Of a DNA stretch of 64,000 nt, positions 1 through 64,000 are shown one piece after another. Source of the DNA: an uncultured bacterium (GTDB lineage Bacteria; Verrucomicrobiota; Lentisphaeria; Victivallales; UBA1829); assembly GCA_902778895.1 (NCBI GenBank), contig CACYZF010000003.1, positions 162,410 to 226,409 of the forward strand. Direction: 5' to 3'. Every line of letters begins with the position of its first letter. Positions within the stretch are counted from its first letter, which is position 1. A program made the position numbers and the translations under genes. The notes beneath the pieces are model-generated. The model searched no databases and had not been told where the DNA came from. It worked only from the letters and a program-made list of their open reading frames with translations.

Positions 1-2293
<2,293 letters not shown>

Positions 2294-2347
2294 TGTAATC
2301 TCTCCGTGTTTTATCGTTGGCAGATTCTCAAAAAACCAAATTGAAAT

Positions 2348-2375
2348 AATATGCCATAAAATCGCAGGATTTCAA
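2348..2375 (-). promoter_or_regulatory. Putative sigma70-type promoter of carB
   Basis: TTGAAA-N16-CATATT on the minus strand upstream of the carB start. Confidence 0.45.
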
Positions 2376-2394
2376 GCAAAAGAAACGTTTTTTC

Positions 2395-2430
2395 ATAAAA
2401 AAAAGGCGGTCTCCGCAGAGGGAGACCGCC
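2395..2430 (-). terminator. Intrinsic terminator after the GH10 gene
   Basis: Perfect 10-bp stem GGCGGTCTCC/GGAGACCGCC followed by a T-run on the minus strand. Confidence 0.8.
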
Positions 2431-2463
2431 GATGACTTGCGTCGGAAAAAAGGTCCGGGAAGA

Positions 2464-3606
2464 TTACTTCTTGAGAGCCTTCTGGCCTTTCTTCATGGAT
2501 TCGAGCACGGAGTAGTAGCAGGGCTTCGGATCGAGGTTGTTGTCGAAGAGAAGCGGCTGACCGCCGCGGAGCCAGGACCAGCCGTCGCCGATACCCCAGA
2601 GGGTGACCGCGTAGATATCATCATGATACTTGGCGAAGAGGTCGAAGAGGTCGGCATAGCGTTTCGCGAGGGCGTCGGCGGAGCTGTCGGCGTTGCCCTG
2701 GACGCTGTCGTCGCGTTCGAGGCCGCGTCCGCTGTTGCGGAAACCGTTGCGGGTGTTGACGTCCATCTCGGAGATGATAATCTTGCAGCCGGTTCCGGCA
2801 TAGGCCTTGAACGCGGCTTCGATGGTCTCGATGGACGGATCGTCGTTGCTCTGCCAGTGGGCCTGCATGCCGATGGCGTCGATTCTGACGCCCTTGGCCT
2901 TGAAGTCGTTGACCATCTTCACGACGGCCTGGACCTTGCCGGGCTTGTACATATTGAAATCATTATAGACCAGGAGGACTTTTTCCTCACCGAGTTCCTT
3001 GGCGACCTTGTCGGCAATGCGGAACGCCTGTTCCATGTAGTCATCGCCGATGGCAGCGCGCCAGTTGCCGCCGAAGCCGCCCGCCGCACGGACTCTGCCG
3101 TCATCTTCGAAGCACTCGTTGCAGACGTCCCAGCTGTCGATTTTGCCTTTCCAGTGCGTCATGAGGGCGCGGATGTGGTTTTCGAGGCGCTGGAGGACGA
3201 CGTCGCGGAGCGGACGGCCGTCATTGGGGTTCTGGAAGACCCACTGCGGGGTCTGGCTGTGCCACATGAACGTGTGGCCGTGGACCTTCATGCCGTACTT
3301 CTGGGCGAATTCGACGAGGGTGTCGCCCGCACGGAAGTTGAACTGGCCTTCCTGGGGTTCCGTGGCGTCGAACTTCATCTCGTTTTCGCAGGTCAGACGG
3401 TTGAAGTCCTGCGCGAGGATGTCGGAGGCGATGAGATCGCTGAACGCACGGGTCGGAGCCGCGTTGCCGATCAGGAAGAGACCTTCGGCAGCGTCGCGGA
3501 GACGGGTGGGTTCATCGGCGGCCTGCGCATGGAATGCGACTGCGGAGAGGCAGACGCCCGCCACGATGGCGGAGACGGATTTCAGAGAGATGGACATTTT
3601 TGTCAT
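2464..3606 (-). CDS. Secreted GH10 endo-1,4-beta-xylanase
   Basis: Signal peptide ending AFHAQA; GH10 motifs CENEMK, HGHTFMWHSQTP, WDVCNE (acid/base), YNDFN, IGMQAH, IIISEMDV (nucleophile). Confidence 0.93.
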   Translation of the reverse strand: MTKMSISLKSVSAIVAGVCLSAVAFHAQAADEPTRLRDAAEGLFLIGNAAPTRAFSDLIASDILAQDFNRLTCENEMKFDATEPQEGQFNFRAGDTLVEFAQKYGMKVHGHTFMWHSQTPQWVFQNPNDGRPLRDVVLQRLENHIRALMTHWKGKIDSWDVCNECFEDDGRVRAAGGFGGNWRAAIGDDYMEQAFRIADKVAKELGEEKVLLVYNDFNMYKPGKVQAVVKMVNDFKAKGVRIDAIGMQAHWQSNDDPSIETIEAAFKAYAGTGCKIIISEMDVNTRNGFRNSGRGLERDDSVQGNADSSADALAKRYADLFDLFAKYHDDIYAVTLWGIGDGWSWLRGGQPLLFDNNLDPKPCYYSVLESMKKGQKALKK

Positions 3607-3640
3607 CCTTTTGTTAATGTTTTATTGTAAAGAGCAGGAA

Positions 3641-5518
3641 TTATTTGAACTGATACCAGTCGAGCAGCGCGGTGCTTTCCACCGGCTTGGGACCGGCAGG
3701 CTGCTGTTGCTGCTGGCCGGGACGCTGGCCGCCGCCGAAACCGCCCTGCGGGGGCTGACCGCCGCCGAAACCGCCGAAACCGCCGAAGCCGCCCTGCGGA
3801 GGCTGACCGCCGCCGAAACCGCCCTGGCCGCCCTGCGGACGCTGACCGCCCTGACCCTGGCCGCCCTGACCCTGACGACGCGGACGCTGGCCCTGACCGC
3901 CCTGGCCCTGACCGGCGGGACGCTGGCCGCCGAAGCCGCCCTGGCCCATGCCCTGCGGGGGCTGGCCGCCGCCGAAGCCGCCGCCGAAGCCGCCCTGGCC
4001 CATGCCCTGCGGGGGCTGGCCACCGCCGAAACCACCGCCGAAGCCCTGGCCGCCAGCGGCCGCCACGGTGACGACATCGGAGCTGTCAAAGAGAGCCGCC
4101 GTCGCGGGCGCGCCCTGAACTTTGAACACGAAATAGAGATAATCGAACACGCCGTCGACGGCCTTGTCGAGCTTGAAGTTGAGTTCTTTCCATTCACCGT
4201 TGGTGTTCGGGAGCTTCACGGTGGCGAGCAGGTCGCCGTCGGCCGCGCCCTTGCGGATTTCGATGGAGGTGTTGTCGTCCTTGGCGCTGTACTTGAGCGT
4301 GCCGCCGGTCGGCTTCTTGGAGAAGTCAACGCCGGAAACGCGGATCCAGCTGTTGTTCTGCATGGAGGCGAGGACGGTTTCCTTGTTGGGGCCCATCGTG
4401 CTCTTCAGGCCGGGCATCTGTTCGGCTTTCGCTTCTTCCTCGGTGAGGATCTTGCCGGACTTGTTCATGGTGACGAAGCGACACTTCTGCATCGGGTCGA
4501 AGTTCTTGAGCTGCTTCGGGCCGTGTTCGGTCTCAACGACCTTCTTGATGGTGCCGTCTTCGTTGTAGAACATCTCGTCGAGGTTCACGCAGCGGGAATC
4601 GCTCTTGTTGCGGAGGTTGCTGGCGATGGCGAGCTTGCGGTCATGATAGGCGATGTACCAGTGGCCTTTGTACTCGATGATGGAAGCGTGGTTGTTGTTG
4701 CCGAGGTTCTGCTTCGGGTTGTCGAGGATGGTGCCCTTGTATTCGAACGGACCGGTCGGAGAGTCGCTGACCAGATAGTCGATGTTCGCGGTGGGGCTGA
4801 ACTGCGTGCTGTAGGAGAAGTAGTATTTGCCTTTGTACTTGTGCATGTAGGAGGCTTCGAAGAACTTCGGCACGTTCAGGTGAATGGCTTCCGGATGGAG
4901 GCTGATCATGTCCTTGTTGAGTTCGATGATGCGGGCCTGATCGTTGCCGTTGCCGCCGTAGTACACGAACGCGCGACCGTCGTCATCGACGAATCCGGCG
5001 GGGTCGAAGAGCCAGCGGGAAGCGTAGTTGGAGACGTTGCCGGCGATGAGGGTCTTTCCGAGCGGATCCTTGTAGGGGCCTTCGGGCTTGTCCGCCACGG
5101 CCACGCCGATGGAAGAGCCGCCGTCCGGGAAGTAGAGGTAGACTTTGCCGTCGCGGATCGCGGTGCCGGGAGCGTAGCAGTGTCCGGCCCACGGAGCAAC
5201 GGTCTGGTCCTCGCCGTACGGACCTTTGCCGCGGCCGTAACCGAAGTCATGGTTTCTGCCGACGGAGAACACGAAACCGTGGTCGGTCCAGTTCTGGAGG
5301 TCGTCGGTGGAGACCAGTTCGTAGTCGAAGAGGTCGTAGCCGCGCTGGTTGGCGATGTCATGGCTGCAGATGATGTAGATGCGGTCGTTGAACACGAAGG
5401 CGTTCGGGTCGGCCGTGTACACGTGACTGATGACGGGCTGGTCGGCTTTCACGACGCCGGCGGCGCACACGAGCGTGCAGACAGCCGCGAACATCGCTTT
5501 CAGAGTTTTGTGGGACAT
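3641..5518 (-). CDS. Secreted GH43 (arabinofuranosidase/xylosidase type) with CBM6 carrying a Gly/Gln/Phe-rich insert
   Basis: Signal peptide; GH43 catalytic motifs HVYTADP, LFDPAGF, FFEASYM, NNHASI; CBM6-like region (VDFSK...IEIRKGAADGDLLATV...LYFVFK...LDWYQF). Confidence 0.9.
   Translation of the reverse strand: MSHKTLKAMFAAVCTLVCAAGVVKADQPVISHVYTADPNAFVFNDRIYIICSHDIANQRGYDLFDYELVSTDDLQNWTDHGFVFSVGRNHDFGYGRGKGPYGEDQTVAPWAGHCYAPGTAIRDGKVYLYFPDGGSSIGVAVADKPEGPYKDPLGKTLIAGNVSNYASRWLFDPAGFVDDDGRAFVYYGGNGNDQARIIELNKDMISLHPEAIHLNVPKFFEASYMHKYKGKYYFSYSTQFSPTANIDYLVSDSPTGPFEYKGTILDNPKQNLGNNNHASIIEYKGHWYIAYHDRKLAIASNLRNKSDSRCVNLDEMFYNEDGTIKKVVETEHGPKQLKNFDPMQKCRFVTMNKSGKILTEEEAKAEQMPGLKSTMGPNKETVLASMQNNSWIRVSGVDFSKKPTGGTLKYSAKDDNTSIEIRKGAADGDLLATVKLPNTNGEWKELNFKLDKAVDGVFDYLYFVFKVQGAPATAALFDSSDVVTVAAAGGQGFGGGFGGGQPPQGMGQGGFGGGFGGGQPPQGMGQGGFGGQRPAGQGQGGQGQRPRRQGQGGQGQGGQRPQGGQGGFGGGQPPQGGFGGFGGFGGGQPPQGGFGGGQRPGQQQQQPAGPKPVESTALLDWYQFK
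3690..4065 (-). repeat. Low-complexity coding repeat (GGFGGGQPPQG units)
   Basis: GGGQPPQG occurs 4 times and FG 10 times in the translation; near-identical DNA repeat units are visible at about 3925-4020. Confidence 0.9.
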
Positions 5519-5975
5519 AGTTTGACTCCTTGCAATTTGTTAGCCGGACACAGTTACGGATATCCGGCGGATGATTGACAAATTCGTATCGGTTTTGAGC
5601 TCAAAAGAGCGGAAAGTCCGCTTCTTTTCAAGCTACTATACAAGCTCGTTTCGTTTTTTCAAGCCCAAAATCCGCCTAAATATGATTTTTTTCCGAAAAA
5701 ATAATATACTTTCTGATACTTTTTCCCGAAAAGATGATCAATCCTGTTCAAAAAACGGGACAGGGAGAGTGTCATAATCGTGACACAGGACGGATCGCAG
5801 GGGCATAATTGGGCGCTCCGAAAAAGAAATCGGAGCGTCATACAACTTTTCCGGGCAGGAAAACATGAACCGGTATCCGCCGGAAAAAGATTCGCCAGTT
5901 GCATTTTTCTCCGGGCGATGTATAGTAAACCTGACAACACCGCCGTCAACGCCATTCAAACAAAAGGAGTACGCC

Positions 5976-7472
5976 ATGAAAGAACTTTGGAATACGCTCG
6001 TCGACCTGCTGACGAAATACGGGATCCTGCGGATCCTGCTCGCGATTCTGGTCCTGTTCGCAGGATGGATCGTCGCCTGGATCCTTCAGAAACTCACCGT
6101 CAAGTGCATGAAACGCTGCCGCATCGGGGAACGCCTCTCCGCGTGCATCTCGGACGAGGCGACGGCCCCGGTCGTCCGCGCGGAAAGGATCGCCGGGCAG
6201 ATCGTCTTCTGGATCGTCTTCCTGCTGGCAATCGTGCAGTCGCTGAACCTGCTGAGCCTGCATGACGCGGCCTCGCCGCTCCGCGACGTCCTGTCCGACA
6301 TCATCGGGTTCCTGCCGAACATCTTCGCCGCGGCGATCCTCGGACTGATCGCCTGGGGCGTTGCGGCGGCGGTCCGCTACGGGGCGCTGATCCTGATGCA
6401 CGTGCTGCGTTTGGACGAGAAGATCGAAGGCGCGGTCGACACGGGCGGACGCGAATGCAACCTGAGCTTCACGATCGCGACGACGATCTTCTGGCTGATC
6501 ATTCTGGCGTTCGTCCCGGCGATCCTCGGCGCTCTGCGGATCACGGGCCTGGCACGTCCGTTCGAGGCGATGACCGCGGACGTGCTGCGGTATCTGCCGC
6601 GCATCTTCGCCGCCGTGCTGATCGCCGCCGCCGGGCTCTTCCTCGCCACGGTTTTGCGGAAGCTCGTGGAACGCATCATCCTGGCGTCCGGCGGACTTGA
6701 CGACGCCGAGGCGGCGGGCGGGAAACTCTTCTCCCGCGACAGCCTCGCGCGCATCTGCGGCGTACTGGTCTTCATCTGCATCGTGATCCCGGTATCGGCG
6801 GCGGCGCTCTCCGCGCTCGGCATCGACTCGCTCACGAATTCCGTCTCGAACCTCTTCACGCGCATGCTGAACTCCGCCGGGAACATCGCGGCGGCCGCCA
6901 TCGTGCTGTTCGTGGCGTTCGCGGTCGGCGCACTCGTCGCCCGGCTCGTGGCACGCCTGCTGGCGGACGCCGGACTGGACCGCCGCATCGGCGAACTCGG
7001 CTGGAAAGCGGAAGGCAACATGAGTCCGTCAGGCGTGGCGGGCAAACTGCTGTTCGCAGGCATTCTGATCTTCGCACTGGTCGCGGCGCTTGAGATCCTC
7101 CAGCTGGAGGAGACCGCCAAGTTCGTGCGTTCTTTCCTGCCGTTCGCCGGACGCCTCGTGCTCGGCGCGATCGTCTTCCTGCTCGGCATGATGCTGGCGA
7201 ACCTCGCCGCGGACTTCGTGAAACGCAACGGCGTGGAGTCGCACGTCTTCCTCTTCGCAGTGCGGATCGCCGTTCTGTTCTTCGCCGGCGTGGCGGCCCT
7301 GACCACGGCCGGGATCGGCGGTTCGGCGGCGCTTCTGGCGTTCGGGATCGTGCTCGGCGCGTTCGCCGTTGCATTCGCCATCGCATTCGGTCTCGGCGGA
7401 CGCAATTTCGCCGAACGCAAGCTGGAGGAATGGGACCGGGAGCACTCCGGCGACAAAAAAGACTCGAAATAA
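5976..7472 (+). CDS. Multi-pass membrane protein with conserved TM-helix repeats (CmpX/MscS-associated type)
   Basis: Five repeats of a (Y/F)LPxIxAAxxIxxxGxxxAxxxxxxV-like hydrophobic unit; C-terminus AIAFGLGGRNFAERKL; start placed at MKELWN after AAGGAG (the track starts at 5865). Confidence 0.75.
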   Translation: MKELWNTLVDLLTKYGILRILLAILVLFAGWIVAWILQKLTVKCMKRCRIGERLSACISDEATAPVVRAERIAGQIVFWIVFLLAIVQSLNLLSLHDAASPLRDVLSDIIGFLPNIFAAAILGLIAWGVAAAVRYGALILMHVLRLDEKIEGAVDTGGRECNLSFTIATTIFWLIILAFVPAILGALRITGLARPFEAMTADVLRYLPRIFAAVLIAAAGLFLATVLRKLVERIILASGGLDDAEAAGGKLFSRDSLARICGVLVFICIVIPVSAAALSALGIDSLTNSVSNLFTRMLNSAGNIAAAAIVLFVAFAVGALVARLVARLLADAGLDRRIGELGWKAEGNMSPSGVAGKLLFAGILIFALVAALEILQLEETAKFVRSFLPFAGRLVLGAIVFLLGMMLANLAADFVKRNGVESHVFLFAVRIAVLFFAGVAALTTAGIGGSAALLAFGIVLGAFAVAFAIAFGLGGRNFAERKLEEWDREHSGDKKDSK

Positions 7473-7511
7473 GAGACGAATCCGCTGCCGCACAAAAAAG
7501 GCACGGATACT

Positions 7512-7549
7512 CGGGAGAGGACTGCCGACGCGGTCCGCTCCCGTTTTTT
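7512..7549 (+). terminator. Intrinsic terminator
   Basis: CGGGAG...CTCCCG stem followed by TTTTTT. Confidence 0.6.
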
Positions 7550-7660
7550 ATCGCCCAAACATACGTTTTTTTTGCCGAAACCGTTTTCATTTTTCGCATG
7601 TGCGGTGTATATTAATGTTTTACAGTTTTTGTACGCCATATCCGCAGAGGACCGCCCGCC

Positions 7661-8656
7661 GTGAACAACACGAACCCGCCGAAAAAGAAGAAATCCGCGC
7701 TCGTCATCAATGCCGAGTACGCGCTCTTCGTGTTCGTGACCTCCCTGGTCCGGATCCTGCCCCTTCATGCGGCGTACGGCGTCCTGAACTTCATCGCCTG
7801 GTCCGTGCGTCATTTCAGCAAACGCCACGGTCCGCGCACGCCGAGGCTGATCCTGCACTCCGGGTTCGTGAAGACGCAGGCTGAGGCGAACAAGCTGGCG
7901 CTGGAAAGCCTGAAGCACTTCGCGAAGGTCTACGTGGAAATGGTGAAGTTCGACCAGATCGTGAACGAGGACAATTTCAGCGAACACATCCGCATCGCGG
8001 ACGACCCGCTGACGCAGGAATTCATGAACCCGGCGACCGCACCGCAGATCATCCTGACGACCGGACATTTCGGCAATTGGGAACTCGCGGGCGGCCTTCA
8101 CAGCTACATCACCAAACAGCGCATGATGAGCATCATGCGTCCGCTGGAGAACCCGAAGATCGGGCGCTACGTGTACGCCCGCCGCTGCCGTTATCTGCAC
8201 CGGAGTTTTTCGAAGGACCTGGGCGTGCGGCCGCTGCTTCAGGCGCACAAGGCCGGGGAGAACGTCACGATCGTGTCCGACCAGCACGCCGTGCCGCCGG
8301 AAGGCGTCGAGGTCAAATTCTTCGGCCACCCCGCCATGGCGCAGAAAACGCCCGCCTGGCTGTACCTCCGCACGCACACGCCCATCGCAATGCCGTACCT
8401 GATCCGCGACGACGACGATTTCCACTTCACGTTCCACTGCGTCAGGATGCCCGACTACAAACCGACGGGCAACATGGAGGCCGACATCCGCGCCGTCGCC
8501 CAGCTCTACACGGACATGATCGAAGAACAGATTCGCCGCTTCCCAACGCAGTGGCTCTGGTCGCACAGACGCTGGCTGGACTGCGAACGCGGCCCGTATC
8601 CGCCGCCCGCACCTCAACAGAAAGAAGCTTCCCATGATGAAACACCCGTTAAGTGA
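7661..8656 (+). CDS. Lipid A/lysophospholipid acyltransferase (LpxL/HtrB family)
   Basis: Motifs ILTTGHFGNWEL, VSDQH, VKFFGHPA, PTQWLWSHRRW; GTG start. Confidence 0.85.
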   Translation: MNNTNPPKKKKSALVINAEYALFVFVTSLVRILPLHAAYGVLNFIAWSVRHFSKRHGPRTPRLILHSGFVKTQAEANKLALESLKHFAKVYVEMVKFDQIVNEDNFSEHIRIADDPLTQEFMNPATAPQIILTTGHFGNWELAGGLHSYITKQRMMSIMRPLENPKIGRYVYARRCRYLHRSFSKDLGVRPLLQAHKAGENVTIVSDQHAVPPEGVEVKFFGHPAMAQKTPAWLYLRTHTPIAMPYLIRDDDDFHFTFHCVRMPDYKPTGNMEADIRAVAQLYTDMIEEQIRRFPTQWLWSHRRWLDCERGPYPPPAPQQKEASHDETPVK

Positions 8657-9353
8657 GTTCAAAAACAACCGGTTGCTCGTCTCGCCGTCGGTCCTCGCCT
8701 GCAATTTCGCCTGCCTCGCCGACGAGCTGAAGGCCGCGGAACAGGCCGAGGCGGACATGATCCATCTGGACATCATGGACGGCCATTTCGTCCCGAACAT
8801 CACGTTCGGCCCCCCGGTCGTGGCCTCCATGCGCAAATACACGTCCCTGCCGTTCGACGTGCACCTGATGCTGGTCCATCCGGAGCAGTACGTCGAACCC
8901 TTCGCGAAGGCGGGCGCCGACCACATCACGTTCCACATCGAGAGCGAATGCGACCCGTCGCCGGTCGTGCGTCAGATACACGAACTCGGCTGCTCCGCCG
9001 GGATCACACTCAAACCGGGCACGCCCGCCTCGGCCATCGAAGCGATCCTGCCGGAAATCGACATGGTGCTGGTGATGTCGGTGGAACCGGGGTTCGGCGG
9101 GCAGAAATTCCAGCCGGAGATGCTGAAGAAGGCGACCGAAATCCACAGGATGATCCGCAGGATCGGCAGCCACGCCCACATCGAGATCGACGGCGGCATC
9201 ACGCGCGACAACGTCTGCGAGGCCGCGGAGGCGGGCGTGAACGTCATCGTCGCCGGGACCGCCGTCTTCCGCGCGCCGGAGGGCATCCGCGCCGCCGTCG
9301 CCGAACTCCATGCGGCACAGAAGGCTCTGCCGAAAGACGCCCCCGGCAAGTAA
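8634..9353 (+). CDS. rpe: Ribulose-phosphate 3-epimerase
   Basis: SPSVL, IHLDIMDGHFVPNITFG, DVHLM, LVMSVEPGFGGQKF, IEIDGGI, VAGTAVF. Confidence 0.97.
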   Translation: MMKHPLSEFKNNRLLVSPSVLACNFACLADELKAAEQAEADMIHLDIMDGHFVPNITFGPPVVASMRKYTSLPFDVHLMLVHPEQYVEPFAKAGADHITFHIESECDPSPVVRQIHELGCSAGITLKPGTPASAIEAILPEIDMVLVMSVEPGFGGQKFQPEMLKKATEIHRMIRRIGSHAHIEIDGGITRDNVCEAAEAGVNVIVAGTAVFRAPEGIRAAVAELHAAQKALPKDAPGK

Positions 9354-9383
9354 GCATTTTCATCCGAAAGAAGGATTTCCCCT

Positions 9384-10274
9384 ATGGACCGTGAACACAA
9401 ACTTTTCCCCGCCAGCTGGCAGAAGCCGGAAGCCGGCGGATTCGCGCGCTGCCTGGTCTGCCCACGCCACTGCCTCATCGCCGAGGGACACACCGGATTC
9501 TGCGGCGTCCGCCTCAACCAGGGCGGCAAGCTCTACTCCATGGCCTACGGCTACCCCTGCGCACTCCAGATCGACCCGATCGAAAAGAAGCCGCTCCGCC
9601 ATTTCCGCCCCGGCACGCAGGCGTTCTCCGTCGGCACCTACGGATGCAACCTCAAATGCGTGTTCTGCCAGAACAACCATCTGTCGCGCGAGAAGTTCCT
9701 GCCGCACGCCGCCTACCGCTACTACACGCCGGAGGACCTGATCGAGCTGATCCGCCGACACGGCAGCGAATGTGTGGCTTTCACGTTCAACGAACCGGCT
9801 GTCTGGGCCGAGTACGTGCGCGACTGCGCGATCCTCGCCCGCCGGGAGAAGATCAGCACGATCCTCGTCTCCAACGGGTATTTCTCCGATGAATGCATGC
9901 AGGACGTCTTCCCTCTCTTCGATGCGGCGAACATCGACGTAAAGGGATTCGGGGATTTCTACCCGACCATGTGCTCCGGCGAGCTTGAGCCCGTGAAACA
10001 CTCCTGCGAGTTCTTCAAGAAAGTCTGCGGCGGCCACCTGGAGCTGACCAACCTCGTGATCCCCGGCAAAAACGATTCGCAGAAGCAGATCAACGATTTT
10101 CTGGACTGGGTCCGCGACGGGCTCGGCATCGATACGCCCGTGCATTTCACCGCGTACCATCCGGCGTACCTGTACCACGACAGTCCGCGCACGCCGCGTT
10201 CGGAGCTGGACAGCATTCAGGCGCACGCGAAGAGCCGCGGATTCCCGAACGTCTACCTCGGGAACATCTGCTGA
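9384..10274 (+). CDS. Radical SAM enzyme, AmmeMemoRadiSam/PflA-like type
   Basis: CLVCPRHC N-terminal motif, DPIEKKPLRHFRPG, radical SAM CNLKCVFC (CxxxCxxC), TFNEP, HFTAYHP. Confidence 0.88.
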   Translation: MDREHKLFPASWQKPEAGGFARCLVCPRHCLIAEGHTGFCGVRLNQGGKLYSMAYGYPCALQIDPIEKKPLRHFRPGTQAFSVGTYGCNLKCVFCQNNHLSREKFLPHAAYRYYTPEDLIELIRRHGSECVAFTFNEPAVWAEYVRDCAILARREKISTILVSNGYFSDECMQDVFPLFDAANIDVKGFGDFYPTMCSGELEPVKHSCEFFKKVCGGHLELTNLVIPGKNDSQKQINDFLDWVRDGLGIDTPVHFTAYHPAYLYHDSPRTPRSELDSIQAHAKSRGFPNVYLGNIC

Positions 10275-10299
10275 GAAGCACGGTTTCTGCTGAAAGAAC

Positions 10300-10335
10300 C
10301 GCCGGACGGCTGAAAGACCAGCTGCCCGGCGTTTT
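10300..10335. terminator. Terminator between the convergent radical SAM and parC genes
   Basis: CGCCGG/CCGGCG outer stem with an inner CGGCTG/CAGCTG stem, followed by TTTT. Confidence 0.6.
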
Positions 10336-10356
10336 CATTTCGATTGAGGAGGATGC

Positions 10357-13092
10357 TCAAAACCCGAGATCGGGCTGAACGTCCCACGAATCCTCCTCCC
10401 GTTCGGGCGCGGCTGGCTTACTCGGCTCGGCCAGTTTCTCAACAGGAGCGGGTGCAGGTGCAGGAGCGGGAGCAGGTTTTTCAGCAGGTGCAGGGGCGGG
10501 CGCGGGCTTCTCAGCAGGCACGGGCTTCTCAACCGGAGCGGGTTTTTCTACAGGTTTCGCGGGCGCGGGCTTCTCAGCAGGCACGGGCTTCTCAACCGGA
10601 GCGGGCTTTGCGGCGGGCGCGGGCTTCTCAACCGGAGCGGGCTTTGCCGGGGAAACAGGTTTCACGGCGGGCTTGGGTTCCGGCGCTTTCTTCGCCTCAG
10701 TTGGAGGTACGGATTCGGGAACCGGTTCCTTCTTCGCGCGGCTGCGACGGGCAACGGGTTTCGTTTCCGGTTCGGGTACGATCTCCGTTTCCGGCACAGG
10801 TTCCGGTTCAGACGGCGTTTCCACGGGCGTTTCTTCCACAGGCGCGCCGCTTCCGCTCTCATTTCCACCGTTGTTGTCCTCCGGCGGGACCTCGACGAGT
10901 TCGGGTTCGGGCTCGGTGTCGGATTCGTCCAGCAGACGCACGAACGTAATCTTCAGGAGTTTGCGCGGGGAGATCAGGATACCGCCTGCCTTCGGGGAGC
11001 GTTCGGGCGCGTCCATGAGGGAAATCTGCTGAATCTGCTTGGCGCGGATCGGCGTGTCGACCTTGATTTCGTAGATGGCGTTCGGACGCGGCGTGATGAG
11101 CTCCAGGCGGCATCCGTCCGGGATGATGCGGTATTCGCGGTCCTTGATGAACGAGGCGATACGGGTGCGCTTGAAGTATGCGCGACCGGTCTTCTTCTCG
11201 GAGTAGACAACGCCGAACACGGTGGTCTTGTCGTAGCGGCGGAACTCGAACAGGCGGTCGATGAATATCTTGTCGGGGATGTCGATGACCTTGAAGTCGC
11301 CGGAACGCTCCACGCAGAGCAGATGGTCGAATTCGTTGCACAGCACGATGTCGTCGCTCTTTACGGAGGTGCCGATGTAGCAGTTCTTCTTGTCCCAGCC
11401 GACGCGGATGTTGGAAAGCGCGGCGACGCTCTTGTCGATCTTGGCAAAGGGTTCGAGGCGGATTTCGGTGCGGCGCGGGAACATGTCGCCGTATTTCGCG
11501 AGCAGCCCCTCGATGTACTTGATGGTGTACTGCTTGATGTGTTTCAGGTTCTTTTCCGCCTCATGGAGATCGTTTTCGAGCGATGCGATCTCCTCGCGGT
11601 TCTTATCGACCTCGAACGCCGCGATCCTGCGGATCGGAATCTCGACAAGGCGTTCGATCTCGGAATCCGGGATCACGCCCTGCGCCAGCTGGGCGAGGCG
11701 CGCGGCCTCGGCGGGCGCGGGCTGTGCGATATGCGGCCCGGCTTCGATCGCGGCGTGGAGCGCCTGCACGAGAGGAAGCCATTCGTCCTTGAACTGCTCG
11801 AGCCCGGTGCGGACCGCCAGGAACATGGCCTCTTTGGTCTTGCAGGTCTCGATCTTCTTGTAGATCTTTTCCTCAATGAAAATCTGCGCGAGGGTGCGGG
11901 CGAGGATCCTGTCGATGCATCTGGCGGCGACGATCTGGAGTTCCCATTTCAGGTACTGCACGAGCTTTTCGGTATTGCGGCGGAGGATGTCGCTGGCGCT
12001 CATGCGGACGGGCCGGTTGTCGCAGATGACCATGTACATGCAGGAGATGCTGACCTGACAGTCGGTGTAGGTGTAGAGGGCGTTGATGGCTTTCTCCGGA
12101 CTGTAGCCGCGCTGAAGCGAGAGTTCGATATTGACCTTGTCGTCCGCTGTATAGTCGTGGAACGAGGATATCTTGATGCGGGACTTGTTGACGGCGCTCT
12201 CAATGGAGTCCATCAGTTTGGACGTGTCGGTGCCCGCGTGGATTTCGCTGATAACGATGTCGTGTTTTTCGGCGGCGATGCGGGCGCGCAGCACGATCTT
12301 GCCCATGCCGTCCTGATAATCGGAGACGTCCATGATGCCGCCCTGGAGGAAATCGGGATAGATCAGGAAGGGCTCGCCCTTCAGGATGGAAATCTGCGCC
12401 CGCAGGAGTTCGTTGAAGTTGTGGGGGAAGATCATGGTGCGCGTGCCGACGGCGAGGCCGTTGGTACCCATGAGCAGCAGGGTCGGAATCTTCGAGGGCA
12501 GGCAGACCGGTTCCTTGTTGCGGCTGTCGTAGGAATCAACGAACGTGGTGATGTCATTGTTGAAAAGGACGTCGCGGCCGAGCTTGGAGAGACGGCATTC
12601 GATGTATCGCGGAGCGGCGGCGGCGGTACCGAGGATGATGTCGCCGAACGATCCCTGTTTGTCGATGAAACATTCCTTGTTCGCGAGGTTCACGAGAGCG
12701 TCGCCGATGGAGGCGTCGCCGTGCGGATGGTATTTCATGGTGGCGCCGACCACGTTCGCGACCTTGTGGAACGTGCCGTTGTCCATCTGGAAGAGCGTCC
12801 AGAGGATGCGGCGCTGAACGGGTTTCAGGCCGTCGTCGACGTCCGGGATCGCGCGGTCCTTGATGACGTAGGACGCGTACTCGATGAAGTTGCGGTCCAT
12901 CATCTCCCGCAGGCGCTGGTTCGGGGACGAGTCGACGGCGTCGGACGCGGATTCGTCGTCGCCCATCTCGTCGGACTCCGGCGGATAGTGCATATCGGGA
13001 TCGTAGTATTCGGTTTCGGGCGTATCGGACGGGGGATTGGAGGAGGCGTCGCGGTCGGGTCCGGAGGGAGGCATGAGATTCTTTTTCGGCAT
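10357..13092 (-). CDS. parC: Type IIA topoisomerase A subunit (topoisomerase IV ParC, Bacteroidetes/Chlamydia type) with a long Pro/Ala/Glu/Lys tail
   Basis: RAIPDVDDGLKPVQRRIL, YHPHGDASI, active-site AAPRYIECRL; no canonical GyrA-box pinwheel evident; adjacent to the parE-like gene. Confidence 0.85.
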   Translation of the reverse strand: MPKKNLMPPSGPDRDASSNPPSDTPETEYYDPDMHYPPESDEMGDDESASDAVDSSPNQRLREMMDRNFIEYASYVIKDRAIPDVDDGLKPVQRRILWTLFQMDNGTFHKVANVVGATMKYHPHGDASIGDALVNLANKECFIDKQGSFGDIILGTAAAAPRYIECRLSKLGRDVLFNNDITTFVDSYDSRNKEPVCLPSKIPTLLLMGTNGLAVGTRTMIFPHNFNELLRAQISILKGEPFLIYPDFLQGGIMDVSDYQDGMGKIVLRARIAAEKHDIVISEIHAGTDTSKLMDSIESAVNKSRIKISSFHDYTADDKVNIELSLQRGYSPEKAINALYTYTDCQVSISCMYMVICDNRPVRMSASDILRRNTEKLVQYLKWELQIVAARCIDRILARTLAQIFIEEKIYKKIETCKTKEAMFLAVRTGLEQFKDEWLPLVQALHAAIEAGPHIAQPAPAEAARLAQLAQGVIPDSEIERLVEIPIRRIAAFEVDKNREEIASLENDLHEAEKNLKHIKQYTIKYIEGLLAKYGDMFPRRTEIRLEPFAKIDKSVAALSNIRVGWDKKNCYIGTSVKSDDIVLCNEFDHLLCVERSGDFKVIDIPDKIFIDRLFEFRRYDKTTVFGVVYSEKKTGRAYFKRTRIASFIKDREYRIIPDGCRLELITPRPNAIYEIKVDTPIRAKQIQQISLMDAPERSPKAGGILISPRKLLKITFVRLLDESDTEPEPELVEVPPEDNNGGNESGSGAPVEETPVETPSEPEPVPETEIVPEPETKPVARRSRAKKEPVPESVPPTEAKKAPEPKPAVKPVSPAKPAPVEKPAPAAKPAPVEKPVPAEKPAPAKPVEKPAPVEKPVPAEKPAPAPAPAEKPAPAPAPAPAPVEKLAEPSKPAAPEREEDSWDVQPDLGF
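10420..10700 (-). repeat. Coding repeats (PAPVEKP/PAEKPAP) in the ParC tail
   Basis: A unit of about 42 bp, CGCGGGCTTCTCAGCAGGCACGGGCTTCTCAACCGGAGCGGG, occurs at 10501 and 10564, plus degenerate copies. Confidence 0.85.
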
Positions 13093-13098
13093 GATGGG

Positions 13099-14961
13099 TC
13101 AGACCAGATTGTTTTGGATGTGTTCCCAGCGGGTCTCGTCGTTGCTGCCCATGTAGAACCGCAGCATTTCGTGGATGCCCTTGGTGTTTTCGAGGGTGAC
13201 TTTTTCGAGGCGGATGTCGGGCCCGATGAACTGCTTGAACTCCTTCGGCGAAATCTCGCCGAGACCTTTGAAGCGGGTGATCTCGGCGGACTTGCCGAGT
13301 TCCTTCGCGCGCTCGTCGCGCTCCTGTTCGGAGTAGCAGTAGAACGTCGTTTCCTTGTTGCGAACGCGGAAAAGCGGCGTTTCGAAGATGTAGAGGTGGC
13401 CGGAGATCACGAGCGATTCGAAGTACTGGAGAAAGAACGTGAGCAGGAGATTGCGGATGTGCAGGCCGTCAACGTCGGCGTCGGTCGCGATCACAACTTT
13501 GGCGTAGTTCAGGTTCTCCACGTCCTCTTCGATCCCGAGCGTGCGCATGATGTAGAACAGTTCTTCGTTGGAGTAAATCGCGTCGAGCTTCTTTCCGAAA
13601 CAGTTGAACGGCTTGCCGCGGAGCGCGAAGACCGCCTGGTAGTTCGGGTCGCGGCTGGTCACGAGCGAGGAGCCTGCGGAATCGCCCTCGGTAAGGAAGA
13701 TCATGGTCTCCTCGGCGAATTTCGAGCGGTCGCCGAAATGGTGGCGGCAGTCCTTGAGCTTGTTGTTCCGCAGGGAAATGCGCTTCGAGATGGCGGCGCC
13801 CTTCTTCTGGACCTTCTGGATCTCGCGGCGGACCTGCTCGTTCTTCTGGATCTTTTCGAGGAGGAGGTTGGCCTCGTCGGGGTGCTTCAGGAGGCTGTCG
13901 ATCACGGCCTGCTTCACGGTGCCCTCGATCCAGCCGCGCACGTCGGTGTTGCCGAGCTTGTTCTTGGTCTGGGACTCGAACAGCGGTTCCTGGATCTTCA
14001 CGGCGATGGTGCCGAGGATGCCGTCGCGGATGTCCTTCGGGTCAAAGTTTTTGTTGAAATGCTCGTTGATGGCGCGCGTGATGCCGCCCTTGAACGCGGA
14101 AAGATGCGTACCGCCGTCGCTCGTGTACTGGCCGTTCACGAACGAGAAATAGCGTTCGCCGGTGTCGGCCGTGTGGCAGAACGCGAATTCGAGCGTGGAA
14201 TCCTTGTAGTGGACGGGCTGGTAGAGCGACGCGCCCTCGTCGAGCTTGGAACGCACGAGATCCAGCAGGCCGTTCTTCGAATAATACCGCTGGCCGTTCA
14301 GATAGAGCGAAAGTCCGCTGTTCAGATATGCGTACATCCAGAGGCGGTTTTCCACCTCGGACGGACGGATTTCGTAGTTCGGGAAGAGTTTCGGATCGGG
14401 CGTGAAGCGGATGCGCGTGCCGGAATGCTCCGTGCCGGGATCGAGGTATTCCTCGTGGTCGAGGATGCCCTCGCGGAAGACCGCGGTGCGGCATTTGCCG
14501 TCACGCCAGGACGTAACCTCGAACTGCGAGGAAAGCGCGTTCACGGCCTTCGTGCCGACGCCGTTCATGCCGACGGAGAACACGTAGCCGTCCTTGTTGA
14601 ACTTGCCGCCCGTGTTGATCTTCGAAACGCAGTCCACGAGCTTGCCCAGGGGGATGCCGCGTCCGTAGTCGCGCACGGTGAAGGAACCGTGGTCGGAGGC
14701 GATGTCGATGCGCCGCCCGAAGCCCATGATGTATTCGTCGACGGCGTTGTCCACGACTTCCTTGAACATCACGTAGATGCCGTCGTCGGGGTGCGAACCG
14801 TCGCCCATGCGGCCGATGTACATGCCGGGGCGCTGCCGGATGTGGGCGAGCGCGTCGAGGGTCTGGATGCTGTCGTCGTTATATTTTGAACGGGCGGCGT
14901 TCTGATCCGCCTGTTTCATCAGGTCGTCCTGTATGATGTCGATGTCATTGTCCGGTGTCAT
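13099..14961 (-). CDS. parE: Type IIA topoisomerase B subunit (ParE type)
   Basis: HIRQRPGMYIG, EVVDNAVDE, VRDYGRGIP, GMNGVGTKAVNALS, FLTEGDSA, IATDADVDGLHI, RFKGLGEI; 620 aa. Confidence 0.88.
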   Translation of the reverse strand: MTPDNDIDIIQDDLMKQADQNAARSKYNDDSIQTLDALAHIRQRPGMYIGRMGDGSHPDDGIYVMFKEVVDNAVDEYIMGFGRRIDIASDHGSFTVRDYGRGIPLGKLVDCVSKINTGGKFNKDGYVFSVGMNGVGTKAVNALSSQFEVTSWRDGKCRTAVFREGILDHEEYLDPGTEHSGTRIRFTPDPKLFPNYEIRPSEVENRLWMYAYLNSGLSLYLNGQRYYSKNGLLDLVRSKLDEGASLYQPVHYKDSTLEFAFCHTADTGERYFSFVNGQYTSDGGTHLSAFKGGITRAINEHFNKNFDPKDIRDGILGTIAVKIQEPLFESQTKNKLGNTDVRGWIEGTVKQAVIDSLLKHPDEANLLLEKIQKNEQVRREIQKVQKKGAAISKRISLRNNKLKDCRHHFGDRSKFAEETMIFLTEGDSAGSSLVTSRDPNYQAVFALRGKPFNCFGKKLDAIYSNEELFYIMRTLGIEEDVENLNYAKVVIATDADVDGLHIRNLLLTFFLQYFESLVISGHLYIFETPLFRVRNKETTFYCYSEQERDERAKELGKSAEITRFKGLGEISPKEFKQFIGPDIRLEKVTLENTKGIHEMLRFYMGSNDETRWEHIQNNLV

Positions 14962-15115
14962 GCTGTGTTGTCCGTTCCCCGCCGCGTTCAGTGCCGCTCC
15001 CGCTCAAATAGTCTGCTGCGTTCCATGCCGGAACCGTCTTCCGCGGGCATCTGTGTGCAAGGTATTCTCCGATACGGCGGTGCTGTGCTGGTTGTTTCTT
15101 TCTTTTCACTCTAAT

Positions 15116-15143
15116 AATATACCCCGGATTTCGATTTCTGCAA
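15116..15143 (-). promoter_or_regulatory. Putative promoter of parE-parC
   Basis: TTGCAG-N16-TATATT. Confidence 0.45.
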
Positions 15144-15230
15144 GGTCATTTTCCCCGAAAAAAGACGAAAAAACCGATGCCGCATTTTCCTTTCGATTAT
15201 GAGAATCAATGTCTTTTCCTGTTTTTTGAC

Positions 15231-15258
15231 AAAAAAAGCGCCCGGGATCGGCGGGCGC
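15231..15258 (-). terminator. Intrinsic terminator after the PPIase gene
   Basis: GCGCCCG/CGGGCGC stem followed by a T7 run on the minus strand. Confidence 0.7.
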
Positions 15259-15295
15259 ATCGCATGGTTCATTTGACGAAAGAAAAAGGGTACGG

Positions 15296-16570
15296 TCAGA
15301 GGACGGGAGTCGGGGTGGCTCCGGGGTTCTTCGTGGCCTTCGTGTCGACTTTGGCGGGCGTGAAATCGTAGACTTTCACGCTGCTCTTGGCGCGTTCGGC
15401 CTTGAGCATGGCCTGGATCTCTTCGGAGACGGTCTTGTCGACGAGGAAATCATGTATCTCGCCTTTGACCTTGTCGAGCGGCATATAGCCCTTCGGATCC
15501 TGCTTCAGGAGCTTGATGATGTGGTAGCCGAACTGCGAGTGGACGGGCTTCGTGAACTCGCCGGGCTTGGCGAGCTTGAACGCCGCAGCGGCGAAATCCG
15601 GGTCGAGCATGCCGGACTGGTCCAGCAGCATGCCATCCTTGTCGAACGGCGGGAGTTTGCCGTTGTCGCGCTTGCCGGAGGGGCAGTTGCTCTTTTCCTG
15701 CGCGAGCTTGTCGAAGCTGGCGGGATCTTTCACGAGCGCGGCGTAGATATCGTCGATCTGTTCCTTCGCGAGCTTGTCAGCCTTGGTCTTGATCTCCTTC
15801 TCCTCCTTGGAGTCGAGAGCGGAGACGGGTTCGCACTGGATCAGGATATGCGCGACCGTGATGCTCTCCGGAACGGCGAACTTCTGCTGGTTTTCGCGGT
15901 AGAACTTCTCGACGGAGTCGTCGTTGACTGCCTTTTCGGCCTTCTCAATGAAGTTTTTCTCCTCGTAGGCGGCGATGGCGGCGTTGCCCTGGATGTCGTC
16001 CTCCTTCGCGATCTCGTCACGATAGGCTTCGAGCGAAAGGCCGCGTTCCTTGAGCTGGGCCTTCACGGCGTCGACCTGCTCGGCGGGGAGCTTCTTGATG
16101 GAAGCGTCGAAATGGGTCTTCACGAGCTCCTCGGAGGGAATGAATCCGTCTTCCTTCGCCTTCTGCTTCAGGATCGCGGTGTCGATCTTCTGTTCGACGT
16201 ACTGCTGCATGGCGGTGCGCAGATAGGATTCGGGCGTCAGGGCGAGGACCTGCTGGGACACCTTCTTCGAGAGGAGCAGATCCACGATCTCCTTCTTCGT
16301 GATCTTCGTGCCGTTGACCTCGGCAACCACGTCGGGCAGGAAGGAAAGCGCCTTCGTCACTTCCTCCTCGGACGCGGGCTGGGACAGGAGCGCACGGCGG
16401 ATGGCGGCTTCGGCGGCCGCGTCGCCGTCAGCAGCGGTCTTCGGCGCGGCGACGTCCAGCCCCAAGTCGGGAGTCCCCCTCAGGGAAAGCGTCGACGGGC
16501 TGCTCTGGGCGGCGACGGAAAACGATACGGCACATGCCGCAAAAAAGACAAACATGGTTTTGCAGTTCAT
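15296..16570 (-). CDS. Exported parvulin-type peptidyl-prolyl isomerase (SurA/PrsA-like)
   Basis: Signal peptide; SurA-N-like VAEVNGTKIT; rotamase motifs VAHILI, FDKLAQEKSNCPSG, FAAAAFKL, PVHSQFGYHIIK. Confidence 0.9.
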   Translation of the reverse strand: MNCKTMFVFFAACAVSFSVAAQSSPSTLSLRGTPDLGLDVAAPKTAADGDAAAEAAIRRALLSQPASEEEVTKALSFLPDVVAEVNGTKITKKEIVDLLLSKKVSQQVLALTPESYLRTAMQQYVEQKIDTAILKQKAKEDGFIPSEELVKTHFDASIKKLPAEQVDAVKAQLKERGLSLEAYRDEIAKEDDIQGNAAIAAYEEKNFIEKAEKAVNDDSVEKFYRENQQKFAVPESITVAHILIQCEPVSALDSKEEKEIKTKADKLAKEQIDDIYAALVKDPASFDKLAQEKSNCPSGKRDNGKLPPFDKDGMLLDQSGMLDPDFAAAAFKLAKPGEFTKPVHSQFGYHIIKLLKQDPKGYMPLDKVKGEIHDFLVDKTVSEEIQAMLKAERAKSSVKVYDFTPAKVDTKATKNPGATPTPVL

Positions 16571-16597
16571 CGTGAGAACCTTTCTGTTACTGGATGA

Positions 16598-17338
16598 TTA
16601 TGGATTTGCGGGCCGCTGACGCAGCCAAGCTTCGAACCCGGCGATCTGAGCGGCGTCCGCATTCATTTCCAGAAGCGCGGTCAATGTGGCGGCTTCGTTC
16701 TTCCGGCCCGCCGCGGCGGCGTCCATGGCGTCCTGCATCAGCGCGACGCAGGCGTCGGCCCGTTCCACAGCGGCGCGCACCTCGGCTTCCTTGGTCACCG
16801 TGGCTGCATACGACGGAAGTTTCGGGAAGTATTTGGCGTTTGTCCTGGCAAACGCGCTCAAATCGGCAGCTGCGGCACGGATGTCGTCGGAAAAATGCGC
16901 CGCGAGCATTTTCTCGTTCAGACGCTGCGCCTCGAGCAGAAGATCGACCTGGGTCTTCGCCTCGGTCACGGAGGTGCTGACGTCGCCGTATTTGAGGCAG
17001 TAGGCGTCGAGTTCGGCGGAAGCGCCGGCGATGTCGCCCGCGTCAAGCTTGGCCTTCGCCGACGCGATCACGGTGTTCGCCCGGACAATGTGCTCGAAAT
17101 CGGAAAGGAACATGTTCGTGGGATCGATGCTGCGATAGGTGTCGATGTTTTTGAGCGCGGCTTCGTTGTTCCTGCGGTCCAGATTCTCGAATATCTCCAG
17201 CAGGGCGCGGGAACGCTCCATGGGCGCGGGCGGAGCGGATTTAGAGCAAGACACAAGGCATGAGAGCGCGATTCCGGCCAGGACGGCCGTGAACAGCGCG
17301 TAACGGACAGAGCAATGCGCGGAGGTTGTTGTTTTCAT
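16598..17338 (-). CDS. Hypothetical helical lipoprotein
   Basis: Hydrophobic N-terminus with lipobox LVSC; Ala-rich helical body; 27 bp upstream of the PPIase gene. Confidence 0.65.
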   Translation of the reverse strand: MKTTTSAHCSVRYALFTAVLAGIALSCLVSCSKSAPPAPMERSRALLEIFENLDRRNNEAALKNIDTYRSIDPTNMFLSDFEHIVRANTVIASAKAKLDAGDIAGASAELDAYCLKYGDVSTSVTEAKTQVDLLLEAQRLNEKMLAAHFSDDIRAAAADLSAFARTNAKYFPKLPSYAATVTKEAEVRAAVERADACVALMQDAMDAAAAGRKNEAATLTALLEMNADAAQIAGFEAWLRQRPANP

Positions 17339-17406
17339 GTTGGTCTTTCCAATCTGGTTCTATAGACAGCGGGCCGGCGGAAAAAGTTCCCCGAACAGCC
17401 CCTTTT

Positions 17407-17435
17407 AATATACTCGCCCTTCCCTAAAAAAGCAA
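17407..17435 (-). promoter_or_regulatory. Putative promoter of the lipoprotein-PPIase pair
   Basis: TTGCTT-N17-TATATT; the -35 element overlaps the secY terminator tail. Confidence 0.5.
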
Positions 17436-17468
17436 ACGCCCGTCTTCCGGCCGGAACCGGAGGACGGG
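17426..17468 (-). terminator. Terminator closing the rplV-secY transcript
   Basis: 12-bp stem CCCGTCTTCCGG/CCGGAGGACGGG followed by CGTTTGCTTTTTT on the minus strand. Confidence 0.7.
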
Positions 17469-17533
17469 TGAAATCGTTCAGAAGAACCGCCTGTGATGCG
17501 CGAACGGACTTGCGCCCGTCGCCGCTCCGCGGG

Positions 17534-18904
17534 TCAGCCTCTGCGGGAACGGAGACGTCCGCGCTGGAGGAAGCCCTCGTAGTTTTTCATCACCAGAAGC
17601 GATTCCATCTGGGAGAGCGTGTCAATGGTCACACCGACAATGATCAGCAGGCTGGTGCCGCCGAAGAACGACGCCACGGCGTACGGAATCTTCAGCCACA
17701 TCGTGAGGAGCATCGGGAAGACCGAGAGGCCGCACAGGAAGATCGCGCCGGCGAACGTGATGACGGTCATCAGGTCGTCGAGGTAATCGCATGTGGGCTT
17801 TCCGGGCCGGATGCCGGGCACGTAAGCACCTTCCTTCTTCAGATTGTCAGCGATCTGCACCGGGTTGAACATGTTCGAGACCCAGAAGTAGGAGAACGCG
17901 ATGATCAGCGCGCCGTACATCAGCATGTAGGAATAGGATCCGTGCGTGAAGTACTGCTGGAGCGCGGCGACCTTTGCGCTCGGGATGAGACGCAGGAACA
18001 TCGGCGGGAACATCAGGATCGCGCCGGCGAAGATGATGGGCATGACGCCGGGGAAGTTGACCTTGAGCGGCATGTAGGTGCTGCCGCCCGCGACCTTGTT
18101 TCCGACTGTCTTGCGCGCCATCTGGATCGGCACCTTGCGGACGCCCTGGCAGAGGATAATCGTGAGGGCGGTCACAACGGCGAAGATGATGATCAGGATG
18201 AGCACGTGCGGGAGACGGAACCGGCTGTCGCCGGAACCGCCGCTCTGGTACATGTCGTACAGCTGGGCGATCGCCTTCGGGAGACGGTCGATGATACCGA
18301 TCGTGATGATGATCGAAACGCCGTTTCCGATGCCTTTGTCCGTGATCTTTTCACCGAGCCACATCAGGATCATCGTGCCGCAGGTCAGGATGATGACCGA
18401 GAAGAACACGAACGCGGAGAGGTTGCCGCTGACGAGCGGCTGGCCGGGGAGTGCCGAGGGCAGGCCGAGGCGTTCCGGATGTGTCATGGCGATCGCGGTC
18501 ATGGCGCCCTGAATGACGCAGATGACGATCGTGAGGTAGCGGGTGTACTGGTTGATCTTGTTCATCCCGGCCTCGCCTTCGCGTTTGAGACGTTCAAGCG
18601 CGGGGAGGACAGGGACCAGGAGCTGCATGATGATGGAGGCGGAGATGTAGGGCATGATGCCGAGCGCTCCGACGGCGAACTGCTGGAGAGCGCCGCCGCT
18701 GAAGAGGTCGATCATGCCCAGGAATCCGCCGGCACCGGCAGTATCCTGGGAGAGCTTGTCGAAATAAGCCTTGAGGTTGTGCGTATTGACACCGGGGCAC
18801 GGGATGTTGGCCGCGATCCGGCAGACGATGATGACCGCTGCGGAAAAAAGGATCTTATTGCGGAGATCCTTGATTTTGAAAGCGTTGATAAATGCTTTGA
18901 ACAT
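17534..18904 (-). CDS. secY: Preprotein translocase subunit SecY
   Basis: DLRNKILF, LFSGGAL, ALGIMPYISASIIMQL, WLGEKITDKGIGNGVSIII, GGTSLLIIVGV. Confidence 0.98.
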   Translation of the reverse strand: MFKAFINAFKIKDLRNKILFSAAVIIVCRIAANIPCPGVNTHNLKAYFDKLSQDTAGAGGFLGMIDLFSGGALQQFAVGALGIMPYISASIIMQLLVPVLPALERLKREGEAGMNKINQYTRYLTIVICVIQGAMTAIAMTHPERLGLPSALPGQPLVSGNLSAFVFFSVIILTCGTMILMWLGEKITDKGIGNGVSIIITIGIIDRLPKAIAQLYDMYQSGGSGDSRFRLPHVLILIIIFAVVTALTIILCQGVRKVPIQMARKTVGNKVAGGSTYMPLKVNFPGVMPIIFAGAILMFPPMFLRLIPSAKVAALQQYFTHGSYSYMLMYGALIIAFSYFWVSNMFNPVQIADNLKKEGAYVPGIRPGKPTCDYLDDLMTVITFAGAIFLCGLSVFPMLLTMWLKIPYAVASFFGGTSLLIIVGVTIDTLSQMESLLVMKNYEGFLQRGRLRSRRG

Positions 18905-18938
18905 GTTGCCTCAATTTCCGGCGGAGACGCCGCAAGGG

Positions 18939-19388
18939 TTATTCGATGACTTCGACAGAGCCGCCGGCGGCTTCGATCTTGGCCTTGGCGGAGGCGGAGA
19001 ACTTCTGCGCCTTGACCTTGAGGGCCTTGTTGACATCGCCGGTGCCGAGGACCTTCAGCGGAGCCTTGTTCTTGGCGACAAGACCGGCCTTGAGGAGGAC
19101 CTCTTCGTTGATCTCGGTGCCCGCTTCGAACACTTCGTTGAGGGTGCCGACATTGACGACGTTGAAGACTTCCTTCACGCCATGCATCTTGAAGCCGCGC
19201 TTCGGGATGCGGCGGAAGCTCGGGGTCTGACCGCCTTCAAAGTGGTGACGGATGGCGGCGCCGCTGCGCGAACGCTGGCCTTTTTCACCGCGGCCGCAGG
19301 TTCCGCCCCAACCGGAGCCGTCGCCACGGCCGACTCTGTGTCTGTTCTTGCGGGAGCCGGGAGTCGTTTCGAGACTATGCAGATTCAT
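18939..19388 (-). CDS. rplO: 50S ribosomal protein L15
   Basis: RVGRGDGSGWGGTCGRGEKGQRSRSG, FEGGQTP. Confidence 0.98.
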   Translation of the reverse strand: MNLHSLETTPGSRKNRHRVGRGDGSGWGGTCGRGEKGQRSRSGAAIRHHFEGGQTPSFRRIPKRGFKMHGVKEVFNVVNVGTLNEVFEAGTEINEEVLLKAGLVAKNKAPLKVLGTGDVNKALKVKAQKFSASAKAKIEAAGGSVEVIE

Positions 19389-19403
19389 GATGAACTCCTT
19401 CTC

Positions 19404-19916
19404 TTATTTCTTGCCGAGTTTCTCAAGGACCTGGTCCTTGGTCTTCAGCAGCTCGATGGCGCGGAACGTCGCCTTGACGACGTTGGCCGGGTTGCTGGAA
19501 CCGAGGGACTTGGCGAGGACGTCGACGACGCCGCCGAGGTTGAGGACGGGGCGCATGGCGCCGCCGGCGATCAAACCGGTACCGGGGGAGGCCGGACGCA
19601 GGAGGACCTTGGAGCCGCGGAATTTGGCGGTCACGGTGTGGGGGATCGTGTGCCCGGAGAGGGGCATGACGATCATGTTCTTGCGGGCAGCTTCGCCGCC
19701 CTTGCGGATGGCGTCGGAGACTTCGTTGGCCTTGCCGTAGCCGAAGCCGACTTTGCCCTTGTGGTCGCCGACGACGACGAGCGCGCCGAAGGAGAAGTTA
19801 CGGCCGCCTTTGACGACCTTGGAGCAGCGATTGATGCTGATGACGACTTCTTCAGTGTCGGACTGCTCGCGTTCCTCTTTGGCCGGAGCGTCTTTTCTGG
19901 ATTTGTCAAAACTCAT
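19404..19916 (-). CDS. rpsE: 30S ribosomal protein S5
   Basis: [36 protein letters not shown]. Confidence 0.98.
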
Positions 19917-19930
19917 AGTGATGATACCTC

Positions 19931-20290
19931 TTAGAATTGGAGGCCGGCCTTGCGGGCGGCGTCGGCAAGAGCTTTGATTCTGCCGTGATACTGGAATCCG
20001 CTGCGATCGAAGACGACCTTGGAGACGCCTGCGGCGATGGCCTTTTCAGCGGCGAGCTTGCCGAGAGCGGCGGCGGCTTCGACGTTGCGCTTGAGGTTCA
20101 GGGCCTTGAACTCGGGAGAGAGCGTGGAGCTGGAGGCAAGCGTGACACCGGCGTCGTCGTCGATGAACTGGCAGTACATGTTGTTCGCAGTGAGACTGAC
20201 GCAGAAGCGGGGGACGGAGGCCGTCCCGGCGACTTTTTTGCGGAGACGCACATGGCGAAGCTGTCTTCTGACTTGGGAATTGCGAGTCAT
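19931..20290 (-). CDS. rplR: 50S ribosomal protein L18
   Basis: [40 protein letters not shown]. Confidence 0.97.
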
Positions 20291-20310
20291 TCTTTAATTC
20301 CTTTCACCCG

Positions 20311-20847
20311 TTATGCGTTCTTCTTGCCGGGCTTGATCGTGACCTGTTCGTCCGAGTAACGGACACCCTTGCCCTTGTAGGGTTCGGGCTTGCGGAAGGC
20401 GCGGATCGTGGAGGCGACGGCGCCGACGAGCTGCTTGTCGTATCCCTCGATGGAGATCTTGTAGCCGTCGGTGACGGTGAGCTTGATGCCTTCGGGCACG
20501 ATGTAGTTGATGTCGTGGGAGAAGCCGAGCTTGAGCGTGAGCTTGTTGCCGGCGAGGTCGGCACGGAAGCCGACGCCGACGATCTCGAGGCCCTTGGAGT
20601 AGCCCTTGGACACGCCGATGACGGCGTTGTTGATGAGGGCGCGGTTCAGGCCGTGCATCGCTTTGGCGTTGTCGAGGTCGGTGTCGCGGCTCAGGATGAT
20701 CTGGTCGCCTTCGACCTTGACGGTGATGTGCTTCTGGGTTGGGATGGTGAGCGTACCGAGCTTACCGGTGATAACGGTCGCGCCGTCTTCGACTTTGGCG
20801 GTGACGCCAGCGGGGATGGCAACCGGTTTTTTACCAATACGAGACAT
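20311..20847 (-). CDS. rplF: 50S ribosomal protein L6
   Basis: MSRIGKKPVAIP, RKPEPYKGKGVRY. Confidence 0.98.
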   Translation of the reverse strand: MSRIGKKPVAIPAGVTAKVEDGATVITGKLGTLTIPTQKHITVKVEGDQIILSRDTDLDNAKAMHGLNRALINNAVIGVSKGYSKGLEIVGVGFRADLAGNKLTLKLGFSHDINYIVPEGIKLTVTDGYKISIEGYDKQLVGAVASTIRAFRKPEPYKGKGVRYSDEQVTIKPGKKNA

Positions 20848-20862
20848 GATGACTCCTTGAAG

Positions 20863-21255
20863 TTACCAGACGTAGCAGAGGATCTCTCCGCCCACGTTTT
20901 GTTTCTCGGCGTCTTTGCCGCTCAGTACACCTCTCGAGGTGGAGAGGATGGCGATACCCATTCCGTCCTTGACCTTCGGAATGTTCTGGCTGCCGCAGTA
21001 CAGTCTGCACGACGGCTTGGAAACACGCTGGAGGTTTTCGATGACGGGCTGGCGTTTGAAGTATTTCATGGTGATCTTCAGAACCTTCTTCGTTTCACCC
21101 TCGACGACATAGTCGGCGATGTAGCCTTCCTGCTTGAGGACTTCCGCGATGGCGGTCTTCATGATGGAAGAAGGCATGGAAACGACCTTCTGCATGGACA
21201 TGCAGCCGTTGCGAAGGCGCGTCAGCATATCTGAAATCGGATCCTGCATACTCAT
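20863..21255 (-). CDS. rpsH: 30S ribosomal protein S8
   Basis: DPISDMLTRLRN, VSKPSCRLY, ILSTSRGV, GGEILCYVW. Confidence 0.98.
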   Translation of the reverse strand: MSMQDPISDMLTRLRNGCMSMQKVVSMPSSIMKTAIAEVLKQEGYIADYVVEGETKKVLKITMKYFKRQPVIENLQRVSKPSCRLYCGSQNIPKVKDGMGIAILSTSRGVLSGKDAEKQNVGGEILCYVW

Positions 21256-21273
21256 TGTAGGGATTCCTTTCTG

Positions 21274-21459
21274 TTACCAACTGGCCTTAATCACGCCCGG
21301 AATCTGGCCGGTGGAGGCCATTTCACGGAAGCAGATACGGCAGAGTTTAAATTTGCGGATGACGGCGCGGGGACGACCGCAGGCGGCGCAACGCGTGTAG
21401 CTACGGACTTTGAATTTCCCGCCGCGTTTCTGTTTCGCAATCAGACTTTTCTTAGCCAT
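21274..21459 (-). CDS. rpsN: 30S ribosomal protein S14, zinc-binding (type Z) form
   Basis: 61 aa; [24 protein letters not shown] with four Cys. Confidence 0.97.
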
Positions 21460-21473
21460 TTCTTAACGTCTCC

Positions 21474-22010
21474 TTACTTGGCGAACGGGAAGTCCAGCAT
21501 GGTGAGAAGTTCCTTCGCCGCGGCGTCGGTCTTCGCGCTGGTCACGATCGTGATGTTCATTCCGAGCGGATATTTGATCTTGTCGAGGTCGATTTCGGTG
21601 AAGATCGAAACATCCGGGATGCCGAGGTTGTAGTTTCCGACGTGGTCGAAACCCTTCTTCGGAGCGCCGCGGAAGTCGCGGACGCGCGGGAAGGCGTTGT
21701 GGACCAGACGATCGAGGAACTGGTACATGCGGTCGCCGCGGAGGGTGACCATGAGACCGACGGACATGCCGGCGCGAAGCTTGAAGTTCGCAATGTTCTT
21801 TCTGGACTTGCAGACGACGGGGGCCTGGCCGGCGATGGCGGAGAGGTGGGTGCGGGCTTCGGAGAAAGCGTCCTTTTCCATCTTGGTGCCGATACCGGTG
21901 CTGATGACGATCTTCTTCAGCTTCGGAATCTCCATGACGTTCTTGAGGCCGAGCTTTTCCTGAAGAGCGGGACGGACCTGCTCATTGTAGTATTTTCTCA
22001 TATCGGGCAT
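21474..22010 (-). CDS. rplE: 50S ribosomal protein L5
   Basis: [42 protein letters not shown]. Confidence 0.98.
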
Positions 22011-22026
22011 TGTTCAGTTCCTCCAC

Positions 22027-22335
22027 TCACTCGGCCTTCTTCGCGCCTTCGTCGGCGGAAGCGATCTTCTTGACGTTGGAGACGTGCACGGAGACGGCGC
22101 GGTCGGCGAGGCCGCCGTTCGGATTCGCGGCGCTCTTGCGGACAGTGCGCTTCTTCGTGATGCGTTCACGGTCGCGGTCGGTGGGATTCTCGATTTCGAG
22201 GACGACGCGGTCTTTCTTCTTGAGGATGGCCACGACTTTGGCGGTTTTATCCTTCCAGCCGCCGCTGATGACCTGGACCTTGTCGTTCTTCTTGACGTGG
22301 TAGTGCTTCTGGCACTTGTTGAGTTCGTTATTCAT
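22027..22335 (-). CDS. rplX: 50S ribosomal protein L24
   Basis: [16 protein letters not shown]-like motif, VHVSNV; positioned after rplN. Confidence 0.93.
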
Positions 22336-22700
22336 CAGAGGACCTCCGGCGCCAGGGAAATGATTTTCATGAAGTTCTTGTCGCGAAGTTCACGGGCGAC
22401 CGGTCCGAAAATGCGGGTGCCTTTCGGATTCTTCTGGTCGTCGATGATCACGGCGGCGTTCTTGTCGAAGCGCAGATAGGATCCGTCGGAACGGCGGATG
22501 CGGGCGGCGGTGCGAACGACGACGGCCTTGACGACGTCGCCTTTCTTCACGGTACCGCCGGGGATGGCTTCCTTGACAGTGGCGGTGAAGATATCGCCGA
22601 TGGAGGCGATGGTCTTGCGCTGGCCGAGGACGGTGATGAGCACGATGCGCTTGGCGCCGGAATTGTCGGCGACTTCAAAACTGGATTGCATCTGAACCAT
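22335..22700 (-). CDS. rplN: 50S ribosomal protein L14
   Basis: [36 protein letters not shown]. Confidence 0.98.
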
Positions 22701-22715
22701 AGTTCAAGTCTCCTC

Positions 22716-23009
22716 TTATTCGCTGCGGCTGATGATTTTGACCAGGCGCCAGTGCTTGGTCTTGCTCAGGGGGCGGGTCTCCGCGATCATGACCTGATCG
22801 CCGACCTTCGCTTCGTTGTTCTCGTCATGAGCCGCATAACGGACGTGGCTCTTGACGACCTTCTTGTACCGGGGATGCGCGGAACGCGTCACGATCTCAA
22901 CGACGATCGTCTTGTTCTGGGCGTCGCTGATGACGTTTCCGACGCGCGTTTTCCGGTGGCCGCGCACGACGGCTGCGGCAGCGGTATCAGTCTTAATGGT
23001 TTCGTCCAT
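22716..23009 (-). CDS. rpsQ: 30S ribosomal protein S17
   Basis: KTIVVEI, HPRYKKVVK, AHDENN, ETRPLSKTKHWRL. Confidence 0.97.
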   Translation of the reverse strand: MDETIKTDTAAAAVVRGHRKTRVGNVISDAQNKTIVVEIVTRSAHPRYKKVVKSHVRYAAHDENNEAKVGDQVMIAETRPLSKTKHWRLVKIISRSE

Positions 23010-23021
23010 TTCAGGTATTCC

Positions 23022-23243
23022 TTATTTGCCGGCCGAAGCGCGTTTGTTGAGTTCGGTCATCACCCGGGCGAGGTTGCGGCGGGCGGTGCGGATTTTGGCC
23101 GGGCTTTCGAGCTGACCGGATTTGGCCTGGGCGCGGAGGAGGAACTTTTCCTTGCGGAGCGCACCGTCGCGAGCGACGAGTTCGTCCTGCGGAAGTTCGC
23201 GGATCTGCTGCATGGCCTTATTGACAGTTTTTTTGTTTTTCAT
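23022..23243 (-). CDS. rpmC: 50S ribosomal protein L29
   Basis: IRELPQDEL...KFLLR...GQLESPAKIRTARRNLARVMT; positioned between rplP and rpsQ. Confidence 0.93.
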   Translation of the reverse strand: MKNKKTVNKAMQQIRELPQDELVARDGALRKEKFLLRAQAKSGQLESPAKIRTARRNLARVMTELNKRASAGK

Positions 23244-23261
23244 GACAGGTCCTTCCTCACA

Positions 23262-23681
23262 TTAGACAGCCGGGATCCGGGAGACGAAGCGGCAGCGGAT
23301 CGGGAGCTTGGAAGCGGCGAGGCTCATGGCCTCCTTCGCAAGGGTCTCGGAGCAGCCGGATATCTCGAAGAGCATGCGGCCGGGCTGAACCGGGGCGACC
23401 CAGTATTCGACGTTGCCTTTGCCCTTACCCATACGGACTTCCAGGGGCTTCTTCGTGCAGGGCTTGTACGGGAACAGGCGGATCCACACCTGACCGCGGC
23501 GTTTCATGTGGCGGGTAATCGCGACACGGGCGGCTTCGATCTGGGCAGCGGTCAGGAAACCGCGCTCAAACGTCTGCAATCCGAAATCGCCGAAATCCAG
23601 TTTGTTGCAGCGTTGGGACAGCCCGGCGTTATTACCGCGCTGCACCTTTCTGTGCTTTACTCTTTTTGGCATTAACGGCAT
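23262..23681 (-). CDS. rplP: 50S ribosomal protein L16
   Basis: [38 protein letters not shown]. Confidence 0.98.
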
Positions 23682-24333
23682 TTTGCATTTCCTCCGTGAG
23701 TTCCTTGTGGCAGATCCAAACCTTCACGCCGATTTTGCCTGCGGTCGTGTTGGCCTCGGTGAATCCGTAATCGATGAAAGCCTTCAGGGTCTGAAGCGGC
23801 GTGCGCCCTTCCTTGTAGGTTTCGGTGCGGGCCAGTTCCGCGGCGCCGAGTCGGCCGGAGCACTGGATTTTAACGCCTTCGGCGCCGAGTTCCATGGCGG
23901 TCTGAATGGCCTTCTTCATGGCACGGCGAAAACCGATGCGGCGTTCGAGCTGGGCAGCCACGTTTTCAGCGACGAGCTGAGCGTTGGTCTCGGGCTGCTT
24001 GACCTCGATGACGTCGACGATGAGCTCCTGCCCTTTGTCGAGGAGCTTGCTCACTTCGTCGCGCAGTCTGTCGATCTCGGCGTCCTTGCCGCCCTTCTTG
24101 CCCAGGAGCACGCCCGGACGAGCGGCGAAGATGGTGGTGCGAACGCGGTTGAAATAGCGTTCGATCAGGATGTTGGAGATCGCAGCCTGATTGTAGTTTT
24201 TCTTGATGTAGGTGCGGACCTTGCGGTCTTCGTGGAGCCACGTCCCGAAGTTGTCCTTGCGGGCGAACCAACGGGAGCACCAATTCTTGTTCAGGGCAAG
24301 TCTGAGCCCGATCGGATTAATTTTTTGTCCCAC
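23632..24333 (-). CDS. rpsC: 30S ribosomal protein S3
   Basis: [45 protein letters not shown]. Confidence 0.98.
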
Positions 24334-24351
24334 TGTGATTTCCTTTCAATC

Positions 24352-24681
24352 TCAGTCGTCGGTAAGAACCACCGTGAAGTGGCTCATGCGTTTGCGGATT
24401 CTGCCCGCCATGCCGCGTGCCTTCGGACGGAAACGCTTCAGCATCGGACCGGGGTCCGCGACTGCGGTTTTGACCATCAGGGACGCTTCGTTCATTCCGC
24501 TTTCGGCTGCAGCCGCCTTGGCGCATTTGAGCGTCTTGGCGAACAGCTTGGCGGCTTTTCTCGGGGAAATTTCCGCGATCGCAAGCGCCTCGGCGTAGGG
24601 CTTTCCCTGGATGACCCGGGAGAAATCCATACCCTTGGACGGAGCAATGCGGACATACCTTGTTACTGCCCGAACTTCCAT
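24352..24681 (-). CDS. rplV: 50S ribosomal protein L22
   Basis: RYVRIAPSK, GPMLKRFRPKARG, SHFTVVL. Confidence 0.97.
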   Translation of the reverse strand: MEVRAVTRYVRIAPSKGMDFSRVIQGKPYAEALAIAEISPRKAAKLFAKTLKCAKAAAAESGMNEASLMVKTAVADPGPMLKRFRPKARGMAGRIRKRMSHFTVVLTDD

Positions 24682-24689
24682 GTTGTTCT

Positions 24690-24912
24690 CGCTTTGTTGT
24701 TATGGTTTTGGGTTGAAGATAGTGCGAACTGTATGTATTTGAGCATCCCGGACCCTGCGGCACAATGCACCGCAAGACCCGGAACGGGTTTCCAATGGAG
24801 CTGCCGTCCGCCGCGTCTGATACCGGGCATTTTCAGCTGGGCTGAGTGTCCCCGGGCAAAGATAGCTTAGAACAGCAAATTGGGCTGTCGCCGCGTTTTC
24901 TGCGGCAAACAG
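24690..24912 (-). promoter_or_regulatory. Candidate structured 5' leader RNA of the rplV operon
   Basis: About 230 nt of non-coding sequence between the predicted promoter and the rplV ATG, with four hand-folded hairpins, including a 13-bp stem at 24748-24782. Confidence 0.45.
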
Positions 24913-24919
24913 AGTTAAT

Positions 24920-24948
24920 AATATACTTTCTCATTCCATGATTTTCCA
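24920..24948 (-). promoter_or_regulatory. Putative promoter of the rplV-secY operon
   Basis: TGGAAA-N17-TATATT. Confidence 0.55.
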
Positions 24949-25031
24949 GTCCGTTTCCAAAAAAAATGCACTTTTTTTCGATTTTTTTTCGGTCCGGGAT
25001 GGAAAATGCGGAAAAATGCAAGATTTATACT

Positions 25032-26234
25032 TTATTTACCTTCTACCGTGCCGCCCCCGCGGAACAGCCGGTCGACCGCCTTGATAAAGCGCATCGTCCG
25101 CGTCATCCGCGGCGTGATCGCGCCTTTCGGACAGTGTTCCTGGCAGCAGAAACACCGGATGCAGTGCGGAAGATCGAAGGCGGGTTTGCCGCCGGAAAGC
25201 TTCAGGGATTTCGGAGGGCACATTTTCACGCAGACGCCGCAGCCGACGCATTTCGCCGGATCAAGGACCGGATTCACAACCATCAGTTTGTAAAGCGGCT
25301 TCTGCATCCATTTCGGAATGCCGACGCCGAGATGCATCTGCGCCATGTCCATGACGGGACGGTCCGGAAGCGCCAGCGGTTCGCAGACGGGCAGCGGATC
25401 GGGATTGTCGACCGTTTCCGTCGCGGGGAACAGCCCGCGCGCCTTCGCGCGTTTGATGATGTGCAATGTATCGGGATCAACGCCGAGAACCCGCGCCGCG
25501 ACCGCGTCAATCGCCAGAGCGTCGGTGCCGCCCGCGATGAAATGCCGGTCCGCCGGAGTCCCCGCGCCGGGGCCGTTGCCCTCCATGCAGGTGACGGCAT
25601 CGAGCAGATTGAATGCTGGCCGGACAACGAGATAAAGGTCGAGGAGCATATCGGCGAATTTGTCGTAGTCGCGTCCGACGGCGAGATGCCAGGCGAGCCG
25701 GTCGCCGCCGTTGACAAGGCCGAAAAGGTTTTTGACGCAGAAGGTCAGGGTCATCATGCCGTGCGTCTTGGCTTTAGCGAGGTCGGCGACGAAATCGTAT
25801 TCGCGGAACTCATTGGCGATTTCGAGATTGCGGAAGAAAACGGCGTCGAGCGGGGGTTGTTTGATATAGTTTTTGAAATTGGCGGACGCGACGCCGAGCG
25901 ATTTCAGTTCGTCGGCGATCCCCATGGCACGGAGGATCTGCGGCGTGGTCTGCACGGCGGGATTCTCCAGGATGGCCACGCACGACGCTCCGGCGTCCAG
26001 AAAGACTTTCGCCGTCTCGACGATGAACCGCGGATGTACGGCCTGCGGATCGTTTTCCTTGCGCCAGGCCAGCAGATTGGGTTTCAGCATCACGGATTTG
26101 CCGGAGACGCCGCCCGCCGCCTCGATCTGAGGTTGCAGGACGTGTTCGAGCGCGGGACGCAGCGCCTGCGGCGTGTAGTCGGCGCAGGGAGCGAACGCCA
26201 GCCGGATATTCTTATTCTTCCGTTCGGACGTCAT
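25032..26234 (-). CDS. DUF362 domain protein with a C-terminal 2x[4Fe-4S] ferredoxin
   Basis: GKSVMLKPNLL, AVHP, KAKTHGMMTLTFCVKNLFG, IAGGTDALAIDAV; CVGCGVCVKMCP and CIRCFCCQEHCP; start moved to MTSERK, which overlaps the upstream stop (ATGA). Confidence 0.85.
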   Translation of the reverse strand: MTSERKNKNIRLAFAPCADYTPQALRPALEHVLQPQIEAAGGVSGKSVMLKPNLLAWRKENDPQAVHPRFIVETAKVFLDAGASCVAILENPAVQTTPQILRAMGIADELKSLGVASANFKNYIKQPPLDAVFFRNLEIANEFREYDFVADLAKAKTHGMMTLTFCVKNLFGLVNGGDRLAWHLAVGRDYDKFADMLLDLYLVVRPAFNLLDAVTCMEGNGPGAGTPADRHFIAGGTDALAIDAVAARVLGVDPDTLHIIKRAKARGLFPATETVDNPDPLPVCEPLALPDRPVMDMAQMHLGVGIPKWMQKPLYKLMVVNPVLDPAKCVGCGVCVKMCPPKSLKLSGGKPAFDLPHCIRCFCCQEHCPKGAITPRMTRTMRFIKAVDRLFRGGGTVEGK

Positions 26235-26893
26235 TTGCTCTTCAGCCATTGAATCAGCTCCGTGATGTCCGCGATGAGGTCGGGATTCCGCGTACATTCG
26301 GGCTTGTGGCCGGGGATGAACGCGGCGATGCGGCCGCCCCACGGCGCAGCCGCCAGATATGCCTGCGGATAGGTGCGTCCGTTTATGGTCGTCTCCATGA
26401 GGATCGTGACCGGGGAGACCTGTTCGAGGTCGATGTACACTTCATCGGTCGGGAGCTCGATGCGGCGCAGGCGCGAGGCGAGCGGATGGCGCACCTTGGC
26501 GACCTCGACCGTGCAGGGCGCGACCGGATGCGTGGAGGGCGCGATTCCGTCCGGGTCCTCCGGGCGCACCCATCGGAGCCCGACCATGCCGCGCCACCAG
26601 TCCCAGCCCCAGAACGCCGCGCTGGACCCGTGAAGGAGCAGCAGGTCGCCGCCGCGTTCGCAGTAGGCGCGGACGGCTTGTTCCGCGCCGGAACCCGGCA
26701 TCGGCTGGCCGCAGGTGCCCGCGATCATGTGGAGCACGAGCAGGCCGCAATCCTTCACCCATTCACCGGATTCGAGCAGGGACCAGTCGTTTTCCGAGAA
26801 CACCGTTTCTCTGCGGAATTCCTCCGGCAGAAGCTCGAAGATATGCCTGCCAGGGTTTACGCCGTAATGGTCGTCGGCGAAAAAGTAGTTCAC
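26231..26893 (-). CDS. ThuA-like (class I glutamine amidotransferase-like fold) protein
   Basis: GGDLLLLHGSSAAF..WDWWRGMVG, STHP, HPLASRL, TDEVY, GGRIAAFIPGH; GTG start. Confidence 0.7.
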   Translation of the reverse strand: MNYFFADDHYGVNPGRHIFELLPEEFRRETVFSENDWSLLESGEWVKDCGLLVLHMIAGTCGQPMPGSGAEQAVRAYCERGGDLLLLHGSSAAFWGWDWWRGMVGLRWVRPEDPDGIAPSTHPVAPCTVEVAKVRHPLASRLRRIELPTDEVYIDLEQVSPVTILMETTINGRTYPQAYLAAAPWGGRIAAFIPGHKPECTRNPDLIADITELIQWLKSK

Positions 26894-26946
26894 GGATACC
26901 TCCTTGGGTTGGCACTGAGCGGGGGATGCAATAGGATGAGTTCAAT

Positions 26947-26975
26947 AATATAGCATCTCTCCCGGAGAAAATCAA
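26947..26975 (-). promoter_or_regulatory. Putative promoter of the ThuA-like/DUF362 pair
   Basis: TTGATT-N17-TATATT. Confidence 0.5.
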
Positions 26976-27090
26976 AACGATGCTTGAAAAAAACAGACCG
27001 CGCGTGTATTGTATTTTTCATCAATGTTACGAAAGCGGAACGGCTTCCATTCGATCCGGCGTCCGCATGTTTTTGTCGAAAGAGATCACC

Positions 27091-28506
27091 ATGGGACACT
27101 ATCACTCACTGCACAACGGCGGAAAATACGGATATCCGATGCCGTGTCTCGAACACGAGTTCCGGCCGGCCGTGCTGGAACACCGTCTCTTCCGCGCCAT
27201 GGTCAGGAAGTCCGGACGCGCGACGCCGCTGAAACTCGCGGCCGCGACGCCGTCCGGGCAGGTCGTGACCGTGGAAACGGTCGTGTTCGGCAATCCGGAT
27301 GCGACGGAGGCCGCGGCGAACGTGCGCCATGCGGAACGCCTCGTAAAGAGTCTGCTGTGGATCGGCGGCGGCAGCCGGATCATTGTCGCCGGATCGAACG
27401 GGATCGCGGCGGCGCTCGCGAAGATCTATGCGCCGGACGGCGAACGCGCGTTCGATTATGCCAGCATGACGAAGATCTACGAAACCCCGCTCACCGTGGA
27501 ATCCGTGCCGTTCGAGGACGCCCCGGCGGCCTGCGAGCCGCAAAACGGCCTCGGCCGGCATTTCGAGGACTGCCGCATCGGATTCGACCTCGGCGCGAGC
27601 GACCGCAAATGCGCCGCGGTGCAGGACGGCAAGGTCGTCTTCTCCGAGGAGGTTGTATGGGATCCGTCCAAACAGGCCGACCCCGCCTGGCACCGCGCGG
27701 GCATCAACGACTCCATCCGCCGGGCCGCAGCCCATCTGCCGCGCATCGACGCGATCGGGGGAAGCGCCGCGGGCGTGTACATCAACAACCGCGTGCGAAT
27801 GGCCTCGCTCTTCCGCAGCGTCCCGCCGGAACGCTTCGAACAGGAAGCCGCGCCCGTTTTCGATTTCATACGCGAGGACTGGCATGGTGTGCCGTTCGCC
27901 GTCGTGAACGACGGGGAAGCCGCCGCGCTTGCCGCCTCGGTCCAGCTCGGACGCAACGGCATCCTCGGGGTGTCGTTCGGCAGCAGCATGGCGGGCGGAT
28001 ATGTGAACGGCGCGGGATGCATCACGGGCCGCCTCAACGAGCTGGCGTTCGTGCCGGTGGACTATTCCGCGTCGGCTCCTCGCGACGAGTGGAGCGGCGA
28101 CCGGGGATGCGGCGTGAACTACTTCTCCCAGCAGGGCGCGGCGCGTCTGGCCGCAAACACCGGACTGCTTTTCTCCCCGAACGTGCCGCTTCCGCAGGTG
28201 CTTCTGGGAATTCAGGCGTACGCGGAGGAAGGCGACGAACGCGCGCTGAACGTCTTCCGCAGCATCGGAACGGTGTTCGGGTACACTGTCGCGGGCTTCT
28301 GCGAGTTCTATCCGGTCATCGAAACCGCCGTCATCATGGGGCGCGTGACCAGCGGCGTCGGCGGCGACCTCATCAGCGAGGAGGCGAACCGCGTCCTGGC
28401 CGATGTCTTCCCCGAACTCAAAACGACCGTGGCCGTACCGGACGACTCCATGCGGCGGCACGGACAGGCCGTCGCAGCAGCCACGCTCCCGGAAATCCGA
28501 ACTTAA
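27091..28506 (+). CDS. ROK family protein (sugar kinase/regulator-like) with an extended N-terminal domain
   Basis: IGFDLGASDRK, IGGSAAGVY, VVNDGEAAALA, GVSFGSSMAGGY, NELAFVPVD; start placed at MGHYHS (the track starts at 26980). Confidence 0.8.
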   Translation: MGHYHSLHNGGKYGYPMPCLEHEFRPAVLEHRLFRAMVRKSGRATPLKLAAATPSGQVVTVETVVFGNPDATEAAANVRHAERLVKSLLWIGGGSRIIVAGSNGIAAALAKIYAPDGERAFDYASMTKIYETPLTVESVPFEDAPAACEPQNGLGRHFEDCRIGFDLGASDRKCAAVQDGKVVFSEEVVWDPSKQADPAWHRAGINDSIRRAAAHLPRIDAIGGSAAGVYINNRVRMASLFRSVPPERFEQEAAPVFDFIREDWHGVPFAVVNDGEAAALAASVQLGRNGILGVSFGSSMAGGYVNGAGCITGRLNELAFVPVDYSASAPRDEWSGDRGCGVNYFSQQGAARLAANTGLLFSPNVPLPQVLLGIQAYAEEGDERALNVFRSIGTVFGYTVAGFCEFYPVIETAVIMGRVTSGVGGDLISEEANRVLADVFPELKTTVAVPDDSMRRHGQAVAAATLPEIRT

Positions 28507-28545
28507 AACTGCAATACTCAACCTCGCATACACAGGAGAATTAAC

Positions 28546-29454
28546 ATGAAAGAAATGACGCTGATGGTGCTCGCCGCCGGAATGGGAAGCCGCTACGGCG
28601 GACTCAAGCAGATCGACCCGGTCGGGCCGAATGGCGAGATCATCCTCGACTATTCCATCCACGACGCCATGGAGGGCGGATTCAACAAGGTCGTGTTCGT
28701 GATCCGGCGCGACATCGAACAGGCGTTCCGCGAAGCGGTCGGCGCGAAGTGGGAAAAGCGCGTCGCCGTGGAATACGCGTTCCAGGAGCTCAATGCCCTG
28801 CCCGCCGGACACGGCGTCCCGGAAGACCGCCAGAAACCGTGGGGGACAGGCCACGCCGTGCTCTGCGCCGCCGACAAGATCTCCGGTCCGTTCGCCGCCA
28901 TCAACGCGGACGATTTCTACGGCCGCAGTGGATTCGTGCAGCTCGGCAGGGCGCTGGCGGAAAACGCCGATCCCGTTCGTCATTTCATGGTCGGATACCC
29001 GCTCCGCAACACGCTTTCCAAGTTCGGCTCCGTCTCGCGCGGCGTCTGCACGGCCAATGCGGACGGCACCCTGAAGGAAGTCACCGAACGCACGAAGATT
29101 GAACCGGACGGCGCTGACGGCGCGGTCGCGGTCGACGAGAACGGCGCGAAGTTCGCGTTCACCGGCGGCGAGATCGTCTCCATGAACTTCTGGGGATTCA
29201 TGCCGTCGCTGTTCGACGGTCTCCGCGGGCTCTTCGAGGTGTTCCTGCGCGAACACGGCTCCGAACTCAAATCCGAGTTCTATCTCCCCGCCGCCGTCGC
29301 CTCCATGATCGGCGCGGGGCAGGCGTCCGTCGGCATCCTCGAAAGTCAGGATTCCTGGCTCGGCGTGACCTACCGCGAGGACAAGCCGCGCGTTCAGGCC
29401 GGAATCGCCGCGCTGGTCGAATCCGGCGTGTATCCCTCGCCTCTGCTCGCCTGA
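28546..29454 (+). CDS. Sugar-phosphate nucleotidyltransferase
   Basis: LAAGMGSRYGGLKQIDPVGP, KPWGTGHAVL, INADDFYG, VSMNFWGF, EFYLP, WLGVTY. Confidence 0.9.
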   Translation: MKEMTLMVLAAGMGSRYGGLKQIDPVGPNGEIILDYSIHDAMEGGFNKVVFVIRRDIEQAFREAVGAKWEKRVAVEYAFQELNALPAGHGVPEDRQKPWGTGHAVLCAADKISGPFAAINADDFYGRSGFVQLGRALAENADPVRHFMVGYPLRNTLSKFGSVSRGVCTANADGTLKEVTERTKIEPDGADGAVAVDENGAKFAFTGGEIVSMNFWGFMPSLFDGLRGLFEVFLREHGSELKSEFYLPAAVASMIGAGQASVGILESQDSWLGVTYREDKPRVQAGIAALVESGVYPSPLLA

Positions 29455-29480
29455 ACTCAAATTCAAAAAGAGATGATCCC

Positions 29481-30560
29481 ATGCCCGTTTCCGACCGCAC
29501 CGCGCTGGAATCCGCAGCTCATTTCGAGCTCGGCGGACGTACCGTTTCCGCGGCGGCGTTCGGCAGCGGGCATATCAACGACACCTTCGCGCTGACGGTC
29601 GAGAAGCCCGCGTCCGACGCTTACGTGCGGTTCGTCCTGCAGCGCATCAATCCGCACGTCTTCCCGAATCCGCTCGCCGTGATGGACAACATCGTGCGCG
29701 TGACGCGGCATCTGAAGGAGAAATACGCGATCCTGCCGGACGCCGGACGGCGCGTGCTGACCGTGGTCCCCACGAAAGACGCGAAACCGTGCCGGTTCGA
29801 TGGGGATGGCGCGTGCTGGCGCTGCTACCGCATGATCGAAGGCGCGGGCACGATCGACGCCGTACGGGAACCCGCTCAGGCAAGGACCGCATCGTTCGCG
29901 TTCGCCCGCTTCGCCCGCGACCTCTCCGACCTGCCGCCGCCCCGTCTTCAGGAAACCATTCCGGCGTTCCACGACACCCCGTCGCGGCTGTGCGCGCTGG
30001 ATGCCGTCGCAAATGAGGACCGCCTCGGACGTGCCGCATCCGCCGCACAGGAACTCGCCGAGATCGACGCCATGCGTCACCTCGCCCCGCTCATCACGGA
30101 CGCATTCGCCGCCGGGCTGATCCCGGAACGCATCACGCACAACGATACGAAAATCAACAATGTGATGCTCGACGACGCGACCGGCGAGGCGATCTGCGTG
30201 GTGGACCTCGACACCGTGATGCCGGGGTTGGCGCTGTACGACTTCGGCGATCTCGTACGCGTGGCGGCGAATCCGGCCCGCGAGGACGCGGGAAAGCTCA
30301 AGGACCTCGAAGCGCGCCGCGACATGTACGACGCCTGCACGGAAGGATTCCTGGCGGGATTCGATGGCTACCTGACCGAACAGGAGATCAGGCTCATGCC
30401 GATCGCCGGGGCGGTCATCACGTTCGAGCTCGCCGTGCGGTTCCTCTCCGATTACCTCGACGGCGACCGGTATTTCAAGACGGCGCACCCCGGTCACAAC
30501 CTCGACCGGGCACGTACCCAGATCGCCCTCGCCCGTTCCCTCGAAAAGCTCGCAGGGTAA
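29481..30560 (+). CDS. APH-fold sugar-1-kinase (N-acetylhexosamine 1-kinase NahK/AmgK-like)
   Basis: FGSGHINDTF, VLQRINPHVF, VMDNI, FHDTP, RITHNDTKINNVM, VVDLDTVMPG, DFGDLVR, RFLSDYLDGDRYFK, HNLDRAR. Confidence 0.85.
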   Translation: MPVSDRTALESAAHFELGGRTVSAAAFGSGHINDTFALTVEKPASDAYVRFVLQRINPHVFPNPLAVMDNIVRVTRHLKEKYAILPDAGRRVLTVVPTKDAKPCRFDGDGACWRCYRMIEGAGTIDAVREPAQARTASFAFARFARDLSDLPPPRLQETIPAFHDTPSRLCALDAVANEDRLGRAASAAQELAEIDAMRHLAPLITDAFAAGLIPERITHNDTKINNVMLDDATGEAICVVDLDTVMPGLALYDFGDLVRVAANPAREDAGKLKDLEARRDMYDACTEGFLAGFDGYLTEQEIRLMPIAGAVITFELAVRFLSDYLDGDRYFKTAHPGHNLDRARTQIALARSLEKLAG

Positions 30561-30611
30561 ACACCGCCTGCGTTCCTTGCCGGTTTTTTATCCGTATTTT
30601 TTTCTTTCCGC

Positions 30612-30640
30612 TTGAAATTTCGACGGTTCCGCGTCATATT
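30612..30640 (+). promoter_or_regulatory. Putative promoter of the ankyrin gene
   Basis: TTGAAA-N17-CATATT. Confidence 0.5.
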
Positions 30641-30670
30641 ATTGTATTGTTCTATCCCGGAGAATCCGCC

Positions 30671-32326
30671 ATGACCAGACGTTTCCATCTCTGCAGCCTT
30701 GCCGCCCTCATCGGTGCGTCGTGTGCCGTCCTTCCATGCGTCCTGCACGCCCAGGTGGTCAACCGCAGGCCGATCAGCGGCACATCCCTCGGCGGGCTCT
30801 CCGCCGGAACGAACATTCCGGTCGTGATCAATTCCGAGGCCGAGGCATACGGGGAATTGCTCGCCGCGGTCAGGCGCGGCGCTCCGTCGCTGCTGGAACG
30901 CGTCCTGCAGAATTACGCCCACACGCCGCGTCTCCTGGATCATTACCTCAACTACTACGAAACGCCGCTCATCTTCCACGCGATCTCCGAAGCAAAGCTC
31001 GAACACTGCGACCTCCTGATCCGCTACGGCAGCATCGTGGATTTCCAGCTTTCGGATAACCAGTTCCGCAAATTCCAGAAGAGCGCCGCGCGAAAGATCG
31101 ACTACAAACAGCCCATCCAGGGCTCCTGCACCCCGCTCGCCTACGCCTGCCATCTTCCCGTCCTCTCAGGCTCGCAGCGGCGCGACGCCCGTGCGATCAT
31201 CAAGCTCCTGCTCGACTGCGGCGCGGACTGCAACCTGCCGGGATTCGAGGACAAGCCGCCCGTGCTGATCCTGAGCGAACAGGACCGCATCGATGACCTG
31301 CGACTCGTGCTCTCCTACAAAAAGGTCGAATTCAAGTCGCCGGTCCTCGCGGAATACATGCGCACGCACAAGGAAGACGAGGCGGTCATCCTCCTGAATG
31401 CGTACAGGGCCGAACGCGAGGCCGAAGCCGCGAAAAACGCCGCCGCGGCCGTGAAAAACGCGAAGAAGCCGCCGTTCACCGGGAATCCGACGCTCACGTT
31501 CGACAAGGCCGTCCTCACCAACAACACGTCCGAAATCCTCAAACACCTCGGCGCGATGAAGGACGTCGACGATCCCCTGCCCGGCGACGACAACAAGTTC
31601 AAGCAGACGCCGCTGATCCGCGCGATCGTGCTGGAACGCGCCGCGGCCGTGCGTCTGGTGCTGGACGCCGGAGCAGATGCGAACAAGGCCGACGAAACAA
31701 CCTGCAATCCGTTGGTCTACGCGCAAATCGGGAAACAGAGCGAGATCGCCGCCATGCTGAAGGAAGCCGGTGCGAAGCTCCCCGTCTGCGCAAACATTGA
31801 GGACGCGGCAAAGCAGGATCGTCCCGACGAGATCGAACGTCTGTTCAAGGAGGCCGCGGCCCGCAAGTTCAAGACCGCGCCCCTGCTCGCGCAGGCGATG
31901 ATCGCCTCGGTCAGCTTCGAGCGCGAACACGCCTTCGAAGCCGTCCTCAAGCTCGGCGGCAATCCGAACCAGATCAAGGTCAACAATCAGGCGCTCATTT
32001 TCAACCTGATCGACAGGAACCTCGACGTGTTTATCGCGTTGTGCAAAAAATCCTCGACTCCGCTCGACCTGAAGGAAAAACACCCGGTTTCCAAGCTCAC
32101 GCCCATGCTTTATGCCGCATCCAGAGCTAAGACGACCCCGGCCGTCGTGCAGGCGCTGGTCAAGCTCGGAGCCAGCGCAAACACCAAAGGCGTGAAGAAC
32201 AAGACCGCGCTCATGTACGCCGCCGAGGCCGGAAACACCGCGGTCGTCGACGCCCTCCTGAAAGCCGGAGCCGACCCGAAGGCCGAGGATTCCGGCGGCA
32301 AGACCTACAAGGATTACAAGAAGTAA
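30671..32326 (+). CDS. Exported ankyrin-repeat protein
   Basis: Signal peptide; ankyrin units TPLIFHAI, TPLAYAC..IIKLLLDCGADCN, TPLIRAI..VRLVLDAGADAN, TPMLYAA..LVKLGASAN, TALMYAAEAGNTAVVDALLKAGADP. Confidence 0.88.
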   Translation: MTRRFHLCSLAALIGASCAVLPCVLHAQVVNRRPISGTSLGGLSAGTNIPVVINSEAEAYGELLAAVRRGAPSLLERVLQNYAHTPRLLDHYLNYYETPLIFHAISEAKLEHCDLLIRYGSIVDFQLSDNQFRKFQKSAARKIDYKQPIQGSCTPLAYACHLPVLSGSQRRDARAIIKLLLDCGADCNLPGFEDKPPVLILSEQDRIDDLRLVLSYKKVEFKSPVLAEYMRTHKEDEAVILLNAYRAEREAEAAKNAAAAVKNAKKPPFTGNPTLTFDKAVLTNNTSEILKHLGAMKDVDDPLPGDDNKFKQTPLIRAIVLERAAAVRLVLDAGADANKADETTCNPLVYAQIGKQSEIAAMLKEAGAKLPVCANIEDAAKQDRPDEIERLFKEAAARKFKTAPLLAQAMIASVSFEREHAFEAVLKLGGNPNQIKVNNQALIFNLIDRNLDVFIALCKKSSTPLDLKEKHPVSKLTPMLYAASRAKTTPAVVQALVKLGASANTKGVKNKTALMYAAEAGNTAVVDALLKAGADPKAEDSGGKTYKDYKK

Positions 32327-32461
32327 TCCGGGTTTCTCCTTGTTTCCGTTTCATGTCCGCCTCGAAAAAAGCGCACGCCGAGGCGCATCGTTTGAGGCGA
32401 AAATCTATTTGAAACGAACATTTTTGAGCTTATTTTGCGGCTTTTTTCCCGGCCGGACGGC

Positions 32462-32490
32462 TTGAATAATCCGGCGGGACGGTGTATCGT
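32462..32490 (+). promoter_or_regulatory. Putative promoter of the ferritin-like gene
   Basis: TTGAAT-N17-TATCGT with TG immediately upstream of the -10 element. Confidence 0.45.
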
Positions 32491-32559
32491 TAATATGCTC
32501 CGGCACGGATGATCCACGGACCGAAGCCGGAAATTCATCCAAATACAAAGGGGGTAACG

Positions 32560-33120
32560 ATGAACACCAATGAAAAACAAAACTGTACCGATTCCGCCTG
32601 CGCCTGCAAGGGAATGGAACTCGACAAGAAGACCTGCGAGGAGATCCTGCACCATCTGAGGCGCGCGTACTGCGATGAATGGCTCGCATTCCTCCAGTAC
32701 TGGACCGCAGCCCATGTCGTGACGGGCGTTATGCGCCCGGAAATGACCTGCGAACTAATGGATCACGCCAACGAGGAACTGGAACACGCCCGGATGCTCG
32801 CGGACCGCATTCAGACACTCTGCGGCGAGATCCCGCTCACGCCGCAGGAGATCCTGGACAACTGCAACTGCGCGTTCGTGACTCCGTCCGACCCGTGCGG
32901 CTACCGGATCATGTGCCAGTCCATCGCGTCCGAACGCTGCGCGATCGCGGTCTACAACCGGATCCTGAAGATGATCGGCGACCGTGACCCGGTGACCAGC
33001 CGCATCATCCTCGAAATCCTCGAAGACGAGGAGGAACACGAATTCGAGTTCCGCCAGATCAAAGAGGACATCGACGCCAGCCGCGAAGCGCTCGGCATGG
33101 GCAAAACGCAGATGAAGTGA
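32560..33120 (+). CDS. Ferritin-like DPS-like (DPSL) protein
   Basis: AYCDEWLAFLQYW, HANEELEHARMLADRI, SERCAIAVY, DPVT, ILEDEEEHE; start placed at MNTNEK after GGGGGT. Confidence 0.85.
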   Translation: MNTNEKQNCTDSACACKGMELDKKTCEEILHHLRRAYCDEWLAFLQYWTAAHVVTGVMRPEMTCELMDHANEELEHARMLADRIQTLCGEIPLTPQEILDNCNCAFVTPSDPCGYRIMCQSIASERCAIAVYNRILKMIGDRDPVTSRIILEILEDEEEHEFEFRQIKEDIDASREALGMGKTQMK

Positions 33121-33142
33121 TCCGGGATCGAACCAGACCACG

Positions 33143-33173
33143 AAAAAGGACGCACCGGAAATCCGGTGCGTCC
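33143..33173. terminator. Terminator between the convergent DPSL gene and the ABC operon
   Basis: Perfect 11-bp stem GGACGCACCGG-AAAT-CCGGTGCGTCC with a T5 tail on the minus strand. Confidence 0.85.
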
Positions 33174-33203
33174 GAATTGCGATTATGCTTGATGCGAGGG
33201 GGA

Positions 33204-34136
33204 TCAGCCCTTCGTCGCGCCACTGGTCAGACCAGCCACGAATTCCTTCTGCAGGATGAAGAAGAGAATGGCGGGCGGGATGATGGCGAGCAGCGTACCG
33301 GCGAGGAAGATGCCGTATTCCTGCACGTACAGGCCGATATACTGGTTCAGCACGACCGGCAGCGGCAGCTTGGACTGCGTCTGCACGAAGATCTGCGGCT
33401 GCAGGAAGGCATTCCACGTGGCGAGGAACGTGATGAGGCAGTAGGCCGCCGTCACGGGACGCACAAGCGGAAGCGTAATCTCCCAGTAAATACGGAACTC
33501 GCTGGCGCCGTCGACGCGGGCGGATTCCAGCAGACTGGTCGGAACGCCGACCATGGCCTGGCGGAACAGGAAGATGCCGAACACGGTGATCGCACCCGGA
33601 ATGATCAGGGCGTAGTAGGTGTCCATCCACCCGAACTTATAGATCATCTCGAAGAGAGGCGCCAGGAAGAGCATAGCCGGAAACATCATGGACCCCAGCA
33701 TGACGAAGAGGATCGCGTTTCTGCCTTTGAACTTGTACTTCGCGAGCGCATATCCGGCCATCGACGAGAAGAAGATGTTGATGGACGTGATGGTGCAGGA
33801 CAGGAAGATCGAGTTCACGATGTACTGCCAGAAATAGACCGATCCCTGCGGGGAGTGGTACTCTTCCGTGAGCAGACGGCGGAAGTTTTCCAAGTTCAGC
33901 GAGCCGTCGAACCAGTGCGATACCGGCGGCAGGAACGTGTACTGCATCATGATGGTCTTGTCTTTGAACGCGCTGCAGATCAGCCACACGAACGGCGTGA
34001 GCGTGAGGAAAGCGGCGATGCAAAGCAGGACGACGCGGAGGTAGGCGGGGGCGATTTTCCATCCCTTGCCCGGGATCAGGCGCAGGACGACGTAGACGAT
34101 GGCCGCGGCGATCAATACCCAATGGACTAAATTCAT
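33204..34136 (-). CDS. Carbohydrate ABC transporter permease (CUT1, MalG-like)
   Basis: YALAKYKFKGR, EAA loop SLLESARVDGASEFRI, FLATWNAF. Confidence 0.93.
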   Translation of the reverse strand: MNLVHWVLIAAAIVYVVLRLIPGKGWKIAPAYLRVVLLCIAAFLTLTPFVWLICSAFKDKTIMMQYTFLPPVSHWFDGSLNLENFRRLLTEEYHSPQGSVYFWQYIVNSIFLSCTITSINIFFSSMAGYALAKYKFKGRNAILFVMLGSMMFPAMLFLAPLFEMIYKFGWMDTYYALIIPGAITVFGIFLFRQAMVGVPTSLLESARVDGASEFRIYWEITLPLVRPVTAAYCLITFLATWNAFLQPQIFVQTQSKLPLPVVLNQYIGLYVQEYGIFLAGTLLAIIPPAILFFILQKEFVAGLTSGATKG

Positions 34137-34156
34137 TGTATCTGTCTCCTATTCCG

Positions 34157-35071
34157 TCAATCCACGTCGTACGCGTGCGTGACCTTGAGTTGGAAAATAC
34201 TGATAACGAAGATGATGGCCGCGAGGATCCATCCGATGGCCGCCGCAGTGCCCAGGTCGCCGTTGTTGAAGCCCCACTCGTAGAGGTAACCGACGACGGT
34301 CATCGCGGCGTTGTTCGGACCGAAGCCCTCGCCCTTCATCAAAGCGAACGGGAGTTCGAACAGCTGGTAGGACCCGATCGTACTCATGATGACCACGAAG
34401 ATCGCGATCGGCTTGATCTGGGGGAGCGTGATGTGCAGGAAGGTCTGCCATCCGTTCGCGCCGTCGATCTGCGCCGCCTCGACCAGCTGCTTATCGACCG
34501 ACTGCAGACCGGCGAGGAAGTAGATCATGTTGTAGCCGACATACATCCACAGGGAGATGATGATGAGGGCGGGGAGAAGCAGGTTCGGGTCGGCGAGCCA
34601 CTGCTTTTCAAGGCCCCAGCCGATGAGGGCGTAGAGGCCCTTGTTGAAGAGGCCGTAGTGCGGAGTGAAGATCACGGCGAACATCACGCCGACGAAGATC
34701 TGACCGACGAGGTTCGGGCTGAAGATCATCAGACGGAACGCGCCCTTCATGCGGCTGTTACTGTTGTTCAGCAGCATGGCGAGTCCGAGGGAGATCGGCA
34801 GCTGGATGCAGATGGACGCGATGGCGTAGATGGTGGTGTTGCTCATCGCTTTCCAGAACATGCTGTCGGTAAAGATGAACTTGAAGTTGTCAAGTCCGAC
34901 GAAGATCGCGGTGTGGGGGCCGTCGGTCTGGTGGAACGCCAGCCAGCCGGCGTAGAGCAGCGGATACACGAAGAACACCGCCGCATAAAGAAGGTACGGC
35001 GCAAGGAACATCCATGGCGCCACGGGATGGCGGTCGGGACCGCCTTTCTTTTTTTGAATATTGGCAGACAT
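34157..35071 (-). CDS. Carbohydrate ABC transporter permease (CUT1, MalF-like)
   Basis: FLAPY, FVGLDNF, LAGLQSV, EAAQIDGANGWQTFLHITLP. Confidence 0.93.
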   Translation of the reverse strand: MSANIQKKKGGPDRHPVAPWMFLAPYLLYAAVFFVYPLLYAGWLAFHQTDGPHTAIFVGLDNFKFIFTDSMFWKAMSNTTIYAIASICIQLPISLGLAMLLNNSNSRMKGAFRLMIFSPNLVGQIFVGVMFAVIFTPHYGLFNKGLYALIGWGLEKQWLADPNLLLPALIIISLWMYVGYNMIYFLAGLQSVDKQLVEAAQIDGANGWQTFLHITLPQIKPIAIFVVIMSTIGSYQLFELPFALMKGEGFGPNNAAMTVVGYLYEWGFNNGDLGTAAAIGWILAAIIFVISIFQLKVTHAYDVD

Positions 35072-35076
35072 TTCTG

Positions 35077-36567
35077 TTAATGCTCCTTGCTTCCGGTTGC
35101 AGGCTCGGCGGATGCGACGGCCGCATCAGTCTTATTTTCAGAATCTCTGAGGAAGACGTTGAAATTGATCATTTTGCGGACGTTGTCGGCGTTCGTTTTG
35201 AGTCTCGGGGTGATCCGCGCCAGAAGTTCGGCATCGGTTGCTTCCGGATTGCTCTCGTAATACTGGCGGGCATCGTAATAGACGTCGAGCAGCTGCGTTT
35301 CCGCCTGTCTGGTGTAGGCCGTGATGTAGTGCGGCGGGGTGCCGTCGGCCTGGGAAGCGTAGTATTCGCCGATGGAGACGAATTCGTCCACGAGATCGCC
35401 GGTCGCCGGATCACGGAACATGTGCTTGTAGAAATCGCTCTTCTGTTTGAGCTCGGGGAGCTCCCAGGACGCCTTGATCGGCGGAACGATGTTCGTGAGC
35501 AGGAAGCGCTCGCCGAGGTCCTCGGTCTTCGTGTAGAGGTACTTCGCGAACTTCCAGGCGAGATCCTGATTCTTGCAGTGCTTGGTGATGGCAAGTCCGG
35601 AACCGCCCCAAGTGCCGGTCTTGTAGCTGCCGGGCAGCTGGTTGCCGTCCTTGTCCGCCCAGATGGGCATCGGCATCAGAGCCAGGTTGCCTTTCTGGCG
35701 CGGGTTGTCCAGCATGAACTGGGCGGTGCGCCAGTCGGGAGTGAAGAAGAACAGGTCGAGGCCGTCGTTCATGGCCTGATAGAAGTTCTGGCCGTCGCCA
35801 GCGGGGAACGCGATGCGGGTCTTGGTGTTCGGGGTCGTCTGGCGGACGAACCACGCGATCAGCTCCGCGACCTCGGGTTTGTCGAACGCGACTTTGCCGT
35901 CCGCGTCGAAGAGGTCGAATCCGCGCTGTGTGAGCAGGATGATCAGACTGACCATGTTGTTGTCGGACATGTCGATCATGTAGCGCTCGCCCGGCTTCGT
36001 GATGCGCTGGCCTTCCTTCACGAAGTCGTCCCATGTCTTCAGCTTCGTCACGTCAATGCCGAGTTCCTTGATCAGGTCGACGCGATAGCAGAGGCAGGAC
36101 GGGTGGACGTCGTGCGGAAGTGCGAAGATGTGTCCGCGGCTGGACCAGAGGGCATAGCGCGTCTGGACCATCTTCGCGGGATCCATGAAGCCGTCTTCCT
36201 TCAGGCGCTCCGTGAGGTCGACGAAGCCGACGTTCTCAAGCGGACCGCGCGTGAAGTAGCCGATGGTGCCTTCCAGCATTTCAACGATGTCCGGGACGTC
36301 GCATCCGGTCTGCATGGCGGACTGGAGGCGGCTCATCAGGACTTCCTTCTGGACACGCTGGAGAACGACGTTGCAGTTGTTCTCCTTGTTGAACTGCTCG
36401 ATCGCCTTCGTATAAGGCTTGACATGGATTTCGGCCTGGATGGCCAGGATGAGGTCAGGTCTGTCTTTCTTTTCACCCAATCTCATCCAGAAGAACACAA
36501 TACCGGAAACGATTGCAATGATCAGAATGACAAACGGGGCTTTTCCGAATGGGTATATGTTTCTCAT
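35077..36567 (-). CDS. Sugar ABC transporter solute-binding protein with an N-terminal membrane anchor
   Basis: PFGKAPFVILIIAIVSGIVFFW anchor; PDIVEM, FALPHDVHP..LCYRVDL, TWDDF, WGGSGLAITK, AWKFAKYL. Confidence 0.88.
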   Translation of the reverse strand: MRNIYPFGKAPFVILIIAIVSGIVFFWMRLGEKKDRPDLILAIQAEIHVKPYTKAIEQFNKENNCNVVLQRVQKEVLMSRLQSAMQTGCDVPDIVEMLEGTIGYFTRGPLENVGFVDLTERLKEDGFMDPAKMVQTRYALWSSRGHIFALPHDVHPSCLCYRVDLIKELGIDVTKLKTWDDFVKEGQRITKPGERYMIDMSDNNMVSLIILLTQRGFDLFDADGKVAFDKPEVAELIAWFVRQTTPNTKTRIAFPAGDGQNFYQAMNDGLDLFFFTPDWRTAQFMLDNPRQKGNLALMPMPIWADKDGNQLPGSYKTGTWGGSGLAITKHCKNQDLAWKFAKYLYTKTEDLGERFLLTNIVPPIKASWELPELKQKSDFYKHMFRDPATGDLVDEFVSIGEYYASQADGTPPHYITAYTRQAETQLLDVYYDARQYYESNPEATDAELLARITPRLKTNADNVRKMINFNVFLRDSENKTDAAVASAEPATGSKEH

Positions 36568-36636
36568 TGATGACTCCTCAATGGTACGGTCATGACGCCG
36601 TCGGCATCATGACCATTGCAATTCCTCCGGATGCCG

Positions 36637-37758
36637 TTACCGCTTCACCTGAACGCTGTCGAGACCGCACATCTGCATGATGCTGTCGAGGTCGCCGGCG
36701 CTCTGGGACGTGGGCTTGCCGGCAGGTTTGATGCGCGCGGCGAGGGTAATGGCGATGGAAAGCGCGCGGATGCAGTTCTTGATGAACTCCTTGCGGCAGC
36801 CGATCTGGTCCTTGAGGTCGCCTTCGGCGCGGAGCATGTGGCAGTCGAATTCCACGATGCCCTTCCAGCCGATCTGCTGGAGCGCGTTGAACATGAAGAC
36901 GGTTTCCTTGAGTCCTTCCGGTCCGATCAGCGGCGGGAAGTCATTGTCGAACTGGGCCTTGATCTGGCAGCCGAAATGCAGGAATTTGAGCTTGTTCATG
37001 CTGCAGAGGTAGCTGACCGTCATGACGGAGTTCAGCAGGGCCATGCTCTCGTGCTGGAGCAGCTCGGGGTTGACGCCCCAGAAATCCGGCTTTTTGAGCT
37101 TGCCGCAAATGAAACCAACGGCGTGGCCGCTGGTGGGGAGGAACATCTGGCCGCGGGGCTCGTTCGGCTTCGGCTCGACCGTGGCGCCCTTGTAGTTCGT
37201 CAGCCCCTTTTCCTCGATGTAGTCGGTCACGTGGTTGAGGCCGTCGGCCAGCCAGGTGTAGACTTCGTCCCACTTCGTGATGGCGGGGACTTCGAAACCG
37301 TCGCGGGCGACCCAGTAGGTGTAGTAGTCGGCGCCGAGGTACGCGCCGATGCGGAGGGTGCGTTCGACCTTCTTCGCGGCGAGCTTGCGGAGTTCGGGAT
37401 CAGGATTGCAGAGGCCGCCGTCGCGGAAGATCTTGTTGCCGTGGAGGCTGCAGGTCATCGTATTGAACTTGATGCCGGCGCCGTCGAGAATGGATTTGAT
37501 CTCACGGAGGATCTTGCTGGTCTCGCTGTTCGGATCCAGGTCGTCGTCCGGGTTCGCGGGATCCCACGGAACGAGGTCGTCGTCGTGCGCGCTGGTGGCT
37601 TCGATGAGGCCTTCACCGGCAGCCCAGGCAAGGATTTTGGCGACTTCGATCGAGCTGATCTTGTCGAGGACGGAGCCTCCGAACGGGTCGGACAGCGGAT
37701 TGCCAACGCACCAGAAGGGCATTGAACGGCGGGTGACGCAGTACTGATTGAATTCCAT
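36637..37758 (-). CDS. xylA: Xylose isomerase family (class I-like) sugar isomerase
   Basis: DPFG, SAHDDDLVP, FRDGGLCNPD, YWVARDG, VEPKPNEPRG, GVNPELLQHE, FDND, EFD; one metal ligand appears substituted (see findings). Confidence 0.75.
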   Translation of the reverse strand: MEFNQYCVTRRSMPFWCVGNPLSDPFGGSVLDKISSIEVAKILAWAAGEGLIEATSAHDDDLVPWDPANPDDDLDPNSETSKILREIKSILDGAGIKFNTMTCSLHGNKIFRDGGLCNPDPELRKLAAKKVERTLRIGAYLGADYYTYWVARDGFEVPAITKWDEVYTWLADGLNHVTDYIEEKGLTNYKGATVEPKPNEPRGQMFLPTSGHAVGFICGKLKKPDFWGVNPELLQHESMALLNSVMTVSYLCSMNKLKFLHFGCQIKAQFDNDFPPLIGPEGLKETVFMFNALQQIGWKGIVEFDCHMLRAEGDLKDQIGCRKEFIKNCIRALSIAITLAARIKPAGKPTSQSAGDLDSIMQMCGLDSVQVKR

Positions 37759-38027
37759 TTGTATAACTCCTTATAAGACCGTAAAAAGGAAAAAACGGTC
37801 CCGGTTGATTTGCAAACACAGTCTCCGGTTGAGGCTGATTTAACTCTATTACTATAGCACATCAAATCGAAATTTAAATGGTGTTTGCGGTAGATAGCAT
37901 GTATTTTTTATCAATAAACATTCACTTTTTGACATCCCGTGTGCAGTATTTTCGAGAATAAAATAAATTTGCCGTTTCGGGTGGATTTGGTGTTTGTAAT
38001 TATCAGATTCCCGAACAATCCGCTTTC

Positions 38028-38071
38028 AAAAAAGAAAGCCCGGCAAGGGAAACAGGTTTCCGATGCCGGGC
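38028..38071 (-). terminator. Terminator after the GH39 gene
   Basis: GCCCGGCA/TGCCGGGC stem with a T-rich tail on the minus strand. Confidence 0.7.
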
Positions 38072-38092
38072 AAATCAGTCAAAAGAAACCGC

Positions 38093-38720
38093 TTATTTCT
38101 TCTTCGCGGGCTTCTTTGCCGGGGCTTTCGCTACGGGTTTCGCGGCAGGCTTAGCCGGGGCCTTCTTTGCCGGGGCCGGAGCTGCCTTTTTCACGGGAGC
38201 TTTCGCCGCGGATTTCGCAGCAGGTTTCTTGGCCGGAGCGGATTTCTTCGCAGGGGCGGGAGCTGCCTTTTTCGCCGGAGCTTTCGCCACGGGTTTCGCG
38301 GCAGGCTTCACCGGAGCGGCGTTCTTCACAGGGGCCGGAGCTGCCTTTTTCGCCGGAGCTTTCGCCGCGGGTTTCGCAACGGGTTTGGAAGCAGCCTTTG
38401 CAGGCGCGGGCTTCGCAACAGGCTTCACCGGAGCAGCTTTCTTTGCCGGAGCTTTCGCGACAGGCTTCGCTTCCGTTTTCTTCGCAGGGGCAGCGGCTTT
38501 TGCCGGAGCTTTCGCGACAGGCTTCGCTTCAGCCTTCTTTGCAGGCGCAGCGGCTTTGGCCGGAGCTTTTTCAGCAGATTTCGCCTCCGCCTTCTTCGCT
38601 GGAGCAGGCTTCGCGGCAGGCTTCGCTTCAGCCTTCTTTGCAGGCGCAGCGGCTTTGGCCGGAACTTTTTCAGCGGGCTTCGCCTCCGCCTTCTTCGCGG
38701 GGGCGGCTTTCACCGGAGCG
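38093..38720 (-). repeat. PAKKA/AKPAA low-complexity coding repeats
   Basis: Dozens of PAKK, AKAP and AKPA units, with recurring DNA units such as GCCGGAGCTTTCGC. Confidence 0.9.
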
Positions 38721-40300
38721 AGCTTGATCGGGGTAAGGCTGATGAAATACACGCTGTTCGCCTGGAGCGGCATCGCAAGCGTGACCATGCCTTCGACTTT
38801 GATGCCGGACTGGAACACGGGTTCCATGGCGGAGTTCTTCTTGATCTCCTCGACATCCTCGCGGGTGAGGTCGGCCGGAGCACCGGCGTTCAGCCAGAGC
38901 GTGTACGGGTCGTTCTGCTGGAACCCGATCATGTAGACCTTGACGTCGTACTCGCCGGCGGGGAGGTGATGCAGCACGACGGACACCTCGCCCTTGTCGG
39001 TGGCGGGCACGGTCTTGAAGAAGAAGTCCTGATTGCTGACCTTGCCGCCGTTGGTGGGATGGGAGAGATCCCAGAAAAGAACCTGCACGCCGCCCTTTTC
39101 ATCGCGGCAGACGTAGGAGGACTTGTCGGAGGAAACGAGTTCGGTGCTGCCGAGAAGAGAGAGGTACTTGTATGCCCAGTAGGCGGCCTTCGGGATGCCC
39201 TGGTAGGACATGAGGCCGAAACCGCCGTGGAACGGACGCGGCGCGGGACCGTTTTCCTCGAAGATGTCGGTGAACGTCCAGAAGCTCATGGAGTCGAGCG
39301 CCTCGGTGTTGCGGAGCTGTTCCAGGATGAACGGACCGGCGAAGAAGGAATCGTGCACGGGATCGACGGGCGAATAGGAGGAGTTCCACTCGGTGATGTA
39401 AACCGGAAGTTTCTTTTTGCCCTTCTTGACGATGGCGGGAAGCGGTTTGTTCGCTTCGTCGCAGACGTAGTGAAGACTGGGATGCAGGAAGAGCTTGCGG
39501 TTGCCGTACTGGTCGAGGCCGCTGGGGCCGTCGCCGAGGCCATAGGTGTGGTAGGAAATGAAGTCCAGCGGGACTTTCTTCTTGTTGCAGTAGTCGATCA
39601 GCTCCTCGATAAAGACCGGGCCGGCGCCGGAGGGACCGCCGACGGGGTAGTCCTTGTTGACGGACTTCACAGCCTTGGCGGTGTGTTCGTAGAGCTTGAG
39701 GTATTCGGGGAGACGGTCCTTTTCGGCGAGACGCCAGAAGATGTTGAGGTTCGGTTCGTTCCAGACCTCGAAACGCCAGGTCTTGACCTCATCCGCGCCG
39801 TAGCGGTCGGTCCAGTGCTGGACGAGCGTCTTGATGAGGGCGTCCCATTTTTCGTATTTCTTCGGCGGGGTCACGTTGGCCTTCCACCAGAAGACGGTGT
39901 CTTCGTTGAAATTGGCGCGTTCATCCTTGAAGTTGTCGGAGGCGAGCTTTTCGGGCATAAAACCGATCTCGACGAACGGCTTCATACCGATGGAGAGCAG
40001 GAAATCGTACACGTCGTCGATGTACATGAAGTTGTAGACGGGGTTGCCTTTTTTGTCCTCGGTGTACACACGCATTTCGTCGTGGAGCAGGCCATGCGCC
40101 CTGAGGTAACGGAATCCGAATTCCTTGTGGCAGTGTTCCAGCTGTTTGCGCCAGGACTCGCGGAGACCTTCGCCGATGCGGCCGGCGCCGACGCAATCGC
40201 TCCAGACCATGGAACGCGGCCCTTTGAGCTGCGAGAGGTCGGATTCAATGACGCGGGTTTCATTCTTCTTTGCGGGGGAAGCTGCTGTTTGTTTTTTCAT
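38093..40300 (-). CDS. GH39 beta-xylosidase fused to a Lys/Ala/Pro-rich histone H1-like tail of about 200 aa
   Basis: FRYLRAHGLLHD, PFVEIGFMP, FEVWNEPN (acid/base), DFISYHTY, VYITEWNSS (nucleophile), SFWTFTDIFEE, FHGGFGL; no signal peptide. Confidence 0.92.
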   Translation of the reverse strand: MKKQTAASPAKKNETRVIESDLSQLKGPRSMVWSDCVGAGRIGEGLRESWRKQLEHCHKEFGFRYLRAHGLLHDEMRVYTEDKKGNPVYNFMYIDDVYDFLLSIGMKPFVEIGFMPEKLASDNFKDERANFNEDTVFWWKANVTPPKKYEKWDALIKTLVQHWTDRYGADEVKTWRFEVWNEPNLNIFWRLAEKDRLPEYLKLYEHTAKAVKSVNKDYPVGGPSGAGPVFIEELIDYCNKKKVPLDFISYHTYGLGDGPSGLDQYGNRKLFLHPSLHYVCDEANKPLPAIVKKGKKKLPVYITEWNSSYSPVDPVHDSFFAGPFILEQLRNTEALDSMSFWTFTDIFEENGPAPRPFHGGFGLMSYQGIPKAAYWAYKYLSLLGSTELVSSDKSSYVCRDEKGGVQVLFWDLSHPTNGGKVSNQDFFFKTVPATDKGEVSVVLHHLPAGEYDVKVYMIGFQQNDPYTLWLNAGAPADLTREDVEEIKKNSAMEPVFQSGIKVEGMVTLAMPLQANSVYFISLTPIKLAPVKAAPAKKAEAKPAEKVPAKAAAPAKKAEAKPAAKPAPAKKAEAKSAEKAPAKAAAPAKKAEAKPVAKAPAKAAAPAKKTEAKPVAKAPAKKAAPVKPVAKPAPAKAASKPVAKPAAKAPAKKAAPAPVKNAAPVKPAAKPVAKAPAKKAAPAPAKKSAPAKKPAAKSAAKAPVKKAAPAPAKKAPAKPAAKPVAKAPAKKPAKKK

Positions 40301-40407
40301 GAACTTGCTCCTTGAGCTTTAGGTTCGGAATCACATGCGGTTCAAACCGCCCGCTTTGAGCTTGTGCGAACTGGAAGGCAGGCGGAAAACTACATTTTTT
40401 CATTTAA

Positions 40408-40436
40408 ACTATACAGTACACCCGTGAGAAAATCAA
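40408..40436 (-). promoter_or_regulatory. Putative promoter of the GH39 gene
   Basis: TTGATT-N17-TATAGT with TG immediately upstream of the -10 element. Confidence 0.55.
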
Positions 40437-40584
40437 TGCACTATTTGTTTTTTTTCATAGATTTAATGGTTTATTTTTCAAAAAAACGGAGATAAAAATG
40501 GAAAAGTCGCCGCCCGTTGCGGAAAACGGATGCGGCGGCAGGTTGGTTGAAACGCGGTTGAGAATCGAGCTCAGGCGAGGCGGA

Positions 40585-43500
40585 TCATTTCGGCAGGACT
40601 TTCAGCTTGCGGATGAAAAGCGCCCGGTCGCCGCCGTCGCCGAATCCGTCGTTGCCATAGGTCATGCGGAGGTGATGCTTTCCTGCGTCGAGCGAGACTT
40701 CGGCGAGGTCATAACCGGCAGTAACGTCCGACGGGACCTCGTGTTCGGCGGCGGGGGTGCCGTCGATCTCGATCGTGACCTGGGAATAGATGCGCTGGTA
40801 GGGATAGCACACGGCGTCGATGTGCACGACATGAACACCGGACTGCGGCGTTTCGAAGTCCGTTTCCAATTCGACGAGCGTGTTGTTGGAGAGCACCTGC
40901 GCGAGCCCGCCCGCGATACGCGTCTGGGAGATCAGGTTGTCCGGATCGTCGGCTTCGCCCGCGTCGCGGCGTTCCGTGCAGAAACCGGCCCCCAGATTGC
41001 GTAAAAGTCCGCTCAGATAGCGTTCGCCGCGCACATCGTTTCCGTCGCGGACGCATGTCCAGTTCGCACCGTCCAGGACCACACGGCCTTCGCCGAGTTT
41101 CCAGCTCACGAGCGAACCCGGCACGGCGGGGACTTCGGTTCCGGCGGGATACTCCGCTTCGGAGAGATACGCCTCGGCAAACACGCCCGCGCCGACTCCG
41201 GCACGGCCCGCACCGCGGACGTCGATCTGCGAGGTCCCGGCGGGCAGATGGATGATGGTACGGTATTCGCCGGGGCTGTCCGGGACAAACCAAACCTGTT
41301 CCGTATCGCCGACCGCGATGCGGCAGAGCGGCTTTTCTGCAAACTTGAACACATAATGTCCGCCGTTCACGCCCATGTCGACGATGTCAGGCAGCGGTTC
41401 GGGGGCATCAATGCGAAGCGTCAGGCAGACAAGTCCGGCTTTTTCGCGGACGGCGGTGAAAACGGAATGCGGCGCAGGATCGACGAATCCCGGCATGCCG
41501 ATCGGCGGGGTGTTCATCGGAACAGGGCCGCCGTCGAGCTTGACCGTGCCGGAAACCGGACCGGGCTGCGCGAACGCCTCCGGCACAAACCGCATGGAAA
41601 CGGCGTCGGGCTGGATGTCGAGCTTGCTGTCCCAGTCGTAGATGCGGCAGTGCGTGAGGTCCTCGTGGGAAACGCCGAAGAGGAGCGGCGACTCGCGGCC
41701 GGAAATGAAACCGGAGCAGTCGCCCTTCACGCAGGCGATCCCGTCCGCGCCGATGGCGTGTTTCAGTGTTTCAAACGTCTGCGCATCGGGCATGTGCCAG
41801 CAGAAAACGCCGCCGTCGCGGATCCATGCAGCAAGCTGGTCCGGGGACATATTCAGGCCGGAACACGCGCCGTCCGCCGCGATGAACCGCGCTCCGTCCG
41901 CACCGGAATCGTTCACGCCGATGGTCCGCAGCACACGGAGAACGCCGGGATCGGTCGCGAGCACTTTGACCGGGATGGCGGGCTTGCGCGGGAGTTTTTT
42001 GAGATAAGAAACGGCGTTCCTGTACAGGATCTCCGCGGCGGGCTCGGCAGCGCGTTTGCTCCAGGCGAGCAGCTGCATCAGCACGACATGGCCGTCCCCG
42101 AACGGCAGATCGGCGAACGGGCCTTGCGCAAGGGCACTGAATCCGCCTGTCACGAGCAAAGCTTCCAGGCCGTTGCGCCCCTCGCGGATGACCTCGCGGC
42201 GGGAGATATAGTGTCCGTCGGCCCACCACTTGAAGTCGGCGGGTTCGAGTCCGGCGAGCAGCGGATGGTCCGGAGCGAGCGGGAACGCCATGGTCGACGC
42301 GTGGTCCGTGAGGTTCACGCCGAGTCCGAGCGGATCGAGCGTGTCCTGCGCCAGCATGAGCGCGCGGCCGCCCATCGCGAGGAAACGCCGGAACCCATCC
42401 GCATCGAATGCAGCAGGGTTTTCCGGCGTGCCGAGCACGTTTTCCGCGACGATCACGATGTCCGCCGCCGGATTCAGCGAGGCGAAATTCACGTCGCCGG
42501 GCGCATGGTAGATATGCACATTTTCCGCATCGTCTCCGGCGGGCACGGGATAGATCTTGTACCGGAAACATTCGCGCTGGACCTCGGTTCCATTGGCGGT
42601 CAGACGGAATTCGAGCGTGGAAATCTCATATTCAGGCAGGGCTTTTCCTGTCATGTTCTTCGCATTGAACGCGAGCGAGACCGTGCGCGCGCCGCCCGGT
42701 TCGAGCGTGAACGCAACGGAATCCGCATCCATTCCGTCAACGGCGATCGTCAGCTTCAAATCCTGCGTCTCCGGCGAATCGTTGAGCACGTCGAACGCGA
42801 CGGATTTCTTCATTCCCGCGAACACGCGCGACGAACGGTCGCGGCGGAAACACGCGATCCTGCGGTAGAATATCTTTTCCGCCTCGGCCGCGCCGGGGAC
42901 GGACGTGCCGCCGAACCCGTAGGCGGTCCAGGGGCACATGCCGGTGACATTCGCCATGCGGAACGCTTCGGTCTGGTCGATCCAGCCGAGATACTTCGCG
43001 TCGCGGTTGCATTTCTGGCGGCTGAGGTAGACCTCCTCGCCGAACCAGATGGAGCCGACGGAGTAGTCGGTCTGCGGGCACCACAGGTATTCGCCAATGT
43101 ACAGCGGCTTTTTGCGGTCCCAGAAGAACGTCCCGGACTGTTTTCCGAGCATGCCGCCCGCGGCTTCCGCCTCAATGCGGCGTCCGAGCCATTCGGCGGC
43201 GTCGGGATACGCGTACAGCGCGGGCATCTCGTGAGGATAATGCAGCCCGATCATGTCGTACTTGCCGTCCGGGTCGCGGTCAGCCTCGAACATGGTGGCG
43301 CGGGTCGGGTCGAACCGCTTCGTGAGCGTGCCCATCTCGCCGAGACGGCGGTTGAGGTCGGGACAGAACTTGACCGAGCCCATGAACAGGATCTCGTTGC
43401 CAACGCTCCACATCACGAGCGAGGCGTGGTTGCGGTCGCGCCGGATCATCCCGCGCATGACGTCGGCGAAGTTATTCCAGAAAGGATCCTCGTTGTACGC

Positions 43501-44646
43501 ATACATGGCGTTGCCGTCGGTGTACACGGGCGACTCGTCGACCGTCATGATGCCGATCTCGTCGCAGGCATCCAGATAATCCTCCTGCCACGGCTGGTTG
43601 TGAAACCGGAACGCGAGGATTCCGTCGTCCTTCCACTGGCGGACGCGGCGGAAGACCTCCTCGCGCGGGATGTAGCCGTAGGCGGGCCATGTGCTCGAAG
43701 CCAGCAGGCGCCGTTTCACGCCGTTCAGAAAGAAATCGGGACCGTCGCACCACACTTCGCGGAAACCGAAACGCGTGAAGGACTCGTCGCAGAGCGCACC
43801 GTTCGAGTACAGGCGGACCCTGAGGCGGTACAGGTTCGGGGTCTCGGGCGTCCAGAGTGTCGCATCCGGGAACGCCGCCTCGAAACGCCATGCGCCGGGA
43901 TTGAACGCCGCGTCACCCGCCTCGTCCGAGAGCTTGATCCCGCCAAACTGAGGAACGCCGCCGAACGTCAGCACGGACATCTCCCCGTCCAGCACGGCAC
44001 ATTCGATCCTGAGGCCGGAAGCATCCGGCAGCACGCCCGAGGCCTGCACAACCGCGCCGGTCACGCTTATGGTCATATTCCGGACGGAGGTCACGATCGC
44101 GAGGCGGGAATCCTCAAGGTGAAGCGGTTCATGCGCGTCGAGGTAGACCGGCAGGAACGGGCCGCAATTGTCGTGGAATCCGCCGACCGGTGCGATCGTG
44201 TGCGCGATCTCGTCCGTGCTCTTCGTGAGGTCTTCGACCGCGCTCCGGTCGCCGCAGCACAGGTCGAGCGTGTGACGGCCGCCCGGGCGCACAAAATCCG
44301 TGATATCGAGTTCAAACGGCGTCCAGCCGTCAAACTTGCTCCCGGCGAGCTTGCCGTCGATGTAGACCTTCGGGGTATTCCGCGCGCCGCGCAGGTTCAG
44401 CACGACGCGTTTGCCCTGCCAGGCCGCCGGGATTCCGATCTCACGCCGGAACCACAGGAAATATGGCACGTCCTTTCTCACGGCGCTCCGCCAGCCCGGC
44501 ACCTCATAATCCACCCACGCGGCGGATTCGTCGGGACGTTCGGCGGAGGTGTTGATCTGATGCTTCCAGATACCGCACAGGTCGATACGGTCGCGGGTTT
44601 CGGATTTCGTGTAGACGGGACAAACGGCGGTTGAGGTGGGATCCAT
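40585..44646 (-). CDS. Large GH2-family glycoside hydrolase with additional C-terminal domains (CBM-like)
   Basis: IDLCGIW, LWTPETPNLY, RFGFREV, FFLNG, FRFHNQP, RDRNHASLVMWSVGNE (acid/base), PLYIGEY (nucleophile); C-terminal GKHHLRMTYGND..DRALFI resembles CBM60-type modules; start placed at MDPTST after GGAGG. Confidence 0.85.
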   Translation of the reverse strand: MDPTSTAVCPVYTKSETRDRIDLCGIWKHQINTSAERPDESAAWVDYEVPGWRSAVRKDVPYFLWFRREIGIPAAWQGKRVVLNLRGARNTPKVYIDGKLAGSKFDGWTPFELDITDFVRPGGRHTLDLCCGDRSAVEDLTKSTDEIAHTIAPVGGFHDNCGPFLPVYLDAHEPLHLEDSRLAIVTSVRNMTISVTGAVVQASGVLPDASGLRIECAVLDGEMSVLTFGGVPQFGGIKLSDEAGDAAFNPGAWRFEAAFPDATLWTPETPNLYRLRVRLYSNGALCDESFTRFGFREVWCDGPDFFLNGVKRRLLASSTWPAYGYIPREEVFRRVRQWKDDGILAFRFHNQPWQEDYLDACDEIGIMTVDESPVYTDGNAMYAYNEDPFWNNFADVMRGMIRRDRNHASLVMWSVGNEILFMGSVKFCPDLNRRLGEMGTLTKRFDPTRATMFEADRDPDGKYDMIGLHYPHEMPALYAYPDAAEWLGRRIEAEAAGGMLGKQSGTFFWDRKKPLYIGEYLWCPQTDYSVGSIWFGEEVYLSRQKCNRDAKYLGWIDQTEAFRMANVTGMCPWTAYGFGGTSVPGAAEAEKIFYRRIACFRRDRSSRVFAGMKKSVAFDVLNDSPETQDLKLTIAVDGMDADSVAFTLEPGGARTVSLAFNAKNMTGKALPEYEISTLEFRLTANGTEVQRECFRYKIYPVPAGDDAENVHIYHAPGDVNFASLNPAADIVIVAENVLGTPENPAAFDADGFRRFLAMGGRALMLAQDTLDPLGLGVNLTDHASTMAFPLAPDHPLLAGLEPADFKWWADGHYISRREVIREGRNGLEALLVTGGFSALAQGPFADLPFGDGHVVLMQLLAWSKRAAEPAAEILYRNAVSYLKKLPRKPAIPVKVLATDPGVLRVLRTIGVNDSGADGARFIAADGACSGLNMSPDQLAAWIRDGGVFCWHMPDAQTFETLKHAIGADGIACVKGDCSGFISGRESPLLFGVSHEDLTHCRIYDWDSKLDIQPDAVSMRFVPEAFAQPGPVSGTVKLDGGPVPMNTPPIGMPGFVDPAPHSVFTAVREKAGLVCLTLRIDAPEPLPDIVDMGVNGGHYVFKFAEKPLCRIAVGDTEQVWFVPDSPGEYRTIIHLPAGTSQIDVRGAGRAGVGAGVFAEAYLSEAEYPAGTEVPAVPGSLVSWKLGEGRVVLDGANWTCVRDGNDVRGERYLSGLLRNLGAGFCTERRDAGEADDPDNLISQTRIAGGLAQVLSNNTLVELETDFETPQSGVHVVHIDAVCYPYQRIYSQVTIEIDGTPAAEHEVPSDVTAGYDLAEVSLDAGKHHLRMTYGNDGFGDGGDRALFIRKLKVLPK

Positions 44647-44817
44647 GCTGCTGCCTCCATGGTGCCTGAGGTGTGAATGGTATGATTTGACACGGGATGC
44701 CGTCACCCCGCGCAATGTTTATCAATGTATAAAATACTCCGGAACAACAAAAAAACTATCGCTTATTTGCTCAAAAGCATAGACTTTTTGCACACCCGTC
44801 CGGAGTTTGTGCGAACA

Positions 44818-44846
44818 CAAAAAAAGCTCCGCCGGAAAGCGGAGCC
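44818..44846 (-). terminator. Terminator after the LacI regulator gene
   Basis: GCTCCGC/GCGGAGC stem with a T-run on the minus strand. Confidence 0.75.
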
Positions 44847-44882
44847 GAAAAAAGAACAAAACGGATGCTGAACCTGCCGGAA

Positions 44883-45908
44883 TCAGTCGAGCACGACAAG
44901 CTCGGGCGCAATCACGATGTCGGTACGCGGGAGCCTGTTGAACGAGTGCATCCGGTCGAGCAGGCGTCTCGCGGTCATGATGCCGAGCTGCTGGTGCTTG
45001 ATATCGATGAACGGCGGGACCTTCTCGAAATAACGGAGCGTGTGCTCGCAGGTGAAGGCGGCGATGTACTCGTATTTGGAGATGTCGATGCCGCGCGCCC
45101 GGAGTTCGTTCATGACGCCCAGCATGTCGGCGCTGGTGACGAACGCCATGCCGGTGGCGTCTTTGAGCTTCAGGAACTCGTCCGCAAGCTTTTTGTAATA
45201 TTCGTTCATCGTGACGTTCTCACGCTCGACCTCGGGAAGATCGCCGCACTGGATGCCGATCCGTTCGCATTCGGCCTTCAGGGAATCAGCGAGTTCCTTG
45301 TGCGTGAAACGGTTTTTGTACTCGGGGAAGATCACGACTTTCTTCACGCCGTTCTCGAAGAAGAAACGCATGCTCTGGCGGGAAATCTCGGTGCTGTCGA
45401 ACTTGACGACGTCGAAATCGATGTCGTCGCTGTTGGCGTTGAGGAAAGTATTGACCGTGGAGATGCCCTGGAGACGCTGATGCAGGCGGGCGCGGACTTC
45501 GGGATCTTCCGGCTCGCTGCAGATGATCGCGCCGTCGCAGTAGTCCGGGTTCAGACGTTCCGGGATCGTGCCGTCCTCGCCGATGATGCAGAATTCCATG
45601 GAGATGTCGAGTTTCTGAAGCTCTTCGAACACGGCGGAGATGAAGCGCGTGGTGGATCCCCAGTGAAAATACTGTTCAATGGACGAAATCGAATTGATGA
45701 CGATCATCACGCGGAAATGGCGGATGCCGATGCGGTCCGGCGTGCGAGGTCCCTGGCGTCTGGCACGCTGGCGGTAGCCGAACTCCTTGACAATAGAATC
45801 GATCTTTTCGGCGGTCGAGGCCTTGACGAGTTTGCGGTTGTTGAAGAAGCGGGATACGGTGGCGATATTGACCCCTGCACGATCAGCAATGTCTTTCAAG
45901 GTAGCCAT
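44883..45908 (-). CDS. LacI family transcriptional regulator
   Basis: MATLKDIADRAGVNIATVSRFFN HTH followed by a periplasmic-binding-protein-like sensor domain. Confidence 0.92.
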   Translation of the reverse strand: MATLKDIADRAGVNIATVSRFFNNRKLVKASTAEKIDSIVKEFGYRQRARRQGPRTPDRIGIRHFRVMIVINSISSIEQYFHWGSTTRFISAVFEELQKLDISMEFCIIGEDGTIPERLNPDYCDGAIICSEPEDPEVRARLHQRLQGISTVNTFLNANSDDIDFDVVKFDSTEISRQSMRFFFENGVKKVVIFPEYKNRFTHKELADSLKAECERIGIQCGDLPEVERENVTMNEYYKKLADEFLKLKDATGMAFVTSADMLGVMNELRARGIDISKYEYIAAFTCEHTLRYFEKVPPFIDIKHQQLGIMTARRLLDRMHSFNRLPRTDIVIAPELVVLD

Positions 45909-45961
45909 GAGAATTCTCCTTACATGCTCGGGTGATAGATTTTTGGCGGGGCGTGTGCATT

Positions 45962-45990
45962 AATATATCACCAATCTTGCAATAACGCAA
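45962..45990 (-). promoter_or_regulatory. Putative lacI promoter overlapped by the palindrome TTGC-N6-GCAA
   Basis: TTGCGT-N17-TATATT; TTGCAATAACGCAA at 45977-45990 covers the -35 element. Confidence 0.45.
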
Positions 45991-46304
45991 ACGAATTTTA
46001 AGTCATTTTTCAAAATTCTTTTGTGAATTTATAAAATTGAAATATGTTCAAATGAAACGAACAAGAAAACATCAAATAAGCCGGAAAAAAATGCAAGTTG
46101 AACAGGGAATAAAAAACAAAACCGAAACAGTCTTCTTTCCTCGGCGCGGAAGGGGGAAAGATAAAAAACGGCATCGTATTTGCATTAAACAATGAACTGA
46201 AGCTGAGGTCGCGGCGATCGACTGCATGGACACACGGCGGCCGGCATCGGGTCGCGAAGTCGCGTTGATCCTCCGGTTTCCGGACACACGAAGGCGGATT
46301 GCGT

Positions 46305-49300
46305 TTACCGGCCGGCGAGAATGCCTCTGCCGGATTCCTCGAATATCTTCCGCGAGGTGAATTCGAGGAATGCGCCGGCTGACACGAGGTCGCTGAACAT
46401 ACCGGACCCGTCGTCGCCGAATTTGAGCCGGACATTCTCCGCGTTCACGCCGGAAACCCTGACGCTGTTATCGCCGTCCTTGTAGGTCATCGTTTCGGCG
46501 TTCCAGTTGTCTTCGCTGCCGGATGCAAACCACAGCGTGACCGTGCCAGTTCCGAGCTGTTCGACCTTGTCCGCGCCCCAATCGTTGCAGAACGTGAAGA
46601 CGTCGCTGCCGCCGCCTCCGTGCATCCTGTCGTTGCCGATGCCGCCCGCGATCACGTCGTTGCCGGACGCGCCCGCGATCCGGTCGTTCCCGGCGTCGCC
46701 GAACAGGAGATTGTCGTCCTTGTTCGTCCAGATGGTATCATCGCCGTCGCCGCCGCGGACGGTCAGGCCGTCGCCGGTGTATTCGATGCGGTTGCTGGTC
46801 ATGTCCACGACGTCATCGCCCGCGCCCGCGCGGATCTCGCCGATCCGGGCAATACGCGACTGGCTCAGGCCGAGTTCGCCCGGAGAAGCGGAATAGATGT
46901 CGTCCACGAACAGCGCGTCGCCGTTCGCGTCGTCCGTCATCAGCAGGGTGCTGGCATCGGTCGAACCTTCGAAGATGTCCGTGAGCTTGTTCTTGCCGGC
47001 GAGCGATACGCTTTCCTTCGTGCCGCCCCAGGGGGCATCGGCGGAGCCGACGTGCCGGGCGGCATAACGGCTTCCCCAGGTTCCGGCTGCATTCACATAG
47101 AACGCGTCGGCATTGCCGTCCGCATCGGACCTGATGAACTTCGGATCATCGCTTACTTTTCCCGCGACGACAGGTTCAATTACAGTCCATTCCTCGCCGT
47201 CATCGGCTTTGACGCGCACCTGATAGTTGCCCTCAGGCAACTGGAAGGAATCCAGCGCGTTGGTATCGGCATCGAGTTGGACGGCATGCTCGAAATCATC
47301 CGGGGAGTATTCCACGATGTACTGCTCAGCGCCCGCGATCTCCTCCCAAGTCTGCGTCTGCGGAATGACGTCGCCGTTCTTGCAGGTGATTGTCACGGAA
47401 GCGGCGGAGATGGTGCCTTCGTCGTTCTGTGAATCGACCTTTACCGTCAGGATGTTTTCTCCGACTTTCAGCGACGCCGTGTTGACCGTGCAGGTGAAAT
47501 CGCGGGAGTATCCGGGGGAGATATAAGCGATGCCGCAGACCCCGATGATGGCATCTCCGCAATAGACGTATGCCATGGTCTCCTCCGACATTTTCTTTCC
47601 TTCGTTGGAAACCGTGAAGGAAAGCGTGACATCTTCCTTCCATTCAACGGGATCTTTTCCAACCGACAGGTTTTCTATCGTCAAATCGGGTGAAGCGACC
47701 GGAACATAACCGTTTATTCCCTCATAGAGGCGCAATGCGTCCATTTCTTCCACGGTATACCACCGGGTGGTTTCATCCCCCCATCCGAAATCCAGATGGA
47801 ACATATTTCTGGAGCTGTCGTATCCGTCTGCGACAATGGCATGACTCTGGCTTCGAACCGAAACGCCGACCGGACGGCCAAGAAGCAGTTCGTACGCCAG
47901 AACATCATAGTACGACATACCGGACTCATATTGTTCCGCCGCTTCATCTTTTTCGAAGCCCGCCCGGATAAACAGGTCTCCGTTCCAGGCCGTTGATGTT
48001 TCTTTCGAAGTATAATCGGCCTGCTGAACCACTCCGGCGGCAAAACACAAAGCGGCGATGCAGTTTTCGTCCAGAATATTGAAACTCTGCAGCAGCTTGT
48101 TTGTCTCCGCAAACGAAAGATGACCGCTTTCCGGGTGGTCGGAGCTGTCGATCATGATGTAGCGATTGCTCTGGTAAGCATCCGAATCCGTCAGGGACAA
48201 GGTGAAATCGAGCAGGCCGTTCTGCAGCCAGTAATAGATGATCTGCGATGCCGCGGTATTGGTGCAGCCGACGACGCACCGTTCCCCTGTTACCGGATAG
48301 ATCGGGCAATACTTGTTGTAAGGATCCTCCTGATTCCATCCCGCGCTGAGCGAAAGCAGAGCCTTGCTCTCCGCGTATTTCAGGATGGCCGGACTGCCGT
48401 CGACGGAACCGGACCAGGAGAAGCCCATGATGTGGTCCAGCATGTGCGATGCCACCGATATGATCTGTTCGTCGGAGTACCCGGAATCCAGCAGGACGAA
48501 GGCGTTGTCGTCCCTGACCTGATCGTTCCCGTCGCATGTCTCGGAGATGCCGAAGAAATCGCCGTATTCGTCGAATGCGGAGCTCACGCCGAAATAAAGC
48601 GTGGAGTATTCGATGCCTTCCGGGCGCTCTAGCGTGAACACGATATTGTACTTCCCGAATCGCTCCGAAAGGGCGGAAACGACGGCCGCCCGCTGTTCAT
48701 CCGAAAACTCCGGATCGGCCACGGAGAGGTCGAACGACAGTTCCAGGTCGGGATTCTTGTACCGGGCCTGTTCCTCCCCATCGAAGTCCAGATAAACATA
48801 CTGCGTCGGCTGTGTTGCGTTCACGCTCAGGATCAGATCGCCGTCGTTCAAGTTCAGCTTGTATTCCCTGCTGCCGACCACTACGGACCGGTCCAGCGAA
48901 AGAGAACCGAAATCCGCGACGGAATTGTACACCGAAATCGTCTTCGTCTCGAATCCCCACGCATTTTCCGCGAGCTTGTAGTCGCCGTAATCCTGCGAAT
49001 CCGAGACGGGGAGCGTGAAAGAAGGACAATCCTGCATTTCGGCGAGACCGGCCAGATTGACCAGTGCGCTTTCATTTCCGGGCGAGATCACCGAAAGATC
49101 GAGTTGCAGCTCGGCGCCGGGATCGAACGTGATGCCCTGGCAATCGACATGTCCCGTGACGATGCCGCCGCTGGAGATTGCGGCAGACTGAATCGTTCCG
49201 CCAGCCCCGAGTTCCAGCCTGCCTCCGGCATAAACCGTGATACCGGTCGCCGTTCCGTTGGAGGCAACGAACATATTCGCGCCGGAATTGACCGTGGCAT

Positions 49301-51458
49301 CGTTTGCGGAACCGCCGGACCCGACCTTTAAGCCGCCTCCGGCATGGATCGTGACACCGGTCGCTTTCCCGCCGTCCCCGACGATCGCGCTGCCGCCGTC
49401 GTTGACCGTGGCGTCGCTTGCGGAACCGCCGGACCCGACCTCCAGGTTGCCTCCGGCATGGATCGCGACTCCGGCCGCTTTCCCGCGGTCCGCGACAATC
49501 ATGCTGCCGCCGTCGTTGACCGTGGTGCTGTCCGCCCGCCCGTCGTCGGAGACCGTGAACTTGCCGCCGTCGTTGACCGTGGTGTGATCCGCCTGACCGC
49601 CGCGGACGTAGAGTCCGCCGTTGAAGTCCAGAGTGGCACTCGTCGCGGTCGTACTCGAGTGGACCGTGGCATAGCGCCCGTAGTTCAGCACAAGTCCGCT
49701 GAGCGTGTTGGAGAGGAACGTAACGGTTGCGCCGCCGTCGACTTCGACATATCCGCCGTTTTCCAGAATCCCGGTTGCCGTGCCGCCCGCGGAGACATAC
49801 ATGGATCCCCCGCAATTGACCGTGGCGCCGTTCGCCATGCCGCCTTCGGACACCTCGAACTCGCCGCCGTTGACCGTGGTGCTGTCCGCCGTGCCCCCGC
49901 TGTAGACGCGGAGACTGCCGTATTCGTTGACCGTGGCGCTGTTCACAATCCCCCCGCTGTGGACGCGGAGACTGCCGTATTCGTTGACCGTGGCGCTGTT
50001 CGCCGTCGTGCCGGAATGAACGGTGGCGGATGCTTCGGAAAGGACCAGTCCGCTGAAGCTGTTCGAGACAAAAGAAACAGTCTCATCATCCTCGAAATCC
50101 ACATACCCGCCATTTTCCACGATCCCGGTCGCCACGCCTCCATAATAAACATAAAGTTCGCCGCCGGAGGCAAGCATGATATTGGTTGCCGTGCCGCCTC
50201 CGGAGACTTGGAACTCGCCTCCGTTGACCGTGATGCGGTCCGCCGTCCCGCCGTCCTCAATAATCATGCCGCCGCCGTTGACCGTGGCGCTGTTCGCCGT
50301 GCCGCCGGAAGAAACAGCAAAAGTCCCGCCTTCGTTGACCGTGGCGCTGTTTGCCGTGCCGCCGTCCCGGACATACAGATTGCCGTAGTAGTTGACCGTG
50401 GTGCTGTCCGCCGTCCCGCCGTTCATCACGTACATTTCGTAGTTGTCGTCAAGCGTTTTGCCGTCCATGACGGAGGCGCTGGACAGCAGCTTGTTTCCCG
50501 AGCCGAAATAGACGCCGGAATACTCACTGGCGAATGTCACATATCCTCCTTCATAGACATTGACATATCCTTCGCAGGGCGTCCACACGATATTCGTCGC
50601 CGTACCCCCGCTGTAGACAAGCAGGCAACCGCCGCCGGTCATGATGGTGCCGTCTGCCGTCCCGCCGTCCCGGATATGCATGCTGCCGTCGGCGTTGACC
50701 GTGACGCTGTTCACCGTGCCGCCGAGGACGGATATGATACCGTCGACATCGATCGTGGCACTGTTCACAATGCCGCCGGAAGAGACGTACAGGAACCCCC
50801 AGCCTTTGACCGTGGCGTCGATCGCCGTCGTACCGGAGTGAACGGTCGCGGAAGCCTTGGAAAGAACGCATCCGCTGAATGCATGTTCGACAAAGGAGAC
50901 TGTCGCGCCGTTCGTGACGTACACATATCCCCCGTCTTCCACGATTGCCGTGGCCGTGCCGCCGGAATAGATGCGGAGATAACCGCCTTCGTTGACCGTG
51001 GTGCTGCCCGCCGTGCCGCCGGAGGAGATGGTCATTCTTCCGCCGTCATTGACCGTGGTGCCGGTCGCCGTGCCGCCGGAGGAGACATGGAGTATGCCGC
51101 CTTCATAGATCGTGGCGCCGTTCGCCGTGCCGCCGCTGGAGACGTATATTCTGCCGGCGTTGTTGAGCGTGATGACGTCCGCCAGGCCGTCTATGTAGAC
51201 ATGCATCTCTCCCATTCTGTTGACCGTAGTACCGGTCGCTGTGCCGCCGGAGGAGATATGAAGCGTGCCTCCGGAGGAAACGGTGCAGACATCCAGAATG
51301 CCGCCGCTGGAAACAAAGGCCTGCCCGCCTTCAGCGAGGCCGATCTCCTGTGCCCGCCCGTCATTCAGGACCTGCAGGACGCCCTCCTGAATGAAATACA
51401 GCCCGGACGAGAACGCGCCGGAGGTAACGGATACGATGCCAGAAGAAACGATTTCCAT
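46305..51458 (-). CDS. 1717-aa extracellular multidomain protein: AIDA-like repeats, degenerate zincin-like domain, peptidase C10, CARDB/Ig-like domain, RTX-like C-terminus
   Basis: (V/I)SSGGTAxxTTVNxGG repeats; YVYLDFDG..HMLDHIMG; WNQEDPYN..GCTNTAASQIIYYW..SHAIVADGYD..FHLDFGWG; PDLTIENL; GGDGDDTI, GDAGNDRI, GGIGNDRM, GGGGSDVF; RBS GAGGAG before MEIVSS; no signal peptide. Confidence 0.82.
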   Translation of the reverse strand: MEIVSSGIVSVTSGAFSSGLYFIQEGVLQVLNDGRAQEIGLAEGGQAFVSSGGILDVCTVSSGGTLHISSGGTATGTTVNRMGEMHVYIDGLADVITLNNAGRIYVSSGGTANGATIYEGGILHVSSGGTATGTTVNDGGRMTISSGGTAGSTTVNEGGYLRIYSGGTATAIVEDGGYVYVTNGATVSFVEHAFSGCVLSKASATVHSGTTAIDATVKGWGFLYVSSGGIVNSATIDVDGIISVLGGTVNSVTVNADGSMHIRDGGTADGTIMTGGGCLLVYSGGTATNIVWTPCEGYVNVYEGGYVTFASEYSGVYFGSGNKLLSSASVMDGKTLDDNYEMYVMNGGTADSTTVNYYGNLYVRDGGTANSATVNEGGTFAVSSGGTANSATVNGGGMIIEDGGTADRITVNGGEFQVSGGGTATNIMLASGGELYVYYGGVATGIVENGGYVDFEDDETVSFVSNSFSGLVLSEASATVHSGTTANSATVNEYGSLRVHSGGIVNSATVNEYGSLRVYSGGTADSTTVNGGEFEVSEGGMANGATVNCGGSMYVSAGGTATGILENGGYVEVDGGATVTFLSNTLSGLVLNYGRYATVHSSTTATSATLDFNGGLYVRGGQADHTTVNDGGKFTVSDDGRADSTTVNDGGSMIVADRGKAAGVAIHAGGNLEVGSGGSASDATVNDGGSAIVGDGGKATGVTIHAGGGLKVGSGGSANDATVNSGANMFVASNGTATGITVYAGGRLELGAGGTIQSAAISSGGIVTGHVDCQGITFDPGAELQLDLSVISPGNESALVNLAGLAEMQDCPSFTLPVSDSQDYGDYKLAENAWGFETKTISVYNSVADFGSLSLDRSVVVGSREYKLNLNDGDLILSVNATQPTQYVYLDFDGEEQARYKNPDLELSFDLSVADPEFSDEQRAAVVSALSERFGKYNIVFTLERPEGIEYSTLYFGVSSAFDEYGDFFGISETCDGNDQVRDDNAFVLLDSGYSDEQIISVASHMLDHIMGFSWSGSVDGSPAILKYAESKALLSLSAGWNQEDPYNKYCPIYPVTGERCVVGCTNTAASQIIYYWLQNGLLDFTLSLTDSDAYQSNRYIMIDSSDHPESGHLSFAETNKLLQSFNILDENCIAALCFAAGVVQQADYTSKETSTAWNGDLFIRAGFEKDEAAEQYESGMSYYDVLAYELLLGRPVGVSVRSQSHAIVADGYDSSRNMFHLDFGWGDETTRWYTVEEMDALRLYEGINGYVPVASPDLTIENLSVGKDPVEWKEDVTLSFTVSNEGKKMSEETMAYVYCGDAIIGVCGIAYISPGYSRDFTCTVNTASLKVGENILTVKVDSQNDEGTISAASVTITCKNGDVIPQTQTWEEIAGAEQYIVEYSPDDFEHAVQLDADTNALDSFQLPEGNYQVRVKADDGEEWTVIEPVVAGKVSDDPKFIRSDADGNADAFYVNAAGTWGSRYAARHVGSADAPWGGTKESVSLAGKNKLTDIFEGSTDASTLLMTDDANGDALFVDDIYSASPGELGLSQSRIARIGEIRAGAGDDVVDMTSNRIEYTGDGLTVRGGDGDDTIWTNKDDNLLFGDAGNDRIAGASGNDVIAGGIGNDRMHGGGGSDVFTFCNDWGADKVEQLGTGTVTLWFASGSEDNWNAETMTYKDGDNSVRVSGVNAENVRLKFGDDGSGMFSDLVSAGAFLEFTSRKIFEESGRGILAGR
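49150..51400 (-). repeat. AIDA-type 19-aa (57-bp) beta-helix coding repeats
   Basis: Recurring GTTGACCGTGGCGCTGTT units; a near-perfect 57-bp tandem duplication at 49894 and 49951. Confidence 0.88.
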
Positions 51459-51542
51459 ATGATCAAAACTCCTCAGCTCAGAACGGTGCGGCGGGCATCC
51501 ACCTCGGGATACGCGCACATCGGGATAGACAGTCTAACCAAT

Positions 51543-51570
51543 AATGTACTGGCTCTTTTTTGAAAATCAA
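51543..51570 (-). promoter_or_regulatory. Putative promoter of the giant gene
   Basis: TTGATT-N16-TACATT. Confidence 0.45.
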
Positions 51571-51654
51571 GCGGTTTTCTCATTTTCCCCGAATCAAATC
51601 ACGACGAATCGCAAAGCCGGAGTTCACCATATCAGGAAAGGCCAGAAACGCGGC

Positions 51655-51691
51655 AAAAAAAAGACCCGGCGCCGAAAACCGGCTCCGGGTC
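51655..51691 (-). terminator. Terminator closing the pilus/secretin operon
   Basis: GACCCGG/CCGGGTC stem followed by a T8 run on the minus strand. Confidence 0.75.
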
Positions 51692-51711
51692 GGAGGATTC
51701 GCTCAGTGCGA

Positions 51712-54546
51712 TTAGATCGCGGGAACGCCGCGTCCGCTCTGGTCTTCGCGGAACGGGGATCCGTCGGGCTTGATAAGGCGGCTGGTGAGGAAGATCAGGA
51801 GGTTGGTCTTCTTCGAGCCTTTGCCCTTGCCCTGGAAGAAGCGTCCGATCAGCGGGAGATCGCCGAGGATCGGGTACTGGTCTTCGATCATGGAGAGTTC
51901 GTCGCGGATCACGCCGCCGAGGACGACGGTTTCGCCGTCGTAGCTCATGACGTTCGTGTTCAGGTAACGGGCTTCGATGATCGGCATCTTCAGTGTGTTG
52001 GGATAGAGCTCGCCGTTGTCTCCCAGCGGGATGGAGTAGGAGTAGTCGGTCCAGCCGATGAATTCCTGGATGACCGGGGTCATTTCGAGGAAGATCGTGT
52101 AGTTGTCTTCTTCCACGCGCGGACGGACCTGAAGGGCGATACCTTCTTCGGTGGCGCCGCCGAACTGCGGGATGGATGGCGTGAAGACCGGCACGTTGGA
52201 GCCGTTGGTGGAGATCGTTTCGAGTTCGGCCTCATCCCAGTCGGTCGGGTAGTACTTCTCGGTGACCATGCGGATGACAGCGTTCTGGTTGTTCATGGTC
52301 GTCAGACGCGGCGCGGAAAGGATTTCCGTGGAGTCGGCGTTGTCGAGGGCATGGATGCCGCCAGCGAACTGGTAGCCGTCCGCGTTGTAGGTGGACCAGT
52401 TGAAGACCGTGTCGTTGTACGAACCGGTGGTGGCGCCGAAGATGCCGGGGCTGGTCTGGGCGTTGCGGTTGAAGTGGCTGTTCGGGCCCCAGGTGATGTG
52501 GTGGCCGTAGTTCTTCGCCGCTTCGTTCTGGAGGACGCCGCCGTAGTAGCCTTCGCCCGGTTCCAGGTTATCCGGGACGTAGTAGGTGTCGCCCTTCGAA
52601 ACGTTCATGGACTGCATCGCCTGCGTGTTCAGCTCGGTGATGGATTCCGTTCTCCAGGCGTTCGCGAGGGTGGTGTTGCGGGTGTCCGAACCGTTCTGAT
52701 AGTACATGATGAAGGACTCGCCGGCAACGACTCCGTCATTGCCGGTGGGCGAAAGCGGCTGGATGCCGCTGGCCTTGACTTCATCCCAGGTCGGGGCGAC
52801 GCGGGAGAACGTGTAGTCGAAGGAGAGTTCCTGAAGGTCGTTCATTTCGATTTCCACGAACTTGACCTGGATCAGGACCTGCGGGTCGGAGACGTCCATC
52901 TCGTCGATGAGGTCTTCCACACGGTCGATGGCTTCCGTCGTGTTGTAAACAGTCAGGCGGCTACTCATCTCGTCGTAGCGGACGGAGGCGCCGGTCGGGA
53001 ACGGAATACCGCGGTCGATCAGGTACTGCTTGACGCTTTCGTTGGTCAGGTCGCCGCCGATGATGCCGCTGGCGAGGATTTCCTTGTCGATCGGGAAGGT
53101 CTTGCGGACGAACTCGTCGAGCGGGACGTCCTTGGCTGCGATCACGACCGCGTAGTTTTCAACGCGGAAATGGAGATTGGCGGCTTTGCAGATGTAGCGG
53201 ATGGCGTCGATCAGGGAGACGTTTTCGACCACGAGACTGACCGTGGTGTTCTCGATCGTCTGCACGGGCTCGGCTCCTTCGGGACCGCCGATGGGATCGT
53301 CGTAGGAGTAGAAATCGCCTTCTTCGGACTCTTCCTCTTCCGTGGATTCTTCGTCCTCGTCGGCGAATTCGTCTTCATCGCCGAATTCGTCAATGTCGGA
53401 AGGCCGCGAGGCGGAGCTGGTCTCGTCAGTGTTGAAACGGAGGATGAAGTTGACGCCGATACGGTCCGGATCCTTGTCCTTGCTGGTGCTCTTCAGGTAC
53501 TGGACAACGGACGTGATGGAGACGTCGTCGAAGTCAACGCGCGGAATGATGATGTCGTTGAGTTTCTTCTGGATGGTGCCGATGTTGTCTTCCTTCACCT
53601 TGATGCTCTCGGTCACGACGTCGTCGGAGGTCTCGGAACCGGTCGGGATCGGGGAGATCATCTTCCAGAGTGCTTCCGCCTCGCGTTCGAGGAAGACGGC
53701 ACCCTGACGGCGCTGTCCGACCTGGGACTCGTGGAGGTAGATGCGGCGGAGGAAGTCGATGGCCGTGATGTTGTACGGGTCGAGGATGATGACCTGGTTG
53801 AACTTCTCCTGCGCCTTGTTCCACTGCTGGGTGTTGTAGAAGGTCTGGCCCTGGCGGATCAGGACGGAGATGCGTTTTTCACGGTTCTTCGCCTCGGGAA
53901 GGAGTTCATCTTCGGAGGTGTCCTTCTTGTACTGGGCGGACGCCTTCATGAGGGTGTACTCGTCGATGGTCTTGCGCATGATGGGCTCGGAAAGCGGATA
54001 AATCTTGATGCCTTCCTCGCACTTTTCGATGGCTTCGTCGTAGAGGCCGAGCTGCGCGGTCTTTTCCGCCTCGTTGAAGATCTTCCTCGCCCAGTAGTAA
54101 TAGGAGTTGGAGATCATCTTCTGGACTTCGGCGATCTTCTTCTGGTTCGTTTCCGGCACTTCGCCGTCGACGACGTCGGATTCAAGAAGCTTCAGGACGT
54201 CGACGTACGCATCGACCGCGACGTCGTATTCCTCGTGCTCGAACGCGGAGGAAGCCTTCTTCATGAGTTCGTCGGCATTCTTGTTCATCGCATCGCGAGC
54301 GATAAGCTCCTCGATGGACGCGGCGGTCTGATCCCGGAGCGCTTCTTTTTCTGCGTCGGTGAGTTCGGCTTCAGGCTGAGCCTCGACCGTCTCGACGGCG
54401 ACTGTTTCTTCCTCGACGGGAACATCCTCGACCTCCTGCGCGAGGGCAGGAACCGAGAAAGCAAGCGCCAGAAGGATGGCGGAATAGCGGGGGAATGCGT
54501 GCATGGGAGCCTCCATGAAATATTTCAAATCTTTAATCTTCTTCAT
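51712..54546 (-). CDS. Secretin (GspD/PilQ superfamily, Amuc_1098-like), copy 2
   Basis: Signal peptide, acidic linker, TPR-like helices, IIIPRVDFDDVSI N-domain, RLTVYNT..DPQVLIQVKFVE, ILSAPRLTT, GIALQVRP, VVLGGVI, LGDLPLIGRFF, NLLIFLTSRLI. Confidence 0.9.
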   Translation of the reverse strand: MKKIKDLKYFMEAPMHAFPRYSAILLALAFSVPALAQEVEDVPVEEETVAVETVEAQPEAELTDAEKEALRDQTAASIEELIARDAMNKNADELMKKASSAFEHEEYDVAVDAYVDVLKLLESDVVDGEVPETNQKKIAEVQKMISNSYYYWARKIFNEAEKTAQLGLYDEAIEKCEEGIKIYPLSEPIMRKTIDEYTLMKASAQYKKDTSEDELLPEAKNREKRISVLIRQGQTFYNTQQWNKAQEKFNQVIILDPYNITAIDFLRRIYLHESQVGQRRQGAVFLEREAEALWKMISPIPTGSETSDDVVTESIKVKEDNIGTIQKKLNDIIIPRVDFDDVSITSVVQYLKSTSKDKDPDRIGVNFILRFNTDETSSASRPSDIDEFGDEDEFADEDEESTEEEESEEGDFYSYDDPIGGPEGAEPVQTIENTTVSLVVENVSLIDAIRYICKAANLHFRVENYAVVIAAKDVPLDEFVRKTFPIDKEILASGIIGGDLTNESVKQYLIDRGIPFPTGASVRYDEMSSRLTVYNTTEAIDRVEDLIDEMDVSDPQVLIQVKFVEIEMNDLQELSFDYTFSRVAPTWDEVKASGIQPLSPTGNDGVVAGESFIMYYQNGSDTRNTTLANAWRTESITELNTQAMQSMNVSKGDTYYVPDNLEPGEGYYGGVLQNEAAKNYGHHITWGPNSHFNRNAQTSPGIFGATTGSYNDTVFNWSTYNADGYQFAGGIHALDNADSTEILSAPRLTTMNNQNAVIRMVTEKYYPTDWDEAELETISTNGSNVPVFTPSIPQFGGATEEGIALQVRPRVEEDNYTIFLEMTPVIQEFIGWTDYSYSIPLGDNGELYPNTLKMPIIEARYLNTNVMSYDGETVVLGGVIRDELSMIEDQYPILGDLPLIGRFFQGKGKGSKKTNLLIFLTSRLIKPDGSPFREDQSGRGVPAI

Positions 54547-54558
54547 TTCAGCTTCTCC

Positions 54559-57183
54559 TTACCGTCTGAAGTCCGGCAGACCGTTTTGCGTGTTGGTGCG
54601 GACCGGGATACCGTCACCGCTGATCAGGCGGGTCGATACCGAGATAATGAGGTTGTCCTTGTGCGCCTGGGAGGCGGACTCGGTGAACAGACGGCCGATG
54701 AGCGGGATATCAGCGAAGATGGGCCATCTGTCGCTGAGCTGGCCGTGACTGTCGCTGAGGATACCGCCGAGGACCACGGTCTGACCGTCGTAGACCTTGA
54801 TCGTGGTCTGGACCTCACGGTTGGAGATTTCCGGCATCTTGAGGGTCATGGGATATTCGTCGCCGGACGAGAAATCGCCGATCACGTAGTTGTAGCTGTA
54901 GTCGGACCAGCCGGTGAGGTCGGTAACCGAGGGATTCAGCTCCAGACGAACCGTGTAGTTGTTGGGCTGCAGGGTCGGCGTGACAGTCAGGCTGGTACCG
55001 ATGTCGCGCGGGCCGCCGAATTCCGGATAGGACGGTTCGAACGAAACGCTGGAACCGCAGCTGGTGTTGATTTCAGGTTCGGTCCAGCTTTCCGGGAAGT
55101 ACATCTGACGAACCATCTGCACCTGGGCCTGACGGCCGGAGACGGTCACTACCTTCGGCGTGGAAAGGATTTCCGAACGGTCGGTGCGGTCGATGGCATT
55201 GATCGTGAGGAAGAGGCTCCAGGTGCCGCCGGGACCGAAGTTCGGGATCAGGTTCAGGTTGTTCACGAGCGTATTGTCGGACCAGCCGGAGCCGATGGAC
55301 GGGGAGGTGAAGGTGAAATTGAAGTGATCGTCTTCACCGTTGCCGTGGGACAGGGTCCAGTCGAAGCCGAGTTCTTCCAGGTCGTTCATCTTGATCTCGA
55401 CCATCTTGGATTCGATGAGGATCAGCGGATCCTGCATGTCCATGTCGCGGATGGCGAATTCGAGCTGGCGGATGTTTTCGGGGGTGTTCACGACGGTGAG
55501 CTTGTTGGCACGGGCGTCGTAAGCGATGGAAGAACCTTCCTCGAACGGGATGCCGCTCTCGGAGAAGTAGGTGCGGAGGGTTTCGGGCGCGATGGAGGTG
55601 ACGCGCTGGCTGTCAGGATCGGACTCGGCGCCGCTCAGGGTAATCAGGCTGCCGACGGTGTCGCCGGGGCCGACCGTGTCTTCCTGCGTGATGCCGTCGC
55701 CGATGCCTTCGGCGCGCATATTGCCGACGATGCGCAGGATGGTGGCCTGGCGGATCGGAATGTAGCGCGTGACCATATCGCTGACGTCGGAACCGGAGCC
55801 GATCGTGATGATCTTGTCGGTTTCGTCGATACGGAAGTTGAGGCCGGTGATCTTGCAGATGTAACGGATGACTTCGTACAGCGGAATCTGGTCAAGGTTG
55901 AGGGTGATGGTCTTGTCCGCGTATTTTTCGGACTGCGGGACGATGATGTTAAAGCCTTCGCCCTGGGGGTCGAGATCCTTGCTGCGCTGACGGAGATAGG
56001 AAATCGCGGAGGTGATGTCGGAGCCATCGAATTCGATATGGTCGATCATCAGCTCGTTCAGGCGGTTGTAGAGCTCGTTGCCGGCCGCTTCGTAGGTCTC
56101 GGCACCGCCGGTGATCACGATGTTGCGGACATCGGGAATGCTCTCGACCCAGGCCCAATCGGACTGCGCCTGTTCGCGGAGGAGTTCGTTATAGACGCGG
56201 ACGTCCGCGATGGCGTAGAGTCTGCGGTAAATCTTTTCCAGAAGGGTGATGGCGTTCTCGTTGTAGGGATCCTTCACGAGGATCTGTTCCATCTTGTCGC
56301 GGGCCGCATCCCATTCGTCGTTCTGATAGAGGAACTGTCCGGCGCGGTACAGGAGGTTGATCTCGCGCTGGCGTTCGTCATAGCGCGGATCGACGGCCTT
56401 GAGGCTGGTCTCATCCCAGAAATTCTGGCTGTCGATGAGTTCCTGCGTCGTCTTGATCATGGAGTCGGCGATGGTGGCGAACTGCTCTTTTTTCTTCTTC
56501 ACGGGATCCTTGGCGATCTCGACCTGGAGCGCGGCGTTGTCATAGGACTCGCCGGGGAGGATGCCGAGATAGTAGACAACCTTGGCGTAAGTGAGGTCCG
56601 TGATGAGTTTCGGACCGATCTCAAGGATTTCATCGTTCCGGCTGGTGTCGGCGATGAGGAGAAGCTTGTTGAAGTCGTTCTCGCACTGTTCCAGAAGAGC
56701 GTTGCCGTAGAGGATCTGGGCTTTCTTGCGTTCGCTGGAAAGACGGTCCGCAAAAGCGGCCCGGGTCGTAGAGACCTCGCATTTTTCCAGTTCGGCCTTC
56801 GCGTCGTCAAAGAGCTTGAACGCATCCACGAACTGCTTTTCGTTCGTGCGGGTGATGGCCTTGGCAAGAAGCTCGTTAAACAGAGCTTCGTTCTCAAGCA
56901 TATCCGCTTCCGCCGCGGTCGTGACTTCCAGCGCGTCGCCGGAAAGCGCGGGTTCTTCTGTTTCGGCCTCGGCCTCCTGTTCGGCTTCAGCATCGGCCTC
57001 AACGGCCGACTCTTCGGCTTCGGAAGCCGGTTCCTCCGCGGTTTCCGTTACCACCGCGTCGGCGTCCGCCGGCACGGTCTCGTCCTGAGCGGAAAGCATC
57101 AGGGACGTCACGCCGAACGCGAGAGCGAAGACGGCGGCGGGCCGGAGGATCGGGCGAAGAAAACAATGGGGTCTCATCTTCAT
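54559..57183 (-). CDS. Secretin (GspD/PilQ superfamily, Amuc_1098-like), copy 1
   Basis: Signal peptide, acidic linker, TPR-like helices, KLTVVNTPEN..DPLILIESKMVE, ILSTPKVVT, GTSLTVTP, VVLGGIL, FADIPLIGRLF. Confidence 0.9.
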   Translation of the reverse strand: MKMRPHCFLRPILRPAAVFALAFGVTSLMLSAQDETVPADADAVVTETAEEPASEAEESAVEADAEAEQEAEAETEEPALSGDALEVTTAAEADMLENEALFNELLAKAITRTNEKQFVDAFKLFDDAKAELEKCEVSTTRAAFADRLSSERKKAQILYGNALLEQCENDFNKLLLIADTSRNDEILEIGPKLITDLTYAKVVYYLGILPGESYDNAALQVEIAKDPVKKKKEQFATIADSMIKTTQELIDSQNFWDETSLKAVDPRYDERQREINLLYRAGQFLYQNDEWDAARDKMEQILVKDPYNENAITLLEKIYRRLYAIADVRVYNELLREQAQSDWAWVESIPDVRNIVITGGAETYEAAGNELYNRLNELMIDHIEFDGSDITSAISYLRQRSKDLDPQGEGFNIIVPQSEKYADKTITLNLDQIPLYEVIRYICKITGLNFRIDETDKIITIGSGSDVSDMVTRYIPIRQATILRIVGNMRAEGIGDGITQEDTVGPGDTVGSLITLSGAESDPDSQRVTSIAPETLRTYFSESGIPFEEGSSIAYDARANKLTVVNTPENIRQLEFAIRDMDMQDPLILIESKMVEIKMNDLEELGFDWTLSHGNGEDDHFNFTFTSPSIGSGWSDNTLVNNLNLIPNFGPGGTWSLFLTINAIDRTDRSEILSTPKVVTVSGRQAQVQMVRQMYFPESWTEPEINTSCGSSVSFEPSYPEFGGPRDIGTSLTVTPTLQPNNYTVRLELNPSVTDLTGWSDYSYNYVIGDFSSGDEYPMTLKMPEISNREVQTTIKVYDGQTVVLGGILSDSHGQLSDRWPIFADIPLIGRLFTESASQAHKDNLIISVSTRLISGDGIPVRTNTQNGLPDFRR

Positions 57184-57243
57184 TGTCTCATCCTTGGTTG
57201 TTTTATTTTGAAATATTGATTATGTATCAACGGGTTAAGCGGG

Positions 57244-58461
57244 TTATCTCTGTCTCTGGAGGAAAGGAGAATCGTCTCTCGAGGTCGGCGTGCCGGGCGG
57301 GAGCGTTCTGCCGTTCGTCGTCGTAGTCGGCGTGCCGGGCGGGAGCGTTCTGCCGGTGTCGGCGGCGTTTTCCTTCGGGGCAAGCTTGAGCGTGTAGGTC
57401 TCGGGATTCTCGCCGGAAGATTCGACGACAGCTTCCTTCTTGACCGGATCGGCGGAAACGACCTTGTAAAGCTCTTCGCCGGTCTTCTCGGTGCCGAGCT
57501 TGAATTCGGCGCCGACCGAAGAAATGAACGTGCGGTTGAACAGGGCGTTCAGGAATCTCACGCGGGGCGCGGGATCGTAGACGGCCTGCTTGGGACGGCA
57601 GGGGATGCGTTCCGTTTTGCCGACGCGCTGGATATAGACGATCGGATCCTGCGTCTTGTCGTCGATTTCGATGTCCACGACACTGAAGTCGACGTTGTTG
57701 TTCTTGAACGTGCTGACGCCGATCTGGACAAATTCGGATCTCTTTCTGTTGTTGCGGACGACGTTGAACGTGGCCTGCCAATCCTTTTTATCGCTCTTCG
57801 TCCTGTCGACGGAGACCAGTTCCAGACCGGTGAAACGCTGCTGGCTGACGGCATCGACATAGACCTGCGTAATATACTTCGGATGGCTGAGCGGGTCGGT
57901 GGGATTGGTCTTGGCTCTGTACTCCTGAATGAGCGTGAAGCCGTCGCTGTCCTCATCGGAATCCGCCAGTGTGAATTCGGCGGAGATATTGAATTCCTTT
58001 TCCCATTCATCCGGGATGCTGTTGCCGTTCAGGTCGGCCTTGCCGGCAAGCTCGTCTTCTTCAACCTTAATGCGGGGGGCGAGCGCCTTGCCGCAGGCAG
58101 GGCATTTGCCGTTCTTCGTCTCACCGATGGCCGGATAGGAGTTGGCGGGGATCATGGCGTGGCAGAACACGCATTCGGCCATGGGGTACGGGGACATCAG
58201 CTGGGTCTTGTCGAGGGCCGCGACGGCCGGTTCGACCGTATTCCAGTCGGAGAAGATCGTCTCCATTTTGTACTTCGGGCCGGAGGTGAAATCAATGGGG
58301 TCGTAGTCGGAGGGCGGCGGAACACGATTGACCCAATCGGAAACCTTCTGGTCCTGCGCCCGCTGAATGAACATCAGCTGATAATAAAGCAATGCCGTGA
58401 AAATGATAAGCAGGATTGCCAGGATCATCTTTTCATAATGTGCGAGAAAAAACTTTTTCAT
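57244..58461 (-). CDS. Amuc_1099-like pilus-system protein
   Basis: N-terminal HYEKMILAILLII anchor; Ca-binding-like DLNGNSIPDEWE..DSDEDSDGFTLIQEYRAKTNPTDPLSHP; CxxC..CxxC; position in the operon. Confidence 0.7.
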   Translation of the reverse strand: MKKFFLAHYEKMILAILLIIFTALLYYQLMFIQRAQDQKVSDWVNRVPPPSDYDPIDFTSGPKYKMETIFSDWNTVEPAVAALDKTQLMSPYPMAECVFCHAMIPANSYPAIGETKNGKCPACGKALAPRIKVEEDELAGKADLNGNSIPDEWEKEFNISAEFTLADSDEDSDGFTLIQEYRAKTNPTDPLSHPKYITQVYVDAVSQQRFTGLELVSVDRTKSDKKDWQATFNVVRNNRKRSEFVQIGVSTFKNNNVDFSVVDIEIDDKTQDPIVYIQRVGKTERIPCRPKQAVYDPAPRVRFLNALFNRTFISSVGAEFKLGTEKTGEELYKVVSADPVKKEAVVESSGENPETYTLKLAPKENAADTGRTLPPGTPTTTTNGRTLPPGTPTSRDDSPFLQRQR

Positions 58462-58477
58462 GTCATCCTACTCCGTC

Positions 58478-64000: not shown

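Follow-up and report, generated by a model that had tools for sequence, protein, structure and literature searches.

A conserved structured leader upstream of a severed ribosomal protein operon in Lentisphaeria, apparently descended from the 5′ end of a lost gene

Operon layout and the break between rpsS and rplV

The window analysed here, a 64,000-nucleotide stretch of DNA from an uncultured Lentisphaeria bacterium, holds a ribosomal protein operon of ~7 kb that runs from rplV (uL22), its first gene, to secY (Table 1). Downstream of rplV the gene order is rpsC, rplP, rpmC, rpsQ, rplN, a probable rplX, rplE, rpsN and rpsH, and the series continues with rplF, rplR, rpsE, rplO and secY, ending at 17534. 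The probable rplX is a 102-aa open reading frame (ORF) at the rplX position, with no Pfam match at 1e-5; the rpsN of this operon is short, and rplE starts at 22010 on the minus strand. All of the leader, promoter and operon features described here are on that strand. Upstream of rplV, across a 350-nt spacer, Pfam identifies a DUF362 gene standing in place of rpsS, just as an earlier note on this DNA had said.

Table 1. Features of the rplV operon and its upstream spacer in window coordinates
Feature	Coordinates	Strand	Basis
rplV (uL22), first gene of the operon	24681..24352	minus	Pfam L22 PF00237, 5.6e-29
Remainder of the operon, rpsC to secY	17534..24333	minus	Pfam matches
rpsH (S8)	21255..20863	minus	Pfam match; ILSTSRG motif in product
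DUF362 plus 4Fe-4S gene, upstream of rplV	26342..25032	minus	Pfam
Promoter-like site P2: -35 TGGAAA (24948-24943), 17-nt spacer, -10 TATATT (24925-24920)	24920..24948	minus	promoter scan
A-tract/T-tract, UP-element-like, upstream of the -35	24959..24992	minus	relic of X N-terminal codons (KK..FF)
Relic of the 5′ part of X, now non-coding	24801..25011	minus	global alignment to L015 X
Predicted 5′ UTR (leader), ~231 nt	24682..24913	minus	start inferred from the -10
P1, 5′-terminal hairpin GCCGC/GCGGC (CUGUUUGCCGC / GCGGCGACAG)	24885..24912	minus	consensus fold, pair counts
Irregular rod, helices P2-P3-P3b, carrying the core hairpin (P4/P5)	24792..24883	minus	RNAalifold consensus
Core hairpin: CCGGG, internal loop G-ACAC / AAAAUG, UCAGC-loop-GCUGA; candidate protein site	24823..24856	minus	fold, covariation
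P6, 17-pair hairpin rich in G-U pairs, no U-tract after it	24746..24784	minus	fold, pair counts
Unstructured A/C-rich stretch, ending in Shine-Dalgarno-like GCGAGAA (24692-24686)	24682..24743	minus	composition

The earlier note had also proposed that the S10 operon is broken between rpsS and rplV, and we find that it is. In the window genome rpsS lies on a separate contig (C5, 219814-220092) as the last gene of the series rpoC-rpsL-rpsG-fusA-rpsJ-rplC-rplD-rplW-rplB-rpsS, and both the rpsS and the rplV sites are mid-contig, far from contig ends. No S19 gene was found within 1.5 kb upstream of rplV at any of 30 loci from the genus, family and order, or upstream of rplV at 44 further loci spread over Lentisphaeria; taken together, 0 of 74 Lentisphaeria rplV loci have S19 within 1.5-2 kb upstream. 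The distance from rpsS to rplV in four complete or near-complete genomes of the order is 37 kb, 0.66 Mb, 0.70 Mb and 1.16 Mb, and in the other classes of the phylum rpsS is still upstream of rplV (19 of 20 genomes). Because rpsS is far from rplV across the class, near-closed genomes included, the split is a class trait rather than an assembly artefact, and genome comparison indicates that it is ancient and class-wide, not peculiar to the window genome.

The whole class has therefore cut the most conserved bacterial gene cluster at rpsS|rplV. With the operon cut there, the distal half needs its own promoter and, presumably, its own control. Feedback control of ribosomal proteins is textbook biology in E. 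coli, but most of the RNA operators that it employs there are confined to Gammaproteobacteria (PMC3616713).

Gene X, its probable relic and an embedded promoter-like site

In the class, the gene directly upstream of rplV is usually one that we call X, which is encoded on the same strand, is 230-370 aa long and ends 10-190 nt away. Its product begins with a K-rich N-terminus and a hydrophobic segment, continues as a long coiled coil and closes with a conserved C-terminus (..VVAVRPFVSAAVV..G....L.PGM..), and X is plausibly a gene for a secreted coiled-coil protein with a predicted signal peptide. It has no Pfam match, and public sources name it only ‘hypothetical’. An AlphaFold model (mean pLDDT 75) consists of a helix spanning residues 61-235 and a small C-terminal beta-barrel, which in this predicted structure is weakly like FlgT and the N-terminal barrel of F1-ATPase. 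Among the genomes sampled from other classes, about half (~10 of the 19 in which rpsS and rplV are linked) have 390-1130 nt separating the two genes, and the ORF in this interval shares the layout and C-terminal motif of X; one of these outside-class ORFs, that of L193, was detected by tblastn. The position of these X-like ORFs indicates that X was inserted into the S10 operon at the level of the phylum and that Lentisphaeria later cut the operon directly upstream of X.

The window genome, which is 94% complete, contains no X that tblastn could find. The spacer upstream of rplV is colinear with the first ~260 nt of X from L015, a species of the same genus that retains the gene and that served as our reference for the alignment (score 39, against 15.3 +/- 5.9 for shuffled sequences with a maximum of 38 in 300 shuffles). 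Specifically, GAAAAAAAGTGCATTTTTTTTGGAAACGGACTGGA in the spacer matches the X codons KKNRFFYEIDW of L015, the -10 of the spacer aligns with the X codons C-I-V (TGTATAGTA), the core hairpin described below aligns with the X codons DDIQSSAEDAR, and the last ~50 nt (AACCCAAAAC..AACAAAGCGAGAA) match the spacer between X and rplV, a tail that is common to L015 and L016 and is partly shared by other genera of the family. Judged from this alignment, the 350-nt spacer is a relic of X. What lies farther upstream differs from genome to genome: DUF362 in the window, an FtsW/RodA-like gene in L016 and, in L015, a gene read from sequence as GTP cyclohydrolase, followed by X. Because these upstream neighbours vary, the relic and rplV appear to travel together, and the comparison points to DUF362 as a recent neighbour and to X as the ancestral neighbour of rplV. 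Genus g28 has lost X independently and kept the promoter. It has a conserved leader of ~350 nt within a 400-700-nt spacer, with -10 elements 342-365 nt upstream of the ATG, and this leader retains a relic of the PGME codons from the X C-terminus.

On the minus strand of the spacer, a promoter scan returned P2 as the sole site of its kind upstream of rplV. This is the TGGAAA-N17-TATATT sequence that had been called a promoter from the window alone, and as a promoter-like site it holds up: a comparison of 13 species from the genus finds the two hexamers conserved and separated by a spacer of constant length whose sequence varies. The UP-element-like A/T tracts align to the KKNRFFYEIDW codons of L015 X and are conserved class-wide. 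In hexamer spacing and conservation the site thus has the properties of a predicted sigma-70 promoter with a UP-like element. Over the class, 64 of 74 loci match T[TG]GNNN-17-TA[TG][ATG][TG]T when anchored on the -10, for which we estimate a chance rate of ~0.14 per 1.5 kb. Nearly all of these matches are located at the beginning of X and have an A-tract and a T-tract on their upstream side; in many, A..(G)CTCTGTTTGC follows.

Several observations bear on whether this motif is a promoter or a by-product of the protein that it encodes. In 32 X genes the motif occupies one codon phase, with a W codon in the -35 and with I-L or I-V written as ATA-TTA or ATA-GTA in the -10. The wobble T in these codons has little weight as an argument for a -10: the search pattern itself demanded a T there, which makes the reasoning partly circular. 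The strongest evidence is that the same architecture occurs in the non-coding DNA of three lineages that have no X, as TGGAAA-17-TATAKT in the focal clade, TTGAAA-16-TATATT in L016 and TTGATA-17-TATKTT in g28; this suggests that the DNA itself is under selection. Many X-bearing species have a second promoter-like site upstream of the X ATG, from which X is probably expressed. The motif is absent from X homologues outside the class, which fits a promoter that arose when the operon was cut. By this comparison the promoter predates the loss of X and is embedded in X coding sequence. Annotators of Lentisphaeria genomes should thus expect a promoter-like site to overlap the beginning of the ‘hypothetical protein’ that precedes rplV.

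The steps that genome comparison makes visible are gene insertion, a cut, a promoter within codons and decay into a structured leader. In the sequence of events that we propose, the secreted coiled-coil gene X would have been inserted between rpsS and rplV in the phylum, and the S10 operon would then have been severed directly upstream of X in Lentisphaeria. An rRNA-like promoter (A/T tracts, TGGAnn-17-TATAKT) would have arisen within the signal-peptide codons of X. In the rumen genus, X would finally have decayed, leaving its 5′ end (the promoter and ~190 nt) together with the X-rplV spacer as the present leader. Taken jointly, the promoter, the leader and their origin in a relic of X are, in our judgement, likely to be correct.

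A conserved leader RNA and its core hairpin

The 234 nt that separate the promoter-like site from the ATG fold to -81.6 kcal/mol (z = -2.9), and 1 of 200 shuffled sequences folds as well. Across the 13 species compared within the genus, mean pairwise diversity is 0.072 for the leader and 0.259 at the 4-fold sites of the DUF362 gene, such that the leader varies 3.6 times less than neutral-like sites. Within the spacer, diversity is 0.259 in the first 72 nt, 0.150 in the promoter region, 0.055 in the leader core and 0.045 in the A/C-rich tail; at the 4-fold sites of the r-protein genes it is 0.08-0.14. With 12 metagenome contigs added, the leader set comprises 22 distinct sequences, for which the RNAalifold consensus has 58 pairs and is 97.8% paired, whereas slid controls are 33-43% paired. 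Covariation among the relatives’ rplV upstream regions, a check named in the earlier note, revealed a conserved structure: 6 pairs carry two-sided changes, compared with 0.8 +/- 0.8 after shuffling (0 of 500 shuffles reached this value), at a sequence depth and divergence that are modest. These comparisons indicate that purifying selection acts on the leader as a conserved and structured RNA.

The individual helices differ in how they vary. The 5′ strand of P1 contains the class-wide conserved CTCTGTTTGC, and this hairpin has undergone compensatory changes from C-G to A-U in L006 and, in its outer part, from U-A to C-G in L012/L106, where the inner stem is replaced. Helix P2 of the rod has one compensatory change from A-U to G-C (L118), helix P3 varies on one side with a few breaks, and in L016 other hairpins stand where P6 would be. 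Conservation of P1, P3 and P6 is confined to a single genus of close relatives, and some variants break pairs. Of the four hairpins that had been folded by hand, the consensus recovers GCCGC/GCGGC, CCGGG..UCAGC/GCUGA..CCCGG and the long stem. The fourth, GGACGG/CCGUUCC, is unsupported; GGACGGC pairs instead with GCUGUUC as P3, in the long rod that bears the core. The A/C-rich unstructured stretch described before the ATG is present as 62 nt of composition A28 C19 U10 G5, in which a weak UCGC/GCGA pairing is possible (24727-24724 with 24692-24689).

We also considered whether the spacer holds a signal of a more familiar type. A scan of the spacer found no terminator-like hairpin followed by a U-tract, which speaks against reading it as an attenuator, as the earlier note had allowed. 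A leader peptide is unlikely as well: the spacer ORFs are of 55 aa and 62 aa, L012 has no start codon, and single-nucleotide indels between species break these frames, ruling out a conserved small ORF. Searches of the window from 18 to 30 kb and of the loci of ten relatives gave no relevant Rfam match at E<=1. The leader lies between a promoter-like site and the rplV ATG and has a structure with covariation, as autoregulatory leaders do, and on these features it is a reasonable and fair candidate for an r-protein leader that is not in Rfam.

The most distinctive part of the leader is the core hairpin, which is 34 nt long. Its exact pattern occurs once in the window genome and, among 185,579 species genomes, only in the focal genus apart from one chance match; a scan of metagenomes gave mostly chance matches and 12 real ones, all from the focal clade. 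A covariance model of the core detects weaker copies in g26 (5 of 5 genomes), g8 and L015. Each copy is located within the 5′ portion of an intact X gene, ~150 nt past the embedded promoter, and rplV follows ~850 nt farther downstream. The consensus reads C(C/U)G(G/A)G-(G/A)ACAY-UCAG-[3 to 49 nt]-CUGA-A(A/G)AUG-C(C/U)C(G/A)G. In 14 distinct sequences 98.6% of cells are paired, and 3 of the 6 outer pairs show two-sided changes across three genera (10 cells, against 3.3 +/- 1.4 in shuffles; 0 of 500 shuffles). A switch from U-A to C-G has occurred within both g26 and g8, and it couples a synonymous change (ACU/ACC) with a non-synonymous one (CAG/CGG). The internal loop is invariant, whereas the terminal loop may be as short as 3 nt or as long as 49 nt. 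Judging from its distribution, the core hairpin is older than the leader and was already inside the X coding sequence of sister genera.

An invariant loop, covarying stems and a free distal end form the signature of a protein recognition site, for which this hairpin is a candidate; the pattern suggests specific recognition rather than bulk structure. In X-bearing species the conserved nucleotides also encode a plausible signal peptide, and thus conservation may partly be at the protein level.

Candidate ligands, alternatives and known systems

We predict that the leader is a regulatory RNA bound by a protein, a reading that we take seriously but would place slightly short of probable. Of the proteins listed in the earlier note as possible ligands for an r-protein leader here, S8 alone finds some support; the other part of that proposal, a leader that is conserved, structured, selected and outside Rfam, stands. 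The known S8 site is a helix interrupted by seven conserved loop nucleotides (PMC4176348). Its seven-nucleotide core comprises A595, A596, the 597-643 pair, 641, the invariant A642 and U644; A642 makes the one invariant base-specific contact, and the combination of 597-643 with 641 is replaceable (PMC4176348). In the E. coli S8 operator on mRNA the distal stem varies, the loop is invariant and two adenosines are present (PMC3616713), and S8 binds the spc mRNA at the rplE start (Cerretti 1988 and Merianos 2004, as summarised in PMC3616713 and PMC4176348). In several of its traits the core hairpin fits these published sites (PMC4176348, PMC3616713). In addition, rpsH is within the operon, and its S8 product has the STS motif (ILSTSRG).

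To compare the two directly, 16S helix 21 from two species of the genus reads 5′ U-AAG-[UUUG..] and 3′ [..UGAA]-AACUG, and the leader hairpin reads 5′ A-CAY-[UCAG..] and 3′ [..CUGA]-AAAUG; in short form, AAG-U / A-AACUG is set against CAY-U / A-AAAUG. In E. coli numbering, positions 596, 598-640, 641, 642, 644 and 645 are identical. Position 597-643 is G-C in the rRNA, U-A in L016, L015, g26 and g8, and C.A in the focal clade, and position 595 of the hairpin is C, not A. The internal loop is 5+5 nt rather than 3+4, and the register of the outer stem, as set by covariation, leaves two extra 5′ bases. The likeness was spotted by eye after other sites had been considered, with the S8 site the only one compared in detail, and by our estimate chance alone would produce the bare S8 motif dozens of times in each genome. 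When the leader and core were aligned locally to the relatives’ rRNA operons and to the organism’s own 5S, no score rose above shuffles, and the core covariance model found no match in the same sequences; the 16S and 23S of the window genome are missing from its assembly. S8 as the specific ligand is a tentative proposal, and we consider it rather doubtful.

If the core hairpin is the operator for one of the proteins that the operon encodes, of which S8 is the best candidate, then an excess of S8 would reduce the operon’s expression. The distance from the hairpin down to the rplV start codon is 140 nt here and, in the X-bearing genera, ~850 nt. With 140 nt to the start codon, simple masking of the ribosome-binding site is unlikely, and the two distances make a direct translational operator hard to picture. 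A more likely route would be through leader folding, RNA decay, or Rho loading at the C-rich, G-poor stretch before rplV. That an rRNA-like promoter and an S8-responsive operator were both written into the codons of X and both outlived it is a speculative extension of this model, to which we give limited credence.

A simpler view of the spacer deserves weight, although we hold it to be on the unlikely side: it may be a promoter followed by a decaying pseudogene, in which the hairpins are at most generic stabilisers of the mRNA (a 5′ stem-loop, or a target for RNase III or RNase E) with no ligand and no feedback. The region is demonstrably derived from X; P1, P3 and P6 are genus-specific and tolerate some mismatches, and L016 and g28 have different hairpins at equivalent places. 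P1, being at the predicted 5′ end, is placed as a protective stem-loop would be. RNase III cuts duplexes of about 17 pairs, the size of the P6 duplex. Against such generic structure are the leader’s diversity, 3.6 times below that of neutral sites, and a core whose stems covary and whose terminal loop spans 3-49 nt but whose internal loop is invariant in three genera.

Alternatively, the hairpin could be recognised as we propose but by a partner other than S8, either another protein of the operon (L22, S17, L24, L5, L18 or other) or a non-ribosomal factor. The conservation pattern would fit such a partner equally well, the S8 match is imperfect, and neither alignment nor the covariance model uncovered an rRNA mimic. 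We nevertheless think this improbable: no likeness to another known site was found, in a comparison that was detailed for the S8 site only.

Less probable still is that GCUCUGUUUGC and the hairpin form an antitermination signal like that of rRNA operons, which would let RNA polymerase cross a long untranslated leader (~900 nt where X is present) without termination by Rho. This idea draws on the resemblance of promoter P2 to rRNA promoters and on GCUCUGUUUGC itself, a loosely boxA-like element that lies at about +5 to +15 and is conserved throughout the class, non-coding cases included; transcripts from promoter P2 would also be without the X start codon, and the C-rich, G-poor stretch resembles a Rho loading site. 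However, the rRNA boxA of this lineage is GUUCUUUGAAAA, and the leader sequence CUCUGUUUGC shares only the GYUCU part with it, matching poorly beyond. Moreover, in X-bearing species the element also encodes A-L-F-A of the signal peptide, and the hairpin is present in three genera only, whereas the need would be class-wide. Finally, although the genome is a metagenome assembly of 20 contigs, an assembly misjoin at the rplV upstream junction, raised earlier as a possible refutation, is refuted by the recurrence of the DUF362-leader-rplV junction in 13 species assemblies and 12 metagenome contigs and by the split in near-closed genomes of the order, and with no terminator in the leader-rplV interval an independent small-RNA gene fares no better; either is extremely improbable.

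The preferred reading, in which the leader is a regulatory RNA with a protein-binding core, yields a testable pair, the 34-nt hairpin as candidate operator and S8 as candidate ligand. If, in addition, the promoter and an S8-responsive operator both arose within X and outlived it, an r-protein leader would have been born, traceably, from coding sequence, and the 5′ end of a dead gene would now serve half of the S10/spc ribosomal genes as their dedicated regulatory leader. It would also mean that control of the ribosomal operon was rewired class-wide after the S10 operon was cut.

Several known systems help place this locus. The rRNA operon promoters of the family have an A-tract, a T-tract and TTGACA-16-TATATT-A, a layout like that of promoter P2; the likeness extends to the A/T tracts, the presence of a -35, a spacer of 16-17 nt and TATATT followed by A. 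They differ in the -35 itself, which is TGGAAA in P2 and TTGACA in the rRNA promoters, and, unlike the rRNA promoters, the P2-type promoter overlaps an ORF in most of the class. The candidate hairpin resembles the E. coli spc S8 operator in that it belongs to an operon encoding S8, consists of a helix with an invariant A-rich internal loop resembling 16S helix 21, has a distal stem and loop that vary freely, and uses a U-A pair followed by two adenosines to close its inner helix. In contrast to the E. coli operator, it is located in the 5′ leader, at 24856-24823, and does not overlap rplE; its loop is 5+5 rather than 3+4, with C at 595 and, in the focal clade, C.A at 597-643. The two have no sequence homology, and the hairpin is a predicted site only.

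The E. coli S10-operon leader acts by L4-mediated attenuation and translational control. Like that leader, the one described here has multiple hairpins, is a few hundred nucleotides long and precedes genes that belong to the E. coli S10 operon; unlike it, this leader has no terminator hairpin with a U-tract and no Rfam match, and rplD (L4) is on the other fragment, contig C5. The r-protein leader families of Rfam (L10, L13, L19, L20, L21, S15 and so on), none of which matches at E<=1, are the closest parallel in kind, together with the candidate leaders from comparative genomics, being narrowly distributed, structured 5′ UTRs with covariation. Such leader RNAs are typically clade-restricted (Fu et al. 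2013, PMC3616713). What sets the present leader apart from these families is that its ancestry leads back to the codons of an adjacent gene and that it is found in coding as well as non-coding contexts.

Gene X across the phylum and its upstream region

Gene X, the usual upstream neighbour of rplV in Lentisphaeria, belongs to an unannotated family that has no Pfam family. Its product consists of a signal peptide, a coiled coil of variable length and a small C-terminal beta-barrel bearing the motif ..VVDVRe..aGAii..GD... In about half of the phylum genomes sampled, at loci from other classes, the order is rpsS-X-rplV inside the S10 operon; these classes have both long forms (L193, L197, L202, L204, L206-L208) and short forms (L195, L203, L209) of X.

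Many X-bearing species carry an extra promoter-like site 5′ of the X ATG, ~60-120 nt upstream of the one embedded in the signal-peptide codons (L149, L150, L154-L156, L160, L172 and others). X and the ribosomal-protein operon may therefore be transcribed from tandem promoters.

Core hairpin variation and loss of X

At two loci of genus g8 (L226 and L018), inserts of 41 and 49 nt take the place of the core hairpin's terminal loop; they lie within the X coding sequence and leave the internal loop unchanged. Genus g28 (family f3; L157-L159, L161-L164) represents a second, independent loss of X. Its rplV upstream spacer, 400-700 nt long, retains the A/T tracts and TTGATA-17-TATKTT, contains conserved G+C-rich blocks (GGAACGUGCGAAAA; GUCGGGCCGU..ACGGCGGAAACGCUCCCGCCGG) and carries a relic of the X C-terminal codons, CCGGTATGAAGTCGG. 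This spacer is a candidate second leader family.

Operon content and the element after the -10

The rplV-to-secY operon of the window has rplO directly after rpsE, with no ORF for rpmD (L30) between them. The position after secY, usually that of adk or map, holds an ORF that had no Pfam match at 1e-5.

Features in the window
Feature	Position (strand)	Remark
(G)CTCTGTTTGC	24905-24914	conserved class-wide
rpsN	21274-21459 (-)	short form, 61 aa
rpsE/rplO	18939-19916	
246-aa ORF	16598-17338 (-)	immediately past secY
SurA-like PPIase	15296-16570	next after 246-aa ORF
gyrB-like gene	13099-14961	beyond SurA-like PPIase

The element (G)CTCTGTTTGC, 5-15 nt past the -10, is kept in coding and non-coding contexts alike. 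It is only loosely similar to boxA; the rRNA boxA of the family is GUUCUUUGAAAA.
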